Source: Ostrea edulis (taxonomy: Eukaryota). Taken from it: a DNA stretch of 64,000 nt. The stretch covers positions 36,022,001 through 36,086,000 of the forward strand of contig NC_079170.1 of assembly GCF_947568905.1 (NCBI RefSeq), written 5' to 3'. Shown here one piece after another: positions 1-64,000 of this stretch (positions within the stretch are counted from its first letter, which is position 1; each line of letters begins with the position of its first letter). The notes under the pieces are model-generated. The model saw only the letters and a program-made list of their open reading frames with translations, did no database searches and was not told the origin of the DNA. The translations under genes and the position numbers were made by a program.

Positions 1-486
1 ATTACTTACATGCTTTGCAGAGGAGTGATTCTAAAAGTTAATTATGAAGCGCTTTGCAGATCACGAAAAGAAAGAAAGAAAAAAAATGAAATGATCTGAC
101 ATAATCGAAAAGCAAATATTTATTTCGTAAATTTTCTAATCACCATGTGGACAACTTGAACTGTAATTTTAATTCGCCCACTCGGAAATTTAATCGCATA
201 TGGCGAGTGGGCGACTATTAATTTCAAACCCTGAATTATGGGGGTATTTATAACTTGATCCAAAGAGTTGAAATTTGAAAAACGTAGATTTGAAAGGCAT
301 AGATTATAAACTCGTCGCTTTGCATCTTGTTTGATCAAATAATTTGTACCTGTCAAATTAACGAGATCAAACTCTTTCAATCAAGCTATTTTAGTAATAT
401 ATGCATAATATTATGGTAATCATGTATGAATGTATATACCACTGGCCTAACACATACAGTACATAAAACATGGCATTTCTGCCACT

Positions 487-778
487 GGGGCTCTGTTGTC
501 AGATATTGAAGCTTTGCATTATTTGTTCCCAATTATGAAATTGAAGTTTTGTGTTATTTATTCCCGAATAATAAATCATATAAATAAAATCCACCATCAA
601 AATCAGGTGTACATACTTTTTTCAATGTACAATTGCACATATCATAAACCTTTATTAAAATGACGAAAAAATCGGATTTTGGTGGTGAATTTTATTTATA
701 TAATTTATTATCACAAAACTTCAATTTATTAATTGGGAACAAATAATACAAAACTTCAATATCTGACAACCGAGCCCC
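487..778. mobile_element. Foldback/MITE-like element in SLC35E3 intron 1
   Basis: Long imperfect terminal inverted repeats (~130 bp): ggggctctgttgtcagatattgaagctttgcattatttgttcccaatt at 487 vs aattgggaacaaataatacaaaacttcaatatctgacaaccgagcccc ending 778. No coding capacity. Confidence 0.75.
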
Positions 779-846
779 TATGATTTCTGCAGCAAAGCAA
801 AAGCAAATCCATCACATGTTTGTAAATAGTGCAGCATTTTACTTAC

Positions 847-1236
847 TACTGTTAATTTAACACTTGTTGAAAACGTTTTAGTGTAAAACATGGTCTGTAT
901 CACCATGATGCACGGAGTCGTCAGCATCTTGATAAGCTGGTATGTTCCGACAGTGTTCGACTCTAGGGACAAATTAGTAAACACCACAAAACCGCAAAAC
1001 GTCAAAGCTAACGGCACCATCTTAAAAATGGGAACACTTTTAGGCTGAAAAATATTGAATTTTTGACAGACGAAAAGTCCCACTGTTGTTACGATGAAAT
1101 GAAGACACGTTAAACTGACATTTGGGAATCCATGCACCGTGTAAATCCATTTGTTTAACAGCACGATTGAAATGGAGGCAACGATGTTTAAAACAATTGC
1201 AAATGTCACAAAGGAATTTGAAGGTGGAGAGTGCAT
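847..1236 (-). CDS. SLC35E3: Solute carrier family 35 member E3 (nucleotide-sugar transporter-like), first coding exon; the rest of the gene lies left of the window
   Basis: 130 codons MHSPPS...LNIVASISIVLLNKWIY...FPNVSLTCLHF...LALTFCGFVVFTNLSLESNTVGTYQLIKMLTTP...FSTSVKLTV match the SLC35E3 N-terminus as I recall it. Ends at a phase-0 GTAAGT donor (846-841); the ORF-track tail VSKMLHY... is intron. Confidence 0.85.
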
Positions 1237-1471
1237 CGTTGAACTGTGGTGGGAATATGGGTAACAGAGGTAGCAGGCTGGGTTGTGTACCGTTGTCGCT
1301 TATGTCATCGCAGAATGTTGGGGAACGACTTCCTGTTTCGACCCCTTACATCATTGTCTATAACATTAGGAGTGGATCAAGGGGAACGGTGATCCCGATA
1401 CATGTTTTGTGATCGGAAAGATTATTGCCTGCCTATCCATCCGTGAATTGAGCATGAAAATCTAAAATAAT

Positions 1472-1879
1472 TATTTCAAGGGTCAAAAGTATTTCTGCAG
1501 TGCTAATTTTCACTGTATATTCATTGTACAACTTTCATTTTTAAAACCTCAACAAAATTTGATAATTAAAGTTATCACTATGAAATTTTCCGAATATATA
1601 CAGAATTCACTCAAGATTCGTGACAAATGCTACTTTTAGTGTTATTTTTTGTGGGTCGATTTATGAATTACTAGGCATAGACTTTTTAAAATGTGTAAAA
1701 TTAAGTTCAAATAAAGTTCTTACAACATGACTATCCTATGCATAATTTGTGAAATTTTTCTCTGCAGAAGAAATATTTTCATGATAGGTGCTTTAAAAAA
1801 ATGATTTATTCAATGATTTACAGATGTGGATATATAATGAAAATTATCAGTGCAGAAATACTTTTGACTCTTGAGTGTA
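1472..1879. mobile_element. Non-autonomous TIR element (MITE)
   Basis: ~45-bp inverted repeats: caagggtcaaaagtatttctgcagtgctaattttca (1477-) vs tgaaaattatcagtgcagaaatacttttgactcttg (-1873). Confidence 0.65.
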
Positions 1880-2094
1880 TTATATTTGGCCTATTTAAGA
1901 CATTCACCCCGACTTGTGAAATTTTTGAGCGGTACACGTTGTTTCCTACACATTAATTTTTAAAATTATCAAAAAAAAATTATAATAATGATAATAATAA
2001 TAATATCCTTTATTTATACAGGATTGCACAATTAGTTGTATAAACTAGTTTACATTGTGGTCCTGTCTATAACATATATACATATCTTAGCTAC

Positions 2095-2507
2095 AAACTC
2101 TTTTTTATTCAAAATCCAAAAAATTGACTCAAAGTACTGCAATCATTGTCATTCTGAAGAGGAAACAATAGAACATATTCTGTGAGAATGTGATTTTTTA
2201 CAATTATTCCTAGCAGAATTTGAGCATTTTTTAGAAGATAAGATTGATTTACAGATAGCTATTACAAACAAAAAATCTTTTATTCTTGGTTTTATTGAAA
2301 ATAATAGTCTGATACAAAACACTATTGTCTTATGGCTTAAATACTATGTGAACACAGCAAGATGCACTGAGAAGTCCTTGGGTGTGTGTGCTGCAATTTC
2401 ACAAATGAATTTTTTTTTATGAAACTCAAAAATTTATTTCGTAAAAAAATGGTAAAAAGGAAAAGTTTGATGCCCAATGGAATCGATGGAACCTTCTGTT
2501 TACTTAA
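2095..2507 (+). mobile_element. 3' fragment of a Tx1/L1-like LINE (ORF2 C-terminal zinc-binding region), decayed
   Basis: One frame reads CNHCHSEEETIEHIL*EC...LWLKYYVNTARC...YETQKFIS*KNGKKEKFDAQWNRW, typical of the zf-RVT and terminal region, with in-frame stops. A (CT)n tract follows. Confidence 0.75.
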
Positions 2508-2617
2508 CTTCTCTCTCTTCTCTCTCTCTCTCAAATCCCACATACCTTCAGCTCATATGCTTTGTTTCTTTCTTCTTTTTTTTTCTTCTTCTCTGGATAT
2601 AATATTATTGTATATTT

Positions 2618-2746
2618 NNNNNNNNNNNNNNNNNNNNNNNNNNNNNNNNNNNNNNNNNNNNNNNNNNNNNNNNNNNNNNNNNNNNNNNNNNNNNNNNNNN
2701 NNNNNNNNNNNNNNNNNNNNNNNNNNNNNNNNNNNNNNNNNNNNNN
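2618..2746. other. Assembly gap (N run)
   Basis: 129 N. Confidence 0.99.
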
Positions 2747-4675
2747 TATCGAGAACATTTATCACAAAACATGGAAATATTACAATTTATATACATACAG
2801 ATAGGAACTAAACGAAAAGAGACAATAAACACACGGGTACCATTGAGGATCAAAATAATGTTTTAGATAGGTGACACAGCCATTATAAACAAGCTGAGCT
2901 GGATTTTGAAAAGGATGTTACAATCTGAATTAGAGTTTTTGTACTGGAATGTCCATTTTCTCAGTACAGGTTTTCGACATTCACCTGAGACAACGTAATT
3001 AAATGTTCATTACTGTATGCGGTACATAAGCATTCTAGAAATGGAGCCAGCAGTAATTTAACCTGTTTTTATGGTCATTCAGCAACTTAGTTGCCATGTC
3101 AACTTGCAATTGTATACATTGGTATACTCATTACTGGGATTTGCATGCATGCAGGTTTTAAGCTGCACGCACCATTCTCATTCAGTAAATATCAAACTTT
3201 TAGGAGAGATCGTATACACTTCTTGATGAGTTTATTATTTCTCAACTGTTACTTTTATACACGTGTCAAGTTTCCTAGATTAGTTTGACGATAAGACCCA
3301 TTCTTCTATATAACAGTTACAATTCAAAAATGAAGCAGACATTGTCATTACGTACCTGGTGTTCCGCCCGTCGGTCCTATGTAATAGAGTACCCGTATCT
3401 ATATACATGTACCGGGTATGTGCAATGCTGCACCTTGTCTTCATTTTTCGGATGAATGACAAAGAAAACTTTTGAGGGCAGGTTCAGTCCTATAGTACAT
3501 GTAACTCAAGGCTTATTTAATCAAGGTTAGATCGCAAAGGTCAAAGTTATTCGGGAAATACAAGGACAAGCTCATTATACATGTATAAGGTAATTCCACC
3601 CTCTAGAATTATATGTTCAATCTTATATTTGATTGCTGATTCTTCAAATGATATATCTTAGTAACAAATAAAAATGATAAAATAAGTATGTTGCGATATT
3701 AATATATTTTTTTTTTTATCAATTAGCACACATATATCTGTTATCAACGTCAGAAAATTACAATTTCCCTTAAACAGCATTATCAAAATTTCCCAAAAAG
3801 TAGTTAAAACGATATAATAGTATTTATAAAAAAAAATTCATGAAACTGTTTTTTCAAAAGATACACAAAATGTTTGTGCAAAATAAAGGAAATCTATCAC
3901 ATAATGGACTTGATAAATAATATAATGAAAACAGTTATTGCCCTTGGATTCAATATTTTGAAACATATACATGTAATTGATTATTCATATATAACTTTAA
4001 AAGACTTTTGAAATATTTCATGGTTAACAAGATTTTTTTTACATTAACTATTGAAATAGACTCCAACAAAATATATGTTCCTGTCATGCAGAAATCTTAT
4101 TAAATCATTGAATTTGCGAAATCTTATGACGTCACAGGAGGGTGGAACTACGTTATTTCTAATGGTCAGTAAATATTGAATGTCAGTTGTCGAGTTATGA
4201 GAGCACCACAGAGCTCACAATTCTTTCTAATGTAAACAAGGCTCCGTATCCTGACATGTGTTTGTGTACATATATGGGTGAAACATACAAGCAAAAGTTT
4301 CGTTTAAAGCAGATTTTTCAATTGCAAGTTAATTCTGAACACAATTAAACATATTCTAGTGTTTGTCACATCTCATTTTGTTTTAAACATGATATTTTCT
4401 ATATTAAGCAATTTATAGGACACGAGCCTTGTTTACATAACAAAGAATTGCGAGTACTGTTTCTCACTTGTACCTCAACAACTGACATTTAAATCTTTGT
4501 TGACCATGAGAAATACCTTAGTTAAGCATTGTAAACATTAACAATGGTAAAATAAAATTTTTAAGAAATCAGTTCAAATCGTGTCCATGCTCCTTTAAGA
4601 TCATTCAGTATCAGTATAGTTCCTGTCGCGACTTTCGTGTAGACATGAAGATATTCATACACGTACGTGCTCCAA

Positions 4676-4813
4676 TGTTAGGGATATCGATAAGAGGAGT
4701 AGAGACAATTCTATCGCTGATGTTAGGGATATCGATATGAGGAGTAGAGACAATTCTATCGCTGATGTTAGGGATATCGATATGAGGAGTAGAGACAATT
4801 CTATCGCTGATGT
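4676..4813. repeat. Minisatellite, 45-nt unit x3
   Basis: tgttagggatatcgatatgaggagtagagacaattctatcgctga repeated. Confidence 0.9.
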
Positions 4814-4848
4814 CGAAGAACGGGATAACTATTGTGATATCGGTATTT

Positions 4849-5297
4849 TTCTGTCAGTGTCTCCGGGTCGATGTCGATATCAGTATTTCTCTTGCTTGAT
4901 ATTCAGTGTCTCCTGGTCGATGTCGATATCAGTATTTCTCTTGCTTGATATTCAGTGTCTCCGGGTCGATGTCGATATCAGTATTTCTCTTGCTTGATAT
5001 TCAGTGTCTCCGGGTCGATGTCGATATCAGTATTTCTCTTGCTTGATATTCAGTGTCTCCGGGTCGATGTCGATATCAGTATTTCTCTTGCTTGATATTC
5101 AGTGTCTCCGGGTCGATGTCGATATCAGTATTTCTCTTGCTTGATATTCAGTGTCTCCGGGTCGATGTCGATATCAGTATTTCTCTTGCTTGATATTCAG
5201 TGTCTCCGGGTCGATGTCGATATCAGTATTTCTCTTGCTTGATATTCAGTGTCTCCGGGTCGATGTCGATATCAGTATTTCTTTTGCTTGATATTGA
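4849..5297. repeat. Minisatellite, 49-nt unit x~9, near-identical copies
   Basis: gatattcagtgtctccgggtcgatgtcgatatcagtatttctcttgctt; period checked at 4898 and 4947. Confidence 0.95.
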
Positions 5298-5812
5298 TGT
5301 CGATTTGCTGAAGACGTGTTGAACAATGTCAACATAAGTATTACCCTTCATCGATATATGTTGTGATATCTTTATCATTTTACCGATATTTTACTATTCT
5401 ATCGATGTAGATATCAGATTTGGACAGACATATGATATTTAACATGATATGAATGATGAAAATAAGACTGGTGTTCCAAATGTCCATGCCAAGTATCTAT
5501 AAACAATATGACACACGGCATTTAGAATTGACTGTATTCAACAATACGACACACATAAATATATTTACAATTAATTGTATAAACCAAGATAAAGCTAGTA
5601 TTAACAATTAAATATACACAACAAATTAATGCAGATTATTTAGAATTGATTAAATTCAACAAAATGAAAATGTTAACAGTATAGTTTTGACCCCCACTCA
5701 GTCCCTTTTGGAGGGGCTGTCCCCTAACATGTGGTATTGTCAAATAGACCTCGTCATTATATACAACTAGAATGACGAACACTGTGTGACAACAAGACGG
5801 ATATTTCTCGCG

Positions 5813-6084
5813 CTATTTACCGCGGGCTCCCAATCTGCAAAAGAAAGAACAGTCCATTATATGAAGATTACAAGACCAACGAATTATAGCTATATTTGAC
5901 TGCTTTAGAGGTTCTCAATAACCAGGAGTTAATATTTATTTATCTATCTATCTATCTATCTACATTCTATTTATCTATCTACATGTAACATTGGAATTGT
6001 TACAAGAGCTGTAGCAAACCATGACTGCAACAAAACAATCAATCACTAGTCAATTTGCATTATCAGCAGCATCTTTTTCAAGAC

Positions 6085-6126
<42 letters not shown>

Positions 6127-9100
6127 CCTCCATTGTGGTTTGGGTGGCGGCCTGGCAGGTGTTGCATAATTTTGGTGCCTCACTACCGAGGAAAATGACG
6201 GCACAGCATACTTTTGAAGATCATGCTGACGAAGCCTTGTTTGGAGAATGTCCTTATCCCCTTCAGCATGACGTAGATTTTCCTCCAACATCTTGTTTTC
6301 TTTTTTCAGTTCCTCATTTTCTTTTTCAGTCTCACTCAGCTGTTGAGCAAGTACGTGTTTGTCCTTCTCTAAACCCTCTATTTGTGACATGCGTTCTTTG
6401 ATGTCCCCCCGGAGGTCTGACACCTCTTTGGTGTGCTTTACCTGGGCTTCTTTTGCTTGCTGGCTAAGGGCTTGATATTTCATCTCCACTTCTTTCTTCT
6501 CAGTCAGCACGCTTTTGTACTCCGTTTCCAGCCTGACCTTCTCCTTGTTCACGACCTTGAGCCTGCGCAATCTCTCCTCGTGATCAGTTTTAAGGGTTTC
6601 CATCATGGCCTGCAACAGTTTGTATTCATCCTCTTTCTTTTCTAATTTCTTTTCCAATATCACTTTCTCTCTTTCCTTTGCTTGCATGGATCTGCTATTG
6701 CTCTTGCTTTGTCTCAACACGTCTTCTTTCAGTCCATCATTTATTCTTTTCAATTCGTGATATTCGCGTTCCTTCTCCTCCAACATGGTCTTCAAATTTT
6801 CAACAGACTTCAAAAGATCCTCCAAACGCTGAGACAACTCGCTCTTCTGTCGTCGAAGTTTTTCAAAGTCATTTTTTAAATGTTTGTGTTCTTGTTGGAG
6901 AGTTAAGAGTTGATCCCTGTCTTGCTTTCTCTCAGACTCTAAGTTTTCTCGAATGTTGCGCAATTCGTCTTTGATTTCTTCTTTCATTTTGTGTAGATCC
7001 TCCTGTCGTACTGTGTCGGTGCTTTTCGAAGACGAGGCTGAACCCTGACCTCCACTTTTGTCATTTTCTTTTGACGTTGATGTGTCATCGATGGAACCCT
7101 ATACAAAGAATATTTCTTATGTATTCTTTTTTAAAAAGACAATAGGGATTAAGAATTAAGTTAATATTTTTTACACGAAAACCATTTCTATAGAAGTCAG
7201 AGTATTAGATGGACGGCAAAGATAACGAACATTGATCAATCCCATAACTCCTTTAAGCAATGCAAAATAAAGAAATGGGCAAACACGGACCCCTGGATAT
7301 ACTGATATATAGGTAATTGATAGTGGTGCGACTTTTTATGTCGCAATGAAATTAGATAAAAATACTGTACCATTTGCGTTAGAGCTTTATACCCAATAGG
7401 TATGTACTTCATGGGAATAATTTAATTCAAACTTTTTTGTTATGAAATGTCATAATTATGAAAAAGTGAAGATAGCGAACAATCATTAATCTCTTGAATC
7501 TTATAAAGAATACAAAATGGAAAGTTGGGCAACCTTTTGTTGACCAGTTACCTACATAATTTTACATCGTCACCACTTAATTTATATAAGGCGGCTGTCA
7601 ATTGCAAAACAATGTAATTCGTATCGCTGAGTGATTATTTTGGAAAGATTTAGAATAGTACGCAAACACGCAACATCGTTTTTCAAAGTGTAGGGACAGT
7701 CGGAAGAGAAATTGTCTTCTACAATTGTTGACAAGCAGAAAAGGAACCTAAATGTCTCTTTTGCCCAAACTTCGTAGTCCTAAATTGGAGGGAGGGGGCT
7801 CCGTTCATCCTTCAATTGATCAGTGAATTCAATATTACATTTTTACCATTCATTACTACCATCAAAAGAGTTGGGTGGGGGCCAATCCGCCAATTAATCT
7901 TATTTCACATGTTAAAAACGTTTGCATGTGAAAATAACAGAATTAGAACGTTGTCAAAAAAATGGAGGGTCAGCCCCGTGGTTCTACGTATTTAACAGTA
8001 CAATCGAAAAACAATAAATGCTCTTAATTGTATATATATCACATACATATTAATAAGCATTGGGGAGGGATTGCACCCTATCATTTTGAGAGAGAGATAG
8101 AAAAAGAGAGAGGAGTTGAATAACTGGCGATAGCCATATAAATTATTTAAATTGAGTGGCGGCCGCCATATAAATTAAGTGGCGGCCGTCAGTTATAATT
8201 TATCTGACTGCCGCCACTTAATTTATGTGGCGGCCGCCAGATAATAAGTGGCGGCCGCCAGTTAAATTAAGTGGTGGCCGCCACATAAATTAAGTGGCGG
8301 CTGCCAGTTAAATAAATATTTATTCTATACCCTGGCACCTATCGGCTTCCGTGGTAATCGGCACAGTTGTTAAATAATTTAAAAGAATAAAATCCAAAAA
8401 TCCAAAATGATCACATAATAATGATCGATCAGTTCCAGCTAGTACTTTAGCCTTACGGCTCTCCAGGCAGTTTGTCCATGAAACTGAAACGTTCAAAACG
8501 TGTTTGATATATATACGATTTTGTGATAATGTGAATACATGTATATGGGATTACCAGTATCTGAAATACTTACTAGTATCTGTGTCCTTGTGTGAGTGGT
8601 GCACCCTTTAATAAACACAGAATAAAGAATCACGTTAGTCATAGACATAAATTAATCATTGATCAAACACAATGTAGGTAACAGCGTTCTACACACTTCC
8701 GTGACTAACTCAGATAGTTTCACTTGGTTCTTTTGTCCGTATTGTCCCGTTGAAAAATGTTTTTATGGTTAGAGAAATAGTTCACGTGCGTTAAAACCTT
8801 TTCAAATGCAATTTTGGACAACATTTAAAATATGGGTTTACTGGGGACAAAGTTTAATCTTTTGGGGTATTAGTGTGGTATGTACAGTATATATTTTGGG
8901 GAAAAATGAGAAAGGATTATTTTTTGATAAATTGATGAAATTCAGGATCATCGTCAATTTTGGAAGCACTGTAACAATACAGCAGAATATATATAGCAGA
9001 ATAATACCCGGCAGAATATATACAGCAGAATATATATAGCAGAATAATACCCGGCAGAATATATACAGCAGAATATATACAGCAGAATATATATAGCAGA

Positions 9101-9665
9101 ATAATACCCGGCAGAATATATACAGCAGAATATATATAGCAGAATAATACCCGGCAGAATATATACAGCAGAATATATATAGCAGAATAATACCCGGCAG
9201 AATATATACAGCAGAATATATATAGCAGAATAATACCCGGCAGAATATATACAGCAGAAAATATATAGCAGAATAATACCCGGCAGAATATATACAGCAG
9301 AATATATATAGCAGAATAATACCCGGAATGAACATCACACTCATATACAAACCGACAATGCCAGAAATCCCCTCCAAGTCATCAGCTACATGTTGGAACC
9401 CAGAATTTCTCAAAGCTTTCATAAAAATCCCCAAAGCTCCTGATTTCTGCTTTAAAAGTATGTACAAAAATTCCTCCATCTTTTCCGGCTCGCTGATTGG
9501 TCGATTTTTTATGTCCATCCATTGGTCCGGGGTAATGATGCCTTTCTCAATGAGAGGATCAACGACCTCCGACAGCTTGACGTTACGTTTAACGTGACCC
9601 CAGTTAGAGACAATTCTCACCTCATCTTTGTTATTGTTAATGATTATTTTCCGGTTTTTATCCAT
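5813..9665 (-). CDS. CARD plus long coiled-coil protein, ~433 aa, three coding exons
   Basis: Exon 9665-9357 encodes a CARD-like helical domain (MDKNRK...NVKLSEVVDPLIEKGIITPDQWMDIK...EKMEEFLYILLKQKSGALGIFMKALRNSGFQHVADDLEGISGI); acceptor ttttaag at 9671, phase-0 donor gtcggt (an alternative phase-1 gtttgt at 9352 would need an extra exon). Exon 7098-6128 (acceptor tttgtatag, 323 codons, E/K/L heptad-rich) ends at a weak gtacct donor. Exon 5834-5813 (ttttgcag acceptor) gives ...PKPQWRLGARGK*. A probable 5' UTR exon ends at 9974 (GTAAGT). Confidence 0.75.
6089..6123. repeat. (GA)n microsatellite at the start of the last intron of the CARD gene
   Basis: Perfect dinucleotide run; source of the spurious ERERER and LSLSLS ORF tails. 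Confidence 0.95.
8146..8312. repeat. GC-rich self-complementary repeat cluster (aattaagtggcggccgcca units, with an internal inversion)
   Basis: About 7 units of ~22 nt around GGCGGCCGCC, in both orientations. Confidence 0.8.
8981..9326. repeat. Intronic minisatellite, 43-nt unit built from 14-15-nt subunits, x~8
   Basis: gcagaatatatacagcagaatatatatagcagaataatacccg; period checked at 9007 and 9050. Confidence 0.9.
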
Positions 9666-10490
9666 GACCACTTAAAATGAAATGAAATGATTTGCGAATT
9701 TTTATATTTAAAGAGGCATTTCAATGATAATTTTATGTAGCTTATCCATGTTTTTAACAAGTTCGAAACTTCTCAATAAGATTATTTTCAACAAGTTGCA
9801 TGTAAAATACTTAAATCTTCAAAAGATAAATGAAATTCATTTCAGCATTTACCTCATGTGTACACAATGCAAGGTACATTACAACTTCTCCCAGAAACCA
9901 ATTTTCAGTGCATCACAACATACAAGTACAACTTAATTATTATTTTTTTTTAGAATTTCAAAAATATACTTACAGACTGAAAAAGACATACCCAAATATT
10001 ATTTGAAATTTGAAATGAACCGTTCAAAATATACAAAGTCAGTATGGCAGAGTTCCAAATGTCTTTGGAGGCAAACAAAGTACTTTTGTTATTTAGAATA
10101 GAAAAGGGGTTAAAGTGACACTTCCTTCGAAATCATAGGTGGTTGACTGACCTTCATGTAAAACCAGTGCATTTTATAAATATATTATGATTAACAAAGT
10201 AATAGGTTATCACTGTTGATCTGGTTATAGTACCTAATTATTATCTTATCTTATTTTTTTCTGTTGAATTTATATTATTTTTATTTTTCAGATTGCCATT
10301 ACTTTGTAAAATGCTTTATGATTATAGTGATGGTTCAATTTTTACAGCACATGATGTGGTGCATCTCCGAAGAATCACAGTAATGGAGGCAATCACCGCC
10401 TTTTAACTAACCAAAAATGTAGATTTCAAAACAGTTGAATAGAAAAGAATATTATCGAATAGAAATGATGACAGGTCTGAATTGTTATCA

Positions 10491-13260
10491 TGTTCTGCTC
10501 TACACTAGTTTATTTGTAAGACTTGTACGAAGAAGTCTTCAAGCTACGTTCTGTCGTTCTGGATCTCACAGATCTTTGTGGTTTTTACTGTGGTCACCCT
10601 TATACTTAGTCACCTGGGGGAATCTTCTAACGCTTGTTTGATTGGTTCACTATGATAATCGGAATATGTCTAGACTATCTCATGGCGCAAATTGAATCTT
10701 TGATATATATACGACATGGTCACCCATCAATCGGAACCCCTCGCCCTTTACTACATACGAAGCAACAGTAAAGGTCGAGATGTTCCGATCGGGTCATCCA
10801 CAAGACATTTGTGTTATCTATGTTGTAGACCTCCACTTGATATACGCATTATTTACATGTATATACAGGTCAGGGTCACATTCTGTCTGGACATCCAGTC
10901 ACGTCCAGGTATCATGTTTCTATGGAGTCCGTCTGTCACATAAAATTTCTGTCTCATGTCGAGTCCGCTTATTCTACAAGTCATTTCTATGGAACCTATG
11001 GAGGTTAATGAGTTTTCATTTGCAACTTGCAGAAAAGGAATGTCCTTTCTATGTATTTGGGGGAGAAATGGGACACTATCAAACGTCTTCTTACTAATGA
11101 AGGATACCGTGGTCTGGTATATCAAATCCCTGAAACGATTTTTTCTCTGTTTTTAAAATGCAAATGCAAGAACTATATAGGATTATTTATCAAATTTATC
11201 TCATAAGTAGGTCTATTCTTACGTTCTCCTAACGGCTTCTTATAGGAGGAGTGTCCTAGTTTTCCTGATTGGATCTCCGAAGTTTTGTTCGGGCTCGGAT
11301 TTATTTGGTTCAGATCACCGATGAGCTCGTTTGATACGTTTTGTCATTTTGCCAGCGACTTCGACCAATCCTCTCCTGCCATCTGGCTTGCAAACTTGTG
11401 GCAACGTTAACATTGGATATTCCCCAGACCAATATCTGTAGTCAAGGCATGAACAGTTTTTGACAGTTTTGGTAGGAGGTTTGTTTTAGGCTTTGTGGGT
11501 CTGTTTGTAGGACATGCATGCGATCTATGACCCTTGTTTCTACATGTATAGCAGCGCATATTTCTGTAATAATCTACCTCCATGGGTTCCTTGCATCGAT
11601 GAGCAATTTGTGTTTGACTAAAATTTTGAGTGAGAAAATGAAGAGTTGTGTCAAAGCGCGTTTTGTGCAAATTTTCGAACACCTTAATGGTACCTACGTT
11701 TATTAAGGATAATGTCTTTCTTAAATTCTGTTCCTTCATTGCTAGATCTACTGCCTATCATAGTGTTCTGAGATTTACTAACAAGATTTTCATTCTAAGA
11801 TTATCGTATGTTAGACCATCGCAGAAGATATCTACGAATTGCTGTAGAATTAGCGGGTCCATTATTCTATTGGGATCATATGCATCTTCTGCAATTTGTA
11901 GCACATGCTCCATGAACAACTGTACACTCTCGATATCGCTCTGTCGAATCTTGAGCATCATTGAGATTGCATACTCTGCGTCTTTGATATAAGAAAATCT
12001 GTTATTAAGGAGTTTCTTTAAGTCGTTCTAACTCGGAATAGTTTCGAGTGTCTCTGTCTTATTTATCTTTGGGTCAAATGCTGTCTGAATCTTTGGGTCA
12101 AATGCTGTCTGACGTGTTTCATACCGAATGTTAGACCGTTCTTGGCACACTGATTTTGACTACGGATAACTCCGTTTTCCTGATCAGGATGTAGGGCTCA
12201 CGGCGGGTATGACCGGTCGATAGGGGATGCTTACTCCTCCTAGGCATCTGCTCCCACCTCTGGTGTGTCCAGGGGTCCGTGTGTTCCCAACTATCTATTT
12301 TGTATTGCTTATAGGAGTTATGAGATTGATCACTGTTCATTATCTTCATCTTCCATGTATCTTTATAAAATCTACTACTGACACTTTGCAAGTCATACAC
12401 GCGGGAGCTCCGGTTTCCTGATTTTGTTTTCCCGACATGGGAGTATATTTCTCTACTTCTGTGACGTATTGCTTAAATTTCCTGGAGTCCCCATCAAACG
12501 GTGATGCGACTGCTGATAATGGTAGTCATGGCTTTAATTGGATTAATAAAGAATTCTCCATCATCATCATCATCATCATCATTTTGACGCCTAACTTGGT
12601 GCCTCATTGGCTTCCGTGTTAAAACTTGGTCGTTTATCAGACCCTTTCCTTAAAGTCTGGGAACTTGAATCTGACTGTTGGGTATCTTCCATTTCATTAT
12701 TTTGTCTTATTTTGGTTCCCCCAAATCTCTCTGTGAATTCCTCTAATGCCCTATATAAATCCTCTAACAGGGATATCAAGATGCTTTCTGAGGTCATAAG
12801 GCAGCGTTTAAAAGGGGAATCGTTTCTACCTTAGTTTAATTCTCTTCTTCGTTTCCTCGTTCTTTGATCCCCTCTTTTTGCTTATTCTCTATCCTGGTCG
12901 CAGGTACCAAAAGAAAAACCCCATATAATACCCTTACAGTAGTTTATTTGCAAGACTCGTATAAAGAATTCTTCAGCCTGCATTGTGTTTTCTTGGCGTC
13001 TTTATTTCCCGAGTTTTACACCGACAAAAACTCACTCGCTAACATTCAAAATCTAACCTCGTCTCTAATCAAATTCCAATCTCAATCTAATCTGATAGTA
13101 ATAAATTGGCAATCGTATACATGTACATACAACATGGTGATTGGTAGGTTTTACCAGTTTTGGGTGACACTTCTGCGTCGACGTTTTTGCAGGTGTTTCA
13201 GTGATCGTATCTAGTAACAAAATTGACAAAACCGTCAACCATGTGCGGGTGTGTACCATT
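10491..13260 (-). mobile_element. Decayed Ty3/Gypsy LTR retrotransposon with gag and protease but no RT/RNase H/integrase
   Basis: gag pieces 12797-11407 (FDGDSRKFKQYV..., LKKLLNNRFS, AMKEQNLRK, zinc knuckle CYTCRNKGHRSHAC). Protease remnant 11125-10853 (LQVANE...IGSI...FYVTDGLHRNMIPGRDW; active site mutated to LIYQTT). PBS-like TGGTACCTGCGACCAGGAT just upstream of gag (~12891-12909). LTR-like ends share a 34/40 nt segment containing AATAAA (10501-10540 vs 12935-12974). Outer boundaries are approximate. Confidence 0.85.
12071..12356 (+). mobile_element. 5'-truncated Penelope-like element inserted in the Gypsy gag, with 7-bp target duplication
   Basis: Family 3' end (ctcacggcgggtatgaccggtc...ctcctcctagg...gagattgatcactgttc). 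TATCTTT on both sides (12064-12070, 12358-12364); removing the insert and one copy restores the gag frame. Confidence 0.9.
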
Positions 13261-13589
13261 ACTCATTGATATGGTAGCATTACGAGTTTTACTCACGAGA
13301 AGTCATACAAGACACGGTGACCTTCGTTGAACTGGTTCTGAAGCATGATGAATTTACATGTTAGTGCATCAGTTTAATTTCAAGCCGTCATAACCAATTA
13401 AGGCTAGTATGATCAACTACTCTGCATCACTCGTATAAGTTAAGTACACATTTAGTACAATCATCAAAATACATTCAAATGCTTAATATATGATTACACT
13501 ATGATATAGATGCGATGAGATCCCAAGGGTCATCTGGTTACAATCACTTAGAAGCATAAAATGTATATAACACATTATGAAGTTTTTTT

Positions 13590-13812
13590 ACTATATGTAG
13601 ACATATATCATACATTATAAAATGTAAACGTATATCACACATTATGAAATGTAGACAAATATCACACATTATAAAATGTACACATATATCACACATTTTA
13701 AAATGTACACATATATCACACATTTTAAAATGTACACATATATCACACATTATGGAATTGTACACATATATCACACATTATGGAAAGTAGGCATATTTAC
13801 ACATTATGAAAT
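13590..13812. repeat. Minisatellite, 27-nt unit x~8
   Basis: acatatatcacacattttaaaatgtac, degenerate; gives the MCDICVHFK ORF artefact. Confidence 0.85.
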
Positions 13813-13900
13813 GCTCCTAGCACTTACATGTACATAGACGTATATTAGATTTAACTGCTGAAGGAAAATTATATAAACAGTCAGACCTATGTGAATGTGC

Positions 13901-14042
13901 NNNNNNNNNNNNNNNNNNNNNNNNNNNNNNNNNNNNNNNNNNNNNNNNNNNNNNNNNNNNNNNNNNNNNNNNNNNNNNNNNNNNNNNNNNNNNNNNNNNN
14001 NNNNNNNNNNNNNNNNNNNNNNNNNNNNNNNNNNNNNNNNNN
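13901..14042. other. Assembly gap (N run)
   Basis: 142 N. Confidence 0.99.
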
Positions 14043-15802
14043 ATAGAACCGCATTTTCATTTGTGAACATATATATCCAAGGAATGAGCAAAATGTCTGT
14101 TGACTACATTGATAAGATCCCTGAGATAGATAGAATTATCTACATTGATAAGAGTCTTGAGATCTATACAATTATGCTACTAAATGTTATAACTTCATTA
14201 ATCGGTACCGCATGCTTCTGTGACCAAAAGTGCATCTGGTCGATGCTTTACAGAATGATGGCATTACCAATATTTTGAAATTAAATATTTAAAAGGGTAT
14301 ATTGTTGCGAAAATGCGTGGTATAAGAACTCATGAGGAACATAACTAATTTGTGAAGGTAAAGTTATTCTTTTCTGTCTGACTAATGAAGTGACACCTAC
14401 TTAAACGGGCTAATCTATTTTAAACAATTGGGGATACTGTTATTTTTACCTATCTATTGTTTAGGAAGAAAGCCGTGTTAACTAAATATATAAAGTGTCA
14501 ACACTATGATATGATGAGCTGACATACTTTCTCACCCGCGCACCTGCATTTCTTCCTTATTCTGTAACTAATTTTTGTCGTGCGTTTTATTTTGTTTTAC
14601 TTAATTATAGGGTTTATTTAATTTACATTTGGCGACAAAGTTTGAAAACCTTTTAAATTGTTCAAGGACAAATTCTTTGGATCGTGCTAATCTTTTTAAC
14701 GGACGAGGTGTTAAATAAAATATGGGGGGAAATTGATCGATATTTTAGACACAATAGCTTTTTTTTTATTATTATCATTTTCATTTTTTGTACTATTTCA
14801 GGAATCTGTTAATTAATGATAGCACTTAGACAAAAGTAGAGAAAGTGTTAGCAATGCCTATACACTCACCAACATAAATTATCTTTTTAAGGAATGACAT
14901 TAATTTCTACTCATTTCATACGATCGAGTTCAACAATTTACGCATTAGAATGCTGAGCATAAGCTGTCCCAACCTCTTATATTCCTGTATCGTACGAAAT
15001 GAGTAGAAATGACTTTCATTTCTGATAATTTGATTTGGTATATAATTCGATAAATAAGCATAACGGCTATTCTATGCGATGTAAAGAATGATTTTTGAAA
15101 AATCAAATGAATCAATCAAACTGTGTTTTACAAATTACAATGAATTATTCATTGATAACTTATCAGGATCTGTTTGAAAATACACTGCGACGCTTTATCC
15201 TGGCATATTCCATGAAGCGTGTTATTTACATGAACTTTTACTTTCATTTCCGCGATAATTCTCAGCCGTTAAAATAGACGCACTATATTTCATCCATTCT
15301 CTCACCAGAGGGCGTAAGTATCATATTTTAATTGCACCAAAAGCATTTTATAATATGACTAAATATTTAGTCCAAAACATAAATGTTGGATATTAGAAAC
15401 TTTTACAAGATTTCTTTATAACGAATTCGACAGAAATGTAGTGCAAGTAGCGCACGGAACTCTGGGTAGAGAATGTATTTTATCAAGCAGCCCTACATAT
15501 GTATTCATACGCGCACTGTTTACAACTGCAACGCGTTCATGAGGAAATAGTTACATTCACTGAATCTTTTCTCTTACATTTCTTTTGAAATTACATTGCT
15601 TTCATCATACATTGAATGCATGTTTTTTGCAAACTAGTTCGATCCGGTTTTCTAGTACCACCTGTCTGCATAATCATTACCAAATATAGATCATCATCAA
15701 GGTCAAAGGGTGTATTGGCTGTTAACGTAACAAATGGGTTAACCATATATTCTAGAGCTTAATTCTAGTTTTTATTTTTAAAAGATGCATAAAAATATAA
15801 AC

Positions 15803-15964
15803 AATAAAATGTCTTTCTTTGTTGTTTCATTGGGCGATGAAGGTAGCAATCATTGCATAAAAAAATTGCATAACCCGCTTAATTACGCAGATTATGTATT
15901 TTTTCTCCAATGCTAGCCTTGCTACCTTCAGCACCCGATGAAACAACAAAGAAAGCATGTTATT
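15803..15964. mobile_element. Small foldback/MITE-like element
   Basis: Arms ctttctttgttgtttcattgggcgatgaaggtagcaa and ttgctaccttcagcacccgatgaaacaacaaagaaag. Confidence 0.65.
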
Positions 15965-16100
15965 CAATGTTTAAATAACTATTATCACAATTTTTAAAAC
16001 AGGCATATAGAATTGAGGGTAATGGCATGAATTGGAAACGTTCCAAAACATTCTTTCTATAGTTTTTCATGAAATTTATATTTTTCGTGTACATGATTTA

Positions 16101-16102
<2 letters not shown>

Positions 16103-16154
<52 letters not shown>
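16103..16154. repeat. (GT)n microsatellite
   Basis: About 26 perfect units. Confidence 0.98.
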
Positions 16155-16156
<2 letters not shown>

Positions 16157-16888
16157 ACATACACACATTGACCGTTTTGGAACTCCCTATGCTTTGAATT
16201 AATTTTAGAAAGACATCTAATGTCGCTTTTTCTAATTCAAGTTTTATTAACGACGTACTTCGGTGTTTGAATATTTTTTTTTATAATCTCCAATCTTTAC
16301 ACGGCCGTTGAAACTCCTTACCCATTATCCATACTTTTCTCTAAAGACCTTGGATTACACAACTCTGTGATAATGTTTGCATCATACAACAATCAAAATG
16401 CGAGTTTTAAGGGGCTTTGTCCTCGATATTGTCCCACGAGATGCATGTGATCCAGTTTTAAGGAGGTCTCTGATAGAACACAATTATTCATTAATGTCTG
16501 AATGTCGTCAGCTTTCTTGGAAATCAGGTCACACAGTTTAGAATGAAAATAATAACCCTACCTTAAGTTGTCTAGCGTGTTTCCCTTTTTTCTCGTGTCC
16601 ATTAAACTGAGATATCTGGTCAGTGTTTTTGCACGACGTACGTGCATGTATTGTAATCTTGAGTCTGTGTAGAAGTCCTGGAGCTCGCCAAGGGCAAAAG
16701 TAACGCATCTGCGGTGTGTTCGAGAGTTGAGAATCCACCCCACAAGAGAGTGTGAACGAAATATCTAGATTTTAACAGATATTTCAGACATGTTTACTTA
16801 CAGGTACCCGTATTAACCTATCACGGCGGACAAGCTGGTTCGAGGTTTTTTTTTTCTTTTCGTAATTCAGATTATTTTTGGTCTCAAA

Positions 16889-17050
16889 TGGCGGACTGGC
16901 TGGTTAGAGTGTTTCCTCTGTAATTTGGAGGTACCGGGTTTTTTTCCCTCTAAAAGCGCCCAGCATTAAAAGTGAAAATGACGGGTCTTTCAAATGATAT
17001 TAAAAACGGAATAAAGAACCTTCCGGCTTGAGCGCAATGAGTAGGTCAAA
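16889..17050 (+). mobile_element. Decayed tRNA-head SINE
   Basis: A-box-like ggctggttagag; body acgggtctttcaaatgatattaaaaacgg...ataaagaacc shared with the copies at 26.9, 55.2 and 57.4 kb. Confidence 0.55.
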
Positions 17051-17794
17051 TGTATCAAACTTCACTTACTCTTTGTGGAACATTTTCGAATCGGACGTTA
17101 AATAATCTATGATACTCATTCTTACATGAAAAATTTAAGCTTTCTTTCTATTTAATGTTATATCAAATCTGTAACATATTTCATGAAGTAATTACATATA
17201 CCCAATCAAATTTAGCTCCTGACCACAGCAGTGACATAGTTCAATTACACATACAGTACAGGGTAATTTATGGGGAAAAAAGCGGAAAACATTTTAAAAT
17301 CTTTAGATAGGTAATCATTTTTAAATCAAGCTGAACATAGTTTATTTAACGTTTTGAATCAAAATAATTGGAATTGAATAGCGATAAGCGTGTGAAATTC
17401 ACACAGAAAATGTATAAGCGAATTCCAACCGGATGCTTTGGAGGGGGAGGGGGTGGGGTCAGTTTGCGCATGCACAAGAGTACGTGCCATCCACATATAT
17501 ATCTAAATACTTTAAATTAATTTTTCATCCATTCCTTACAGCTTTCAGAACTGGGTATACACATGCATATATATACCATTCCACTTTGCTTGGATCATGG
17601 AAGACTGGAAGAGGCCTTCGGATGGGAATAAGTATGTAGCTACCATCCTTACGGATCCCTCCAAGGCGTTCAACTGTCTCTCCCATGATTTGTGTCTCTA
17701 TAGTCTCAGAAATGAATCCTTGGGTCTTCTAGATAACTATGTTAGTGAAAGTTGGGGAGTGTCTAGGGGACGCCTTTTTCACATTTATTTCTCT

Positions 17795-18025
17795 TTAAAG
17801 ATATCTCCCTTTTATAAGATGTCTAATAAAAGTTATAAGATATCTTCTAAAGTTTAAGAAATATCTTATATCCTTTATAAGATATCTTATAAAAGATATG
17901 ATATATCTTATACTTTTTTTCTTTAAAAGATATCTTATACAACATATAAGATATCTTATATGTTTTATAAGATATTTCATAAACTTTTTAATTTATCTCA
18001 TATATCTTATAACTTTGTTAAGCAT
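17795..18025. repeat. Low-complexity array of ataagatatctt-like ~11-nt units
   Basis: Repeated GATATC-centred motif, in both orientations. Confidence 0.8.
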
Positions 18026-18071
18026 TATTCTGATTTTTCACGTTAAGTATTTTAAAGTTGAAATAAGAAAT

Positions 18072-18870
18072 ATGCTGGAGTTCCTCATTGACAATATCTT
18101 CATAGTCTTTGGTGATTAAGTCTTCCAACAGTCTGTTGGAATTCCCATGCATGGATCCGAATTGAGAAGAAAAAAATCTCTTGCCGTGGCCTTCAACTCA
18201 ACATTTAGATATATCGAAGACGTTTTATCTATTAACAATCATCATTTTCATTCAAATGTCGATTCGATGTATCCCAGTGGACTCGAAATAAAAGTCAGCA
18301 AATAATCTTCCACCTATGTTTCATACTTACCTATTTTAGTGAACATTGATGCTCACAACAAATTGAAAGCTCAGCTTTATGACAAACGGGATGACTTCAA
18401 TCTCTCCATCGTCAACTTCCCATATTTATGTAGCAATATTCGATTATCACCTGCATATGGTGTTTTTGTCTCTCATCTGATTCAATACGCAAAAGCTTGT
18501 TCTGCCTATGTTATTTTTATTTAAATGTAGGCAAGCTACTGTAGAATAAGTTAATGTTGCAAGGATGTCTCGTTTAAAGCAAGCATTTCGCAAATCGTAA
18601 TGGACTTTAAAATAAGTATTTGATTTACCGATGCAACCCACCATTGGGTAAAATGCTGTCTGGCATGTTTAATACCAATTAAGGCCGTTATTTACACATT
18701 CGTTTTGACAATGGATTACACTGTTTACCTGCTCAAGACATAAGGTTTACGGCGGGTGTGACCGGCTGACAGAGGATGCTTACTCCTCCTACACCTCTGG
18801 TGTGTCCCGGATCCGTGTTTGCCCTATTCTTAACTGTGTATTCTTTATGGGAGTTATAAAATTTCACTTT
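18072..18870 (+). mobile_element. Penelope-like retroelement fragment (RT C-terminal half plus 3' end), decayed
   Basis: MLEFLIDNIFIVFGD*VFQQSVGIPM, FRYIEDVLSINN (YIDD motif), QLYDKRDDFNLSIVNFPYLCSNI...AYGVFVSHLIQYAKAC, then the family 3' UTR. Confidence 0.85.
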
Positions 18871-19106
18871 TTTGTCAACACTAAATCGTGCACAGAAATG
18901 GCTGTACATGTAGGACATTACTCCCGACTTGTCCCCAATCGCATCGGGATATCGCAGACATATGAAATTGATTTCGAAGTCAGCGCACAGGTGGCGGTTA
19001 AACGATTCAGAGCATTGAAATCCCTATCTTCGACTCATTTTATTCAACTTTCACTGCGACAAAAAGCATTTTCTATTGCTTTGAGTTTATGAATCCATAC
19101 TATACA

Positions 19107-19824
19107 TGTACGATTCGACGAGATGACTCCGGGTTACCTCGGTCACTATTGTAATGATTCCGGATATTTGGGGTACGACCATTCGGAGTTCTCAATTAGT
19201 CACTATTGATATTACGTGATCTCATTTGTGTATAAATACCAAGACTCCGCAGTCGTCTGTGTCATTCTGATAGAAGACTCAGCCAAGTAGAGAGGACGAG
19301 ATTATGTGTACTGATAAAGTATTCATGGTAAACAATTCCTCGCCTGTTCTTACAGTTAGAGAGTGAATGTGGAAGGCCATCAGAAGTCTGGCCTGACACG
19401 AAAAGGTTGGCTCCAGTAAAAGGTGTTTTTGGTGTCGTCCGCATTGGCTGAACAGACCGTCGTCTAGGTCGCTATACTCATTGTCCGTCCTGAATAAGGC
19501 ATACTATAGTGAGTGTAGTGGTTGAAAGGCTACCACATATACTGTCCGTCCTGAATAAGGTGCCCTACAGTATATAGGGTAATCCAAGGGCGACTGGGCT
19601 CTACATTTTGTTAAGTTAGTAGTACCAGTTTATCGTTGCTTGCCTCTGATTGATATAGTGATTCTCTGTTTGATTATAATTAACCTAGATAAGGTTAGAA
19701 TATATTTGTATATTTTGGCAGTCCACCAAAATCATACCAATTAGTTTAAATTAGTTATTGTTGAATACCCCAAAACCTGGTATTGACCAGGTACAATCCC
19801 AGAATTTAATGTAAATACGTTACA
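19107..19824 (+). mobile_element. Solo LTR (~720 bp)
   Basis: Starts TGTACG, ends CGTTACA; CTATA on both flanks (19100-19104, 19825-19829, left copy offset by 2 nt); TATA-like gtataaata near 19230; internal duplication tgtccgtcctgaataagg. Confidence 0.7.
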
Positions 19825-20028
19825 CTATAACGTCTATTAAAATCCACCTATGACGTCATTCTTTTGTTCGAACACTCCATTATTTTTCAGGAATGGAGAG
19901 TTCTGAAAGTAGGTCAACCTTTATACAAGTAGATATAAATGCATGCAACAAAAGAATGAAAAACGTAAGACATGATTAAAATTAAATTAAAAGTTAGTTT
20001 TTATTAATGTTTACAGTGGATTTTAAGT

Positions 20029-20137
20029 GGGTCAATGTACTCGTATCACTCCATTCCTTAAAATCAATGGACCTCGGCCCCTTCGGGGCCTCGGTCCATT
20101 ACTTTTAAGGAATGGAGGGATACTCGTACATTAACCC
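20029..20137. repeat. Near-perfect 52-bp-arm palindrome
   Basis: 44 of 52 arm positions are complementary; the loop lies at cttcg (20081-20085). Confidence 0.9.
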
Positions 20138-21347
20138 TTACGTAAAGTAAGGTTCCATTAAGTTGTAGAATATAAGACAGAATATTCCGAATTGATTCCC
20201 CATAGTTTTAATAAGAATAAGTGAAGATATACACAGCGTATTCATTACCTGAAAAGATGAAAGAAAAATATTATTATTATCAGTCAAGGGTACATAGTTA
20301 ACTACAACAAGCGGTATGCCCTGTACACGCCGATTTCTATCTCAATGTTAAAATGCAATATTTTACTTTTCCAAAGTTTTTGCCTTCGATATCGTTACCA
20401 ATTTTAATGATAGCCATTTCCTCATCAATGCTATGCAGTTGTGAGCAATGCACGTATGAATATTGTAAGTATACAAGTAGTACGTCTATTTCAATGCGCG
20501 TATGAATATTGTAAGCATACAAGTAGTACGTCTTTTTCAATGGCTAGGAATTCCAACAAAAATGAAAATAGAATGTAAATATTATGAATTTTTTGAAAAT
20601 ACATGAGTGTATGAACCGTGACGCCTCACTCTAATGCGCCTCATGAAGTATTTTGGCAAATAGTGTCGCTAGCTGTTTATGCCGTCATGTATTTTCGAAT
20701 ATGAAATTTATCTTTTACGTATTTACATTTCCAATGTTTTTGCCTTTGATATATCTATAAATTTTAACCATATCTAATTTCTCATGAATGTGAAGTAATT
20801 GTGAACTATGCGCGTATGAATCTTGATGAATATAGTACGTTTATTTTGATACCTGGGAATATCAATAGAAATAAAAGTAGAATGTAAATAAAGGAATGTT
20901 TTTTATGTTTTGAAAATCAAATAGGGTATGAGCTGTAACGCTTCACGCCAGAATAATTTGCATAAAATTCTAATACGCTTCATGAAGTATTCAGGTGTGA
21001 AACGTCAAGTACCCTTATGTATTTTTGTTTTTCTGAGTTCATGTTATTTCACAACATGGCCCTAAATGGCTATTACACACTGTAAATTAAACATGGGTTA
21101 TTAGAAAAGGAATTTCGCGTCAATAGTTGTCCGAATGAAAGTTTTTCAGCGCTTATCTATCATGAGAAAGAGTGTGTTTTTCAAAATACACAAAATTTCT
21201 TTACCCCCCCCTCCCCCCCCAGTGAAAAGGACATGCAGAGCAGCAGAATATCTACACTCTCTATCGGTTAGTCGATGTCCGATATAATATTACATGTTTA
21301 CGTTGCTAGTATATGATGCATGTATAAAATTATCAATTTGATCACAG

Positions 21348-24300
21348 CTACAAAGTAAAAATAACTTTTCCATACTTATCGTCGTGTTTCTGTTCGAATT
21401 TCCCGATGTGTCCCTCAAGCATTAATTCCTGTAAACAACGAAATGAAGCATTAATAATGATCATTATCCAAAATGTCCCTCAAGCATTAATTCCTGTAAA
21501 CAACGAAATGAAGCATTAATAATAATCATTATCCAATGTGTCCCTCAAGCATTAATTCCTGTAAACAACGAAATGAAGCATTAATAATAATCATCATCCA
21601 ATATGCCCCTCAAACATTAATTCCTGTAAAGAACGAAATGAAGCATTAATAATAATCATTATCCAATATGTCCCTCAAGCATTAATTCCTGTAAACAACG
21701 AAATGAAGCATTAATAATAATCATTATCCAATGTGTCCCTCAAGCATTAATTCCTGTAAACAACGAAATGAGGCATTAATAATAATCATCATCCAATGTG
21801 TCCCTCAAGCATTAATTCCTGTAAACAACGAAATGAAGCATTAATAATAATCATTATCCAATGTGTCCCTCAAGCATTAATTCCTGTAAACAACGAAATG
21901 AAGCATTAATAATAATCATCATCCAATGTGTCCCTCAAGCATTAATTCATGTAAACGACGAAATGAAGCATTAATAATAATCATTATCCAATATGTCCCT
22001 CAATCATTAATTCCTGTAAACAACGAAATGAGGCATTAATAATAATCATCATCCAATGTGTCCCTCAAGCATCAATTCCTGTAAACAACGAAATGAAGCA
22101 TTAATAATAATCATCATCCAATATGTCCCTCAATCATTAATTCATGTAAACGACGAAATGAAGCATTAATAATAATCATTATCCAATGTGTCCCTCAATC
22201 ATTAATTCCTGTAAACAACGAACAACGAAATGAAGCATTAATAATAATCATTATCCAATGTGTCCCTCAAGCATTAATTCCTGTAAACAACGAAATGAGG
22301 CATTAATAATGATCATTATACAATATGTCCCTCAAGCATTAATTCCTGTAAACAACGAAATGAGGCATTAATAATAATCATCACCCAATATGCCTCTCAA
22401 ACATCAATTCCTGTAAACAACGAAATGAGGCATTAATAATAATCATTATCCAATATGTCCCCCAAGGATCAATTCCTGTAAACAACGAAATGAAGCATTA
22501 ATAATAATCATTATCCAATATGTCTCTCAAGCATTAATTCCTGTAAACAACGAAATGAGGCATTAATAATAATCATCATCCAATGTGTCCCTCAATCATT
22601 AATTCATGTAAACGACGAAATGAAGCATTAATAATAATCATTATCCAATATGTCTCTCAAGCATTAATTCCTGTAAACAACGAAATGAGGCATTAATAAT
22701 AATCATTATCTAATATGTCCCTCAAGCCCTCCTGTAAACAACGAAATGAAGCATTAATGATAATCATTTTCCAATGTGTCCCTCAAATATCAATTCCTGT
22801 AAACAACGAAATGAAGACGATCATACCAACTATTTACAATATGTATTATCCAATACGCCTGTTTCGAGATACGAACTCTTCTGTATAGGAGGTGCATTTA
22901 GTGGAACTTTGAATGCCTAGGTGGGGCAGAGTGGATATACAGCCAACGAGGAAAACGATGAAATGTATTAAAAGCGGCTTCTCTTTAAATATGTAAATGT
23001 TTTACCGAAGTGGAAACATACAAACAATGTCATATTTGCAAGAAATATCTTGTATATGGTACTTATGACCAGCGAAATAATGTGATAGGATAAAAATTCT
23101 ATGTATTTTATTACTCCCTAAATACTTATCACTTACTTAGTTTGTGTATCAGTCGAATTCGGGTTATCAAACAACGTATGAGAAACTTTCTGAGTACATT
23201 CACTTACGCTGTGATGAATATATCAGTCCCACTCCCGCGTGTAAACAAATTCTTTCGCGCCTTACTATGTACGAGAGTTCTCCAAAGGGAAATAACTCGG
23301 ACGTATCTCGAAACCGGCGTATTGTTTATCAGTAGAATAATTATTGCTTCTTTCCTCATAATTTCTCTGATTTGGCTGTTTCACGGCACTGTACGTTGAT
23401 TTTGCAGCTAATGCGCTGTCTTTATTCATGTACATGGTATAAGTGGAATTTTTAGCGAGACACAAATTTGGCGATTTTTCCATAAAATGGGTATAGATAT
23501 TTAGCGAGAGCTATTTTTAGCGACTTTAAAGTTTCAAGAGACCTGCTACCTCCAATATGGAATTATTTGTTAGCCATATTTGATTTTAGCGATCTTAACA
23601 CTCTCACTAATAATGCCAAAATTCTTCGTAGAATGGGTAGTTTGAGTTTAAGTGGTATTTTACTTACGTGCAGAATGAAGATTATGAGTTTTACTTACGC
23701 ACATCATGAGAAATTTGATGTTTTCTGATGTGCATAATGAATAATTTGTGTTCAAGTTTTGTTTTCCTTATGCGCATAATAAATAATGTGAGTTTTGGTG
23801 TTGTTTTACTTACGTGCATAATGAGTAACGTGAGTTTATGAGCAAGGTCAGCGGGGAGTCCTGAAAATAATGAGATTACAGTGAAACCTCTTTATTCCCA
23901 CATTCATTAGGAAACAAGTTTTGCTTCAGGTTAGATAGGTTGCCAGTTTTGCATAGTTTTACACATTCATGAATAAAACACAATTAAAGTTTAAATGGAT
24001 TGTACCAGTGTCGGGATAGGAAGGGTTCACTGTACATTTAAAAAGAATATCAAATCTATAGAATCAAGATTTTAGCAATATTTCAGTCCAACAATGGATT
24101 AGAGTTAATAGTTATCAATTCTAACATAAGTATTTAGATACAATAGAAATTAGTACAAAACTAGAAACTACTTATTTGAAAAACGACTACAATGTATATA
24201 TCCTGATTAGACTATGAATGGCTACATAATGCTTATATCCTACTTAGACTTTGAATGAAGCCTATTCCCTGTTGCTGGAATATGGTGTGTGTGAGGCTGT

Positions 24301-27300
24301 GACTTTGAACAGCACCCAACACTCTGCGGATTATCTCTTTCTTGTCCTCTGACAGCTGTTGAAAGGCTGGACTACTCAATATAGAATGCTGAAGGAAATT
24401 GTCATTGTCCCTTTTACCGAGTGGACCCTGAAAGGGATCAATAATATTTAAAATATAACTGTTAAAAGTTGAAGTTAACAGTGATCAATCTCGTGAGTCT
24501 TACGATTTATTAAAAATCATAATCCCGTAATGGACAAAGGCAAAGACACCTGATCCCACTTCTGGTGTGTTCGTGTTTGTCGTACTCTTGATTTTGTATT
24601 TTTTGTCGGAATTACGAGATTGACCACTGTTCGTTATCAATGTGTTTGTTACAAAATATCCGATAAGGATGAAGATAACAATCAGTGAAGATGCAACGTG
24701 TTGTACGATTACGGCTTTATACATTGCGGAGAAGACACACACGCACATAAATATGTTTTACGGATGGCGATCATTCCAATCAATCATTCAAACAGTGTGG
24801 TACAGCAGAGATTAAATTATCACTGCTCTAAATCAAGGACGTGTGTTCTGTAAATACCCCATTGTTTACTCTTGTAAATATAGGCACATGCCAAAGTCAT
24901 TAAGTAGATAGCTGTTCACGATCTTGAAACATAAAAAAAAACGTGCGGGAAACTTAGTAGTATGTATTGCTTGAGTGATGGTTAGGTGGGGGAATTGTCC
25001 CCTTCTGTTCAACACTCTGAGTTCATACCATCATAATCTGTGGTGTTAGGTCCCGCGATGTGTAATAGACACGTACTTGTGATTTAGGGGTTTTATCTAG
25101 TGTGAATACGGTGACTGGGTATTGACAATTGTTTATCTCGACCACCTACCGTTCATTTCCACCACTCGTTGTCAAGATACCCACAGTGCCTACCGCCACA
25201 ACTTCTGGTTTATCAAATACTCACATTCACTGCCTACCGCCACAACCTGTGGTTTATCAAATACTCACAGTCACTGTGCCTACCGCCACAACTTGTGGTT
25301 TATCAAATACTCACAGTCACTGTGCCTACCGCCACAACTTGTGGTTTATCAAATACTCACAGTCACTGTGCCTACCGCCACAACTTGTGGTTTATCAAAT
25401 ACTCACAGTCACTGTGCCTACCGTCACAACCTGTGGTTAATTGAATACTTACAGTGTCTACCGCCACAACTTGTGGTTAATTGAATACTTACAGTGCCTA
25501 CCGCCACAACTTGTGGTTAATTGAATACTTACATTGCCTACTGCCACAACTTGTGGTTAATTGAATACTTACAGTGCCTACCGCCACAACTTGTGGTTTA
25601 TTGAATACTTACATTGCCTACTGCCACAACTTGTGGTTAATTGAATACTTACAGTGTCTCCCGTCACAACTGGTGGTTAATTGAATACTTACAGTGCCTA
25701 CCGCCACAACTTGTGATTTATCAAATACTTACAGTGCCTACCACTACAACTTGTGGTTTATTGAATACTTACAGTGCCTACCGCCACAACTTGTGGTTAA
25801 TTGAATACTTACAGTGCCTACCGCCACAACTTGTGGTTTATTGAATACTTACAGTGCCTACCGCCACAACTTGTGGTTTATTGAATACTTACAGTGACTA
25901 CTGCCACAACTTGTGGTTTATTGAATACTTACAGTGACTACTGCCACAACTTGTGGTTAATTGAATACTTACAGTGCCTACAGCCACAACTTGTGGTTTA
26001 TTGAATACTTACATTGCCTACTGCCACAACTTGTGGTTTATTGAATACTTACAGTGACTACTGCCACAACTTGTGGTTAATTGAATACTTACAGTGCCTA
26101 CAGCCACAACTTGTGGTTTATTGAATACTTACATTGCCTACTGCCACAACTTGTGGTTAATTGAATACTTACAGTGCCTACCGCCACAACCTGTGGTTAA
26201 TTGAATACTTACAGTGTCTACCGCCACAACTTGTGGTTAATTGAATACTTACAGTGCCTACCGCCACAACTTGTGGTTAATTGAATACTTACAGTGCCTC
26301 CAGCCACAACTTGTGGTTAATTGAATAGTTACAGTGCCTACCGCCACAACTTGTGGTTAATTGAATACTTACATTGCCTACTGCCACAACTTGTGGTTAA
26401 TTGAATAATTACAGTGTCTACTGCCACATCTTGTGGTTAATTGAATACTTACAGTACCTACTGCCACAACCTGTGGTTAATTGAATACTTACAGTGCCTA
26501 CCGCCACAACTGGTGGTTTATTGAATACTTACATTGCCTACTGCCACAACTTGTGGTTAATTGAATAATTACAGTGTCTACTGCCACATCTTGTGGTTAA
26601 TTGAATACTTACAGTACCTACTGCCACAACCTGTGGTTAATTGAATACTTACAGTGCCTACCGCCACAACTGGTGGTTTATTGAATACTTACAGTGCCTA
26701 CTGCCACAACTTGTGGTTTGGGAGTTGTGGTTGTCGTTGTTGTCGTCGTCGTTGTCGTCGTTGTTGAGGTTGTTGTTGTTTTGCTGTATTCCATCTCCAT
26801 GTGCTAATCACAGAAATAATTTATGTATCGATTAAAATACTGTAGAATTGCAAATTAATGTCTTGTTATTGTTTATTTGTGTGTTTTGTAAACACCCCAT
26901 TCGAGATGTTTATTTCAATCACGGATAGACGTTACCATCTTTAGGTAAATTGCCAAAACGCTTGGCCTATTGATGGCGCTTATTGCCGTAACAGTAAAAT
27001 TTGTTTTCATCATGCCAACACCTACCACCTTATTTAATCTCATATCCGAAAGAACCGTAACTGACTTCAAATACCACATGATTGGCAGAGGAATAGTCAC
27101 TGCCTATGTCAAACGTGTTAGGTTTGCAAGACACCCAGAATGAGATTCTTCCAGTTGCAAAGCGAGCGCACGAACTAAGCTACTGCTCACTTGGTATAGG
27201 ACCACCACGAAACTACGAGAAGTAGTATTCAACGGAAGCTGATCAAATCACCGTATTTTCATGTACAACCTTTTCCAACGACAGCTTACATCTAATACCA

Positions 27301-27762
27301 AATATGTTGATACATGTACATCTTACCATGAGTAGATAGGACTCCAGGCTTTTCTGTTGTATGGATGTTCCAACTGCATTAAACGAAGAGTAAATAGTCA
27401 AATACATTAATACGAAAGATCAGTGTAGCGACTAAATTTATTTCTTATATGAAATGCCAGCCTTAAAATGGATAATAAACTTTGCCAATCAATTTCAGAC
27501 AGAATTGAATGATATAAAAAAGAACCTGACCACTTAAAGCCAGAAGTACTTTTAAAAATCCTTTATCGTCGACATAACGAACAAGGACACCATTTTCAGC
27601 TGCTGCCACCAACTCCACAATGGTGAGCTGGGTATCAGCTGGCAGGGTATGAAAACCTGGGTCCTTGTGAATAAGTCCCAGTATTTCCAGTAAGTCGCGC
27701 TTGTTGTTATCACACAATGCCACAGACAGCGATAAGATGAAAATATACCCAACTGTCTTCAT
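21348..27762 (-). CDS. Gene A: secreted protein with signal peptide, two ~60-aa helical repeats, a Thr-rich linker and KR/GKR sites (217 or 233 aa); family not recognised
   Basis: Coding exons: 27762-27531 (MKTVGYIFILSLSVALCDNNKRDLL...KVLLALS, phase 1), 27373-27327 (47 nt), 26803-26693 (HMEMEYSK, T-rich tract, PKPQVVAVGT), 24427-24244 (GPLGKRDND...GFIQSL, phase 1), 23860-23814 (47 nt, RLPADLAHKLTLLIMH). Terminal exon is either 22796-22764 (ELIFEGHIGK*) or 21428-21348 (ELMLEGHIGKFEQKHDDKYGKVIFTL*). All junctions are GT-AG with matching phases, and both domains use the same phase-1/47-nt/phase-0 exon pattern as gene B. A 5' UTR exon ends at 28241 (CAG/GTATGT). Confidence 0.8.
21408..22816 (-). 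repeat. 65-nt tandem array (22 units) made of gene A's last-intron acceptor plus the start of the exon
   Basis: Minus-strand unit: ataatgattattattaatgcttcatttcgttgtttacAG/GAATTAATGCTTGAGGGACACATTGG. Confidence 0.92.
23655..23830 (-). repeat. About 5 decayed tandem copies of gene A's exon-6 end plus donor
   Basis: Plus-strand acttacgtgca-like motifs near 23660, 23693, 23725, 23766 and 23808 (the last is the real donor). Confidence 0.65.
25170..26718 (-). repeat. 40-nt (and 46-nt variant) tandem array, ~38 units, made of gene A's exon-4 end plus donor
   Basis: Minus-strand unit: accacaagttgtggcggtaggcact/GTAAGTattcaatta; the 46-nt units carry GTGAGT. Contains the palindrome ccacaacttgtgg. Confidence 0.95.
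26895..27200 (-). mobile_element. Decayed tRNA-head SINE in a gene A intron
   Basis: tcatatccgaaagaaccgt and catgccaacacctacc are the reverse complement of the body seen at 16.9 and 57.5 kb. Confidence 0.6.
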
Positions 27763-28656
27763 TTTGTTCCTACGTAAAAGCAAATGTACATGTATTTATA
27801 AAGTGAACATTTTCCAATCTGAAATGCAGTGGGAGACTAGTAGTGATATCGTATCGGATTAAACAGGTTGCCAGATTGTAAAGCTTGAAGTTCATGAAAT
27901 ATAATTTATAGTAAATATGGGATCGGAGAATGCAGTGAAACAAGGGAGTCGGATTGGATCATGATTCACTGCAAACTCCAACGTCGTTTAGAAGTTTCGG
28001 CAACTTTGAAACTGTTATCAACATGCTTTTATGGTACCCCTGGAAGTGCATGTTTTGTTATCACTAAGTTTTAGACTTACAATTCAAATTTGTGATTGTT
28101 CAGAAAAGAAAAGTTTGAAAACACAATGACTATGTCACGTAGATGATATACGAAAACCAGGTAGCCGTAAATATTGAAATGTCAATAAACTTCTCCATAC
28201 TATGTCTACTCGTATATAAATATATATAGAGGACACATACCTGTTGGTGCCCAAGCTCTGTTGAAATACTGGCACGGTCTGAGATAAGGTAAAGGTGCAC
28301 TACAATCTTATCATGTGATAAGTCATGATCATGACATCATGTGAGTATCGGTACATGACGACCATGAAGACATGTAGAGTAGGCCAATCTAGATATCAGC
28401 AAATTTATTATTTGCTCCTTTTCTTTACGTTTTATATTGAGCCACAATTGCTTGTTTATTTCAGGTAATCATGTTATTGCAGAAAATTACATTTGTCAAA
28501 TGAGGGAGCATTGGACCACTATAGATTTTTATTGTTAAGCTTCTCTTCTCCCGACTTCTCACCCACTTGTTTTAACACTATCATATAGGACAAACATTAT
28601 TTTGAAGATGAATAATCTTGCCAACAACTTAACATCTTGTATTCATTAAATGTTCA

Positions 28657-28990
28657 TGAAAGAAATTGACGATAACGAACAGCGACCTATGTTATACATT
28701 CTATAAAGAATACACAATTTTAGAGAAGGGCAACAAAGGACCTCTGGACACACCAAAAGTGAGATCAGGTGCACTGGAAGAGTAAATATCTCATGTTGAC
28801 CGGTTACATCATTTGCTAGCCCTATATCTTGATCAGATAAGCGGAGTGATCTGTAGTCAAAATCAATGTGTAAAGAACGGCTGAACAATTGATATGAAAC
28901 ACGTCAGACAGCATTCAACCTAATGACAGACTGCTTTTTCAAATAAGATCTTTACAACGACCATAGAATTTGCAAATTGCTGACTTTAAA
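28657..28990 (-). mobile_element. Penelope-like 3' fragment
   Basis: gataacgaacag...tcttgatcag...gtagtcaaaatc...cacgtcagacagcatt, diverged. Confidence 0.8.
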
Positions 28991-29099
28991 ATATAATATA
29001 TCACGGATGATGATAATGATGATAATAATCTTCATGATGAAAACCTCCATTAGGCTAATCCTTTTCCAAATGAAATATGTACAACGATTTACAATATAC

Positions 29100-29395
29100 G
29101 CTATTGGTCCCGAGGAGATCCGGGTTAGAATAGGTCCGCAGTACCCCCTTGCTTGTCGCAAGAGGCGGCTAAATGGGGCTGTGCTTAGGATGGGACCGCA
29201 AAAACCGAGGCCCCATGTCACAGCAGGTGTGGCACGATAAAGATCCCTCCCTGCTCAAAGGCCGTGAGCGCCGAGCATGGGCGTATATTTTGCAGCCCCT
29301 CGCCGACAATCAAGACGTCTCCGTATGAGTGAATTTTTTTCGAGAGGGATGTTAAAACAATACACAACCCACCCACTAACCAATATAAGCTATTG
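29100..29395 (+). mobile_element. SINE with a conserved central domain (possibly Meta-type), head truncated
   Basis: gttagaataggtccgcagtacccccttgcttgtcgcaagaggcggctaaatgg followed by ggcacgataaagatccctccctgctc; domain name assigned from memory. Confidence 0.65.
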
Positions 29396-29461
29396 TATTC
29401 TGAATCATTTGTGGAAGCAAACTGTAGATACATGTAAAACGTATACGGTACCAATTTTAAT

Positions 29462-29505
29462 GCACCAGATGCGCATTTCGACAAATAATGTCTCTTCAGT
29501 GATGC
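29462..29505 (-). ncRNA. Type I hammerhead ribozyme, minimal stem III variant
   Basis: GCAUCA CUGAAGA GAC-auuauuu-GUC GAAA UGCGCA UC/UGGUGC: full catalytic core, 6-bp stem I, 3-bp stem II, palindromic stem III loop, AUC cleavage triplet. Confidence 0.85.
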
Positions 29506-29949
29506 TCAACCGAAAGTTTTGAAATCCGAAATAACAATAAACTTTTAAGAGTACAGGACTAGGCATGGTAATGCTAATTTCCTTCTGATATTTTTATGTA
29601 TTTCATTGCATGTTATAAATCGTCTTACTAGGTGTTGGCTATTGAGTATACGTTGTCATTAGTTCGAATTCCGCATACCTGTCCACCTCTACTATTGTTT
29701 ATACAATTTCTCACCGGATGACACCTAACATCACGTGATTTACTACACTGTAACCTGTTCACAACTTCAGTGCGAATTCTTAACAGACAACGTCATATAG
29801 TAAATAAGTAGGTAACCGAGGTCTTTATGACCAATTTCATCTGGACGTACATGTACATGTACCGAGTTTTGGTTTGAGCGCAATCCTCTTCAGATCAACT
29901 GGTCCTTTTCTCAAAGACTGTCCTGTTTTTATCAGATTAGCGGTCTCTG

Positions 29950-30001
29950 AGGGTCACAGTCCCCGGTCACTATCAGTTAAAGCCTCAGAATCGACACGAG
30001 G
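29950..30001 (+). other. Probable non-coding first exon of gene B (start approximate)
   Basis: Ends GAGG/GTAAGT at 30001/30002; the next acceptor (32261-32262) lies 14 nt before gene B's ATG. Confidence 0.5.
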
Positions 30002-31299
30002 GTAAGTACTCTTTGGATTTCTGATATTTAAAAGATTGAAGTAAAGGTATGGTAGAGAAAGTTATGAGCAAACCTGCATAAATTTATGAATTTGAATGAA
30101 TTGCATTATTATATGTACAAATGCATAACAGTGTATATCAGTCCCTCAAGATTTAATAATAATCAATACAATGTATAAATAATCAAAAAGAAAGTCGTCA
30201 TTTACTAATCAGTCGATCAAATGCAAAGAGCTCGGGCATGCATGCTTTAGTATTATCATATCACGCAGTGTAACATCTATTGTATTTTTTTTACAATTTA
30301 GAATCGTAAATTGTTAATTTCTAAGTAACCAAAGTGCATGTCGAAATTAAAAACAGATGTGTACATGTATATGTGACTTACGGCTTTCGTTGTACAAAAC
30401 ATGAGTTATTTTAATGGCCGATCAGCTTTCCATAACATACATGTATTAGTTTTGTAAAATCCATACAAAAGAGCGGTCCCGAGGGTAAAAAACCTATGGG
30501 GGATTTTACGATATAGTAGCTCCCTCGAGTTGGGGAAACTACTATACAGCCAATTTTCCAAGGGAAGAGTTAAAAAATAACTATTCTTCTACCTCATCCA
30601 GTCAGTGACCTCCGTCATCAGGTTGACTATTTTGCCGCGTTAGGGTGTGCGCGTTACAATTTGGAATTTAAAACATTAAAATTAGTAATCTACAGTTAGA
30701 AAGAACAGTCTGAGATTTACTTAATGGTTTTGTCACAGTAACTGAGTCTTGAAGGAATCAGGATTTGGCGCCAGCACAGTTGAGATGGGCAAGATATTCC
30801 ATTCTTTGATATCCTATGCAACACAAGCTCTTAACGAGAGAACAGTGGTTGTTTTGTAATATTTAACGTATTGTTCGACGCGGCACTGAGATCGATAATA
30901 AACCCCCACCCCCTCCAGTTGAGAAGCGATCGCTCTAAGTATTCAAACATCGATTAAGTTCTATTTTTGTCTTTTGATAATAAATCGGAATCGCTTCGTA
31001 TGGGTGGTTTTTTTTATTTGGTATTCAAATTTTCTACTAATTATTTTTAAAGTCACAACAATGTATAAAGGTTGAAAAGGCGTCTATTCTTTTAAGGAGG
31101 AGGTATTGTAATATAGTATTGTGAATTAGTTTTGCATTTTGCGTCTGATGTAGCCTTGCGCTGTACGGCTATAGCTTCACCGAAACATTGAATACTATTC
31201 TCCTGGAATCAAACACTGAACACGTGTCTGTAAGAATGAATTATGATTGAAGATGAACCTTTTTTGAAATGATAATGAAATACATGAAACGGTGAAAAT

Positions 31300-31975
31300 T
31301 GATCAATGAAAGGCGAAGATAACGTACACTGACAATCGCATAACTTCTATAAGGAATACAAAATAGAGATTAGGGCAAACACGAACCCCTGGTCACACCA
31401 GCGGTACGTGTAGTGCATACATCGTGTAACACTTAACTTGTGTTTAACCTTTGATTGTTTTTCATATTCTTATGATCTTAATAAATTGACTAATTAAGGA
31501 AATTTGCATCTTACTGGAAATTTGGTACAGGTTAATATTTTTAATGTATTTACAAAATTCTTCTAGGTGATATTTCAAAACCCCGAGATAGATTGCTATG
31601 TAATTGTAATTTGAATTGAAAATTTTCTTGCCAAAGTTAAGGAAATATATGAGAATCTCAGAATTTACAAAATTAAGAGTAGGACAATCACGGACTCCAT
31701 GGACAGAGGTGGGATAAAGTGTCTAGGGGGATTAAGTATCCCCTGTTGACCGGTCACACCCGCCGTTAGCTCTATACCTTTATCAGGTGAAAGGAGAATA
31801 CGTTGTCAATTTAGTATGTAAAGAACGGCCTAACAATTGGTATGAAACATGTCAGACTGCATTCGACCTAATGGCAGGCTGTATGTGTAAAATTATATCG
31901 TTATAATGACCATAGAATTTGCGAAATGTTGACTTTAAGCGGACTTATTTGTCAGTAGACCGCCTCGATTATATT
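31300..31975 (-). mobile_element. Two Penelope-like 3' fragments (31300-31410 and 31675-31975)
   Basis: gaagataacg...gggcaaacacgaacccctgg; accggtcacacccgcc...aacggcctaacaattggtatgaaacatgtcag. Confidence 0.8.
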
Positions 31976-32276
31976 AATTCGAATTTCAGATCACGAGTTT
32001 CCTTTAGAGTACATCTAACCGACTTCTGTGTTACAATGGCAATATATTTACAAAATTAAGTAGTTTTCGTTTCTTGTTTGACGTATTAGATATCGATTTA
32101 TCGTGAAATTAACAAAACAAGTGTAAGAATTTCAAAAGTATCTTTTGATGTTGATTACAAAGCATAATGAAAACAACAGTGACAAGATTTCTGTTAATGA
32201 CATTGTTTCATCGCTAATATCCAAAGGAGTACTAAAATTGCAATACTTCCTGATTTTCGTAGAACACATTCTCGGG

Positions 32277-34070
32277 ATGAAGACCCTAATTCTGTCAATG
32301 CTGGTGGGTGTCTGCTTTGCTGGTCTCGTGGTGAGTGTTTCTATTTTCTCCAAAGTGGTATTATCAAGACGGCTCAACATAGGTTAAGCAAAATTGGTAA
32401 ATTATTTATGTTTTCCCAGAATGTCGACAGAAACAAATTTAATAAAACATTTCTTTATGTTCTTATTTATCAAAACCTAGTGAGGAAAAAAATTCACAGG
32501 AACTTGTTGATAATCTTTTTCCATATATAATCGTGACGGAATATTTCCCCTCGTAAAAACTCTATCAACAAGGAAAACACAATCACCCCTTCTTCGTCTC
32601 CATCATTTCTACCCTTTCACTAAGTATGATGTTGCTTTTATCAATCTGTACTTAATTTCTTTCTAATTCATTTTTACTTGATGTGGAATACATGTATCTT
32701 TTTTTCTTGTCGATGAAATATTTTGTAATTCTGTTAATGAATGAATAATGATTGATACAAGTTTTAAAACCGTTATGATTTCTGTATGAAAACGCCCGTT
32801 TTTCCTGGCCTTTGTACTTTAGTTTTATGTTAGATTGTCTCTGGTTTTATTATCTATTTCTTGTATGTCAGGAGATTTGTTTCCGTAGGTCGTGAGTTCA
32901 ACCCCGGGTAAGGGCAAAAGTGGGCATCCATTTCTTTTTTAAGATACATGTATATCTGTGCTTTATGTTACTTAGGATATTTATGTCTACGTAATAGTTT
33001 ATAAGTTTTATGAAGCAAATGTAAAATCAAGCAATTTAGGAAGATATGTTTATTTTGTATTAATTGCTTTAAATCGAGATGTTTCCCTCAGTTTACGTTA
33101 CGAATGTGATATACCATGTGCTTGTAAAAGTCATAGTTTATCCAGGGGGTGATATGTCCCACGTGATTGGGACAAACACAAGCTTCTTTTTAGGAACGCG
33201 ATACTCTAGACGCTTTGAAACAACTTCATCTCACCAACTTCATGACCACTTTGACAACAGACCAACAGCTCTTATTGATTGACATAGTAGCCCAGGCAGA
33301 CGCCGGAACTCTGACGGACTTCACAAACACGATCGGGTATTCCAGGATACTAGAAATCTTTATCGGTGGGTAATGTTTTCACAATGTATCCAGGCAGGTG
33401 CTTTCTATATCATAACATTGAAAACTATCGTTATCATCATCAATGTCTTAAAAGAAAATGATTTCTCAGTCTTTTCGTTAATTTAGATCCCAGATGTACA
33501 TGTATTAAGCGTGATCCGTTGTAGACATGTTTTATGTCCGTTTTATCAAAATCACATTTACAGCCCTAAGTGCTGACGATGAAAGAATCTTCAAGAATTA
33601 TATTATACAGGTAAGTTCTCAGATCACCTTTGATTCAGATAATTATTGTGATTATGGGATCACATACATACTAAACTTTGTGATATTGATTATGGGATTA
33701 CACACATAACATTGTATATTAATTATGGGATTAAACACATAACACTGTGATATTGACTATGGGATTAGACACATAACATTGTGATATTGATTATGGGATC
33801 ACATACATACTAAACATTGGGATATTTCTTTTGATTGTGGGATTACACAAGTACATACCACTATGCTATTTCTTTTGACCAGAAAAAAGAAATAAATATA
33901 CAATTTGTCGTATCCCTTACACTTTCATCCTTCACATTTTGTCGACACAGATTCTACAGTTATTTGTCTAGAATATACTAATTATATTACACTGGTTTCA
34001 GCGATTAACATTAGAGGCACAGGGTCCAATAAATGCACATCATGGTGTCGCTACAGGACACGGAAAATGA
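32277..34070 (+). CDS. Gene B: 113-aa secreted paralog of gene A with one helical domain
   Basis: Exons 32277-32330 (MKTLILSMLVGVCFAGLV, GTGAGT), 33194-33365 (ERDTLDALKQ...LTTDQQLLLIDIVAQADAGTLTDFTNTIGYSRILEIFI, phase 1), 33564-33610 (47 nt, ALSADDERIFKNYIIQ, GTAAGT), 34002-34070 (RLTLEAQGPINAHHGVATGHGK*). Exons 2-3 are missed by the ORF track. Confidence 0.85.
33640..33860. repeat. Degenerate ~33-nt minisatellite in a gene B intron
   Basis: tgtgatattgattatgggattacacacataaca x~7. Confidence 0.8.
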
Positions 34071-34076
34071 ACGTAC

Positions 34077-34113
<37 letters not shown>

Positions 34114-34583
34114 GTTTTCTCTCATTCTCTCTCTGTTTACAATGATACACCCGTAACATGACATTTATTTTCTATATTCCAGATCGCCAAGCAATCAAAA
34201 TTGTTATACTTAGTTTATGGATGCAACATGTAAATTAAAAATTCAATATTGTAGAGGTTTGTTCTGAATTGATTGAGACTTTCAAATATGAAGTTCACCT
34301 ATATGCCGATTATCTCTAATGAAAGCTAATTTAAAAGTGATATTCATCGACCATGATTGCAACGTTAACATAGCTTTATTTTTACTCGTTTATTCTTATG
34401 AAAGTATATAACATACAGAAGAATATAATATGAACGTTTGTCAAGTTGAACATTTTTACTGCATTAGTGTTGTGTAACAACCAAACAAATGTCACTGAAT
34501 TTTGTGCCGGAGTCTTTGATATCAAACGTTACTTCAACTTGTATATTTCCACTGCTTTATCTCACGAGACCGCACAAATACAC

Positions 34584-35320
34584 TTACTTCCCAATTCCAA
34601 GAAAATAAAACATCGGATCAATCGCCACCGTGTTAAATCTATACCCTGCATCCGGAACGGTATTGTAAATCTGGAAGTTTCGTCGCCTCCAAGTTCTCCT
34701 CCCACGCATTGGGATCAAAGCTAGTAGTGGTTCTTTTTCATTGCCCTCCTCACTATTGTGTGCATTCCATGGGCTGTTTAGAGTCTTGCGTAACAAAAAG
34801 TTAGGTAGGGAGTCTCGAAAGGTCTTGGTTACATCGCTGGGCAATCCTTTCTGTGTTTGTCTTGCATATTCCTCATAAGGCACCAGGGTATTCGCAGAAC
34901 CCGAAGGGTCATTCTTCCCGTGTTGTATTGTTAACACTAAATTTCGATGATTGTGTCCCTCCTCGTCTTTATTGGCTTCTTTTTGTTTTAGTGGAGAACA
35001 GGTCGCTGTTAGTGTAAAATTTAATTTAATATTTTCTCTATGCATCAGATGATAAAAATTTGTAAATTGAATTTTAAGGCTAAACGTGTTTCGTGTTTAT
35101 TTGAGACAAAGTTTGTCGTAGAACATACCAGGCATCTACATTTTAGATGAAGGTGCAGTACAACTGTGATAAATATTTTGTAGCAGTTTCCGTTAACACC
35201 CACAGTGTAACAATAAATATACGCCACTGCTTTAAATTCATTTTCATACAACTGTTCATTCTAATACTTACCGAAGATGGAGAGCAGCATCACAGATACT
35301 AACTTCAGAAACCAGACCAT
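34584..35320 (-). CDS. Gene C: signal-peptide prohormone/neuropeptide-precursor-like protein, ~156 aa; family not recognised
   Basis: Exon 35320-35272 (MVWFLKLVSVMLLSIF, phase-1 GTAAGT) joins exon 35005-34584 (acceptor ctaacag): ATCS-PLKQKE...EPLLALIPMRGRRTWRRRNFQIYNTVPDAGYRFNTVAIDPMFYFLGIGK*. The stop overlaps a GTAAGT, so a further exon is possible. Confidence 0.8.
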
Positions 35321-36439
35321 TCCTGAAATCATTTCAATAGATTATAGCAAAACGATGAAGTGTACATGTTCGGAAAATCAAATTATGCAAGAAAAGTCCA
35401 CACCTTTATTTCAATATCTCAAACAGCCATTATTTAAACGAAAAAATTAATCATATTTATAGATATCTAGATAATAAGAATCAAATTAAAACGTAGTATC
35501 TGCATTTTCGGAATTGGAGAAAAAAATCTATACTGAGAATGGTAATTTAACAAGTGACATTTGAATCCAATGTTTTTTATTAAGTTGGGTGAGGCACCCG
35601 GTGGAAACACTCTCTTGGGGATTTGAAAACATAAGGTCAATTCTTGTATCACGACAAGAGTCAATCAAACTGAAGGTTGTTTGTCCTATTTCTAACTTAC
35701 GAATATCAATTAGAATGAATTGCAAAATTCAGCAGCACTAAATAAATTACTGTAAAGATCTTTTAGTTATCCGTAGTATGTGATCATCGTTTGTTCGAAT
35801 TTAACACGATAATGGAAAATAAAACTGTATTTCATGAAATTTTCACGATAGTTCTCATGATTGACAACACGATACTCAATGCTGGGATGGATCTAGGATT
35901 ATTGGCGAGGGTGTTAAAGGGAGATGTGAATCCATGTCTTAGTTTGTGACACTCCCACGTACGAAAATAGATGATTTTATAGAAATGCTATCTTCGGGGG
36001 AAGGGGGGGGGCTCTTATATGACAGCTTGCATCGTAAGATCTTTTCTATTTCCACCAACCCTATTTAAATCATCGCTTCATCTCAACGGTAACACTGAAA
36101 TTTATAACTTACATCTAGTAAAAAACACATTTATTGCCGTTCAATTAGTTACTATACTGAATAGTCTGCATATTACATATTAATGAGTAGTCTATGTCTT
36201 ATAGCATATCATTGATCTGGATTCATGACACTTGTATTCATTAGATAGCCTAATAAGTAAAACGAGAGCCCGTTTTGGTTTGTATCAGTATAGAAGGATC
36301 ACGATGGGCGTTACCAGTGAAAAGGAAAGACACCAGCAGACATGCTATCGAAACCGAATTCAAGACTAAGACATATCTTACCATTAACTAAAGAGAGTTC
36401 ATCCTCTTTAATAGTGAATTCATCGAATCTGTCATAACT

Positions 36440-36965
36440 TAAGATGAATAGGCGAAGATAACGTAAAGTGATCAATCTCATAACTCTTATCAAAGGAAAT
36501 CAAAATTGAGTGTTGGGTAAACACTGACCCCTGGACATATCAGAGGTGGGATCAGGTGCATCGGAGGAGTAAATAGCCCCTGTCGACCGATCACATCCGC
36601 CACGAGCCCTACATCTTGATCAGGTACACGGAGTAATCTGTAGTCAAATCAGTGTGTGAGGAACGGCCCAACAATTGATACCAAACACGTCAGATAACAT
36701 TTGACCCAATTGCAGGTTGTATTGGCAAACTAAAGCCTTAAAACGACAATACAATTACATTCTGACTCTGAACGTGACTGTTGAAACCACCATAACCACA
36801 GCCTGTTTGTCAGTAGCCTTCCTCGGTATAAAAAGTGATCATATATAGAACAAGCTCTTGCGTATCGAATCAGTTGAGAGACATCAACACCACGCACAGG
36901 TGATGATGCTACATAAATGTTGAAAGTTGACGATGGAGAAGCTGCAGTCATCCCGTTTGTCATAA
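36440..36965 (-). mobile_element. Penelope-like 3' fragment with RT-thumb remnant
   Basis: SQLIRYARACSIYDHFLYRGRLLTNRL in ORF 36730-36963, plus the family 3' UTR. Confidence 0.85.
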
Positions 36966-37584
36966 CATTAAGTTGCTAATTAGTTGTTATCTTAGGATTT
37001 CTCCTAAAGTTAAGACATGTCAAGACCCGTCTTTAAGATGAACTTAGAAGGTAATTAATTCTGTTTATACTTGAATATGTCAGTGTTATAATTATCCTAA
37101 TTCAATTACATTCAAAGAATAAATGAAAATAAGAAAGGTAAACAGCGCTAGATTTTCATACTCTCTAGGTAAAAGAAATAAGCATTTGCTATATATTACA
37201 TACGTATATAAAATCTATGTATCGAACCCGATGTTTATCTATCTAACCTTGGGGTGTCATATACACGCTAAACTTTTCCAATATGCATAATATTTCATTT
37301 TATTTGTTATACTTTTTAAGATAAGGGTGCATCATTGATTGAAATTCATGAAACAATTAAATTTGTGATATCGATTACTTGCTATATGATTATATAATTA
37401 TAGACTATGATTTATTTTAATTCTTAAAAAAAAAACTATCTTAAGAATCTTCCAAGTCTATCGTAGTAAGGGTAACCTCAAGAGAGCCTTTATATCAACC
37501 TTAAGGTTTGTCCATTCCCAGTATCGTTCTAAGAGTTTTCTTATGTCAAATTTTCTTTAGACACTTTCGAAATCATGCCTGCTG

Positions 37585-38105
37585 ATATCACCTGTGGTAT
37601 TTCTGGGGGTCCGTGTTTGCCTTGCTATCAATTATGTATTCTTTATGAAAAGTGAAGATAACAAACAAAGATCAATCTCACCAATCCCATGAAGAAAATA
37701 CAATTAAGAGAAGGACAAACACGGATATCTGGACATACCAGAGGTGGGATAAGGGGCCCGGTTTACAAAACAGTTTTCGACAGCGTCGCAAGTCTTGATA
37801 GATAGATAGATTTGACATCAAAATGATACGATCTCAAGCAATCTGATGAATGTATTTATTTCTTCACTGTCAGTTATCGCAAACATTGTAGCCCATCCCG
37901 ATAATCCACACAAAAGGATAAAGAGTACACTGGTATGTTGAAACACACATCAGGCACTCAGATGTATGGCTCACGGCGGGTGTGACCGGTCAACATGGGG
38001 CGCCCGATTCCACCTCTGGTATGTCTAGGGGTCCATCTTTGCCAAACTCTTTATGTCGTATTCTTTAAGGGATTTATGAGATTGATCACTGTTCGTTATC
38101 TTCAC
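37585..38105. mobile_element. Three short Penelope-like 3' ends (tail-to-tail pair 37585-37750; plus-strand copy 37965-38105)
   Basis: Family 3' motifs in both orientations. Confidence 0.75.
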
Positions 38106-39601
38106 TCGATCATTTACAGAATAAGTCTAACATCATGATATGAAACTAATTGAACACATTGGCAGCCTATTTTTTGTATCCCCGTTCAAGTATTAATGCG
38201 ATAATCAATTACTATTATCAACCGATATGCGTAAAGACTACATTTCGCAATATATGATTGCCAAATGGCGAAAATTGAACGATTGCGTGATGATTCATCA
38301 GCGGAAATTACGTTGCAATGTTGGAATTTAATGCTGAATTTGTTGATCAAATAATTCATCTCAAGATTACAATGATACAAGTCCCAAACCTCGAGGGGTA
38401 GGAAAGAGATATTGATAAAGCTTCAGAATTGCTCTATATTTCCCATATGCTTGCACAGGAAATTGTACACAAATTGAAATCGTGATTCTGCTATGAGACC
38501 CAATTTATGATTCTTACCTTAGAAAACATCGACTCTGTCTGATGTTCCCGAGATGATTATTTCACCTTTTAGTGAAACATTTACATTTATTTAGTTTTAT
38601 ATTTTGATGAATTGAAACAGGTTTAAAGTGACATTTCTGTTGTATAATTGTCACTTAGTGTGAATAAATACCGATTCTGGTAATACAGTTGGAGAGGTTT
38701 TCTAAGTTGCTAGAACTTGTAACCAATCCCTTTATATATTTATACAATAAAATATGTTCAAATAAAATTATAAAAAAAACTAGTTGAATGGTGGCATCAA
38801 TTGAATTATTATAATTTATAAGCGACAAACATAGCCCCCCCCCCCCCCTCCCTCATAGATAACTTAAGTATGAAATCGTACACGTTTTTATTTCAAGTGT
38901 TACAATAGTTTATTTAGTACATAGTAAATGGAATTATCGATATATCTTATTGGTCAGATTGATACTTTTATAGTAAGTAAACATATTTCAGGTTCCTCGT
39001 CATAATTTTCTAGTTTCGTTATTCAAAGTATCAACATATTTACTATAGTAATTAGAAAATAAAATTCTCTGATACACTGCAGTTCATTCTAGTAATGTTT
39101 GTTAAAAGCATCAAAACATAACATACTTTAGAGATTTTTTAAAAGCAACTTAAGTGGAAAGGGCGAAATGAACGCAATGTTTCAAATATTCCTTAATGGC
39201 AGCAAAATCCTCCAATTGTCATCGCAATGATAGTGTGAGTAATGAAGTGGATTAAGAACCATATGGTAGTCCCTGTTGGTTTGCGTTATAGGTCACAAGG
39301 AGTGCCTTACATTGTATTGTAGATTAGCTCAGACGTTCAGCAGACAAAATACACAGTAGCTGACCACATTTAGTTCTCTGTGGTAAATGCCCCGGGGTTC
39401 CCAAATTCTCGTTATTTAAGCATCACTCACGAATTAATATTCATAGTTTCAGTTAAGAAATAAAATTGCGTATTTAAATTTGTAACACTGTAAATATGGA
39501 AATTTATGCGTGGGGTTATTTACGTTAAATGCGAATTAAAAGGTTTTCGTGTAACTTACCCATACACGTACACAAACTGTTCCCGTACTTAGGTAATCTA
39601 C

Positions 39602-39839
39602 TTAATGATACTGACATAGCCTAAAGCGTGTAGATTGCTAGGGACATGCACGAAATTAACAAACCGCAGATATACTCACGTTAATGATACTGACATAGCC
39701 CGAAGCGTGTAGATTGCTAGGGAAATACACGAAATTAACAAACCGCAGATATACTCACGTTAATGATACTGACATAGCCCAAAGCGTGTAGATTGCTAGG
39801 GAAATACACGAAATTAACAACCCACAGATATACTCACGT
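39602..39839. repeat. 79-nt unit x3
   Basis: gttaatgatactgacatagcccgaagcgtgtagattgctagggaaatacacgaaattaacaaaccgcagatatactcac; period checked at 39602, 39681 and 39760. Confidence 0.92.
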
Positions 39840-39989
39840 TTCCAGTACCAGGCTCATGGTTTTTCATCAAAATGACTGAGGATTTTGTTATAACGACTAG
39901 TTATTTCGTTGTAACTCGATACCGCTGTAAGTATATCATTATAACGAGAAATTATGTCGTTACAGCGAGCTAACCCTAATCATTTATAA

Positions 39990-40170
39990 ATGAAAGGTGG
40001 AGATAATGAACAGTGATCAATCTCATAACTCCTGTAAGCTATTCAAAATAGAGAGTTTGGCAAACATGGACCCATCGATACACCAGGAGTGGGATCAAGT
40101 GCCAAGGATGAGTAAGTATCTCCTGTCGAGCGGTCACACAATATCTTGATCAGGTAAACGGAGTAATCCC
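39990..40170 (-). mobile_element. Penelope-like 3' fragment
   Basis: gataatgaacagtgatcaatctcataactcc...tcttgatcaggtaaacggagtaatcc. Confidence 0.8.
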
Positions 40171-40270
40171 AAATATCCAGAACACAATCAGTTCATTATT
40201 TATTTGTGCAATCGTGTTGAAACTAGAATGATTGATAAGGTTATAAGTGCTTCTCTGTCGTACCCGAATA

Positions 40271-41418
40271 CACTAACTCACAATCAGAAAACACGAACTT
40301 GTTGAAAGAAAACACTAACTCGTTATAAAGAAACTAACTTGTTTATCAGAATACACTAATTCTTTATAAGGACACACTAACTCGATAAAAAGAAACACTA
40401 ACTCGATATCAAGACACATTAACTCGTTAAAAAGAAACACTAACTCGTTATAAAGAAACACTAACTTGTTCTCAGGAAACACTAACTTATTCTCAGGAAA
40501 TACTAACTCGATATAAAGAAACACTAACTCGTTATAAAGAAACACTAACTCGTTATAAAGAAACGCTAATTTGTTGTAAAGAAACACTAACTCGTTATAA
40601 AAAAAACACTAGCTCGTTCTCAGAAAACACTAACTCGTTATAAAGAAACGCTAACTCGTTCTAAGGAAACACTAACTCGATATCAAGACACATTAACTCG
40701 CTATAAAAGAAACACTAACTTGTTATAAAAGAAACATTAACTCGATATAAAGAAACACTAACTTGTTATAAAGAAACACTAACTTGTTTATCAGAAAATA
40801 CTAACTTTTTATAATGACACACTAACTCGTTAAAAAAACACTTACTCGTTATAAAGAAATACTAACTCGTTATAAAGAAACGCTAACTCATAATCAGAAA
40901 ACACTAAGTCGTTCTCAGAAAACACTAACTAATTCTCAGAAAACACTAACCGTTATAAGGAAATACTAACTCGCTATAAGGAAATACTAGCTCATTATAA
41001 GGAAACACCGACTCGCTATAAGGAAGTACTAAATCGCTATACGGAAACACTAACTCGCTATAAGGAAATACTAAATCGCTATAACGAAATACTAACTCGT
41101 TATAAGGAAATACTATCTCATTATAAAAAAACACTAAATCGCTATAACGAAATACTAATTCTTTATAAGGAAATACTAGCTCATTCTAAGGAAACACCAA
41201 CTTGCTATAAGGAAACACTAATTCGCTATAAGGAAACACTAATTCGCTATAAGGAAACACTAAATCGCTATAAGGAAACACTAATCGCTATAAGGAAACA
41301 CTAAATGGCTATAAGGAAAAACCAACTCGCTATAAGGTAACACTAACTCGCTATAAGGAAACACTAAATCGCTATAAGGAAACACTAATCTATACAAGAA
41401 AACACTAAATCGCTATAC
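40271..41418. repeat. Degenerate 21-nt minisatellite, ~54 units in two sub-domains
   Basis: cactaactcgttataaagaaa shifting to cactaaatcgctataaggaaa after ~40950; explains the ELVFLYN/ELVFPYS ORFs. Confidence 0.9.
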
Positions 41419-42354
41419 TGCGATGTTGTTTTAATGAGTTGATACAGTGTACACCTTTATGACCGGCACAGCGTCTTGAGATTAAAGATAATTTAGTTGT
41501 TACTCGAAAGATTAAATCGTTTGTATATCATAACGGGATAACAGAGCAGTTATTGTGTTTTATGTGATGATAACTCGTAATAACGAGATAACCAAGTCGT
41601 TATTGTGTGTTAATGACTCGTTAAAAGGAGATAATCAAGTCATTGAAACGAGACACTTTGTTGCTAAAATGGAATTTTAGTACAGAATAGCTAAATCCCT
41701 TTCTCGTTTTTACGATATACTCAACTCGTGTTACGCGATCATTTATATATTCTTTAATTTCGTTTAGCTTAATGTGATAGAAGGTTGAAGCGAAAAAATC
41801 ATACGTTTCCCAATATTTTTTTTTGAATCGCTTGTGTTTGAAGATACAAACACGTTATGGAATTGTTTCTCACGATATCCAGGTACATATCCTATTTCTT
41901 GCTAATCACACTTCTCCATCACAGAACAGCTCAATTTTTGTAATTACGTATTGCGCAATAAAGTCATCCAAAGTAGGTGGCTTAGGTGTATGGAAGTACT
42001 TATTAAAAATTGCTAATCAACGCCCAACATTAATTTAAAAACAAGCCATGAATATTTTAGAAATGTCAAATATTTTAAATTCTGAAGAATTCACGCAAAG
42101 TTTCTTTTTGAAAAACAAAGTAGCAATGAATACTTTATAAAACTAAAATCATCAGGGAATATATCTTTTCTTTTCATTTGAAGTTGTAATGGAAACTTTC
42201 ATTTCAAAGTACAACGTTTTAACAAAAGGTTAGATTTCGAAATTATGAGAGGTAAATATTCAGCTTGAAAGAAAAATCAGTATTGCTTTTAAGATTTTTA
42301 CAGGTTTCAACATCTAGTTTAAAGTCAGCATTTTGCACATTCTGTGGTGGTTAT

Positions 42355-45300
42355 AATGGTCTAGTCTGCCAATACAACCTAGCATTGGGTCAAATGCTGT
42401 CTGATATGTTGCACACCGATTGTTAGGCTCTTCTTGACACACTTTTTTGACTACGTATGACTCCGTTTACCTGATCATTACATAGGTCTCACAGCGGATC
42501 TGACTGGTCAACAGAGGATGCTTATTCCTCCTAGGCACCTGATCGAACCTCTCGTATATCCAGGGGTCCGTGTTTGCCCAAATCTCTTATTTTGTATTTA
42601 TTATAGGAGTTATGAGATTGATCTGTTTGTTATTTTTTCCTTCCAAAAATGAATCATCATATTTTCTTTTATCATAATGACTCATTTTAATTCAAAATGT
42701 TTTAATAGTTTCTCAGAATTCCACAGAAAGAATCCACAATCTATATTGTACTACCGCTCAAATGAAGCTAATAGTAGCGGTTTCTTTGTCGAAAAAGCAT
42801 AGCTTAGTTAGCCTCGAGGAATGGTGGTATAAAGTCCTGAAAAGTAATACGTTTTCATGCTGTTGATTTTGGGAATTTTTCAAATTTATTAAACAAATTA
42901 GAGGTTTTGAGATTCCACATTTGATTGCACCATTTCCCGCATATCTTAGCACAAAAATCGGAAATGCCTCCTCCACAGCCAATAATATTTTCAAGAAGTG
43001 AAGACAGAAGTTTGGTAGAATCTGTACTGGATTATGCAATGTGTCCTGGTGTGTAAGGATCGTTGTGAATCTTTGGAATGCAACATAGGTACGATTACTC
43101 TAATTTATTGAGAGTATGATTTCGATGAAATTCGTATTTTGAAAGGGAAGTCTGATTATAAGTTGGGTTACAAAAATGAAAGATGAAGATAACGAACAGT
43201 GACCAATCTGAAAACTCCCAAAAAGCAATACAAAATAAAAAGTTGGGCAAACACGGACCCTGAATATACCAGATGTGGGATAAGGTGCCTAGGAGGAGTA
43301 AGCATCCCCTGTCGACCAGTCACATTCCACTGTGAGCCTTATATCTTGATCAGGTAAAAGGAGTAATCCGGAGTCAAAATCAGTTTGCCAAAAGCAGCCT
43401 AACAATTATTATGAAACGCACCAGAAAGCATTTGACCCAATGATAGGTTGTACTGGCAAACTAGATCGTTATAACGATAATAGAATTTGCTATATACTGA
43501 CTTTGAATGCGACTGTTGAAACCCCTGTTATATTAACTTGCTTGTGAGTATCCTGCCTCGATTTAAAAAAAACCCTGATAATACGCAGAACAAGCTCAAT
43601 ATTGCGTATTCCATCAGTTGAGGAATAGAAACACCATATACTGGTGATAATGGAATGTTGTCATTTTTAAAATATCTAGCTGTTCAAATCAATTATATTA
43701 CCGCGTTAAATGATTATATATGACATAGGAAAATTAAATTGAGGGTCTAGGTTTGCTCAACTGGAAATATATTTCTACCCACTTTTGGTTTGCATATTAG
43801 AAGGGTAACAAAACTCTGATATATAAAATTGTTAATATGCAGTTATGTTAATTTGACTCTTCAAACCAAAATAAATATTTATTCAGCTTTTCATCAATGC
43901 GTAGATGGAACTTGTAGATTCGTCTAATTATTGCACATTTTACCTGTTAATTATATTCTTGTATGACCTATTGGAATATTTTATGAGAGGGACTTGTGCA
44001 TCGTTAGAACTTGTTCCCGATCCTTTTGATATGATCAATAGAATATGTTCATAGCAAAACAAAACAAAAGTCTTATAATTATAAATGGCAAGATTAAGTG
44101 TTCAGTTTTAAAGATGATATTTACAACAACAAAAAAAGATCGATGGGGTAAAATAAGGAAAAAACAGAGTTACATATTCTTTTCAGCGATGCAGATATCT
44201 ATACATACTGGTATAATTATTGAAAATAATTCTCCTTCTCTCATTCCATATCTCTCACTCCCCGAATATATGCACAAATTGACAAGATGGTTAAAAATGA
44301 ATTCAACTTCTCTGTCATGCACAGCTCTTGTTGATCTGTTAAGTATGACGATGAAATGAAAATCCATATATGAAAGAGTGAGGATAACGAACATTGATCA
44401 ATCTCAAAGATTACCGTAAAGAGTAGTGCAAACATGGATCACATGATACACCAGAGGTGGGATCAGTGCCTAGGAGGAGTAAGCATCCAAAATATGATAC
44501 TCTAAAATATTGTTATTGATATATTTGAAATTAGCAGGTGTGTTAAAACAAAGCGTGAGTTGTGATGCAAGTGATATAATAATTCTCCAAAATGTAGCAG
44601 TTTTCAACCAAAATGATTGTAGTTTTGCCTGTTCATTTATGGATGCTATTTCATTCAATTTATTGTACATTTTACGTAGAAATTGAATGATTAAAGTATC
44701 TATGAAAACCGTGAAGGTAATGAGCAACGATTAATCGCATCAATACACAACTAAGAGTAGGACACACATGGCATGATTTTGACTACGGATAACTCCGTTT
44801 ACCTGATCAGGATATAGGGCTCACGGTGGGTGTGATTGGTCAAAAGGTGATGCTTACTCCTCCTAGGCACTTGATCCCACACCTGGTGTGTCCGTTCGTG
44901 TTTGCCCAACTCTCTATTTTGTATTGCTTGTGGGAGTTATGAGATTGATCACTGTTCGTTATCTTCGTCTTTCATGACACGCACGGGTCCCTCGAAACAC
45001 AAGATACAGAAGACCCCACGTGAGATCAGGTGCCTTGGAGGAATTAGCATTCCCTGTTGACCGGTCACACTCGCCGTGAGCCCTATATCTTGATCAGGTA
45101 AACGGAGTGATCCGTAGTCAAAATCAGTTGACCGGACACATCAGTTATCAGGCTGATCAGATGAAAGTTCTGTTGATTCATCATGGAATTACATTGAAAT
45201 TTATAAGAGCAAAGTACTCGCATAATAAGAAAATCATGCATGAAGGATATAATTTGTAAAACGAGACTTGCATTCAGCCGAGGCATTGATATACCTAGAA

Positions 45301-45720
45301 ATGTTAAGACGCTATACAGAACATATAAACATATGTTTGCGTATCCAATAATCTTGTACTTTTTATTGAGCTTTGCTAGGAAAGAATAGCAAATGGAGTC
45401 CAATGCCACACAGAATACTTATCATTTTATACCGATATCTATATGCAACGGAGTACGAGAGAAGACACATTTCTCTCTTCTTTTGATATGAATTAAGATC
45501 GAATGCTGTCTGACCTGTTTTATACCAACTGCTAGACCTTTCTTTACATACTGATTTTGGCTACGGATTACTCCGTTTATCTGATCAAGATGTAGGACTT
45601 GCAGCAGGTGTGACCGGTCAAGAGAGGATGCTTACTACTCCAGGGATCGGTGTTTGACCATTTCTTAATTTTGTATTCTTTATAGGAGTTATGAGATCAC
45701 TGTTCGTTATCTTCACTTGA
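42355..45720. mobile_element. Cluster of Penelope-like fragments: 42355-42640(+), RT motif 2-3 remnant 42790-43000(-), 43180-43670(-), 44365-44490(-), 44770-44975(+), 45015-45130(-), 45500-45720(+)
   Basis: Family 3' ends; the RT remnant reads NQMWNLK and KTYYFSGLYTTIP (from KTYDFSTLYTTIP). Confidence 0.8.
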
Positions 45721-45870
45721 TCATCAAATGTGTCATTTCGCGAAATACTTTTTGTTGGGGAATTTCATTTTCGCAGCAGTAAACATCTGTAATTGGCATG
45801 TCATCAGACGTACAACAGATTCCAATCGTAAGAGTTCACCATGTAAAACTTATACAGTACCAATTTTGAT

Positions 45871-45914
45871 GCACCAGATGCGCATTTCGACAAATAATGT
45901 CTCTTCAGTGATGC
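45871..45914 (-). ncRNA. Type I hammerhead ribozyme, minimal stem III variant (second copy)
   Basis: Same 44-nt sequence as 29462-29505. Confidence 0.85.
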
Positions 45915-47600
45915 TCAACCAAAATGTTTGAAATCCGAAATAACTATGAAGTTTTAGAGCTAAATTTCTGGTTTTGATCAACTCATTTGCCAAGGACATT
46001 TTATGTATAACAACATATTTGAAGCACTCCCTCTAGTTTTACGTTTGCACCTGTTCTTATGATAACACAATGTCCACTTACAGCCCGAGACCATGGTGAA
46101 CAATGCCCTATAATCATTTTGTAACATTTATTTCAGATTTCGTCTTTTACTGACATACAATCGAATAAGTGCAAATAATCTGATGGTTGTAGGTTTTCTA
46201 ATTCCGTATAATATTTTCATAAAACGGAACCAGTGAGATTACTATATATTTTTTTTAATTTAAAAAATCACCTTTGTTCGTTGCAAAATTTCAATAGATG
46301 AAATTAAATGCAGAAATTCTCTGGTAAGAATATTTTTATTTTCAAAATCAGTATTGTGAGCACATGATTTGGTTTTTAATATTTAGTAAATTGATAAATA
46401 TTGGTGTAGTATATTTCACAACATCTGGAATGTCTCACTCTTTTCGAAACTTTTTTCAATGACGATCCGGTTTATGCAAATAATAATGATAATAAACTTT
46501 TTTAAAAATACTCAAACAAGTAAACACAATTGATGGTCGAAACAAAGTTCTTAAAACATTCATTAGAAAGCAACGACGAATGTAATCAAATCCCTGTATC
46601 CATCGATAAATTGAATATAGTGTATTACTGTGCAATACTACCCAACCAGTTTGAAACATTAAAATGTTGTATTGCAGGTAATTTTGATATCAAAACCATT
46701 ATGCTTGCGTTGCAAGACATCTGTAAATAAATAAAACAAATCATTATATTTTCACCAATACTCACCTTTTATTTATTTACGTCCGTCTCTCACGTTAAAT
46801 GTTTTGAATGAATTGATGGGAATCATCGGCAACGGATTTCTTGTCGACTTTTATACATGTACACATATTCCAGTCAGACTGTGGGTGTATACATTAGGGA
46901 AAACAGCAGAGCATTGATAAGTCTAAACTAATGGAGCAGATAGGCTTACATCTAAGGTGCACTCCATAGCATTATATTACACGGCACGTACGAGAGTCTG
47001 ACGAGGGTCGAACCGCGACTGGGATCTAATCCTAAGTGTAATTAATTTGTAGTCATTTTCATTATTAGTCAATGCTTTCAAGTAAATGATTTATATGATA
47101 CACTGGACATTCTGTTAACGACTGATGAACATTAGGTCCAGTTTCTAACAGAAATATTAACTTATTTTTTGCATCATTATAAACATTCAATAATGCTTGT
47201 AATTATTCCAATTATCTATTTAATATAAACAAATAATGTTATCTTTATTCTTCTAATTGACATAATTCTATGTTTCAATGGATTATACCTGAGACATTAT
47301 ATGCTGTGTGAGCTGTGTGTATTTCATTATGATTATTATTTTAATACGCCCTGAAAGTGACGTTTATTCTTATCTAGCATATTTATGGTATCTTGTGTTT
47401 TCATGTTTTATATGTACAATGAGGACAGGTACAGCTTTTAATGTTTTATTTATTTTCTATGTATTATGTGTATAACATTCTGTTGTAAGGTATATATGCA
47501 TTGTAAAGCACCTTTGAGCGTACATAGTGTATGAAAAGGGTGCTATATAAATATGGTATCATTATTTATTATTATTATTATAAAGGGATCAATAGAACTG

Positions 47601-50600
47601 ACTCAATAGTCAGTTTTTAAATCGGGATAAGCTGCTGACAAACAGGTTGATGGTACAGGGATTTCAACAGTCTCGATTAAAGTCAGCATTTCGCAAATTC
47701 TATGGTCGTTATAACGATCTAGTTCGTCAATACAACCTCGCATTGGGTCAAATGCTGTCTGACGTGTTTCATACTGATTGTTAAGCCGTTCTTGGGACAC
47801 TGATTTTGACTGCAGATAACTCCGTTTACCTGATCAGGATATGGGGCTCACGGCGGGTGTGACCGGTCAACAGGGGATGCTTACTCCTCCTAGGCATCTG
47901 ATCCCACCTCTGGTGTGTCCAGGGGTCCGTGTTTGCCCAACTATCTATTTTGTATTGCTTGTAGGAGTTATGAGATTGATCACTGTTCGTTATCTTCACC
48001 TTGCATTAGAACTATCTTAATGACTTTTTTGAAGCTATGCTTTCAACATTGTTAAATGTAATATATGAATCGTCACAGTCATCTGCACATATATTACATT
48101 GATATGCATCATTTAACCAAATTGGATAGGATGTTTTGGTATAACACTACCTGAGAGGGTGCATGTACGAATAGGTATAGACGGGAGCTTTAAGTGGGAA
48201 GGGATTTTGATCATGATGTAGTCTATGAAAGGTGAAGATAAAGACTTTTTCACTCTTTCATGATTTTTTGCAGTAATACTATATATAGAAATGTACAAGA
48301 TTCCCCTGATTTTTCTATGAACATTCCCTATTTATCCTGATAATTGATTATAATTTTCATTCATATGTCGATTTGATATACCCCTGTGAACTCGAAATAA
48401 AAGACACAACAGAGTCGTCCATTTCCGCTTCATACTTAGATATTTTATTGAAAATATATTTTAACGGCAAACTAACAACTCAAATCTGATAAAAGCGATG
48501 ATTTCAGCTCTTTCTATTGTCAACTTCCTATATTTATGTATCAATATTCCATTATTACCAGCATATGCTATTTATAAATCTCAATTGATTCAATACACAA
48601 GATTTTGTTCTGCGTATTATCAGTTTTTAAATCGAGGCAGACTATTACCAGGTTGATGGTGCAGGGGTTTCAACAGTCTTGTCGAAAGTTAACATTTCGC
48701 CAATTCTATGGTCGTTATAACGATCTACTTTGCCAATACAATCTACCATTGGGTTTAATGCTATTTGTCGTGTTTCATACCCATTGTTAGGTCGTTCATG
48801 GCACACTGAATTTGACTACGGATGACTTCGTTTACATGATCAATATATATTGCTCACGGTGGGTGTGACCGGTCGACAGGGGATGCTAACTCCTCCTAGG
48901 CACCTGATCTACCTCTGATATATCCATGGGTCTGTGTTTGCCCAACTCATAATTTTGTATTCCTTCTAAGATATGATATTGATTACTGTTCGTCATATTA
49001 ACTTTTTCATGCATGATAAGGAATAAAGAATAGCGATTTATTTTATTAGATAAGTCATAATAATGTTAACATTTTGTACTATTTACCATCTAACGATAAA
49101 TCAAAGACTACGCGGTTTTAACATCAAAGAAAACTGCTTATTTGATAAAAAGGAAATATTCATATCTTGCGATCCGTCATCCAAAATATAACTTAGGTAA
49201 ACACTAATCTGATTCTTCGCACAAATACTCTACAGTTGATATTGAAAGATGCTAGAGTTCTTCTTTGACAATATCTTCTTAGTCGTTGGTGATCAGGTCT
49301 TCCAACAGTCTTTTTGAATTTCCATGGGCACGAATTGTGCTCCTTTAATACATGACCTATATTTGTAATTTTTTTTAAAGCAGATTTTTTCTAAAGCTTT
49401 TACATTAAAAGGAACGCTTGTTGTGACCTACAACTCGATATTTAGATATATTGACAGCATTTTATTTGTTAACCATATTCCATTTCATTCATATTTCGAT
49501 TCATTGTATCTCAATGAACTCGAAATAAAAGAGATTACCGTGTACCCCTGATTCCCTTCATATTTGGATATTTTACAGAACAAAGAAGCTGAAGTTAAAC
49601 TTACAACTCAACATTACGACAAACGGAATGATTTCAGCTTTTCGATCGTCAACTTATCATATATATGTAGCAATATTCCATTATCACATGCATTTGGTGT
49701 TATTGTCTCTCAGCTGATTTATACACAAAAACTTGCTCTATGTATGATGAAGTTAACAAATTCCGACAGGGCAATAACAAATACATTGTTGTAGCAAGGG
49801 TCTCTTAAGTGTCGTTGAAATTCAGCATTTCGCAAATTATATGGTCGTTACAATGTTCTCATTTGCAAATATAACCTTTCATTGCGTCGAATATTGTCTG
49901 CATGTTTCATACCAATTGTTAGATCGTTATTTGCACACTGATTTTAACTACGGAGTTTAGTTGATCAAGGTTTAAGAACAAGGCGGGTGCGATCAACAGA
50001 TGATGCTTATTTCTGATAAGCAACTGATCGTACCTCTGGTGTGTCCAGGGTTCCGTGTTTTTCCTGCTCTCTGACATTTATCGAGGTTCGTTACCTTTTT
50101 CATTTGAATGCATCTCAAAGCACTAAAATGAAATATCCAGTTCTTTAAATATTACATATACAATTTGTATACATTTAATTAGGGCTATCTAAAAATATTC
50201 AATTAAAAAAGTCAGGACCACTAAAAAAAATACACACCGTACGTAATGACAGCAGGCAGCCAAACTCTACATATATTTGAAAAAAAGTTAAATGTTTATA
50301 TTTTGTATTCTATAATCATCCAAGTCAATATCCGGGAAGAAGACCATCCTAGCTTGTTATCACAAAATAGCAACGCTTTTATCTGGTCACACACCGTTAT
50401 CATTTTGATCTGCTAATGACTAAACAGAACGGTAAGCGACATTCAAATTACGGGTGTCTGCATTCACAATATGTCGTACTTATTAATTATGAGATTGATC
50501 ACTGTTCGTTATCTTCACCTTGCATGAAAATAACTGATGTGAAAACTTACTAAATATGTCTAAGGACGACAGATCCAATTCGAAATTTTGCACTTCTGCG

Positions 50601-51577
50601 CAGAAAGCCGCGTACATCGCTATTTACAGTTTCCGTACATTGTGACGTCACTGCAATTGTTCCATTACATTATGAACATGCGAAATTTACGGACTGAACT
50701 TGAGACTGTATATTTCTTTCATTATACAAGTCATATTTAATCCATATTTCATATAAATTCTTCAATGAAGTCAATTTATAGAATTTCTGTAACTTTTGTA
50801 TCTATGAATCCGTGACTTAAAAAAAGATATGTCCGTGATTCTTCTGTGTTTTTGTGTAATTTCTGGGATTCCGTAATTGTCCGTGTTTGACAACTTCCCG
50901 AGCATATGCCATGAATCAAACTGTCATAGGTATGCACAACGAAGTAAAAAACAATCTAGATTATTTTGTTATTGATCTTTTACTTCTGAATATAGTTTAT
51001 ATCATGGATATTCTTATTAATAGTAATTTCTGTATTACTCTATAAACAACTAACGATTTACGGCATCCACCAGAAGCGTATTACTCAAAAACCGACAATA
51101 ATGTCTGTTTACAACCAACCGAGGAAAAGAGGGTAGAATTATATTTTGAAATCTTTCGATCATTCATCAAAACGACACGGAAAAATGACTAAAACCCGTA
51201 TCAATCAACAATAACCGAAGAACAGATTCGGGGCCGGGGGATAGTTTCTATCTCGGCTGACAATAAACACGCTATCGCCCCTACCCATTGGATAGATATT
51301 TTATTACTATACCAACGCAGAATAATTCCTCTTTCACAACAAGCAAATCGTTCCGTCATAATGTTGGGAATAGCTGCTATAGTTGTGACGTTGAATACGC
51401 TGCTGGGCTTTGTATTTGACGTCACAATACCGAATTGGGCGGAAAATCGATGCTACCTTTCAATAGTTTGAAGACTATCAACCTAGCGCAGATCCTAACG
51501 TCCGTGTTTGCCCAACTATCTATTTTGTATTGCTTGTAGGAGTTATGAGATCACTGTTCGTTATCTTCACCTTGCAT
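47601..51577 (+). mobile_element. Five co-oriented Penelope-like copies: 47601-48006 (young), 48370-49010, 49075-50105 (longest RT remnant), 50400-50525, 51500-51577
   Basis: RT remnants MLEFFFDNIFLVVGDQVFQQS..ISMGTNCAPL, FRYIDSIL and YDKRNDFSFSIVNL; most copies end at gttcgttatcttcacc. The first copy is flanked by TAGAACT on both sides. Confidence 0.85.
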
Positions 51578-52745
51578 AGAACCGATCACACGGCAGAGGC
51601 ACTTGTATTTTCGCGAAAATAATTGGCTTATCGTCATCTTTTGATATCGAGAAAAATAGACTGAGGTAGGCTAATGCTTTATTTATATTGTCTTAGATTG
51701 CAATTGTCAATCCACCGTTACCACGCATTACATACACATGAATATATGCATTTACATTCAATACAAGTACAAGAAGTGTCAGAATTCCTTCATTAAAGTA
51801 AATTTATGGTACTTTTAAGCTTAACTCATAAAACTGTTTTAGGAAATAAAGGTCCATTTTGTTTCTGAGAGTGTTCATTAGAAAAATCTTTTAAATGATG
51901 ATGGCACTTGAAATATATGTTAGATCCTATCTTGAAACTGTCCGATAAGTCATGTACTTGGGCTCTTATCAATATAAAATATGTATGCTTTAATTGAAAC
52001 ATTTAATTTTAAAAAAAAATTATTTAGAAAGGTTAAAGATTATGAAAATGAAAACTATATGTGCACATTACATATATATAAATCCGTTGTCTTAAGCTGC
52101 ACACTGAGCTCTAGGCCTCTATCGGATTTATTGAATTGGGGACAGTTCATACATTACACATTTTGACAGCACCCCTGGAATATTATGCAATGACTCAGTA
52201 TTTACATACATGTATAATTGGTGAACTTTTTCCTAAACCATATAATTATTTAGTATAAAGGAAAAGTATGAAACTACAAGTAGAAACCCTATCCATTTTC
52301 TTATTTAATGACATTTTCCTTGAAAACTGGCCAAAAATCGTCCTTTGTGATGCTCGCCATAAATAAATTGCCAATGACCATACTTTTTTTTCTTACAATT
52401 CGTAAGATTATTGTCTTTTTAAAATAATTCTTTAAATTGGATTAAAACTCTTTTGTAGATTTTTTTTTTTAAATTTTTTACTTTTATATTGCACAGTGGA
52501 AATTTATTTCCCTATATTTCCTTTGAAATTACGACCACTTCATAGCCAACTTTTGAAACGCCCCCTGCTGAAAATCAAATACGATTTTCATTTGTTTTTT
52601 CCCCATTGATTTTAACTCATTAATGCATGGTTTACCTTATATCAAGATTTGAATAAAATTTCTATTGTAGAAACGAATTAGGTCCGTCACTCTTAATTTC
52701 AATCAATAGTATAAACCAGAATCCACATTTTCATTTTCGGAACTA

Positions 52746-52868
52746 CTCTACAATGCTTCTCAGTTACACACTCTACAATGCTTCTCAGTTACACACTCTA
52801 CAATGCTTCTCAGTTACACACTCTACAATGCTTCTCAGTTACACACTCTACAATGCTTCTCAGTTACA
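52746..52868. repeat. 25-nt unit x5
   Basis: ctctacaatgcttctcagttacaca. Confidence 0.92.
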
Positions 52869-53689
52869 TACTTTTTATTTCATTTGAACAAACCGATATT
52901 AACTCACGATCGAGTAAGTGTGATATGTATAGCAATTCAATAAAAATATTTTCATGTATATGGTGTTCAATCTATTACTGACCTGTAGATTAAAGCGATT
53001 AAAGAGTGATATTTATAGCAACTCAATAAAATTGTATTCACGTATAGGGTGCAATCTTCAATCTATTAATAACCTGTAGATTAAAGTATATGCCACAAAT
53101 CTCTTTACAATATAACAATACACGCATTGCAAACACTAGTGCAAAAATGGCAATGTTTGGATCAGCTCGTGCTGTTGAGCAGACGTATCATCACATAGAT
53201 AGGTAATCACATAAACATAAGATGGTGACAGGACACAATTAATCAGACAGTGTGGTTTATGTTTTCTTCACAATTTACACCTCGCTAAAATTGTTCGAGA
53301 TTGACCTTCCAAAAAATGTTGTCCGGATACTCCGGATTAGTGATGAATTTTTCCATGCATTGTAACGTTTTGTATTAAACGTGATCGCCCCGATCCTGGA
53401 CGCAAATTACCGGTGTAACAACGATATTTAAAGTGTAGTAAATATTTAAGTACAGTGTATTTCAGTCCGTGAACGTGATGGGACTTTTAAACAATACAGA
53501 AAGACGTAATAGTATTCATGAACACTGTTCATAGAATAACAAATATACACGATTTATATAGTTTTACTTCAATCATCTTATTTACTGAAGAAGTAAAAAC
53601 CACAACTTGAAGATCACCCAAGTCCGAAAAATAAAATTTTACTTCGAAAGTTTTATCAGTTGAAATATATTAAATATCCAAAATACAGA

Positions 53690-54700
53690 TTTAGACACAC
53701 ACACACTCCTGGATGTATATGAGGTGGGATCAGGTGTCTAGGAGGAGTAAGAATCCCATGACGATCAGTCACACTTTCCGTGACTCCTATATCTTGATCA
53801 GGTAAACAGAATTATTCGTAGTCAATTCAGTGTGCAAAGAACGGCCTAGCAATTGACATGAAACACGTCAAACAGCATTCGATCCAATGATAGGGTGTTT
53901 TGGTAAACTGGACTATGAGTATAACGACCACAGAATTTGCGAAATGCTGATAAAAAAGTTTTGATTACTTTAATAAATAAACATTTCTACCATGAATAAG
54001 TATAGTTCTTTGGTAATCTATAAATTTCAGCAAGCGCTTGAAAAGAGAATTCTAACTAATTTGATTTGCTGTAGTAATAAAGTTGAAAGTGTAACATTCA
54101 TCCTGATACGACTTAATTCACGATTGTAAAACACTTGACAGCATTTTCGTTAAACACCTATACACGCACACATGCTGAAGTTAGTCAAGGAAAAGTTTTC
54201 ATGATTCAATTTTATAATATGGTCAATAGAAATAACGGCTAGTTTTCATTATTTAATTCTGTAATAATGGTTAAATAATTCTGGATCTAATTCCACTACA
54301 ATGTAAGGTCATGATTGTTTTTCGTTTACAATTTGGCATGACATCGATGTGGTCCAGTGATTCCTTTTACCTTACACAATAAGTTATTAATGATACATAA
54401 TGAAAAGAATCGACACTTTTTTTCAAACTTCAATGAATTTGGAAAATTTAGCTTTTTTTTAAAATTAATAAACCTTCATGTACATTAAAACATATGAATA
54501 TAACGAACCATGATCAATCTCATAACTCACATAAGTAATACAAAATTTAGAGTTGGGCAAACACGGACAACTGGATAAACCAGAGAATGGGACCATGTGC
54601 CTAGGAGGAGTAAGCATTTCCTGTTGACCGATCAGAGCCGCCGCGAGTCCTATATCATGATCAGGTCAACGGAGTAACACAAAGTCAAAATCAATGTGTA
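53690..54700 (-). mobile_element. Two Penelope-like 3' fragments (53690-53950 and 54470-54700)
   Basis: gggatcaggtgtctaggaggagtaag; gggcaaacacggac...ctaggaggagtaagc. Confidence 0.8.
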
Positions 54701-55225
54701 AAAAACTGCAACGATAAGTACAATATTGCTAGGGTTCAATAATGGATTTTTCATTCCAAAAATTATGAATACTTATTTCAAAACAATGTCATACCTTAAT
54801 GCACCCCATCAACCTGAATTTGTCAATATGGCCGCCTTGGTCAGTACCGTCTTATGACAATAGATATTCCTTGGTTTATTCTTTTAAAAAAAACCATTAA
54901 GTAAGGGATGCAAAACTCAGATGGCGAAAGGCGAAGATAACGAACAGTGATTTACTATGGTTATGATATATTGCAAAATAGACAATCTTCGTCTTGTATC
55001 TCTTACTTATATTTCTTCGAGCGGAGGTTTTATATATATTGAATATATTGTCTACTTCAGTTTGTTTATGAAATACCGTAATATCGATATCTTTATAAAG
55101 ATTTAACATAGCACCAAATGGTGTACCGTTTGATGTTTTGCGAGACTGGCGGGGTGATATTTTACAGCATTGAATGACTTTATATACTCTTTTCCATTGT
55201 TAGCAATGAATTATGGCTCGCATAC

Positions 55226-55530
55226 ATCAATAAGACCGATCGTTGTAGCTCAGGGGTTCCAGTGTTCCCTTGAAGATCGAAAAGTCGCGAGTTGAAACCC
55301 GATCTGTGTCACGGTCAGGTCAAATCTAAAACGTTTTATATTGTAGGTAATGATAGCTCATTCTCACAATTTTCTGCATAAATCGCAGATATTTTAAATA
55401 AGAGCTTGCATAATCAACGTCTCGTGTCTCTGCAGACGTTGGCACGTTCAAAACACTTCACGGTCAAGGCGCCGCGTGCTAAGCATTAGTCTAGAATGTG
55501 TAGGACTTCACATGCTTCTGGCCACGTCTC
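55226..55530 (+). mobile_element. Decayed tRNA-head SINE
   Basis: A box tagctcagggg, B box gagttgaaacc, body gtcaggtcaaatctaaaacg...gttggcacgttcaaaacac. Confidence 0.6.
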
Positions 55531-55889
55531 AAATCTGAAAAGAACATGAAACAAAGAAACAAAAGTCGATCAAAACTAACATCAAGACTGCATGCTCCGA
55601 TTTAATCAGGGCATGGAAATCGAACTTCCTAAAGCCTCTGGAAGAAATGGTTATGGGTCAATTTTGGAAAACGAAATGCGTGATACCCAGGTCTATGTAA
55701 TGTCATGTATCATGGATTCATATATTACTTACAATCGATTATGTATATCTTACTCATTTAGCAATATATATATACCTACAGGCATTTTAGTTCTTCGTGT
55801 AATTCTAATTACAGTTTCGATTATTGCGAAATTTGATTACTGGTGAAATGACCCGGAAGAAGGTTTTATTTTTACATAACGCACATGTG

Positions 55890-56765
55890 TATGAAAGGCG
55901 AAGATAACGAATAGTCTTCAATCTCCTATCAACAATTTTAAATTGATAGTTGGGCAAACACGGATCCCCGGATATAGCAGAGATGGGATCTGATGCCTAG
56001 GAGGAGTAAGCTTCCCCTGTCGACCGGTCACACTCGGCGATTTAAAAACTTCTCATACGCAGGCAAGTTCTTGCATATCGAATCAGTCGAAAGATATAAA
56101 CACCATATGCAGGTGATAATGGACTATTGCTACATAAATATGGGAAGTTGACGACTGAGAAGTTGAAATCATTCCGTTTGTCATAAAGTTTTTAGTTTGC
56201 TGTTGATATCTAGTATTATCTACTTTCAATAAAATATCTAAGTATGAAACAGAAGTGGACTACTCTGTGGTGTCTTTTATTTCGAGTTCACGGGGATATA
56301 TTGAATCGACATATGAATGAAAATTATTATTGTTAAAAGATGATACATCGTCAATATATCTAAATGTCGAATTAAAGACAACAAGAGATTTTTTCTTCTC
56401 ACGTAGAAGTTTTTTTTGTGTGTGTTTTTTTTTAGTAAATTCTGCTTCCTAGGAGTATAAAAACAGGTCAGCAAACAAAGAAGAACAATTCATGCCCATG
56501 GGAATTCCGACAAACTGTTGGATGACCTGACCCCCAAAGACTACGACGATATTGTCAATTAGGATCTCCAACATATTTTTTTTAATTTCAGGTTTATCTT
56601 ATTCATTATAGTGTTTATGTCTTACAACTGATTCGATACGCAAGAGTTTGTTCTGCGTATCGTCAGTTTTTAAATCAAGGTAGGCTACTGACAAACAAGT
56701 TGATGGTGCAGGGATTTCAACAGTCTCGTTTAAAGTCAGCATTTTGCAAATGATATGGTCGATTT
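55890..56765. mobile_element. Head-to-head Penelope-like fragments: 55890-56575(-) with RT motif, 56600-56765(+)
   Basis: Minus strand MLEILIDNIVVVFGGQVIQQFVGIPMGMNCSSLFADLFLYS*; plus strand QLIRYARVCSAYRQFLNQGRLLTNKLMVQGFQQSRLKSAF. Confidence 0.85.
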
Positions 56766-56871
56766 CATAGAAAAAGTTGGTCCTGGTGAGATCAAAGTTC
56801 TTTTTTCACCTCATTATAAATGAAAAACAGCAACAAATTATCGAACGATAAATTCAACCAATATTGCTATA

Positions 56872-57106
56872 CCGTAAAGCGTGTTATTTTCCGCGGGTAT
56901 AAATTTTGGCGATTTGCTAGCTCATGGTATGCTAATAAGTTCAATGGAATACATATTGACTGACAAGGAAGATTTATCTCGCTTGCAAACACTGAAGTCA
57001 CATTTGGGTGCATATTTGGCGAGTGAAATTTTGGCGGGAGCTATCTAACCGCTAAAATAAGCCAAATATATTACTCCGCGGAAGAAAAAAACCCACCACT
57101 ATACGG
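56872..57106. mobile_element. TA-flanked MITE (Tc1/mariner-like target)
   Basis: TA/CCGTAAAG...TATACGG/TA, with imperfect subterminal inverted repeats around ccgcgg. Confidence 0.7.
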
Positions 57107-57363
57107 TATCTAATTGCTGCGATGTGGCATCATATGGTTGAAATGTTTCAGAGACACGACAAAGGTCTTTAGTGGGAAATTAACCAATGTAGGTGCATTA
57201 TCTGCTAGGTGCAGAATATCAATTTGAATGCCACTGGTTAAAATGAATTTTATAAACGACCGTGTATAAATTACAAAACACTTCTGATTTTGTGATTAGT
57301 TTTGTTTCTGCAAATTAGCATCTTAATATAATTATCTGTAAAAAGTAAAATTAGCATTCCAGT

Positions 57364-57625
57364 ACCTGTCGCGGTGGTCTAATGGTTAGGAAGCTAACCA
57401 GGCAACCAGGGGGTCTGGGCTGAATTGTTCATCTCAGCGCCGCGTCACAAGTAAGATGTTTAACGTAGTGAATATTCCGTTTCCGATTGTATCAGTATCA
57501 ACATTTCAAGTGAATCGTACAAATCTTTCGGATATGATCTTAAATTCCGAGTAGCGATAGGTTTTACTACTGCGACTGAAAGCAAAATTTGTGACGCTTC
57601 ACCTGAAGATGGCGACATCTCCACT
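57364..57625 (+). mobile_element. Decayed tRNA-head SINE
   Basis: A box tggtctaatgg; body tctttcggatatgatcttaaattccgag. Confidence 0.55.
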
Positions 57626-57720
57626 TGAATATGATGTAAAGAACATGCAAACAAGTTCAAAAAATACTTTTGATATGAAAACTTAAAATAACTGGAATGT
57701 ATTTCAAACATTTCGTTTGA

Positions 57721-57758
57721 GCATCACTGAAGAGACATTATTTGTCGAAATCTGGTGC
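57721..57758 (+). ncRNA. Hammerhead copy lacking the stem III palindrome (probably inactive)
   Basis: GCATCA CTGAAGA GAC attattt GTC GAAA TC TGGTGC; TGCGCA is deleted. Confidence 0.7.
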
Positions 57759-59059
57759 ATCAAAGTTGGTACCGTAAAAGTTTTACCTTGATATGAAAGC
57801 AACATAAGATGATATGGTACTATCATACTATACAATAAATGTGATCATAACCCATTGAATTGAACGTTGGAGAAAACATACATGGCTATTTGTGACTGTT
57901 ACAACTGACACTGTGCTAAATATCACTTGTAGATATGTAAATCGAAGTGTAAATGTTGAATGACTCTACACACAGCACGAGGTTCGTCAAGCCTATTTTT
58001 TAAATAATTAATTTCCTAACACGGGAACATGAGAGAGGACCATGGACTAAGTGGCAAACGTAGTGGGTGTTGTTTCTTTATTATATCAATTTTTATCAAT
58101 GTCATTTAGTAGGATGCTTCCTATACGATACCACCATAATCAATCTCGACCAACTGTAATTGGTACACGAGTTTGATTTCAATGTCATGTTATCCGGAAT
58201 CATCGTCATTCCTTTTTAGAATGATTTATTGAAGATATTCTTGATTTGGAAGTAGAAGAAACCCGATTAAATAATGTCGAGCCTGCAGTTACATGTATTA
58301 ATTTCTACAAGCTCCAGAATTTTTACCCAAACTCAATCAAGCATCAGGAAACTGAACACTCCGTGGTTGAAAAATATATAACTCTGAAATAAAAATGCTG
58401 AAAACAGCTGATTTTAAAGTAATAACAAATGGGTATTTTTCTCTTCCAAAGCAATTATAACTTAATTCTTGTTCGGGCAGATGTCGTATGCAAGTGTATG
58501 CCCATCCTTGTAAAATTGCAATCGTTATGATTCATGTATTTTACAGTTTCATGTTACCTTGCGGATTGTAATTTTGTTAAACAATACATTTCGAAGATTT
58601 AACAATTCATTTACAGCAGAATTTATCAATAACGAAATTCTAACTTACAGTAATTAAATCTCATAGAGCATTGTACGTTGTTTGTACACCCCTGAACTGA
58701 AATTACGCTCACGAAAATAAACCTGTTCCTAGTTTTGTCGAAATCGGCTGTTAAGTTCAGCCCCCAGTTATGCAATAGCGAATGTAATTTTGCCGAATCC
58801 TGTCGACTACAAACGTTATAGTCTATGATAAATTATAATTCTCACATGTTTCGTTTCTAGAACGCTTTCTTAATATACGTTCCCATACACCGTTCCAAAT
58901 GCTATCTAGGTCACATCTGTCAATAAACAATATATAGTGCACATGTACACCATACTTAGAATAGAAATAGCTTGTAATGTTGCCGATGCAAATATGCATA
59001 TATGCAAAAATGGAGATATGGATTGAAAGATGGAAGAGAAAACGACTAGACACCTATTA

Positions 59060-61715
59060 CGATAAGTGACAATTACGAATAGTTATAAATCTCATGAATC
59101 CTTTTAAGAATACAAAATAAAAGTGGGGCAAACACAGACCCCTGGAAATTTCAGAGGTGAGATCAGGTGCTTAGGACAAGTATTCATTCCTTGTTCACCC
59201 GCCACACCCGCCGTAAACCCTATATCTTGCTTGGGTAAAGGGAGTGATACGTAGTTAAGAATGGTATGTAAAGAAAGGCCTACAATTTCTGATCAAATAC
59301 GTCATTCGGTTAAAGATAGTAGGTTTTATTGCAAATGAGATCTCATTATAACTACCATATAATTTGCAAAATACTGACTTTACACAATACTGTTGAAATC
59401 CCTGAAACGTAAGTCTTTCTTGTCAGTAGCCTGTTTTGTCTGAACATTTGATCATCTGCAGAATATGCTTTCGCGTATCGAATCAGGTGAGTTATAAACA
59501 CTATATTGCTACAGTAGTATGAGAAGTGGATGATGGATCCTGTTTGTCATAAAGGTACATATATGAGCAATAAAATATCAAAATAAGAGGTAGATCTGGA
59601 AGACTCTGTTGTGTCTTGAAATCTAGTTCACTGTATAGATATATGAATGAAAGTGAATTGTATTAATAAATAATGCATCATCGCTGTATTTTTATGTCGA
59701 ATTGAAGGTCACATCAAGATATATTCCTCTTCCAATCATTTATATATACGATGAACTGAATAAATTCTGCCACAAAAGAATACAAAAATAGGGCATATTA
59801 TAAAGGAAAGTAATTCCTATTTGGAAGAAATGATCTCCAAAGACTGTAGATATTGTCAATTAGAAACTATGTCTCTTTAGAATCACATTCACAGTATCCG
59901 TGTGGAGAATCATAGCTATTGATATAAGAGCTGGGTAAAACATGTACTGGATTATACAATGTATCTTTCTTTGTAAAGATTTTTGTTAAGTTTTGAAATC
60001 CACTATAGGAACGGTAATACTGAAGTATTAGATAAGTTTAAGATAGAAACGCGCTTGTTAAGAAGTGTGTCTTTAAAGGGAATTTGGGAGTATAATACTC
60101 TTCAGCTCTACATATAAATGATATATCTTGTGAGATATGTCATTATATCTCGTTATTTCTGGATGATGAATCATTTTGTGATTATTTTAAAATTGTCTCA
60201 ACTTGTTTTTTTTTTTTAGTAATAACCCAGCCTAGATATGTAGGAGTTATGAGATTGGTTACTGTTCGTTCTCTTCATCTTTCATACCAAAGGTGATTTT
60301 ATGGGCTTTAGACTTAATTTCTGGGAAAAAGTATTAGCTGATATTGCACCAGTAAAGATATCTCACCTTCCAGTAAATATCGGATTTCATACTGTACTGA
60401 TTATCATACCTGCAGAACTGCATTTATTCTAAGATTATTTTGATAACTATAGAACTGCAGGACTATCCCTTTGAATAAATTCCGATTGTCATCACAACTT
60501 TCCTTGGACAATAGAGACCTTATATATATGTGTGTTTTAGTAGCCGCCCAAAACCCTCTGAGTTCAAAATACTTAAAATATAATTTCCCTCAATATTCGT
60601 GTCGAGACATATCTTCAAACATCTACTAAAGACAGATTTGACCAGAAATCAAGTTTTACTGTATATATAGCCCTGTTACGATAAGTGAAATCGAAACCCG
60701 TTGATTTTCATTTTCAATTTTTTTTTACTTTCAACTTAAACTATTTATCTGGCAATATTCCATTATCACATACATATGGTGTTTATACTTCTCAACTGAT
60801 TCGATACACAAGAGCTTGTTCTGCTTGGTCTACAGTTTTTAAATCAAAGCAGGCTACTGACAAACACGTTAATGGTGCAGGAGTTCCAATAGTTTCATTT
60901 AAAGTTAGTATTTCACACATTTATGGTCGTTATAACGATCTAGTTTGCCAATACAACCTATCATTGGTTCAAATGCTACTCCGTTTACCTGATCAAGATA
61001 TAACGCTCAAGGCGGATGTGACCAGTCAACAAGTGATGCTTACTCCTTCTCGGGACCTGATCCTACCTCTGGTATATCCACGGGTCCGTGTTTGCCCAAC
61101 ACTTTATTTTGTATTGCTGAAATGTTTGAAATCCGAAATAACGATGAATTTGCTAGAGCTATTTAAGGGAAAACAGAATGCCAAAACGTGAAGTCAAATT
61201 CGTCTAAGCTTAATTTTGAAATGAATTCCTAAATTTTATCACGACAATTGTAAATATACATCCGTAAATTCAAGCTAGTAACGAAGTACTTCGCTACTGG
61301 GCTGTAGAGTCTATCTATATTTTGGATGAATACATTCCAGCTCGGTTTTGATTTTATAGATCAGTTAGGTTTGAAAACTCTGCATTTTACAGCTCTCTAC
61401 ATGTTACCTGATATACTTTTAGATACCAAAGAAAACATACGCGTCTAAAACAGTTATATACTTTTCATTACATATTCCACTTTTATTTGCTTGACTTGTA
61501 TTTATTTCTCGTGTTTTGTTTTGTTTTTTTTTTGTTTTTTTTGCATTTATAATACTTATTTTCATTTATTTAGCGATTTGATATACCGTGATGAAATCGA
61601 AAAACATGCACCATAGACTTTGATACCTCTTTCATGTTGAAAATAGATACTCCAAGCAAATTAACAATTGAACAAATGACAAACACGACGACATAAGGTT
61701 CTACTCTATCGTCAA

Positions 61716-61792
<77 letters not shown>

Positions 61793-63330
61793 CATATAGC
61801 ACATTTTCATTATCACCTGGAAATGGTGTTGATGTTACAGGTGTTTCAACAGTCTTGTTGAAAGTCAACACTACAAAATTCTATGTTTACTATAGCAATC
61901 TAATTTGCGAATAAAATTGTCATTAGATGGTGTGCTGTGTGATGTGTTTTATACAAATCATCGTTCTTTACAAAATGGTTTGACTAAAGATTACCCCGTT
62001 TACCTGATCAAGATATAGAGCCAATGATGGGTGAGAACGGTGAACAAGAGATGCTTACTCCTCCTAGGCATTTGAATCCACTATGTTCAGGAGGTCCGTT
62101 TCGCCCTTCATTTAATTTCATATTCTTTATAAGATTGTGAAATGGATCGCTATTCGGTATCGTCACCTTTTCATTGAATGTTTACTAGATTTGTTTTGGA
62201 AGAAACCTTAATCGCACATAAGGAAAACCATGTTACATTATGCATTTTCTGGCGTCATATGAAAATGTGAAGATAACGCAAATCCTATAAAAATATAAGA
62301 TGGAGAGAAGGTTAAAATTGATCCCCAGAAACAACAACTAATAATGGGAGAAAATAATTTAGGTACTTGTTGTTATATATGATAGAATAACAGATAACTG
62401 TCCCGCACAAACCATAAAGCTATTCCTTAAAGGCTCTCTACAGGTAGCTAAGAATATGTTGCTTTAATTTGCAAAGAACATTTCTTGTTTGTTTGGAATT
62501 GTAACAGTGGACATAAATTTGGGTTTTCTCACTAATGAAAATCATACTAGATTTAAAACAAGCATGAACATAAAATCGTCCTCCTGCACGGAAACTAAGT
62601 CTGCTGTAATTGTCCCCAGACAATACCAAGTGACGTATGGCAAGCGCCAATATCTCATAAAATCATCAAACACGATTTGATTCATGCTGGCGTAGAATAG
62701 CTGCGACGGTCTTTAGATTCAAAAGACTTATGATGTGTGTGGTTTAGAATTCCTGATGTGCAAAATGTCACACATTTATGAAGAATCTAATACCTCCTTG
62801 GTGTGCCTTGACATTTTGTCTTTGATTAGAATTTTCAAAGGTCTATCAAATAAAGATATATTAAAATTTCTATATTGATAAAAAAGGTGAAAATAATAAA
62901 CAATGAGTAACTTAATAAATCCTATAAATAGGGGAAAGTAAAAATAATTAAGCTAGTAAATCATATCAAGAAATTCAAAATTGAGAGTAAGGCAAACACA
63001 GACCCCTGGTGACGTCAGAGGTGGGTTCAGGTGCCTAGGAGGAATGAGAATTTCATGTTCATCATGATTCCTATATCGTGATCGGGTAAATGGAATGATC
63101 GTTCGTCAAAATTAGTAGGCAAATGAGGGTATAAAACTTGGAATGAAATAAGACAAACATTCTTCAATAAAAAGCGAAGATACCGAAGAGAGATCAGTCT
63201 CATAAATTCTATAAAGAATACAAAATTGGGAGTAGGGAAAACTTGGATATGCCAGAGGTAGGATCAGCTGCATGTGCCTAGGAAGAATAAGCATCTCGTG
63301 CTGACCGGTCACATCCGCCATGATCTGAGC
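59060..63330. mobile_element. Cluster of Penelope-like fragments: 59060-59560(-), RT remnant 59720-59880(-), 60225-60295(+), 60720-61118(+), 61795-62175(+), 62880-63110(-), 63165-63330(-)
   Basis: Family 3' UTR motifs and NIPLSHTYGVYTSQLIRYTRACS in ORF 60685-61191. Confidence 0.8.
61727..61788. repeat. Compound (CT)n(TA)n microsatellite
   Basis: Visible dinucleotide runs. Confidence 0.95.
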
Positions 63331-64000
63331 AATCTGCAGTAAATGACAGTGTCTTAGGAATGGTCTAACAATAATCTAATGACTGTTAAATAAGTACTAC
63401 AACGACTATACAATTTGCGATGTGTAGACATTAAACAGACAGTAAATAAAAAAAATTATGTTAAAATGAACAAAGATTTATTGAAATCTTAGCGATGGAG
63501 TAAGATACCTAGGAGGAAGGAACTTACATGCACATGTGAAAAATGGTTATCGATAACAGATTGGTGGTAAAGGAAAACGCAAGGACAACGAACAGTGATG
63601 AATTTCATAACGAAAAATAATTATTGTAATTAGTAAAATACACGTCACATAGCATTCGACTTAACGATAAGCTTTAATTGCAAATAAAGGAATTCAAACG
63701 GTCATAAAATCTTCGAAAAGCTAACTTTAAATAAGATTATTGAAACCCTTGTAACACTAAAGTATTTTCCTATTCCCATAGAAACATGGAATGGATTGTT
63801 ATTATTCTATCTGTATCTGCAGTTCATGGTGCTCCACATCAATTGTTGATTGCAATCATTTCACAAAGATACTGTCTAGATTTACAATTTCTTCCAATGG
63901 GCTGTAATCTCAAGTAAATTTTTGATATTTCGCGTCATGTTCAAATCATAAAAAAATGTCAGAGTTACAATTAAACACGATACGATTTCATCACAAATAG

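What the first reader, a model, noticed from the sequence alone, without database searches (positions are those of the whole stretch)
21348..22816. A 65-nt satellite that is 22 tandem copies of gene A's last splice acceptor, each with its own stop-terminated micro-tail
Seen: on the gene strand each unit reads ...ttcatttcgttgtttacAG/GAA TTA ATG CTT GAG GGA CAC ATT GGA TAA, a strong polypyrimidine-CAG acceptor in the phase that follows exon 6. Units encode ELMLEGHIG*, ELMFEGHIG*, ELILGGHIG*, ELMFERHIG* and similar. The transcript-proximal unit gives ELIFEGHIGK*, and only the last unit runs into unique sequence (ELMLEGHIGKFEQKHDDKYGKVIFTL*). The xLxLE start matches gene B's last exon (RLTLE) and gene A's exon 4 (HMEME). 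Three units have lost the AG (near 21948, 22143, 22606). Several variant positions are synonymous or stop-preserving (CAC/CAT, TTA/TTG, GGA/GGG, TAA/TGA). Known: a C-terminal Gly or Gly-Lys is the substrate for peptide amidation. Inference: the array may act as a cassette of alternative terminal micro-exons, or may have truncated the protein by capturing splicing at the first copy.
Basis: partly seen in the sequence, partly recalled or inferred. Interest (0 to 1): 0.88.

Follow-up and report, generated by a model that had tools for sequence, protein, structure and literature searches.

The report
Splice-acceptor minisatellite in an oyster gene
A 1.4-kb tandem repeat in an oyster gene comes from repeated copying of the junction between the last intron and the last exon, leaving 19 look-alike splice acceptors in a row; it looks like a young, neutrally drifting by-product and not a designed set of alternative protein ends.

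Summary
Window 21409-22816 is a 65-nt array of about 22 units. On the minus strand each unit reads branch-point-like motif, pyrimidine tract, CAG, then a 9-codon ORF and a stop, in the phase left by the upstream exon (donor 23814/23813).

Homologues from Magallana gigas and Pinctada fucata confirm the gene model. They show that the most distal unit plus the unique tail is the ancestral last exon. A Magallana-like genomic contig holds the orthologous last intron: about 237 nt, one acceptor, no repeat. The array is therefore specific to the window's lineage.

- The units have no poly(A) signal and no donor, so they can only be alternative 3' splice sites of one terminal exon.
- Synonymous and non-synonymous changes fit neutrality.
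- The three AG-less units share a linked second change, so they are copies of one mutant unit.
- One unit is frameshifted.

No transcript evidence could be reached, so which acceptor is used is unknown.

The closest known kind is the group of human minisatellites that span an exon-intron boundary and repeat a donor site (F7, IFI6, CBS). This is the acceptor-side version. The same gene also carries two donor-side arrays.

The "cassette of micro-exons" reading is unsupported. Capture of splicing by an upstream copy remains plausible.

The parts
21409..22816 (-). 65-nt minisatellite of 22 units. Each unit holds about 37 nt of intron 3' end (TTAAT and TTCAT branch-point-like motifs, pyrimidine tract, CAG) plus about 28 nt of exon start.
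   Evidence: TRF; unit list and alignment; core motif 19 matches against 0 expected
21348..21428 (-). Ancestral terminal coding exon of gene A, from the acceptor G at 21429 to the TAG at 21350-21348. It encodes ELMLEGHIGKFEQKHDDKYGKVIFTL*.
   Evidence: Aligns with the last exon of the Magallana-like orthologue (EMMLEGHGGRFSGTHDDE*, L012:696-752) and with the tail of Pinctada P0002
22749..22813 (-). Transcript-proximal unit, acceptor G at 22797, tail ELIFEGHIGK*. It keeps the ancestral AAA (Lys) where all inner units have TAA. It is the most diverged unit.
22688..22748 (-). Unit 2, 61 nt, with a 4-nt deletion just after the acceptor. Its tail is frameshifted to EGLRDILDNDYY*.
22558..22622 (-). 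AG-less unit (CAT in place of CAG) that also carries a linked T-to-C in the pyrimidine tract.
22096..22160 (-). AG-less unit with the same two linked changes.
21901..21965 (-). AG-less unit with the same two linked changes.
23814..23860 (-). The donor is CAC|gtaagt with GT at 23813-23812, phase 0.
   Evidence: Sequence; 85% nt identity to L012:402-465; matches P0019 and P0002
24244..24427 (-). Exon encoding the second domain of gene A (GPLGKRDNDNF...IQSL).
   Evidence: 72% aa identity to P0019
26702..26803 (-). Exon encoding HMEMEY plus a Thr-rich linker, ending ...PKPQVVA|gtaggc.
   Evidence: matches P0002 and P0022
27327..27373 (-). Exon 2, encoding (V)GTSIQQKSLESYLLM.
   Evidence: Near-identical to P0019 residues 78-93 (15 of 16)
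27531..27762 (-). Exon 1, with the ATG at 27762, a signal-peptide-like N-terminus and the first domain.
   Evidence: 71% aa identity to P0019; the same ORF occurs on 13 Logan contigs of this species
20840..20845 (-). First canonical AATAAA downstream of the stop codon. There is no AATAAA or ATTAAA anywhere inside the array.

Best explanation
The array is a lineage-specific minisatellite. It arose when a ~55-65-nt segment spanning the junction of the last intron and the terminal exon of a secreted-protein gene was duplicated in tandem and then amplified. This part is shown.

The distal copy is the original exon. The other 21 copies are by-products. Their stop codons come from the AT-rich intron sequence that follows the exon fragment in each unit. 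The units drift neutrally and are copied about as blocks. They are not maintained one by one as coding micro-exons. This part is shown as far as sequence can show it.

The units have no poly(A) signal and no donor. The only way they can act is as 19 competing 3' splice sites of one terminal exon.

My inferred mechanism is that splicing from the 23814 donor is captured at least partly by upstream copies. The protein then ends ...LLIMH-ELxxEGHIG(K) and the rest of the array becomes 3' UTR.

This would be tolerated for three reasons:
- The exon is the last one, so no nonsense-mediated decay is expected.
- Every intact unit still supplies the conserved xLxLE end of the second domain.
- Only a poorly conserved tail is lost. 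Many relatives end naturally in G or GK right there.
For: - Array and units.
- Gene model and phase.
- Orthologue with a ~237-nt last intron, a single acceptor and no repeat: L012.
- No poly(A) signal in the array; first AATAAA at 20845.
- No GT downstream of the AG within a unit: unit sequence.
- Neutral pattern: 6 of 18 possible synonymous changes against 12 of 72 possible non-synonymous changes, p = 0.18. A wrong-frame control gives the same 6:12.
- The ORF part is at least as variable as the flanks: 12 of 30 sites against 6 of 35.
- Linked variants in the three AG-less units, and the frameshift unit.
- The invariant Glu of the family's xLxxE motif lies in the unit's micro-ORF, and relatives end in ...VGK...VVG...GFG.
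- The unit acceptors score as well as the gene's authentic acceptors on a crude pyrimidine/AG score.
Against: - No RNA evidence of any kind. I found no spliced product of this gene, and none from Logan for its Magallana orthologue, in the protein collections.
- The distal tail ORF is still open. The distal half of the array is the more homogeneous half: 3.2 against 6.0 mean pairwise differences. Both points are equally compatible with use of the authentic distal acceptor alone.
- The splice-signal part of the unit is somewhat less variable than the ORF part (p = 0.054). This could hint at constraint on the acceptors.
Confidence: 0.5

Rival explanations
1. The origin is the same, but the pseudo-acceptors are silent. 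Only the authentic distal acceptor (21429) is used, helped by terminal-exon definition through exon sequence and the poly(A) signal ~500 nt downstream. The array is then simply 1.4 kb of extra intron with no effect on the protein.
For: - The distal tail ORF is intact and begins like the orthologue's tail: GK/GR-F...HDD.
- In several human boundary minisatellites only the authentic site is used: F7, LMNB2, PDGFA (PMC1557585).
- The distal units are nearly identical to the authentic exon start.
Against: - Nineteen upstream sites have the same branch-point-like motif, pyrimidine tract and CAG|G as the authentic one, and they are transcribed first.
- In the human donor arrays the used site is the most upstream one, which there happens to be the authentic site. 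Here the most upstream site is a copy.
Confidence: 0.33
2. The array is a selected cassette. Regulated or stochastic choice among the acceptors produces a set of secreted proteins with different 9-10-residue C-terminal tails ending in Gly or Gly-Lys, possibly amidated.
For: - About ten distinct tails are encoded.
- C-terminal G or GK is common in the family.
- The splice-signal part of the unit varies a little less than the ORF part.
Against: - The array is absent from the Magallana-like orthologue.
- Seven of the 18 in-frame units with an intact AG encode the same tail.
- Synonymous and non-synonymous changes fit neutrality, and a wrong frame gives the same ratio.
- AG-less units have been copied three times, and one unit is frameshifted.
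- No unit has its own poly(A) signal or donor.
Confidence: 0.07
3. The feature has no biological consequence because gene A is not expressed (a decaying duplicate), or because the array length is an assembly artefact.
For: I found no transcript-derived protein for gene A. Two ORFs inside or next to the array, one in the intron upstream and one in the neighbouring intron were not on record in other assemblies.
Against: - All six coding exons are intact, with consensus splice sites and 71-72% aa identity to the Magallana protein.
- A TATAAATA motif sits ~35 nt upstream of the ATG.
- The units carry many individual variants in a non-periodic order, which a collapsed or expanded assembly would not produce.
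- Short-read contigs of 13 samples end where the neighbouring 40-nt array begins, as expected for real arrays.
Confidence: 0.05

Closest known systems
Minisatellites whose first monomer spans an exon-intron boundary and repeats a splice DONOR: human F7 IVS7 (37 bp, 5-9 copies), IFI6/6-16 (25 pseudo-sites), CBS IVS13, LMNB2, PDGFA intron 4. Reviewed in Borensztajn et al. 2006, PMC1557585.
   Same: A tandem array whose end monomer contains authentic exon sequence plus a splice site, so the site is repeated many times in near-identical form. It is present in one lineage. It serves as a natural test bed for splice-site choice.
   Different: - This array is on the acceptor side: the last monomer, not the first, is the authentic one.
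- It sits at a terminal exon.
- Each copy carries an in-frame stop.
- It is in a bivalve.
- Under 5'-to-3' choice the first site met is a copy and not the authentic site. The array is therefore not automatically harmless, unlike the donor arrays.

Five full-text searches found no described acceptor-side case. That is not proof that none exists.
Tandem alternative acceptors (NAGNAG and nearby AGs; scanning from the branch point to the first AG, Smith et al. 1993, cited in PMC1557585)
   Same: Several acceptors in a row could give small differences at the protein level.
   Different: The sites here are 65 nt apart, and each has its own branch-point-like motif and pyrimidine tract. They are complete competing 3' splice sites, not AGs served by one branch point.
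Arrays of tandemly duplicated alternative exons (mutually exclusive exon clusters such as Dscam; from general knowledge)
   Same: They arise from tandem duplication of an exon together with its acceptor.
   Different: Those exons are full length, have donors, are conserved across species and are under purifying selection. None of this holds here.
Peptide amidation signals (C-terminal Gly, or Gly followed by basic residues; general knowledge of PAM and carboxypeptidase processing)
   Same: The unit tails end in Gly or Gly-Lys, the protein has a signal-peptide-like N-terminus, and relatives show G-[KR]-[KR] between domains.
   Different: There is no biochemical evidence. The product is a ~200-residue helical protein, not a short neuropeptide. 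The Gly is inherited from the ancestral exon, not created by the array.

Membership tests
Boundary-spanning minisatellite that repeats a splice site | Tandem array of 10-100-nt units | tested here: met
   65 nt x 21.6 copies, 91% matches
Boundary-spanning minisatellite that repeats a splice site | The end monomer contains authentic exon sequence and the authentic splice site | tested here: met
   The last unit continues into the tail that is homologous to the Magallana-like and Pinctada last exons
Boundary-spanning minisatellite that repeats a splice site | The other monomers carry pseudo-sites (near-)identical to the authentic one | tested here: met
   19 of 22 units keep the pyrimidine tract and CAG|G; 3 have CAT
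Boundary-spanning minisatellite that repeats a splice site | Copy number is polymorphic within the species | not testable with these tools
   Contigs of other individuals that reach the array could not be retrieved
Boundary-spanning minisatellite that repeats a splice site | Splicing pattern: authentic site only, or a few neighbouring pseudo-sites | not testable with these tools
   No transcript data; no spliced product in the protein collections
Cassette of alternative terminal exons | Each alternative terminal exon has its own poly(A) signal | tested here: not met
   No AATAAA or ATTAAA in 21409-22816; the first is at 20845
Cassette of alternative terminal exons | Purifying selection on the coding part of the copies | tested here: not met
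   Synonymous 6 of 18 against non-synonymous 12 of 72, p = 0.18; the same ratio in a wrong frame; one frameshifted unit
Cassette of alternative terminal exons | Conserved in related species | tested here: not met
   The Magallana-like orthologue has a ~237-nt intron, one acceptor and no repeat. Only one other lineage could be examined.
Cassette of alternative terminal exons | Transcripts that use different copies | not testable with these tools
   No RNA data were accessible
Amidated secretory protein | Entry into the secretory pathway | tested here: inconclusive
   The N-terminus MKTVGYIFILSLSVALC looks like a signal peptide, but no predictor was run
Amidated secretory protein | C-terminal Gly or Gly-basic in the precursor | tested here: met
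   The unit tails end ...HIG* or ...HIGK*. Relatives end VGK, VVG, GFG; gene B ends GHGK.
Amidated secretory protein | An amide at the mature C-terminus | not testable with these tools
   Needs mass spectrometry

The most novel reading that the evidence does not exclude
The array works as an acceptor ladder. Choice among 19 near-equal 3' splice sites, regulated or stochastic, gives one gene a population of secreted proteins with slightly different, possibly amidated, C-terminal ends. Selection keeps the splice signals of the units intact while the tails are free to vary. The same gene's two donor-side arrays would then point to a locus-specific process that amplifies splice junctions.
Probability: 0.07. 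Interest if true: 0.7.

Novelty: new variant of a known kind. Interest (0 to 1): 0.4.

Why it matters
Minisatellites that repeat a splice donor (F7, IFI6, CBS) have been used to work out how the spliceosome picks one site among identical ones. I did not find an acceptor-side counterpart in the literature I searched.

This locus offers 19 complete, near-identical 3' splice sites spaced 65 nt apart in front of the authentic one. The same gene carries about 35 repeated donors behind another exon. One natural gene could therefore test several ideas on both kinds of site:
- choice by proximity,
- first-come-first-served choice,
- terminal-exon definition.

It also shows how such an array can be tolerated. 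It sits at the last exon, and every copy still encodes the conserved end of the protein domain.

If the array turns out to be silent or merely truncating, it is an ordinary lineage-specific minisatellite of modest interest.

Tried and rejected
- **Transcript evidence.** I searched 5.8 billion proteins with the Pinctada homologue, with a profile carrying gene A's own exons, and with the exon-4 segment to catch partial spliced products. Only genomic ORFs and the Magallana and Pinctada proteins came back. Nothing spliced from this species was found.
- **Other individuals.** Exact look-ups of ORFs inside or near the array and in the two introns upstream found nothing on record. Only the exon-1 region was retrievable.
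- **A closer relative.** L001 (JGI metagenome; 85% aa and 75% nt identity over exon 1) is only 2.2 kb and stops after exon 2.
- **Metagenome scan** with a degenerate acceptor-plus-ELMLEGH pattern. It returned four loci, none orthologous. Two of them (L015, L016) are a distant family member.
- **Exact look-up of the Magallana protein's locus** failed.
- **RNA family or structure.** Rfam found nothing in the window. Three units folded as RNA give z = -1.6. An RNA-structure role was rejected.
- **Dispersed satellite or transposon.** There are no other copies in the window and none in the scan's index.
- **Coding on the plus strand.** There is no ORF of 50 aa or more across the array.
- **Family identity of gene A.** There were no significant Pfam hits, all being below the gathering cut-offs. 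There was no PDB fold match, and only the family itself in the AlphaFold DB clusters. The Atlas hits are weak, 0.69.

Full report
**What is there**

Tandem Repeats Finder reports a 65-nt array at 21409-22816 with 21.6 copies and 91% matches. Anchoring on CATTTCGT gives 22 units on the minus strand. Nineteen are exactly 65 nt. One is 61 nt with a 4-nt deletion, one is 72 nt with a 7-nt insertion, and the last runs into unique sequence. A 37-nt core matches 19 times within 3 mismatches against 0 in shuffles, and only here in the window.

Each unit reads, 5' to 3' on the minus strand:
- an AT-rich spacer with TTAAT,
- CTTCATTTCGTTGTTTACAG,
- GAA TTA ATG CTT GAG GGA CAC ATT GGA TAA.

**The gene**

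Exon 1 (ATG at 27762) was searched against 1.8 billion representative proteins. This found a mollusc-wide family of uncharacterised secreted proteins. Members come from Pinctada fucata (A0A194AMB2), Mya, Saccostrea, Mizuhopecten, Mytilus and Batillaria. A profile search added Magallana gigas K1RX09, which is 71-72% identical over exons 1 and 4.

These homologues fix the model:

| Exon | Window coordinates (minus strand) |
|---|---|
| 1 | 27762-27531 |
| 2 | 27373-27327 |
| 3 | 26803-26702 |
| 4 | 24427-24244 |
| 5 | 23860-23814 |
| last | begins at 21428 |

Exon 5 ends in phase 0 (CAC|gtaagt), so every unit's GAA is in frame.

The protein has two copies of a helical domain of about 75 residues. 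Each copy ends in a helix of the form YLIxxLxxE. The Glu of that motif is invariant in a seven-member alignment. In the second domain it is encoded in the first five codons of the last exon, and therefore in every unit.

There is no Pfam family, no PDB fold match and only the family itself in the AlphaFold DB clusters.

**Which copy is the original**

Two homologues give the same answer.
- The Magallana protein continues ...LLIMH-EMMLEGHGGRFSGTHDD...
- The Pinctada protein continues ...FIMK-EMTLESHHGHRENTKHG....

These align with the last unit plus the unique tail, ELMLEGHIGKFEQKHDD...

A Magallana-like genomic contig (L012, Logan SRR25433397) carries exon 4, exon 5 and the last exon on 934 nt. 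Its last intron is about 237 nt. It has a single acceptor (...tttttgtatcacag|GAAATGATG...), the tail is EMMLEGHGGRFSGTHDDE*, and TRF finds no repeat. In the alignment, L012's intron end and exon start match the unit on both sides of the AG.

The array is therefore derived, specific to the window's lineage, and built from about 37 nt of intron end plus about 28 nt of exon start.

The stop codon of the units falls where the exon fragment meets the intron-derived spacer. The first unit still has the ancestral AAA (Lys) followed by TGA. All inner units share TAA at that codon, so they descend from one mutated unit.

**What the units can and cannot do**

There is no AATAAA or ATTAAA inside the array. 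The first one after the stop codon is at 20845. Downstream of the AG a unit contains no GT at all. The units therefore cannot be separate terminal exons or internal cassette exons. They can only be alternative 3' splice sites of one terminal exon. Whatever lies downstream of the chosen site becomes 3' UTR.

On a crude score (pyrimidines at -21 to -3, YAG|G, AG-free zone, YTNAY motif) the 19 intact acceptors equal the gene's authentic acceptors. They outrank everything else in the intron except one site at 22917.

**Selection**

Against the consensus micro-ORF, 6 of 18 possible synonymous or stop-preserving changes are seen, and 12 of 72 possible non-synonymous ones (p = 0.18). Among transitions alone the counts are 6 of 11 against 6 of 19 (p = 0.27). 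Reading the same bases in a wrong frame gives the same 6:12 split.

Other points that argue against constraint on the units as coding sequence:
- The ORF part is not better conserved than the rest: 12 of 30 variable sites against 6 of 35 in the 19 clean units (p = 0.054).
- The three AG-less units share a second, linked change. They record one mutation that was then copied.
- Unit 2 is frameshifted.
- Seven units encode the identical tail ELMLEGHIG.
- The upstream nine units differ more from each other than the downstream ten: 6.0 against 3.2 mean pairwise differences.

All this is the pattern of a neutrally evolving, block-copied minisatellite. The slightly lower variability of the splice-signal part is the only hint in the other direction, and it is weak.

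**Usage**

This could not be tested. No spliced product of gene A, full-length or partial, is in the searched protein collections. The species is present there only as short genomic contigs. Look-ups of ORFs inside or near the array and in the two introns upstream failed.

By inference, the upstream copies are transcribed first and lie closer to the donor. I therefore consider at least partial capture the most likely outcome (about one in two). Exclusive use of the authentic distal site comes second (about one in three).

Capture would be mild in effect. The exon is terminal, every intact unit still supplies the xLxLE end of the domain, and the lost tail is poorly conserved (KFEQKHDDKYGKVIFTL, RFSGTHDDE, HRENTKHGHQHH...). 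Many relatives end at this point in G or GK (Mya ...HIVGK, Mizuhopecten ...PVVG, Mytilus ...PGFG, gene B ...GHGK).

**Comparison with what is known**

Borensztajn et al. 2006 (PMC1557585) list human minisatellites whose first monomer spans an exon-intron boundary, so that the donor is repeated: F7 IVS7, IFI6/6-16 (25 pseudo-sites, of which the two nearest the authentic donor are also used), CBS, LMNB2 and PDGFA. In F7 a 5'-to-3' scanning process selects the most upstream, authentic donor.

The present array is the mirror image on the acceptor side. Here the most upstream site is a copy, so the array is not automatically harmless. That may explain why I found no described acceptor-side case in five full-text searches, and why this one sits at a terminal exon. 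This last point is my inference.

I file it as a new variant of a known kind.

**Context noticed**

The same gene has two donor-side arrays of the classic kind.
- One is a 40-nt array of 37.7 copies starting in the last ~17 nt of exon 3. About 35 donor-like GCR|GTAGGC copies follow. It is absent from the orthologous contig L017.
- The other is a short, degenerate 42-nt array at the exon-5 donor. It is absent from L012.

Suppose founder duplications of 40-65 nt fell at random in a ~3.5-kb pre-array gene with 10 junctions. The chance that all three span a junction is then roughly 0.003. That estimate is post hoc, but worth a genome-wide check.

**Verdict**

The origin is established and the array is lineage-specific. 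The cassette interpretation is not supported. Truncation by capture is plausible but untested. Interest is moderate, as a natural model for 3' splice-site choice.

Noticed in passing
window 25183-26718 (minus strand): A 40-nt array of 37.7 copies whose first unit contains the last ~17 nt of exon 3 (...CCACAAGTTGTGGCA|GTAGGC). The donor-like motif recurs 35 times. All minus-strand frames through the array contain stops. The orthologous exon in another oyster (L017, ENA ERZ27292764) has a single donor and no array.
   Followed up: partly
window 23660-23838 (minus strand): A degenerate ~42-nt repeat starts in the last codons of exon 5. Besides the authentic CAC|GTAAGT at 23814/23813 there are two further intact GTAAGT copies near 23697 and 23666, and two decayed ones. 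It is absent from the Magallana-like contig L012.
   Followed up: partly
window 21348-27762: All three tandem arrays inside gene A span an exon-intron junction. A naive random-placement estimate gives about 0.003, and it is post hoc. This may point to a junction-biased duplication process, or to ascertainment.
   Followed up: no
gene A (27762-21348, minus strand) and gene B (about 33190-34070, plus strand): Both belong to a mollusc-wide family of secreted proteins with two helical domains. The family has no Pfam family and no PDB fold match (AlphaFold model pLDDT 73). Several members have G-[KR]-[KR] between the domains and end in G or GK, which suggests proteolytic processing and possibly amidation.
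   Followed up: partly
L015:1078-1200 and L016:1723-1751 (JAAUYG01 contigs in the metagenome collection): An exon starts TAG|GAG CTG ATG TTG GAA GGC CAT TCT GGT, that is ELMLEGHSG. It continues into what looks like the start of another domain of the same family (QVLNQIHDVLVTSDELTDKQKSAIFERIA). In that organism the motif acts as a linker between domains.
   Followed up: no
window 22917 (minus strand): A pyrimidine-rich TAG|G site 120 nt upstream of the array scores as well as the array's acceptors on a crude score. If used in phase 0 it would add AFKVPLNAPPIQKSSYLETGVLDNTYCK*.
   Followed up: no
window 21215-21232 (minus strand): A G8-A-G8 tract lies in the presumed 3' UTR of gene A, about 120 nt after the stop codon.
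   Followed up: no
L002-L011 (Logan runs ERR138685xx and SRR254450xx): Short-read contigs of at least 13 samples of the same species carry exon 1 unchanged. They end about where the 40-nt array begins, as expected if that array is real in those individuals.
   Followed up: partly

What the first reader, a model, noticed from the sequence alone, without database searches (positions are those of the whole stretch)
21348..34070. Head-to-head pair of an unrecognised secreted helical-repeat family (genes A and B)
Seen: three copies of a ~60-aa domain align without gaps over the core: A1 PGFHTLPADTQLTIVELVAAAENGVLVRYVDDKGFLKVLLAL, A2 PAFQQLSEDKKEIIRRVLGAVQSHSLTHTIFQQQGIGFIQSL, B NFMTTLTTDQQLLLIDIVAQADAGTLTDFTNTIGYSRILEIF. 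Each is followed by a phase-1 intron, a 47-nt exon and a phase-0 intron. The mature parts are Cys-free; in gene A both domains follow KR or GKR (gene B has ER at that position). Known: KR is a prohormone-convertase site and GKR adds amidation. Inference: a lineage-specific family of processed amphipathic-helical effectors (defence, lipid-binding or shell/mucus proteins), almost invisible to ORF callers.
Basis: partly seen in the sequence, partly recalled or inferred. Interest (0 to 1): 0.72.

Follow-up and report, generated by a model that had tools for sequence, protein, structure and literature searches.

The report
Orphan mollusc secreted helical-module gene pair
Two neighbouring flat-oyster genes, read in opposite directions, encode small secreted cysteine-free proteins built from an ~88-residue helical module; the family occurs across bivalves and snails, has no name or known function, and is a real but fairly ordinary orphan family.

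Summary
The window is Ostrea edulis chromosome DNA. Gene A (minus strand, 6 exons, 233 aa) and gene B (plus strand, 4 exons, 113 aa) are intact GT-AG models that start 4.5 kb apart, head to head. Their three domain exons are homologous. Each is followed by a phase-1 intron, a 47-nt exon and a phase-0 intron.

Gene B is already RefSeq XP_048743449.2 ("uncharacterized"). The A/B pair, exon for exon, is conserved in Magallana gigas and Crassostrea virginica, where A is called as a 224-aa gene. dN/dS is about 0.07-0.13.

A profile of the domain finds about 65 relatives among 1.84 billion proteins. All named ones are from bivalves or gastropods and all are "uncharacterized". No Pfam family, solved structure or paper matches.

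AlphaFold gives a compact six-helix module (pLDDT 83.5). Two-module proteins look like beads joined by a disordered linker that usually carries KR/RR.

The most likely reading is a secreted polyprotein cut by proprotein convertases into ~10-kDa modules. Half-conserved His/Glu columns and HH tails suggest metal binding. Function and O. edulis transcripts remain untested, because no RNA run was available.

The claim "invisible to ORF callers" is overstated, and "helical repeat" really means independent globular modules.

The parts
27531..27762 (-). Gene A exon 1. ATG at 27762, a signal-like peptide (MKTVGYIFILSLSVALC), DNNKR, then helices 1-5 of module 1. Ends in phase 1.
   Evidence: 84% nt identity and dN/dS 0.13 against an Ostrea-like metagenome contig, with intron 1 unalignable. 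67-71% aa identity to M. gigas and C. virginica.
27327..27373 (-). Gene A exon 2, 47 nt. Start of the last helix of module 1. Phase 1 in, phase 0 out.
   Evidence: 87-93% aa identity in Crassostrea and Magallana. Conserved as an island between diverged introns.
26693..26803 (-). Gene A exon 3. End of module 1 (HMEMEYSK), a poly-Thr linker and PKPQVVAVGT.
   Evidence: 69% identity to Pinctada P0010 residues 93-128. 92% identity to Crassostrea and Magallana.
25183..26718 (-). 40-nt satellite of about 38 copies. Each copy repeats the end of exon 3 plus its GTAAGT donor. Lies in intron 3.
   Evidence: Absent from the M. gigas and C. virginica orthologues.
24244..24427 (-). Gene A exon 4. GPLGKR, then helices 1-5 of module 2. 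Ends in phase 1.
   Evidence: Conservation starts and stops exactly at the splice sites against a Logan oyster contig, dN/dS 0.11. 72% aa identity in Crassostrea and Magallana.
23814..23860 (-). Gene A exon 5, 47 nt. Start of the last helix of module 2.
   Evidence: 87-93% aa identity in Crassostrea and Magallana.
21409..22816 (-). 65-nt satellite of about 22 copies. Each copy repeats the last exon's acceptor and first codons, and each reads ELMLEGHIG-stop. Lies in intron 5 and overlaps the start of the true last exon.
   Evidence: Absent from the Crassostrea and Magallana orthologues.
21348..21428 (-). Gene A last exon (ELMLEGHIGKFEQKHDDK...TL, then stop).
   Evidence: The ELMLEGH.GK...HDD tail is conserved in C. 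virginica and M. gigas.
27763..32276 (.). 4.5-kb spacer between the two divergent start codons.
   Evidence: The same head-to-head layout has spacers of 4.05 kb in M. gigas and 2.9 kb in C. virginica.
32277..32330 (+). Gene B exon 1. Signal-like peptide MKTLILSMLVGVCFAGLV.
   Evidence: Identical to P0009 residues 1-18.
33194..33365 (+). Gene B exon 2. ERD, then helices 1-5 of the module. Ends in phase 1.
   Evidence: 67-68% aa identity in Crassostrea and Magallana.
33564..33610 (+). Gene B exon 3, 47 nt.
34002..34070 (+). Gene B exon 4. RLTLEAQGPINAHHGVATGHGK, then stop. This is the most conserved part of B.
   Evidence: 21 of 21 aa identical to M. gigas while about half of the synonymous sites differ (pN 0.00, pS 0.48).

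Best explanation
Genes A and B are a divergently transcribed pair of paralogues in Ostrea edulis. They belong to an unnamed family found in bivalves and gastropods.

What the family looks like:
- Its proteins carry a signal-like N-terminus and one to three copies of an ~88-residue, Cys-free module.
- The module is predicted to fold into a compact bundle of six helices.
- Each module is encoded by three exons: a domain exon, then a phase-1 intron, a 47-56-nt micro-exon, a phase-0 intron and a tail exon.

Shown here: the gene models, their homology, the conserved pairing, purifying selection, the predicted fold, and the bead-and-linker architecture.

Inferred: the proteins enter the secretory pathway, and proprotein convertases cut multi-module precursors such as A at the K/R-R sites in the disordered linkers. 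In A these sites are DNNKR|D and GPLGKR|D. In A and some bivalve relatives the Gly before the site would then be turned into a C-terminal amide. The products would be free ~10-kDa helical modules. I put processing at about 0.55.

Most likely biochemical role, as inference only (about 0.3): reversible binding of divalent metal ions (Zn, Cu, Ni) in an extracellular fluid. The candidate ligands are four half-conserved His columns, six acidic columns, and the HH-containing flexible tail that follows most modules.
For: Gene models:
- All junctions are GT-AG and the frames close at 702 and 342 nt.
- B equals RefSeq XP_048743449.2 residue for residue.
- A's exons are collinear with the Pinctada fucata protein A0A194AMB2. 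A neighbouring accession of that series maps to a transcriptome assembly, GELH01 (PMC11355117).

Conservation:
- The pair and all ten exons are conserved in M. gigas and C. virginica, where A is called as a 224-aa gene.
- Exons are conserved and introns are not.
- dN/dS is 0.07-0.13.

Family:
- The profile search gave 73 hits, about 65 of them credible. Named hits come from Saccostrea, Magallana, Crassostrea, Pinctada, Mytilus, Mizuhopecten, Ylistrum, Mya, Potamilus, Haliotis, Littorina, Batillaria, Gigantopelta and Aplysia.
- O. edulis has only five domain exons.
- The chromosome-6 paralogue has the same three-exon module plan.

Structure:
- The single module has pLDDT 83.5 and six helices.
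- The two-module protein has pLDDT 77.5 and pTM 0.48. Its linker, which holds the GRR site, has pLDDT below 50.

Processing and composition:
- K/R-R occurs before 13 of 22 internal modules. Several exceptions are truncated models.
- KR/RR is conserved in four oysters.
- Mature proteins are Cys-free with 4-10% His.
- His is the commonest residue in alignment columns 15, 64, 74 and 83. Columns 28, 34, 40, 63, 72 and 87 are acidic.
- The weak fold hits recur on metal-sensor or chaperone helical proteins (CnrXs four times, Metal_resist, LTXXQ).
Against: - No transcript evidence for O. edulis itself. No RNA run holds the locus and the four runs laid on it are DNA.
- No full-length gene A product from O. 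edulis appears among the profile hits, so A may be unannotated there.
- A's two splice-site satellites could disturb its splicing.
- Signal peptides were judged by eye, because no SignalP was available.
- Mytilus linkers have a single Arg (KLRDL), so dibasic cutting is not universal.
- O. edulis B lacks three of the four His columns.
Confidence: 0.6

Rival explanations
1. Prohormone, neuropeptide or pheromone precursor. Convertases cut the precursor, and the released modules, or their strongly conserved tails such as B's LTLEAQGPINAHHGVATGHG, act as receptor ligands.
For: - Signal-like peptide plus K/R-R sites, with Gly before the site in A and several bivalve relatives.
- Many family members end in Gly or Gly-Lys.
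- B's 21-residue tail is invariant between Ostrea and Magallana while synonymous sites diverge.
Against: - The conserved units are ~88-residue folded bundles, not short peptides framed by cleavage sites.
- B's C-terminal residue after the Gly varies (K, Q, NK), so amidation is not conserved.
- No cleavage site precedes B's tail other than a single Arg.
- No match to any named neuropeptide family in Pfam.
Confidence: 0.18
2. Carrier of lipids or other hydrophobic ligands. This would be a functional analogue of nematode polyprotein allergens: tandem small helical units cut at dibasic sites, each holding a fatty acid or retinoid.
For: - The overall logic is the same: a secreted Cys-free helical unit of about 10-15 kDa, in tandem copies, with dibasic linkers.
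- ABA-1A appears among the Foldseek rows (rank 10).
Against: - The ABA-1A hit has E=7.5 and TM 0.23, so it is not evidence.
- Most family members have only one or two units.
- A six-helix bundle of 80 residues leaves little room for a cavity. I could not inspect the coordinates to check.
Confidence: 0.1
3. Structural or matrix component of shell, mucus or egg coat. The modules would be held in place through the O-glycosylated poly-Thr linker and metal cross-links between His residues.
For: - The poly-Thr mucin-like linker in A is conserved in Pinctada, Crassostrea and Magallana.
- His-rich tails are common in the family.
Against: - Only the A lineage has the Thr linker.
- Searches for the family's sequences and accessions found no paper.
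- Matrix proteins are usually low-complexity. These are well-folded small domains under strong purifying selection.
Confidence: 0.08
4. Gene A is decaying or mis-spliced in O. edulis. About 38 decoy donors follow exon 3 and about 21 decoy acceptors, each with a stop, precede the last exon. Together they might abolish the normal product.
For: - Both arrays exist and are absent from the Crassostrea and Magallana orthologues.
- No full-length O. edulis A protein appears among the profile hits.
Against: - All six exons are intact, in frame and canonical.
- An upstream decoy acceptor would still give a near-normal protein ending ELMLEGHIG.
- Exon 1 shows dN/dS 0.13 against a closer Ostrea-like contig.
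Confidence: 0.12

Closest known systems
Uncharacterized RefSeq/UniProt proteins of the same family (O. edulis XP_048743449.2, Pinctada fucata A0A194AMB2, Saccostrea echinata XP_061181506.1, Mytilus A0A8B6GV93, Mya XP_052780486.1, several Haliotis XP entries)
   Same: - XP_048743449.2 is gene B itself.
- A0A194AMB2 is the collinear two-module orthologue of A, with the same poly-Thr linker and GKR site.
- All share the ~88-aa module.
   Different: None has a name, a domain assignment or any experimental work. The family as such is undescribed.
Pfam DUF4476 (PF14771), the N-terminal domain of the spiralian ciliary protein lophotrochin
   Same: - About 90 residues long.
- UniRef labels one Mytilus family member 'DUF4476 domain-containing protein'.
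- DUF4476 does occur in spiralians (PMC7441323).
   Different: - The current PF14771 model hits none of the 35 modules or the full-length members scanned, even at E of 10 or below.
- It does not ring at these loci in a genome scan.
- From my own knowledge, not from the paper, lophotrochin is not a secreted protein.
Nematode polyprotein allergens (ABA-1 type)
   Same: Works alike in outline: a secreted precursor of tandem small Cys-free helical units separated by dibasic cleavage sites.
   Different: - No sequence similarity and no significant fold similarity (Foldseek E=7.5).
- One to three units here, against about ten in the nematode proteins.
- Lipid binding is untested.
Periplasmic metal sensors and chaperones of the CnrX / ZraP / CpxP-Spy (LTXXQ, Metal_resist) group
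   Same: Small all-helical extracytoplasmic proteins rich in His and Glu. They recur among the weak structural neighbours.
   Different: - The matches are below significance (E of 5-9, TM 0.3-0.49).
- They are bacterial.
- No sequence match.
MgtE_N / FliG-type armadillo-like helical domains
   Same: These give the best sub-threshold sequence hits. MgtE_N matches 4 of 35 modules, with best E 0.0017. FliG chains and designed ARM proteins appear in the PDB search at E of 0.004-0.65.
   Different: - All are below the curated cut-off (at most 21 bits against 25.9).
- They are cytoplasmic proteins.
- The structure search did not return them.

Membership tests
The unnamed mollusc module family itself (defined here by alignment A2) | ~88-residue module with the consensus L..L...H....F..L....K.LLvEL..AAE...LT.YI...G[FY]..[IV]L.LL.H(L)....A...F..YL..HL..E | tested here: met
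   A profile that lacks both A domains finds A1 at E=9.6e-11 and A2 at E=0.012. It finds B at 2.8e-11, but B is one of the profile's own rows.
The unnamed mollusc module family itself | Signal-like N-terminus and Cys-free mature protein | tested here: met
   The signal peptide was judged from the hydrophobic N-terminus only, because no SignalP was available.
The unnamed mollusc module family itself | Three exons per module (domain exon, phase 1; micro-exon, phase 0; tail exon) | tested here: met
   A modules 1 and 2 and B, the chromosome-6 paralogue, and the M. gigas and C. virginica orthologues.
Pfam DUF4476 (PF14771) | Match to the PF14771 HMM at or above 22.5 bits | tested here: not met
   No hit at E of 10 or below for the exon peptides, 35 modules or the full-length relatives scanned. 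The genome scan with the HMM gives no hit at these loci.
Pfam DUF4473 (PF14747, nematode secreted proteins) | Match to the PF14747 HMM at or above 25.9 bits | tested here: not met
   It is the nearest cluster by language-model features for two members, but only at 0.77-0.80, which is lead level. hmmscan gives no hit. The genome scan gives no hit at these loci.
Neuropeptide / prohormone precursors | Signal peptide plus mono- or dibasic convertase sites | tested here: met
   KR and GKR in A, conserved as K/R-R in four oysters. 13 of 22 internal junctions across the family carry such a site.
Neuropeptide / prohormone precursors | Short conserved bioactive peptides framed by cleavage sites; conserved amidation Gly | tested here: not met
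   The conserved units are ~88-aa folded modules. Gly before the site is present in only 3 of 22 junctions, and B's C-terminus varies.
Neuropeptide / prohormone precursors | Expression in neurons or endocrine cells; peptides detected by mass spectrometry | not testable with these tools
   No RNA run was found for this locus.
Nematode polyprotein allergens | Sequence or fold homology to the ABA-1 unit; lipid binding | tested here: not met
   Foldseek E=7.5, TM 0.23. There is no sequence hit. Lipid binding cannot be tested here.
MgtE_N / FliG helical domains | Match at or above the Pfam cut-off (25.9 bits) | tested here: not met
   Best hit is 21.3 bits, E=0.0004 on one full-length protein. 4 of 35 modules match at E of 0.0017 or weaker.

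The most novel reading that the evidence does not exclude
The module family is a set of convertase-processed ~10-kDa helical proteins, shared by bivalves and gastropods. The proteins bind and move Zn or Cu in body fluids, or act as long amidated hormones or pheromones. Either way it would be a previously unseen class of extracellular metal chaperone or signal, in animals known for extreme metal accumulation.
Probability: 0.25. Interest if true: 0.6.

Novelty: new variant of a known kind. Interest (0 to 1): 0.4.

Why it matters
The result defines a clean domain family that so far exists only as scattered 'uncharacterized protein' entries. The family spans bivalves and gastropods and is under strong purifying selection. 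The report supplies a module alignment, an exon plan, a confident fold model and concrete hypotheses to test: convertase processing and His-based metal binding.

For oyster biology it adds candidates for extracellular metal handling or signalling. For annotation it gives the full six-exon model of gene A in O. edulis, which did not appear among the database proteins. It is still one of many orphan secreted families, and no function has been shown.

Tried and rejected
1. Pfam scans of exon peptides, 35 modules and the full-length relatives gave no family.

2. I could not reproduce the UniRef label DUF4476. The language-model lead DUF4473 was not reproduced either.

3. The profile search against PDB sequences gave only sub-threshold ARM, FliG and serpin rows.

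5. An ORF at 27104-27232(-) reads ...ALQLEESHSG and looks like a module tail. I first took it for exon 3. I rejected it because no AG lies in phase 0 before it and the stretch is not conserved in the Ostrea-like contig. The true exon 3 is 26803-26693.

6. The search for RNA runs found none. The four holders are DNA. Laying them on gene B showed contiguous genomic contigs and no joints.

7. The word search with Pinctada P0010 returned only itself, probably because poly-Thr words swamped it.

8. Literature searches by accession, LOC number and peptide strings gave no paper on the family.

9. Looking up gene B's own record was blocked, because records of this genome are withheld.

A was searched exon by exon, and database proteins (P0009, P0010 and others) stood in for full-length context.
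Full report
**Organism and place.** The window is G000:C7:36022001-36086000 of an 895-Mb, 52-contig assembly. Gene B's product is letter for letter RefSeq XP_048743449.2, "uncharacterized protein LOC125656869 [Ostrea edulis]". The genome is therefore the European flat oyster.

**Checking the observation.** I fixed the exon ends by string search.
- Gene A (-): 27762-27531, 27373-27327, 26803-26693, 24427-24244, 23860-23814, 21428-21348.
- Gene B (+): 32277-32330, 33194-33365, 33564-33610, 34002-34070.

All junctions are GT-AG. The coding lengths are 702 and 342 nt, both multiples of three. Each domain exon ends in phase 1, each following exon is 47 nt long, and each of those ends in phase 0. 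The finding's limits are the two stop codons.

KR, GKR and ER precede the three domains, and the mature parts have no Cys. After that, domain 2 of A carries a small insertion before the conserved Gly-aromatic pair.

Full-length context came from database proteins.

**Is the similarity more than chance?**
- A1 as a single query finds two further exons on chromosome 6 (E=4.5e-4 and 2.7e-3) and B (E=0.14) in a six-frame scan of the whole genome.
- A profile of 35 modules from other species, which contains neither A domain, finds exactly five exons in the genome. These are the two on chromosome 6 (2e-15, 1e-13), B (3e-11), A1 (1e-10) and A2 (0.012).
- O. edulis therefore has three genes of this family: A (two modules), B (one) and a two-module gene at C6:77.107-77.119 Mb. 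That third gene has the same three-exon plan per module.

**Are they genes?** Four lines of evidence say yes.
1. B is a RefSeq model.
2. A's exons are collinear with Pinctada fucata A0A194AMB2 (232 aa). Exon 1 matches residues 6-71 (55% identity), exon 3 matches 93-128 (69%, including the poly-Thr run), exon 4 matches 133-171 and exon 5 matches 188-201. A neighbouring accession of that UniProt series maps to the transcriptome assembly GELH01 (PMC11355117), so this protein very probably comes from cDNA.
3. In Magallana gigas and Crassostrea virginica the B orthologue (114 and 113 aa) has a 224-aa gene called on the opposite strand, 4.05 kb and 2.9 kb upstream. tblastn places all six A exons and all four B exons there in order. 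The head-to-head pair therefore predates the split between Ostrea and Crassostrea.
4. Against an Ostrea-like metagenome contig and a Logan oyster contig, conservation switches on and off exactly at the splice sites. dN/dS is 0.13 and 0.11 there. It is 0.07-0.10 against Magallana and Crassostrea, where synonymous sites are near saturation.

What is missing is direct RNA evidence from O. edulis. No RNA run holds the locus. The four holders are DNA, and their contigs run straight through B's introns without joints.

**The family.** A profile of the five O. edulis domain exons found 73 proteins at E of 0.001 or below among 1.84 billion. A handful of long repetitive proteins are spurious, because each of their stretches scores E above 0.001.

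Named members are bivalves (Saccostrea, Magallana, Crassostrea, Pinctada, Mytilus, Mizuhopecten, Ylistrum, Mya, Potamilus) and gastropods (Haliotis, Littorina, Batillaria, Gigantopelta, Aplysia). All are "uncharacterized" or "hypothetical".

Two complete three-module proteins sit on contigs of 919 and 1056 nt with uninterrupted ORFs. That is what a transcript would look like.

Members have one to three modules, a hydrophobic N-terminus, no Cys in the mature part and 4-10% His.

**Known families.**
- Pfam gives nothing for the exon peptides, for 35 modules or for the full-length proteins. The best rows are sub-threshold MgtE_N hits.
- UniRef calls one Mytilus member "DUF4476 domain-containing". 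DUF4476 is the N-terminal domain of the spiralian ciliary protein lophotrochin (PMC7441323). The current PF14771 model does not touch any member or these loci.
- The protein-language-model neighbour DUF4473 (0.77-0.80, lead level only) also fails the HMM test.
- No paper contains the accessions, LOC numbers or signature peptides.

**Structure.** With the 35-module alignment, AlphaFold2 folds mature B at pLDDT 83.5 and pTM 0.68. It gives six helices at residues 2-13, 16-19, 22-36, 40-47, 49-58 and 61-79, and the last 16 residues are not helical and score lower (about 60). The domain exon encodes helices 1-5. The 47-nt exon and the tail exon together encode the long last helix.

A two-module protein (Mya arenaria) repeats the same helix pattern twice at pLDDT 77.5 but pTM 0.48. 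Its nine linker residues, which include GRR, fall below pLDDT 50. The modules therefore look like independent beads, not a continuous helical repeat.

**How it probably works.** A K/R-R pair stands just before 13 of 22 internal modules. Several of the exceptions are truncated models, and Mytilus has a single Arg. In the A lineage both sites are conserved: [KR]R-DLLE after the signal peptide and GPLG[KR]R before module 2, in O. edulis, the Ostrea-like contig, M. gigas and C. virginica. These sites sit in predicted disordered linkers of secreted proteins.

The simplest reading is cleavage by furin or PC-type convertases into free ~10-kDa modules. Where Gly precedes the site, C-terminal amidation would follow. 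This is inference from established convertase and PAM specificity, not something shown here. Amidation is not general: gastropod linkers lack the Gly, and B's C-terminus is GHGK, GHGQ or GHGNK in different oysters.

For the biochemical role, the strongest sequence clue is histidine. His is the commonest residue in four alignment columns (15, 64, 74 and 83). Six columns are mostly acidic. Most modules are followed by a flexible tail with an HH pair (sequences).

B has lost three of the four core His but keeps the tail AHHGVATGHG. That tail is invariant over 21 residues between Ostrea and Magallana, while half of the synonymous sites differ.

I therefore rank reversible divalent-metal binding first, at about 0.3. 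The weak structural neighbours recur on CnrX, Metal_resist and LTXXQ proteins, which is consistent with this but carries no weight. Rivals are a hormone or pheromone role, a lipid carrier like the nematode polyprotein allergens, and a matrix component. Each is given with its odds in the rivals section.

**Peculiarity of gene A in O. edulis.** Intron 3 begins with about 38 copies of a 40-nt unit that repeats the end of exon 3 plus its GTAAGT donor. Intron 5 ends with about 22 copies of a 65-nt unit that repeats the last acceptor and the first codons, each reading ELMLEGHIG-stop. Neither array exists in the Magallana or Crassostrea orthologues.

The conserved ...GK...HDD tail shows that the distal copy is the ancestral last exon. 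Whether the decoys change splicing is unknown. They belong to separate findings of this scan.

**Verdict.** This is a real, lineage-restricted, secreted helical-module family with probable convertase processing.
- It is not invisible to annotation.
- It is not a solenoid repeat.
- Its function is open.

I rate it a new domain family within a familiar kind of secreted, dibasic-processed precursor. It is of moderate interest.

Noticed in passing
window 25183-26718 and 21409-22816: Two satellites copy gene A's exon-3 donor (40-nt unit, about 38 copies) and its last acceptor plus first codons (65-nt unit, about 22 copies). Both are missing from the M. gigas and C. virginica orthologues, so they expanded in the Ostrea lineage.
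   Followed up: partly
window 27104-27232 (-): An ORF reading ...ALQLEESHSG mimics a module tail inside intron 2 of gene A. It has no in-phase acceptor and is not conserved in the related contig L015, so it is probably chance.
   Followed up: yes
G000:C6:77106813-77119219 (L002, L003): The third family gene of O. edulis. Signal peptide plus module 1 is one exon. Module 2 lies 12 kb downstream, with its own 56-nt-class micro-exon and a tail exon ending ...HLNKEAAHHSTT. It is the orthologue of Saccostrea echinata XP_061181506.1.
   Followed up: partly
window 34002-34064: B's C-terminal 21 residues (RLTLEAQGPINAHHGVATGHG) are identical in M. gigas, while about half of the synonymous sites differ. 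This is far more conserved than the helical domain, which is 67-68% identical.
   Followed up: partly
window 33295: A G>C difference in contigs of two of the four DNA runs changes codon 34 of B's exon 2 from CAG (Gln) to CAC (His). It looks like a non-synonymous polymorphism (sequence).
   Followed up: no
window 31900-31976 and 32824-32977: Contig depth jumps by 100 to 10,000 times in all four DNA runs. These are high-copy repeats, probably small transposons, just upstream of B and inside its intron 1.
   Followed up: no
window 33649-33809: A 34-nt tandem repeat of 4.6 copies in intron 3 of gene B.
   Followed up: no
Mytilus galloprovincialis A0A8B6GV93 (P0075): UniRef names it 'DUF4476 domain-containing protein', but the current PF14771 model gives no hit at E of 10 or below. 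The label looks outdated or marginal.
   Followed up: yes
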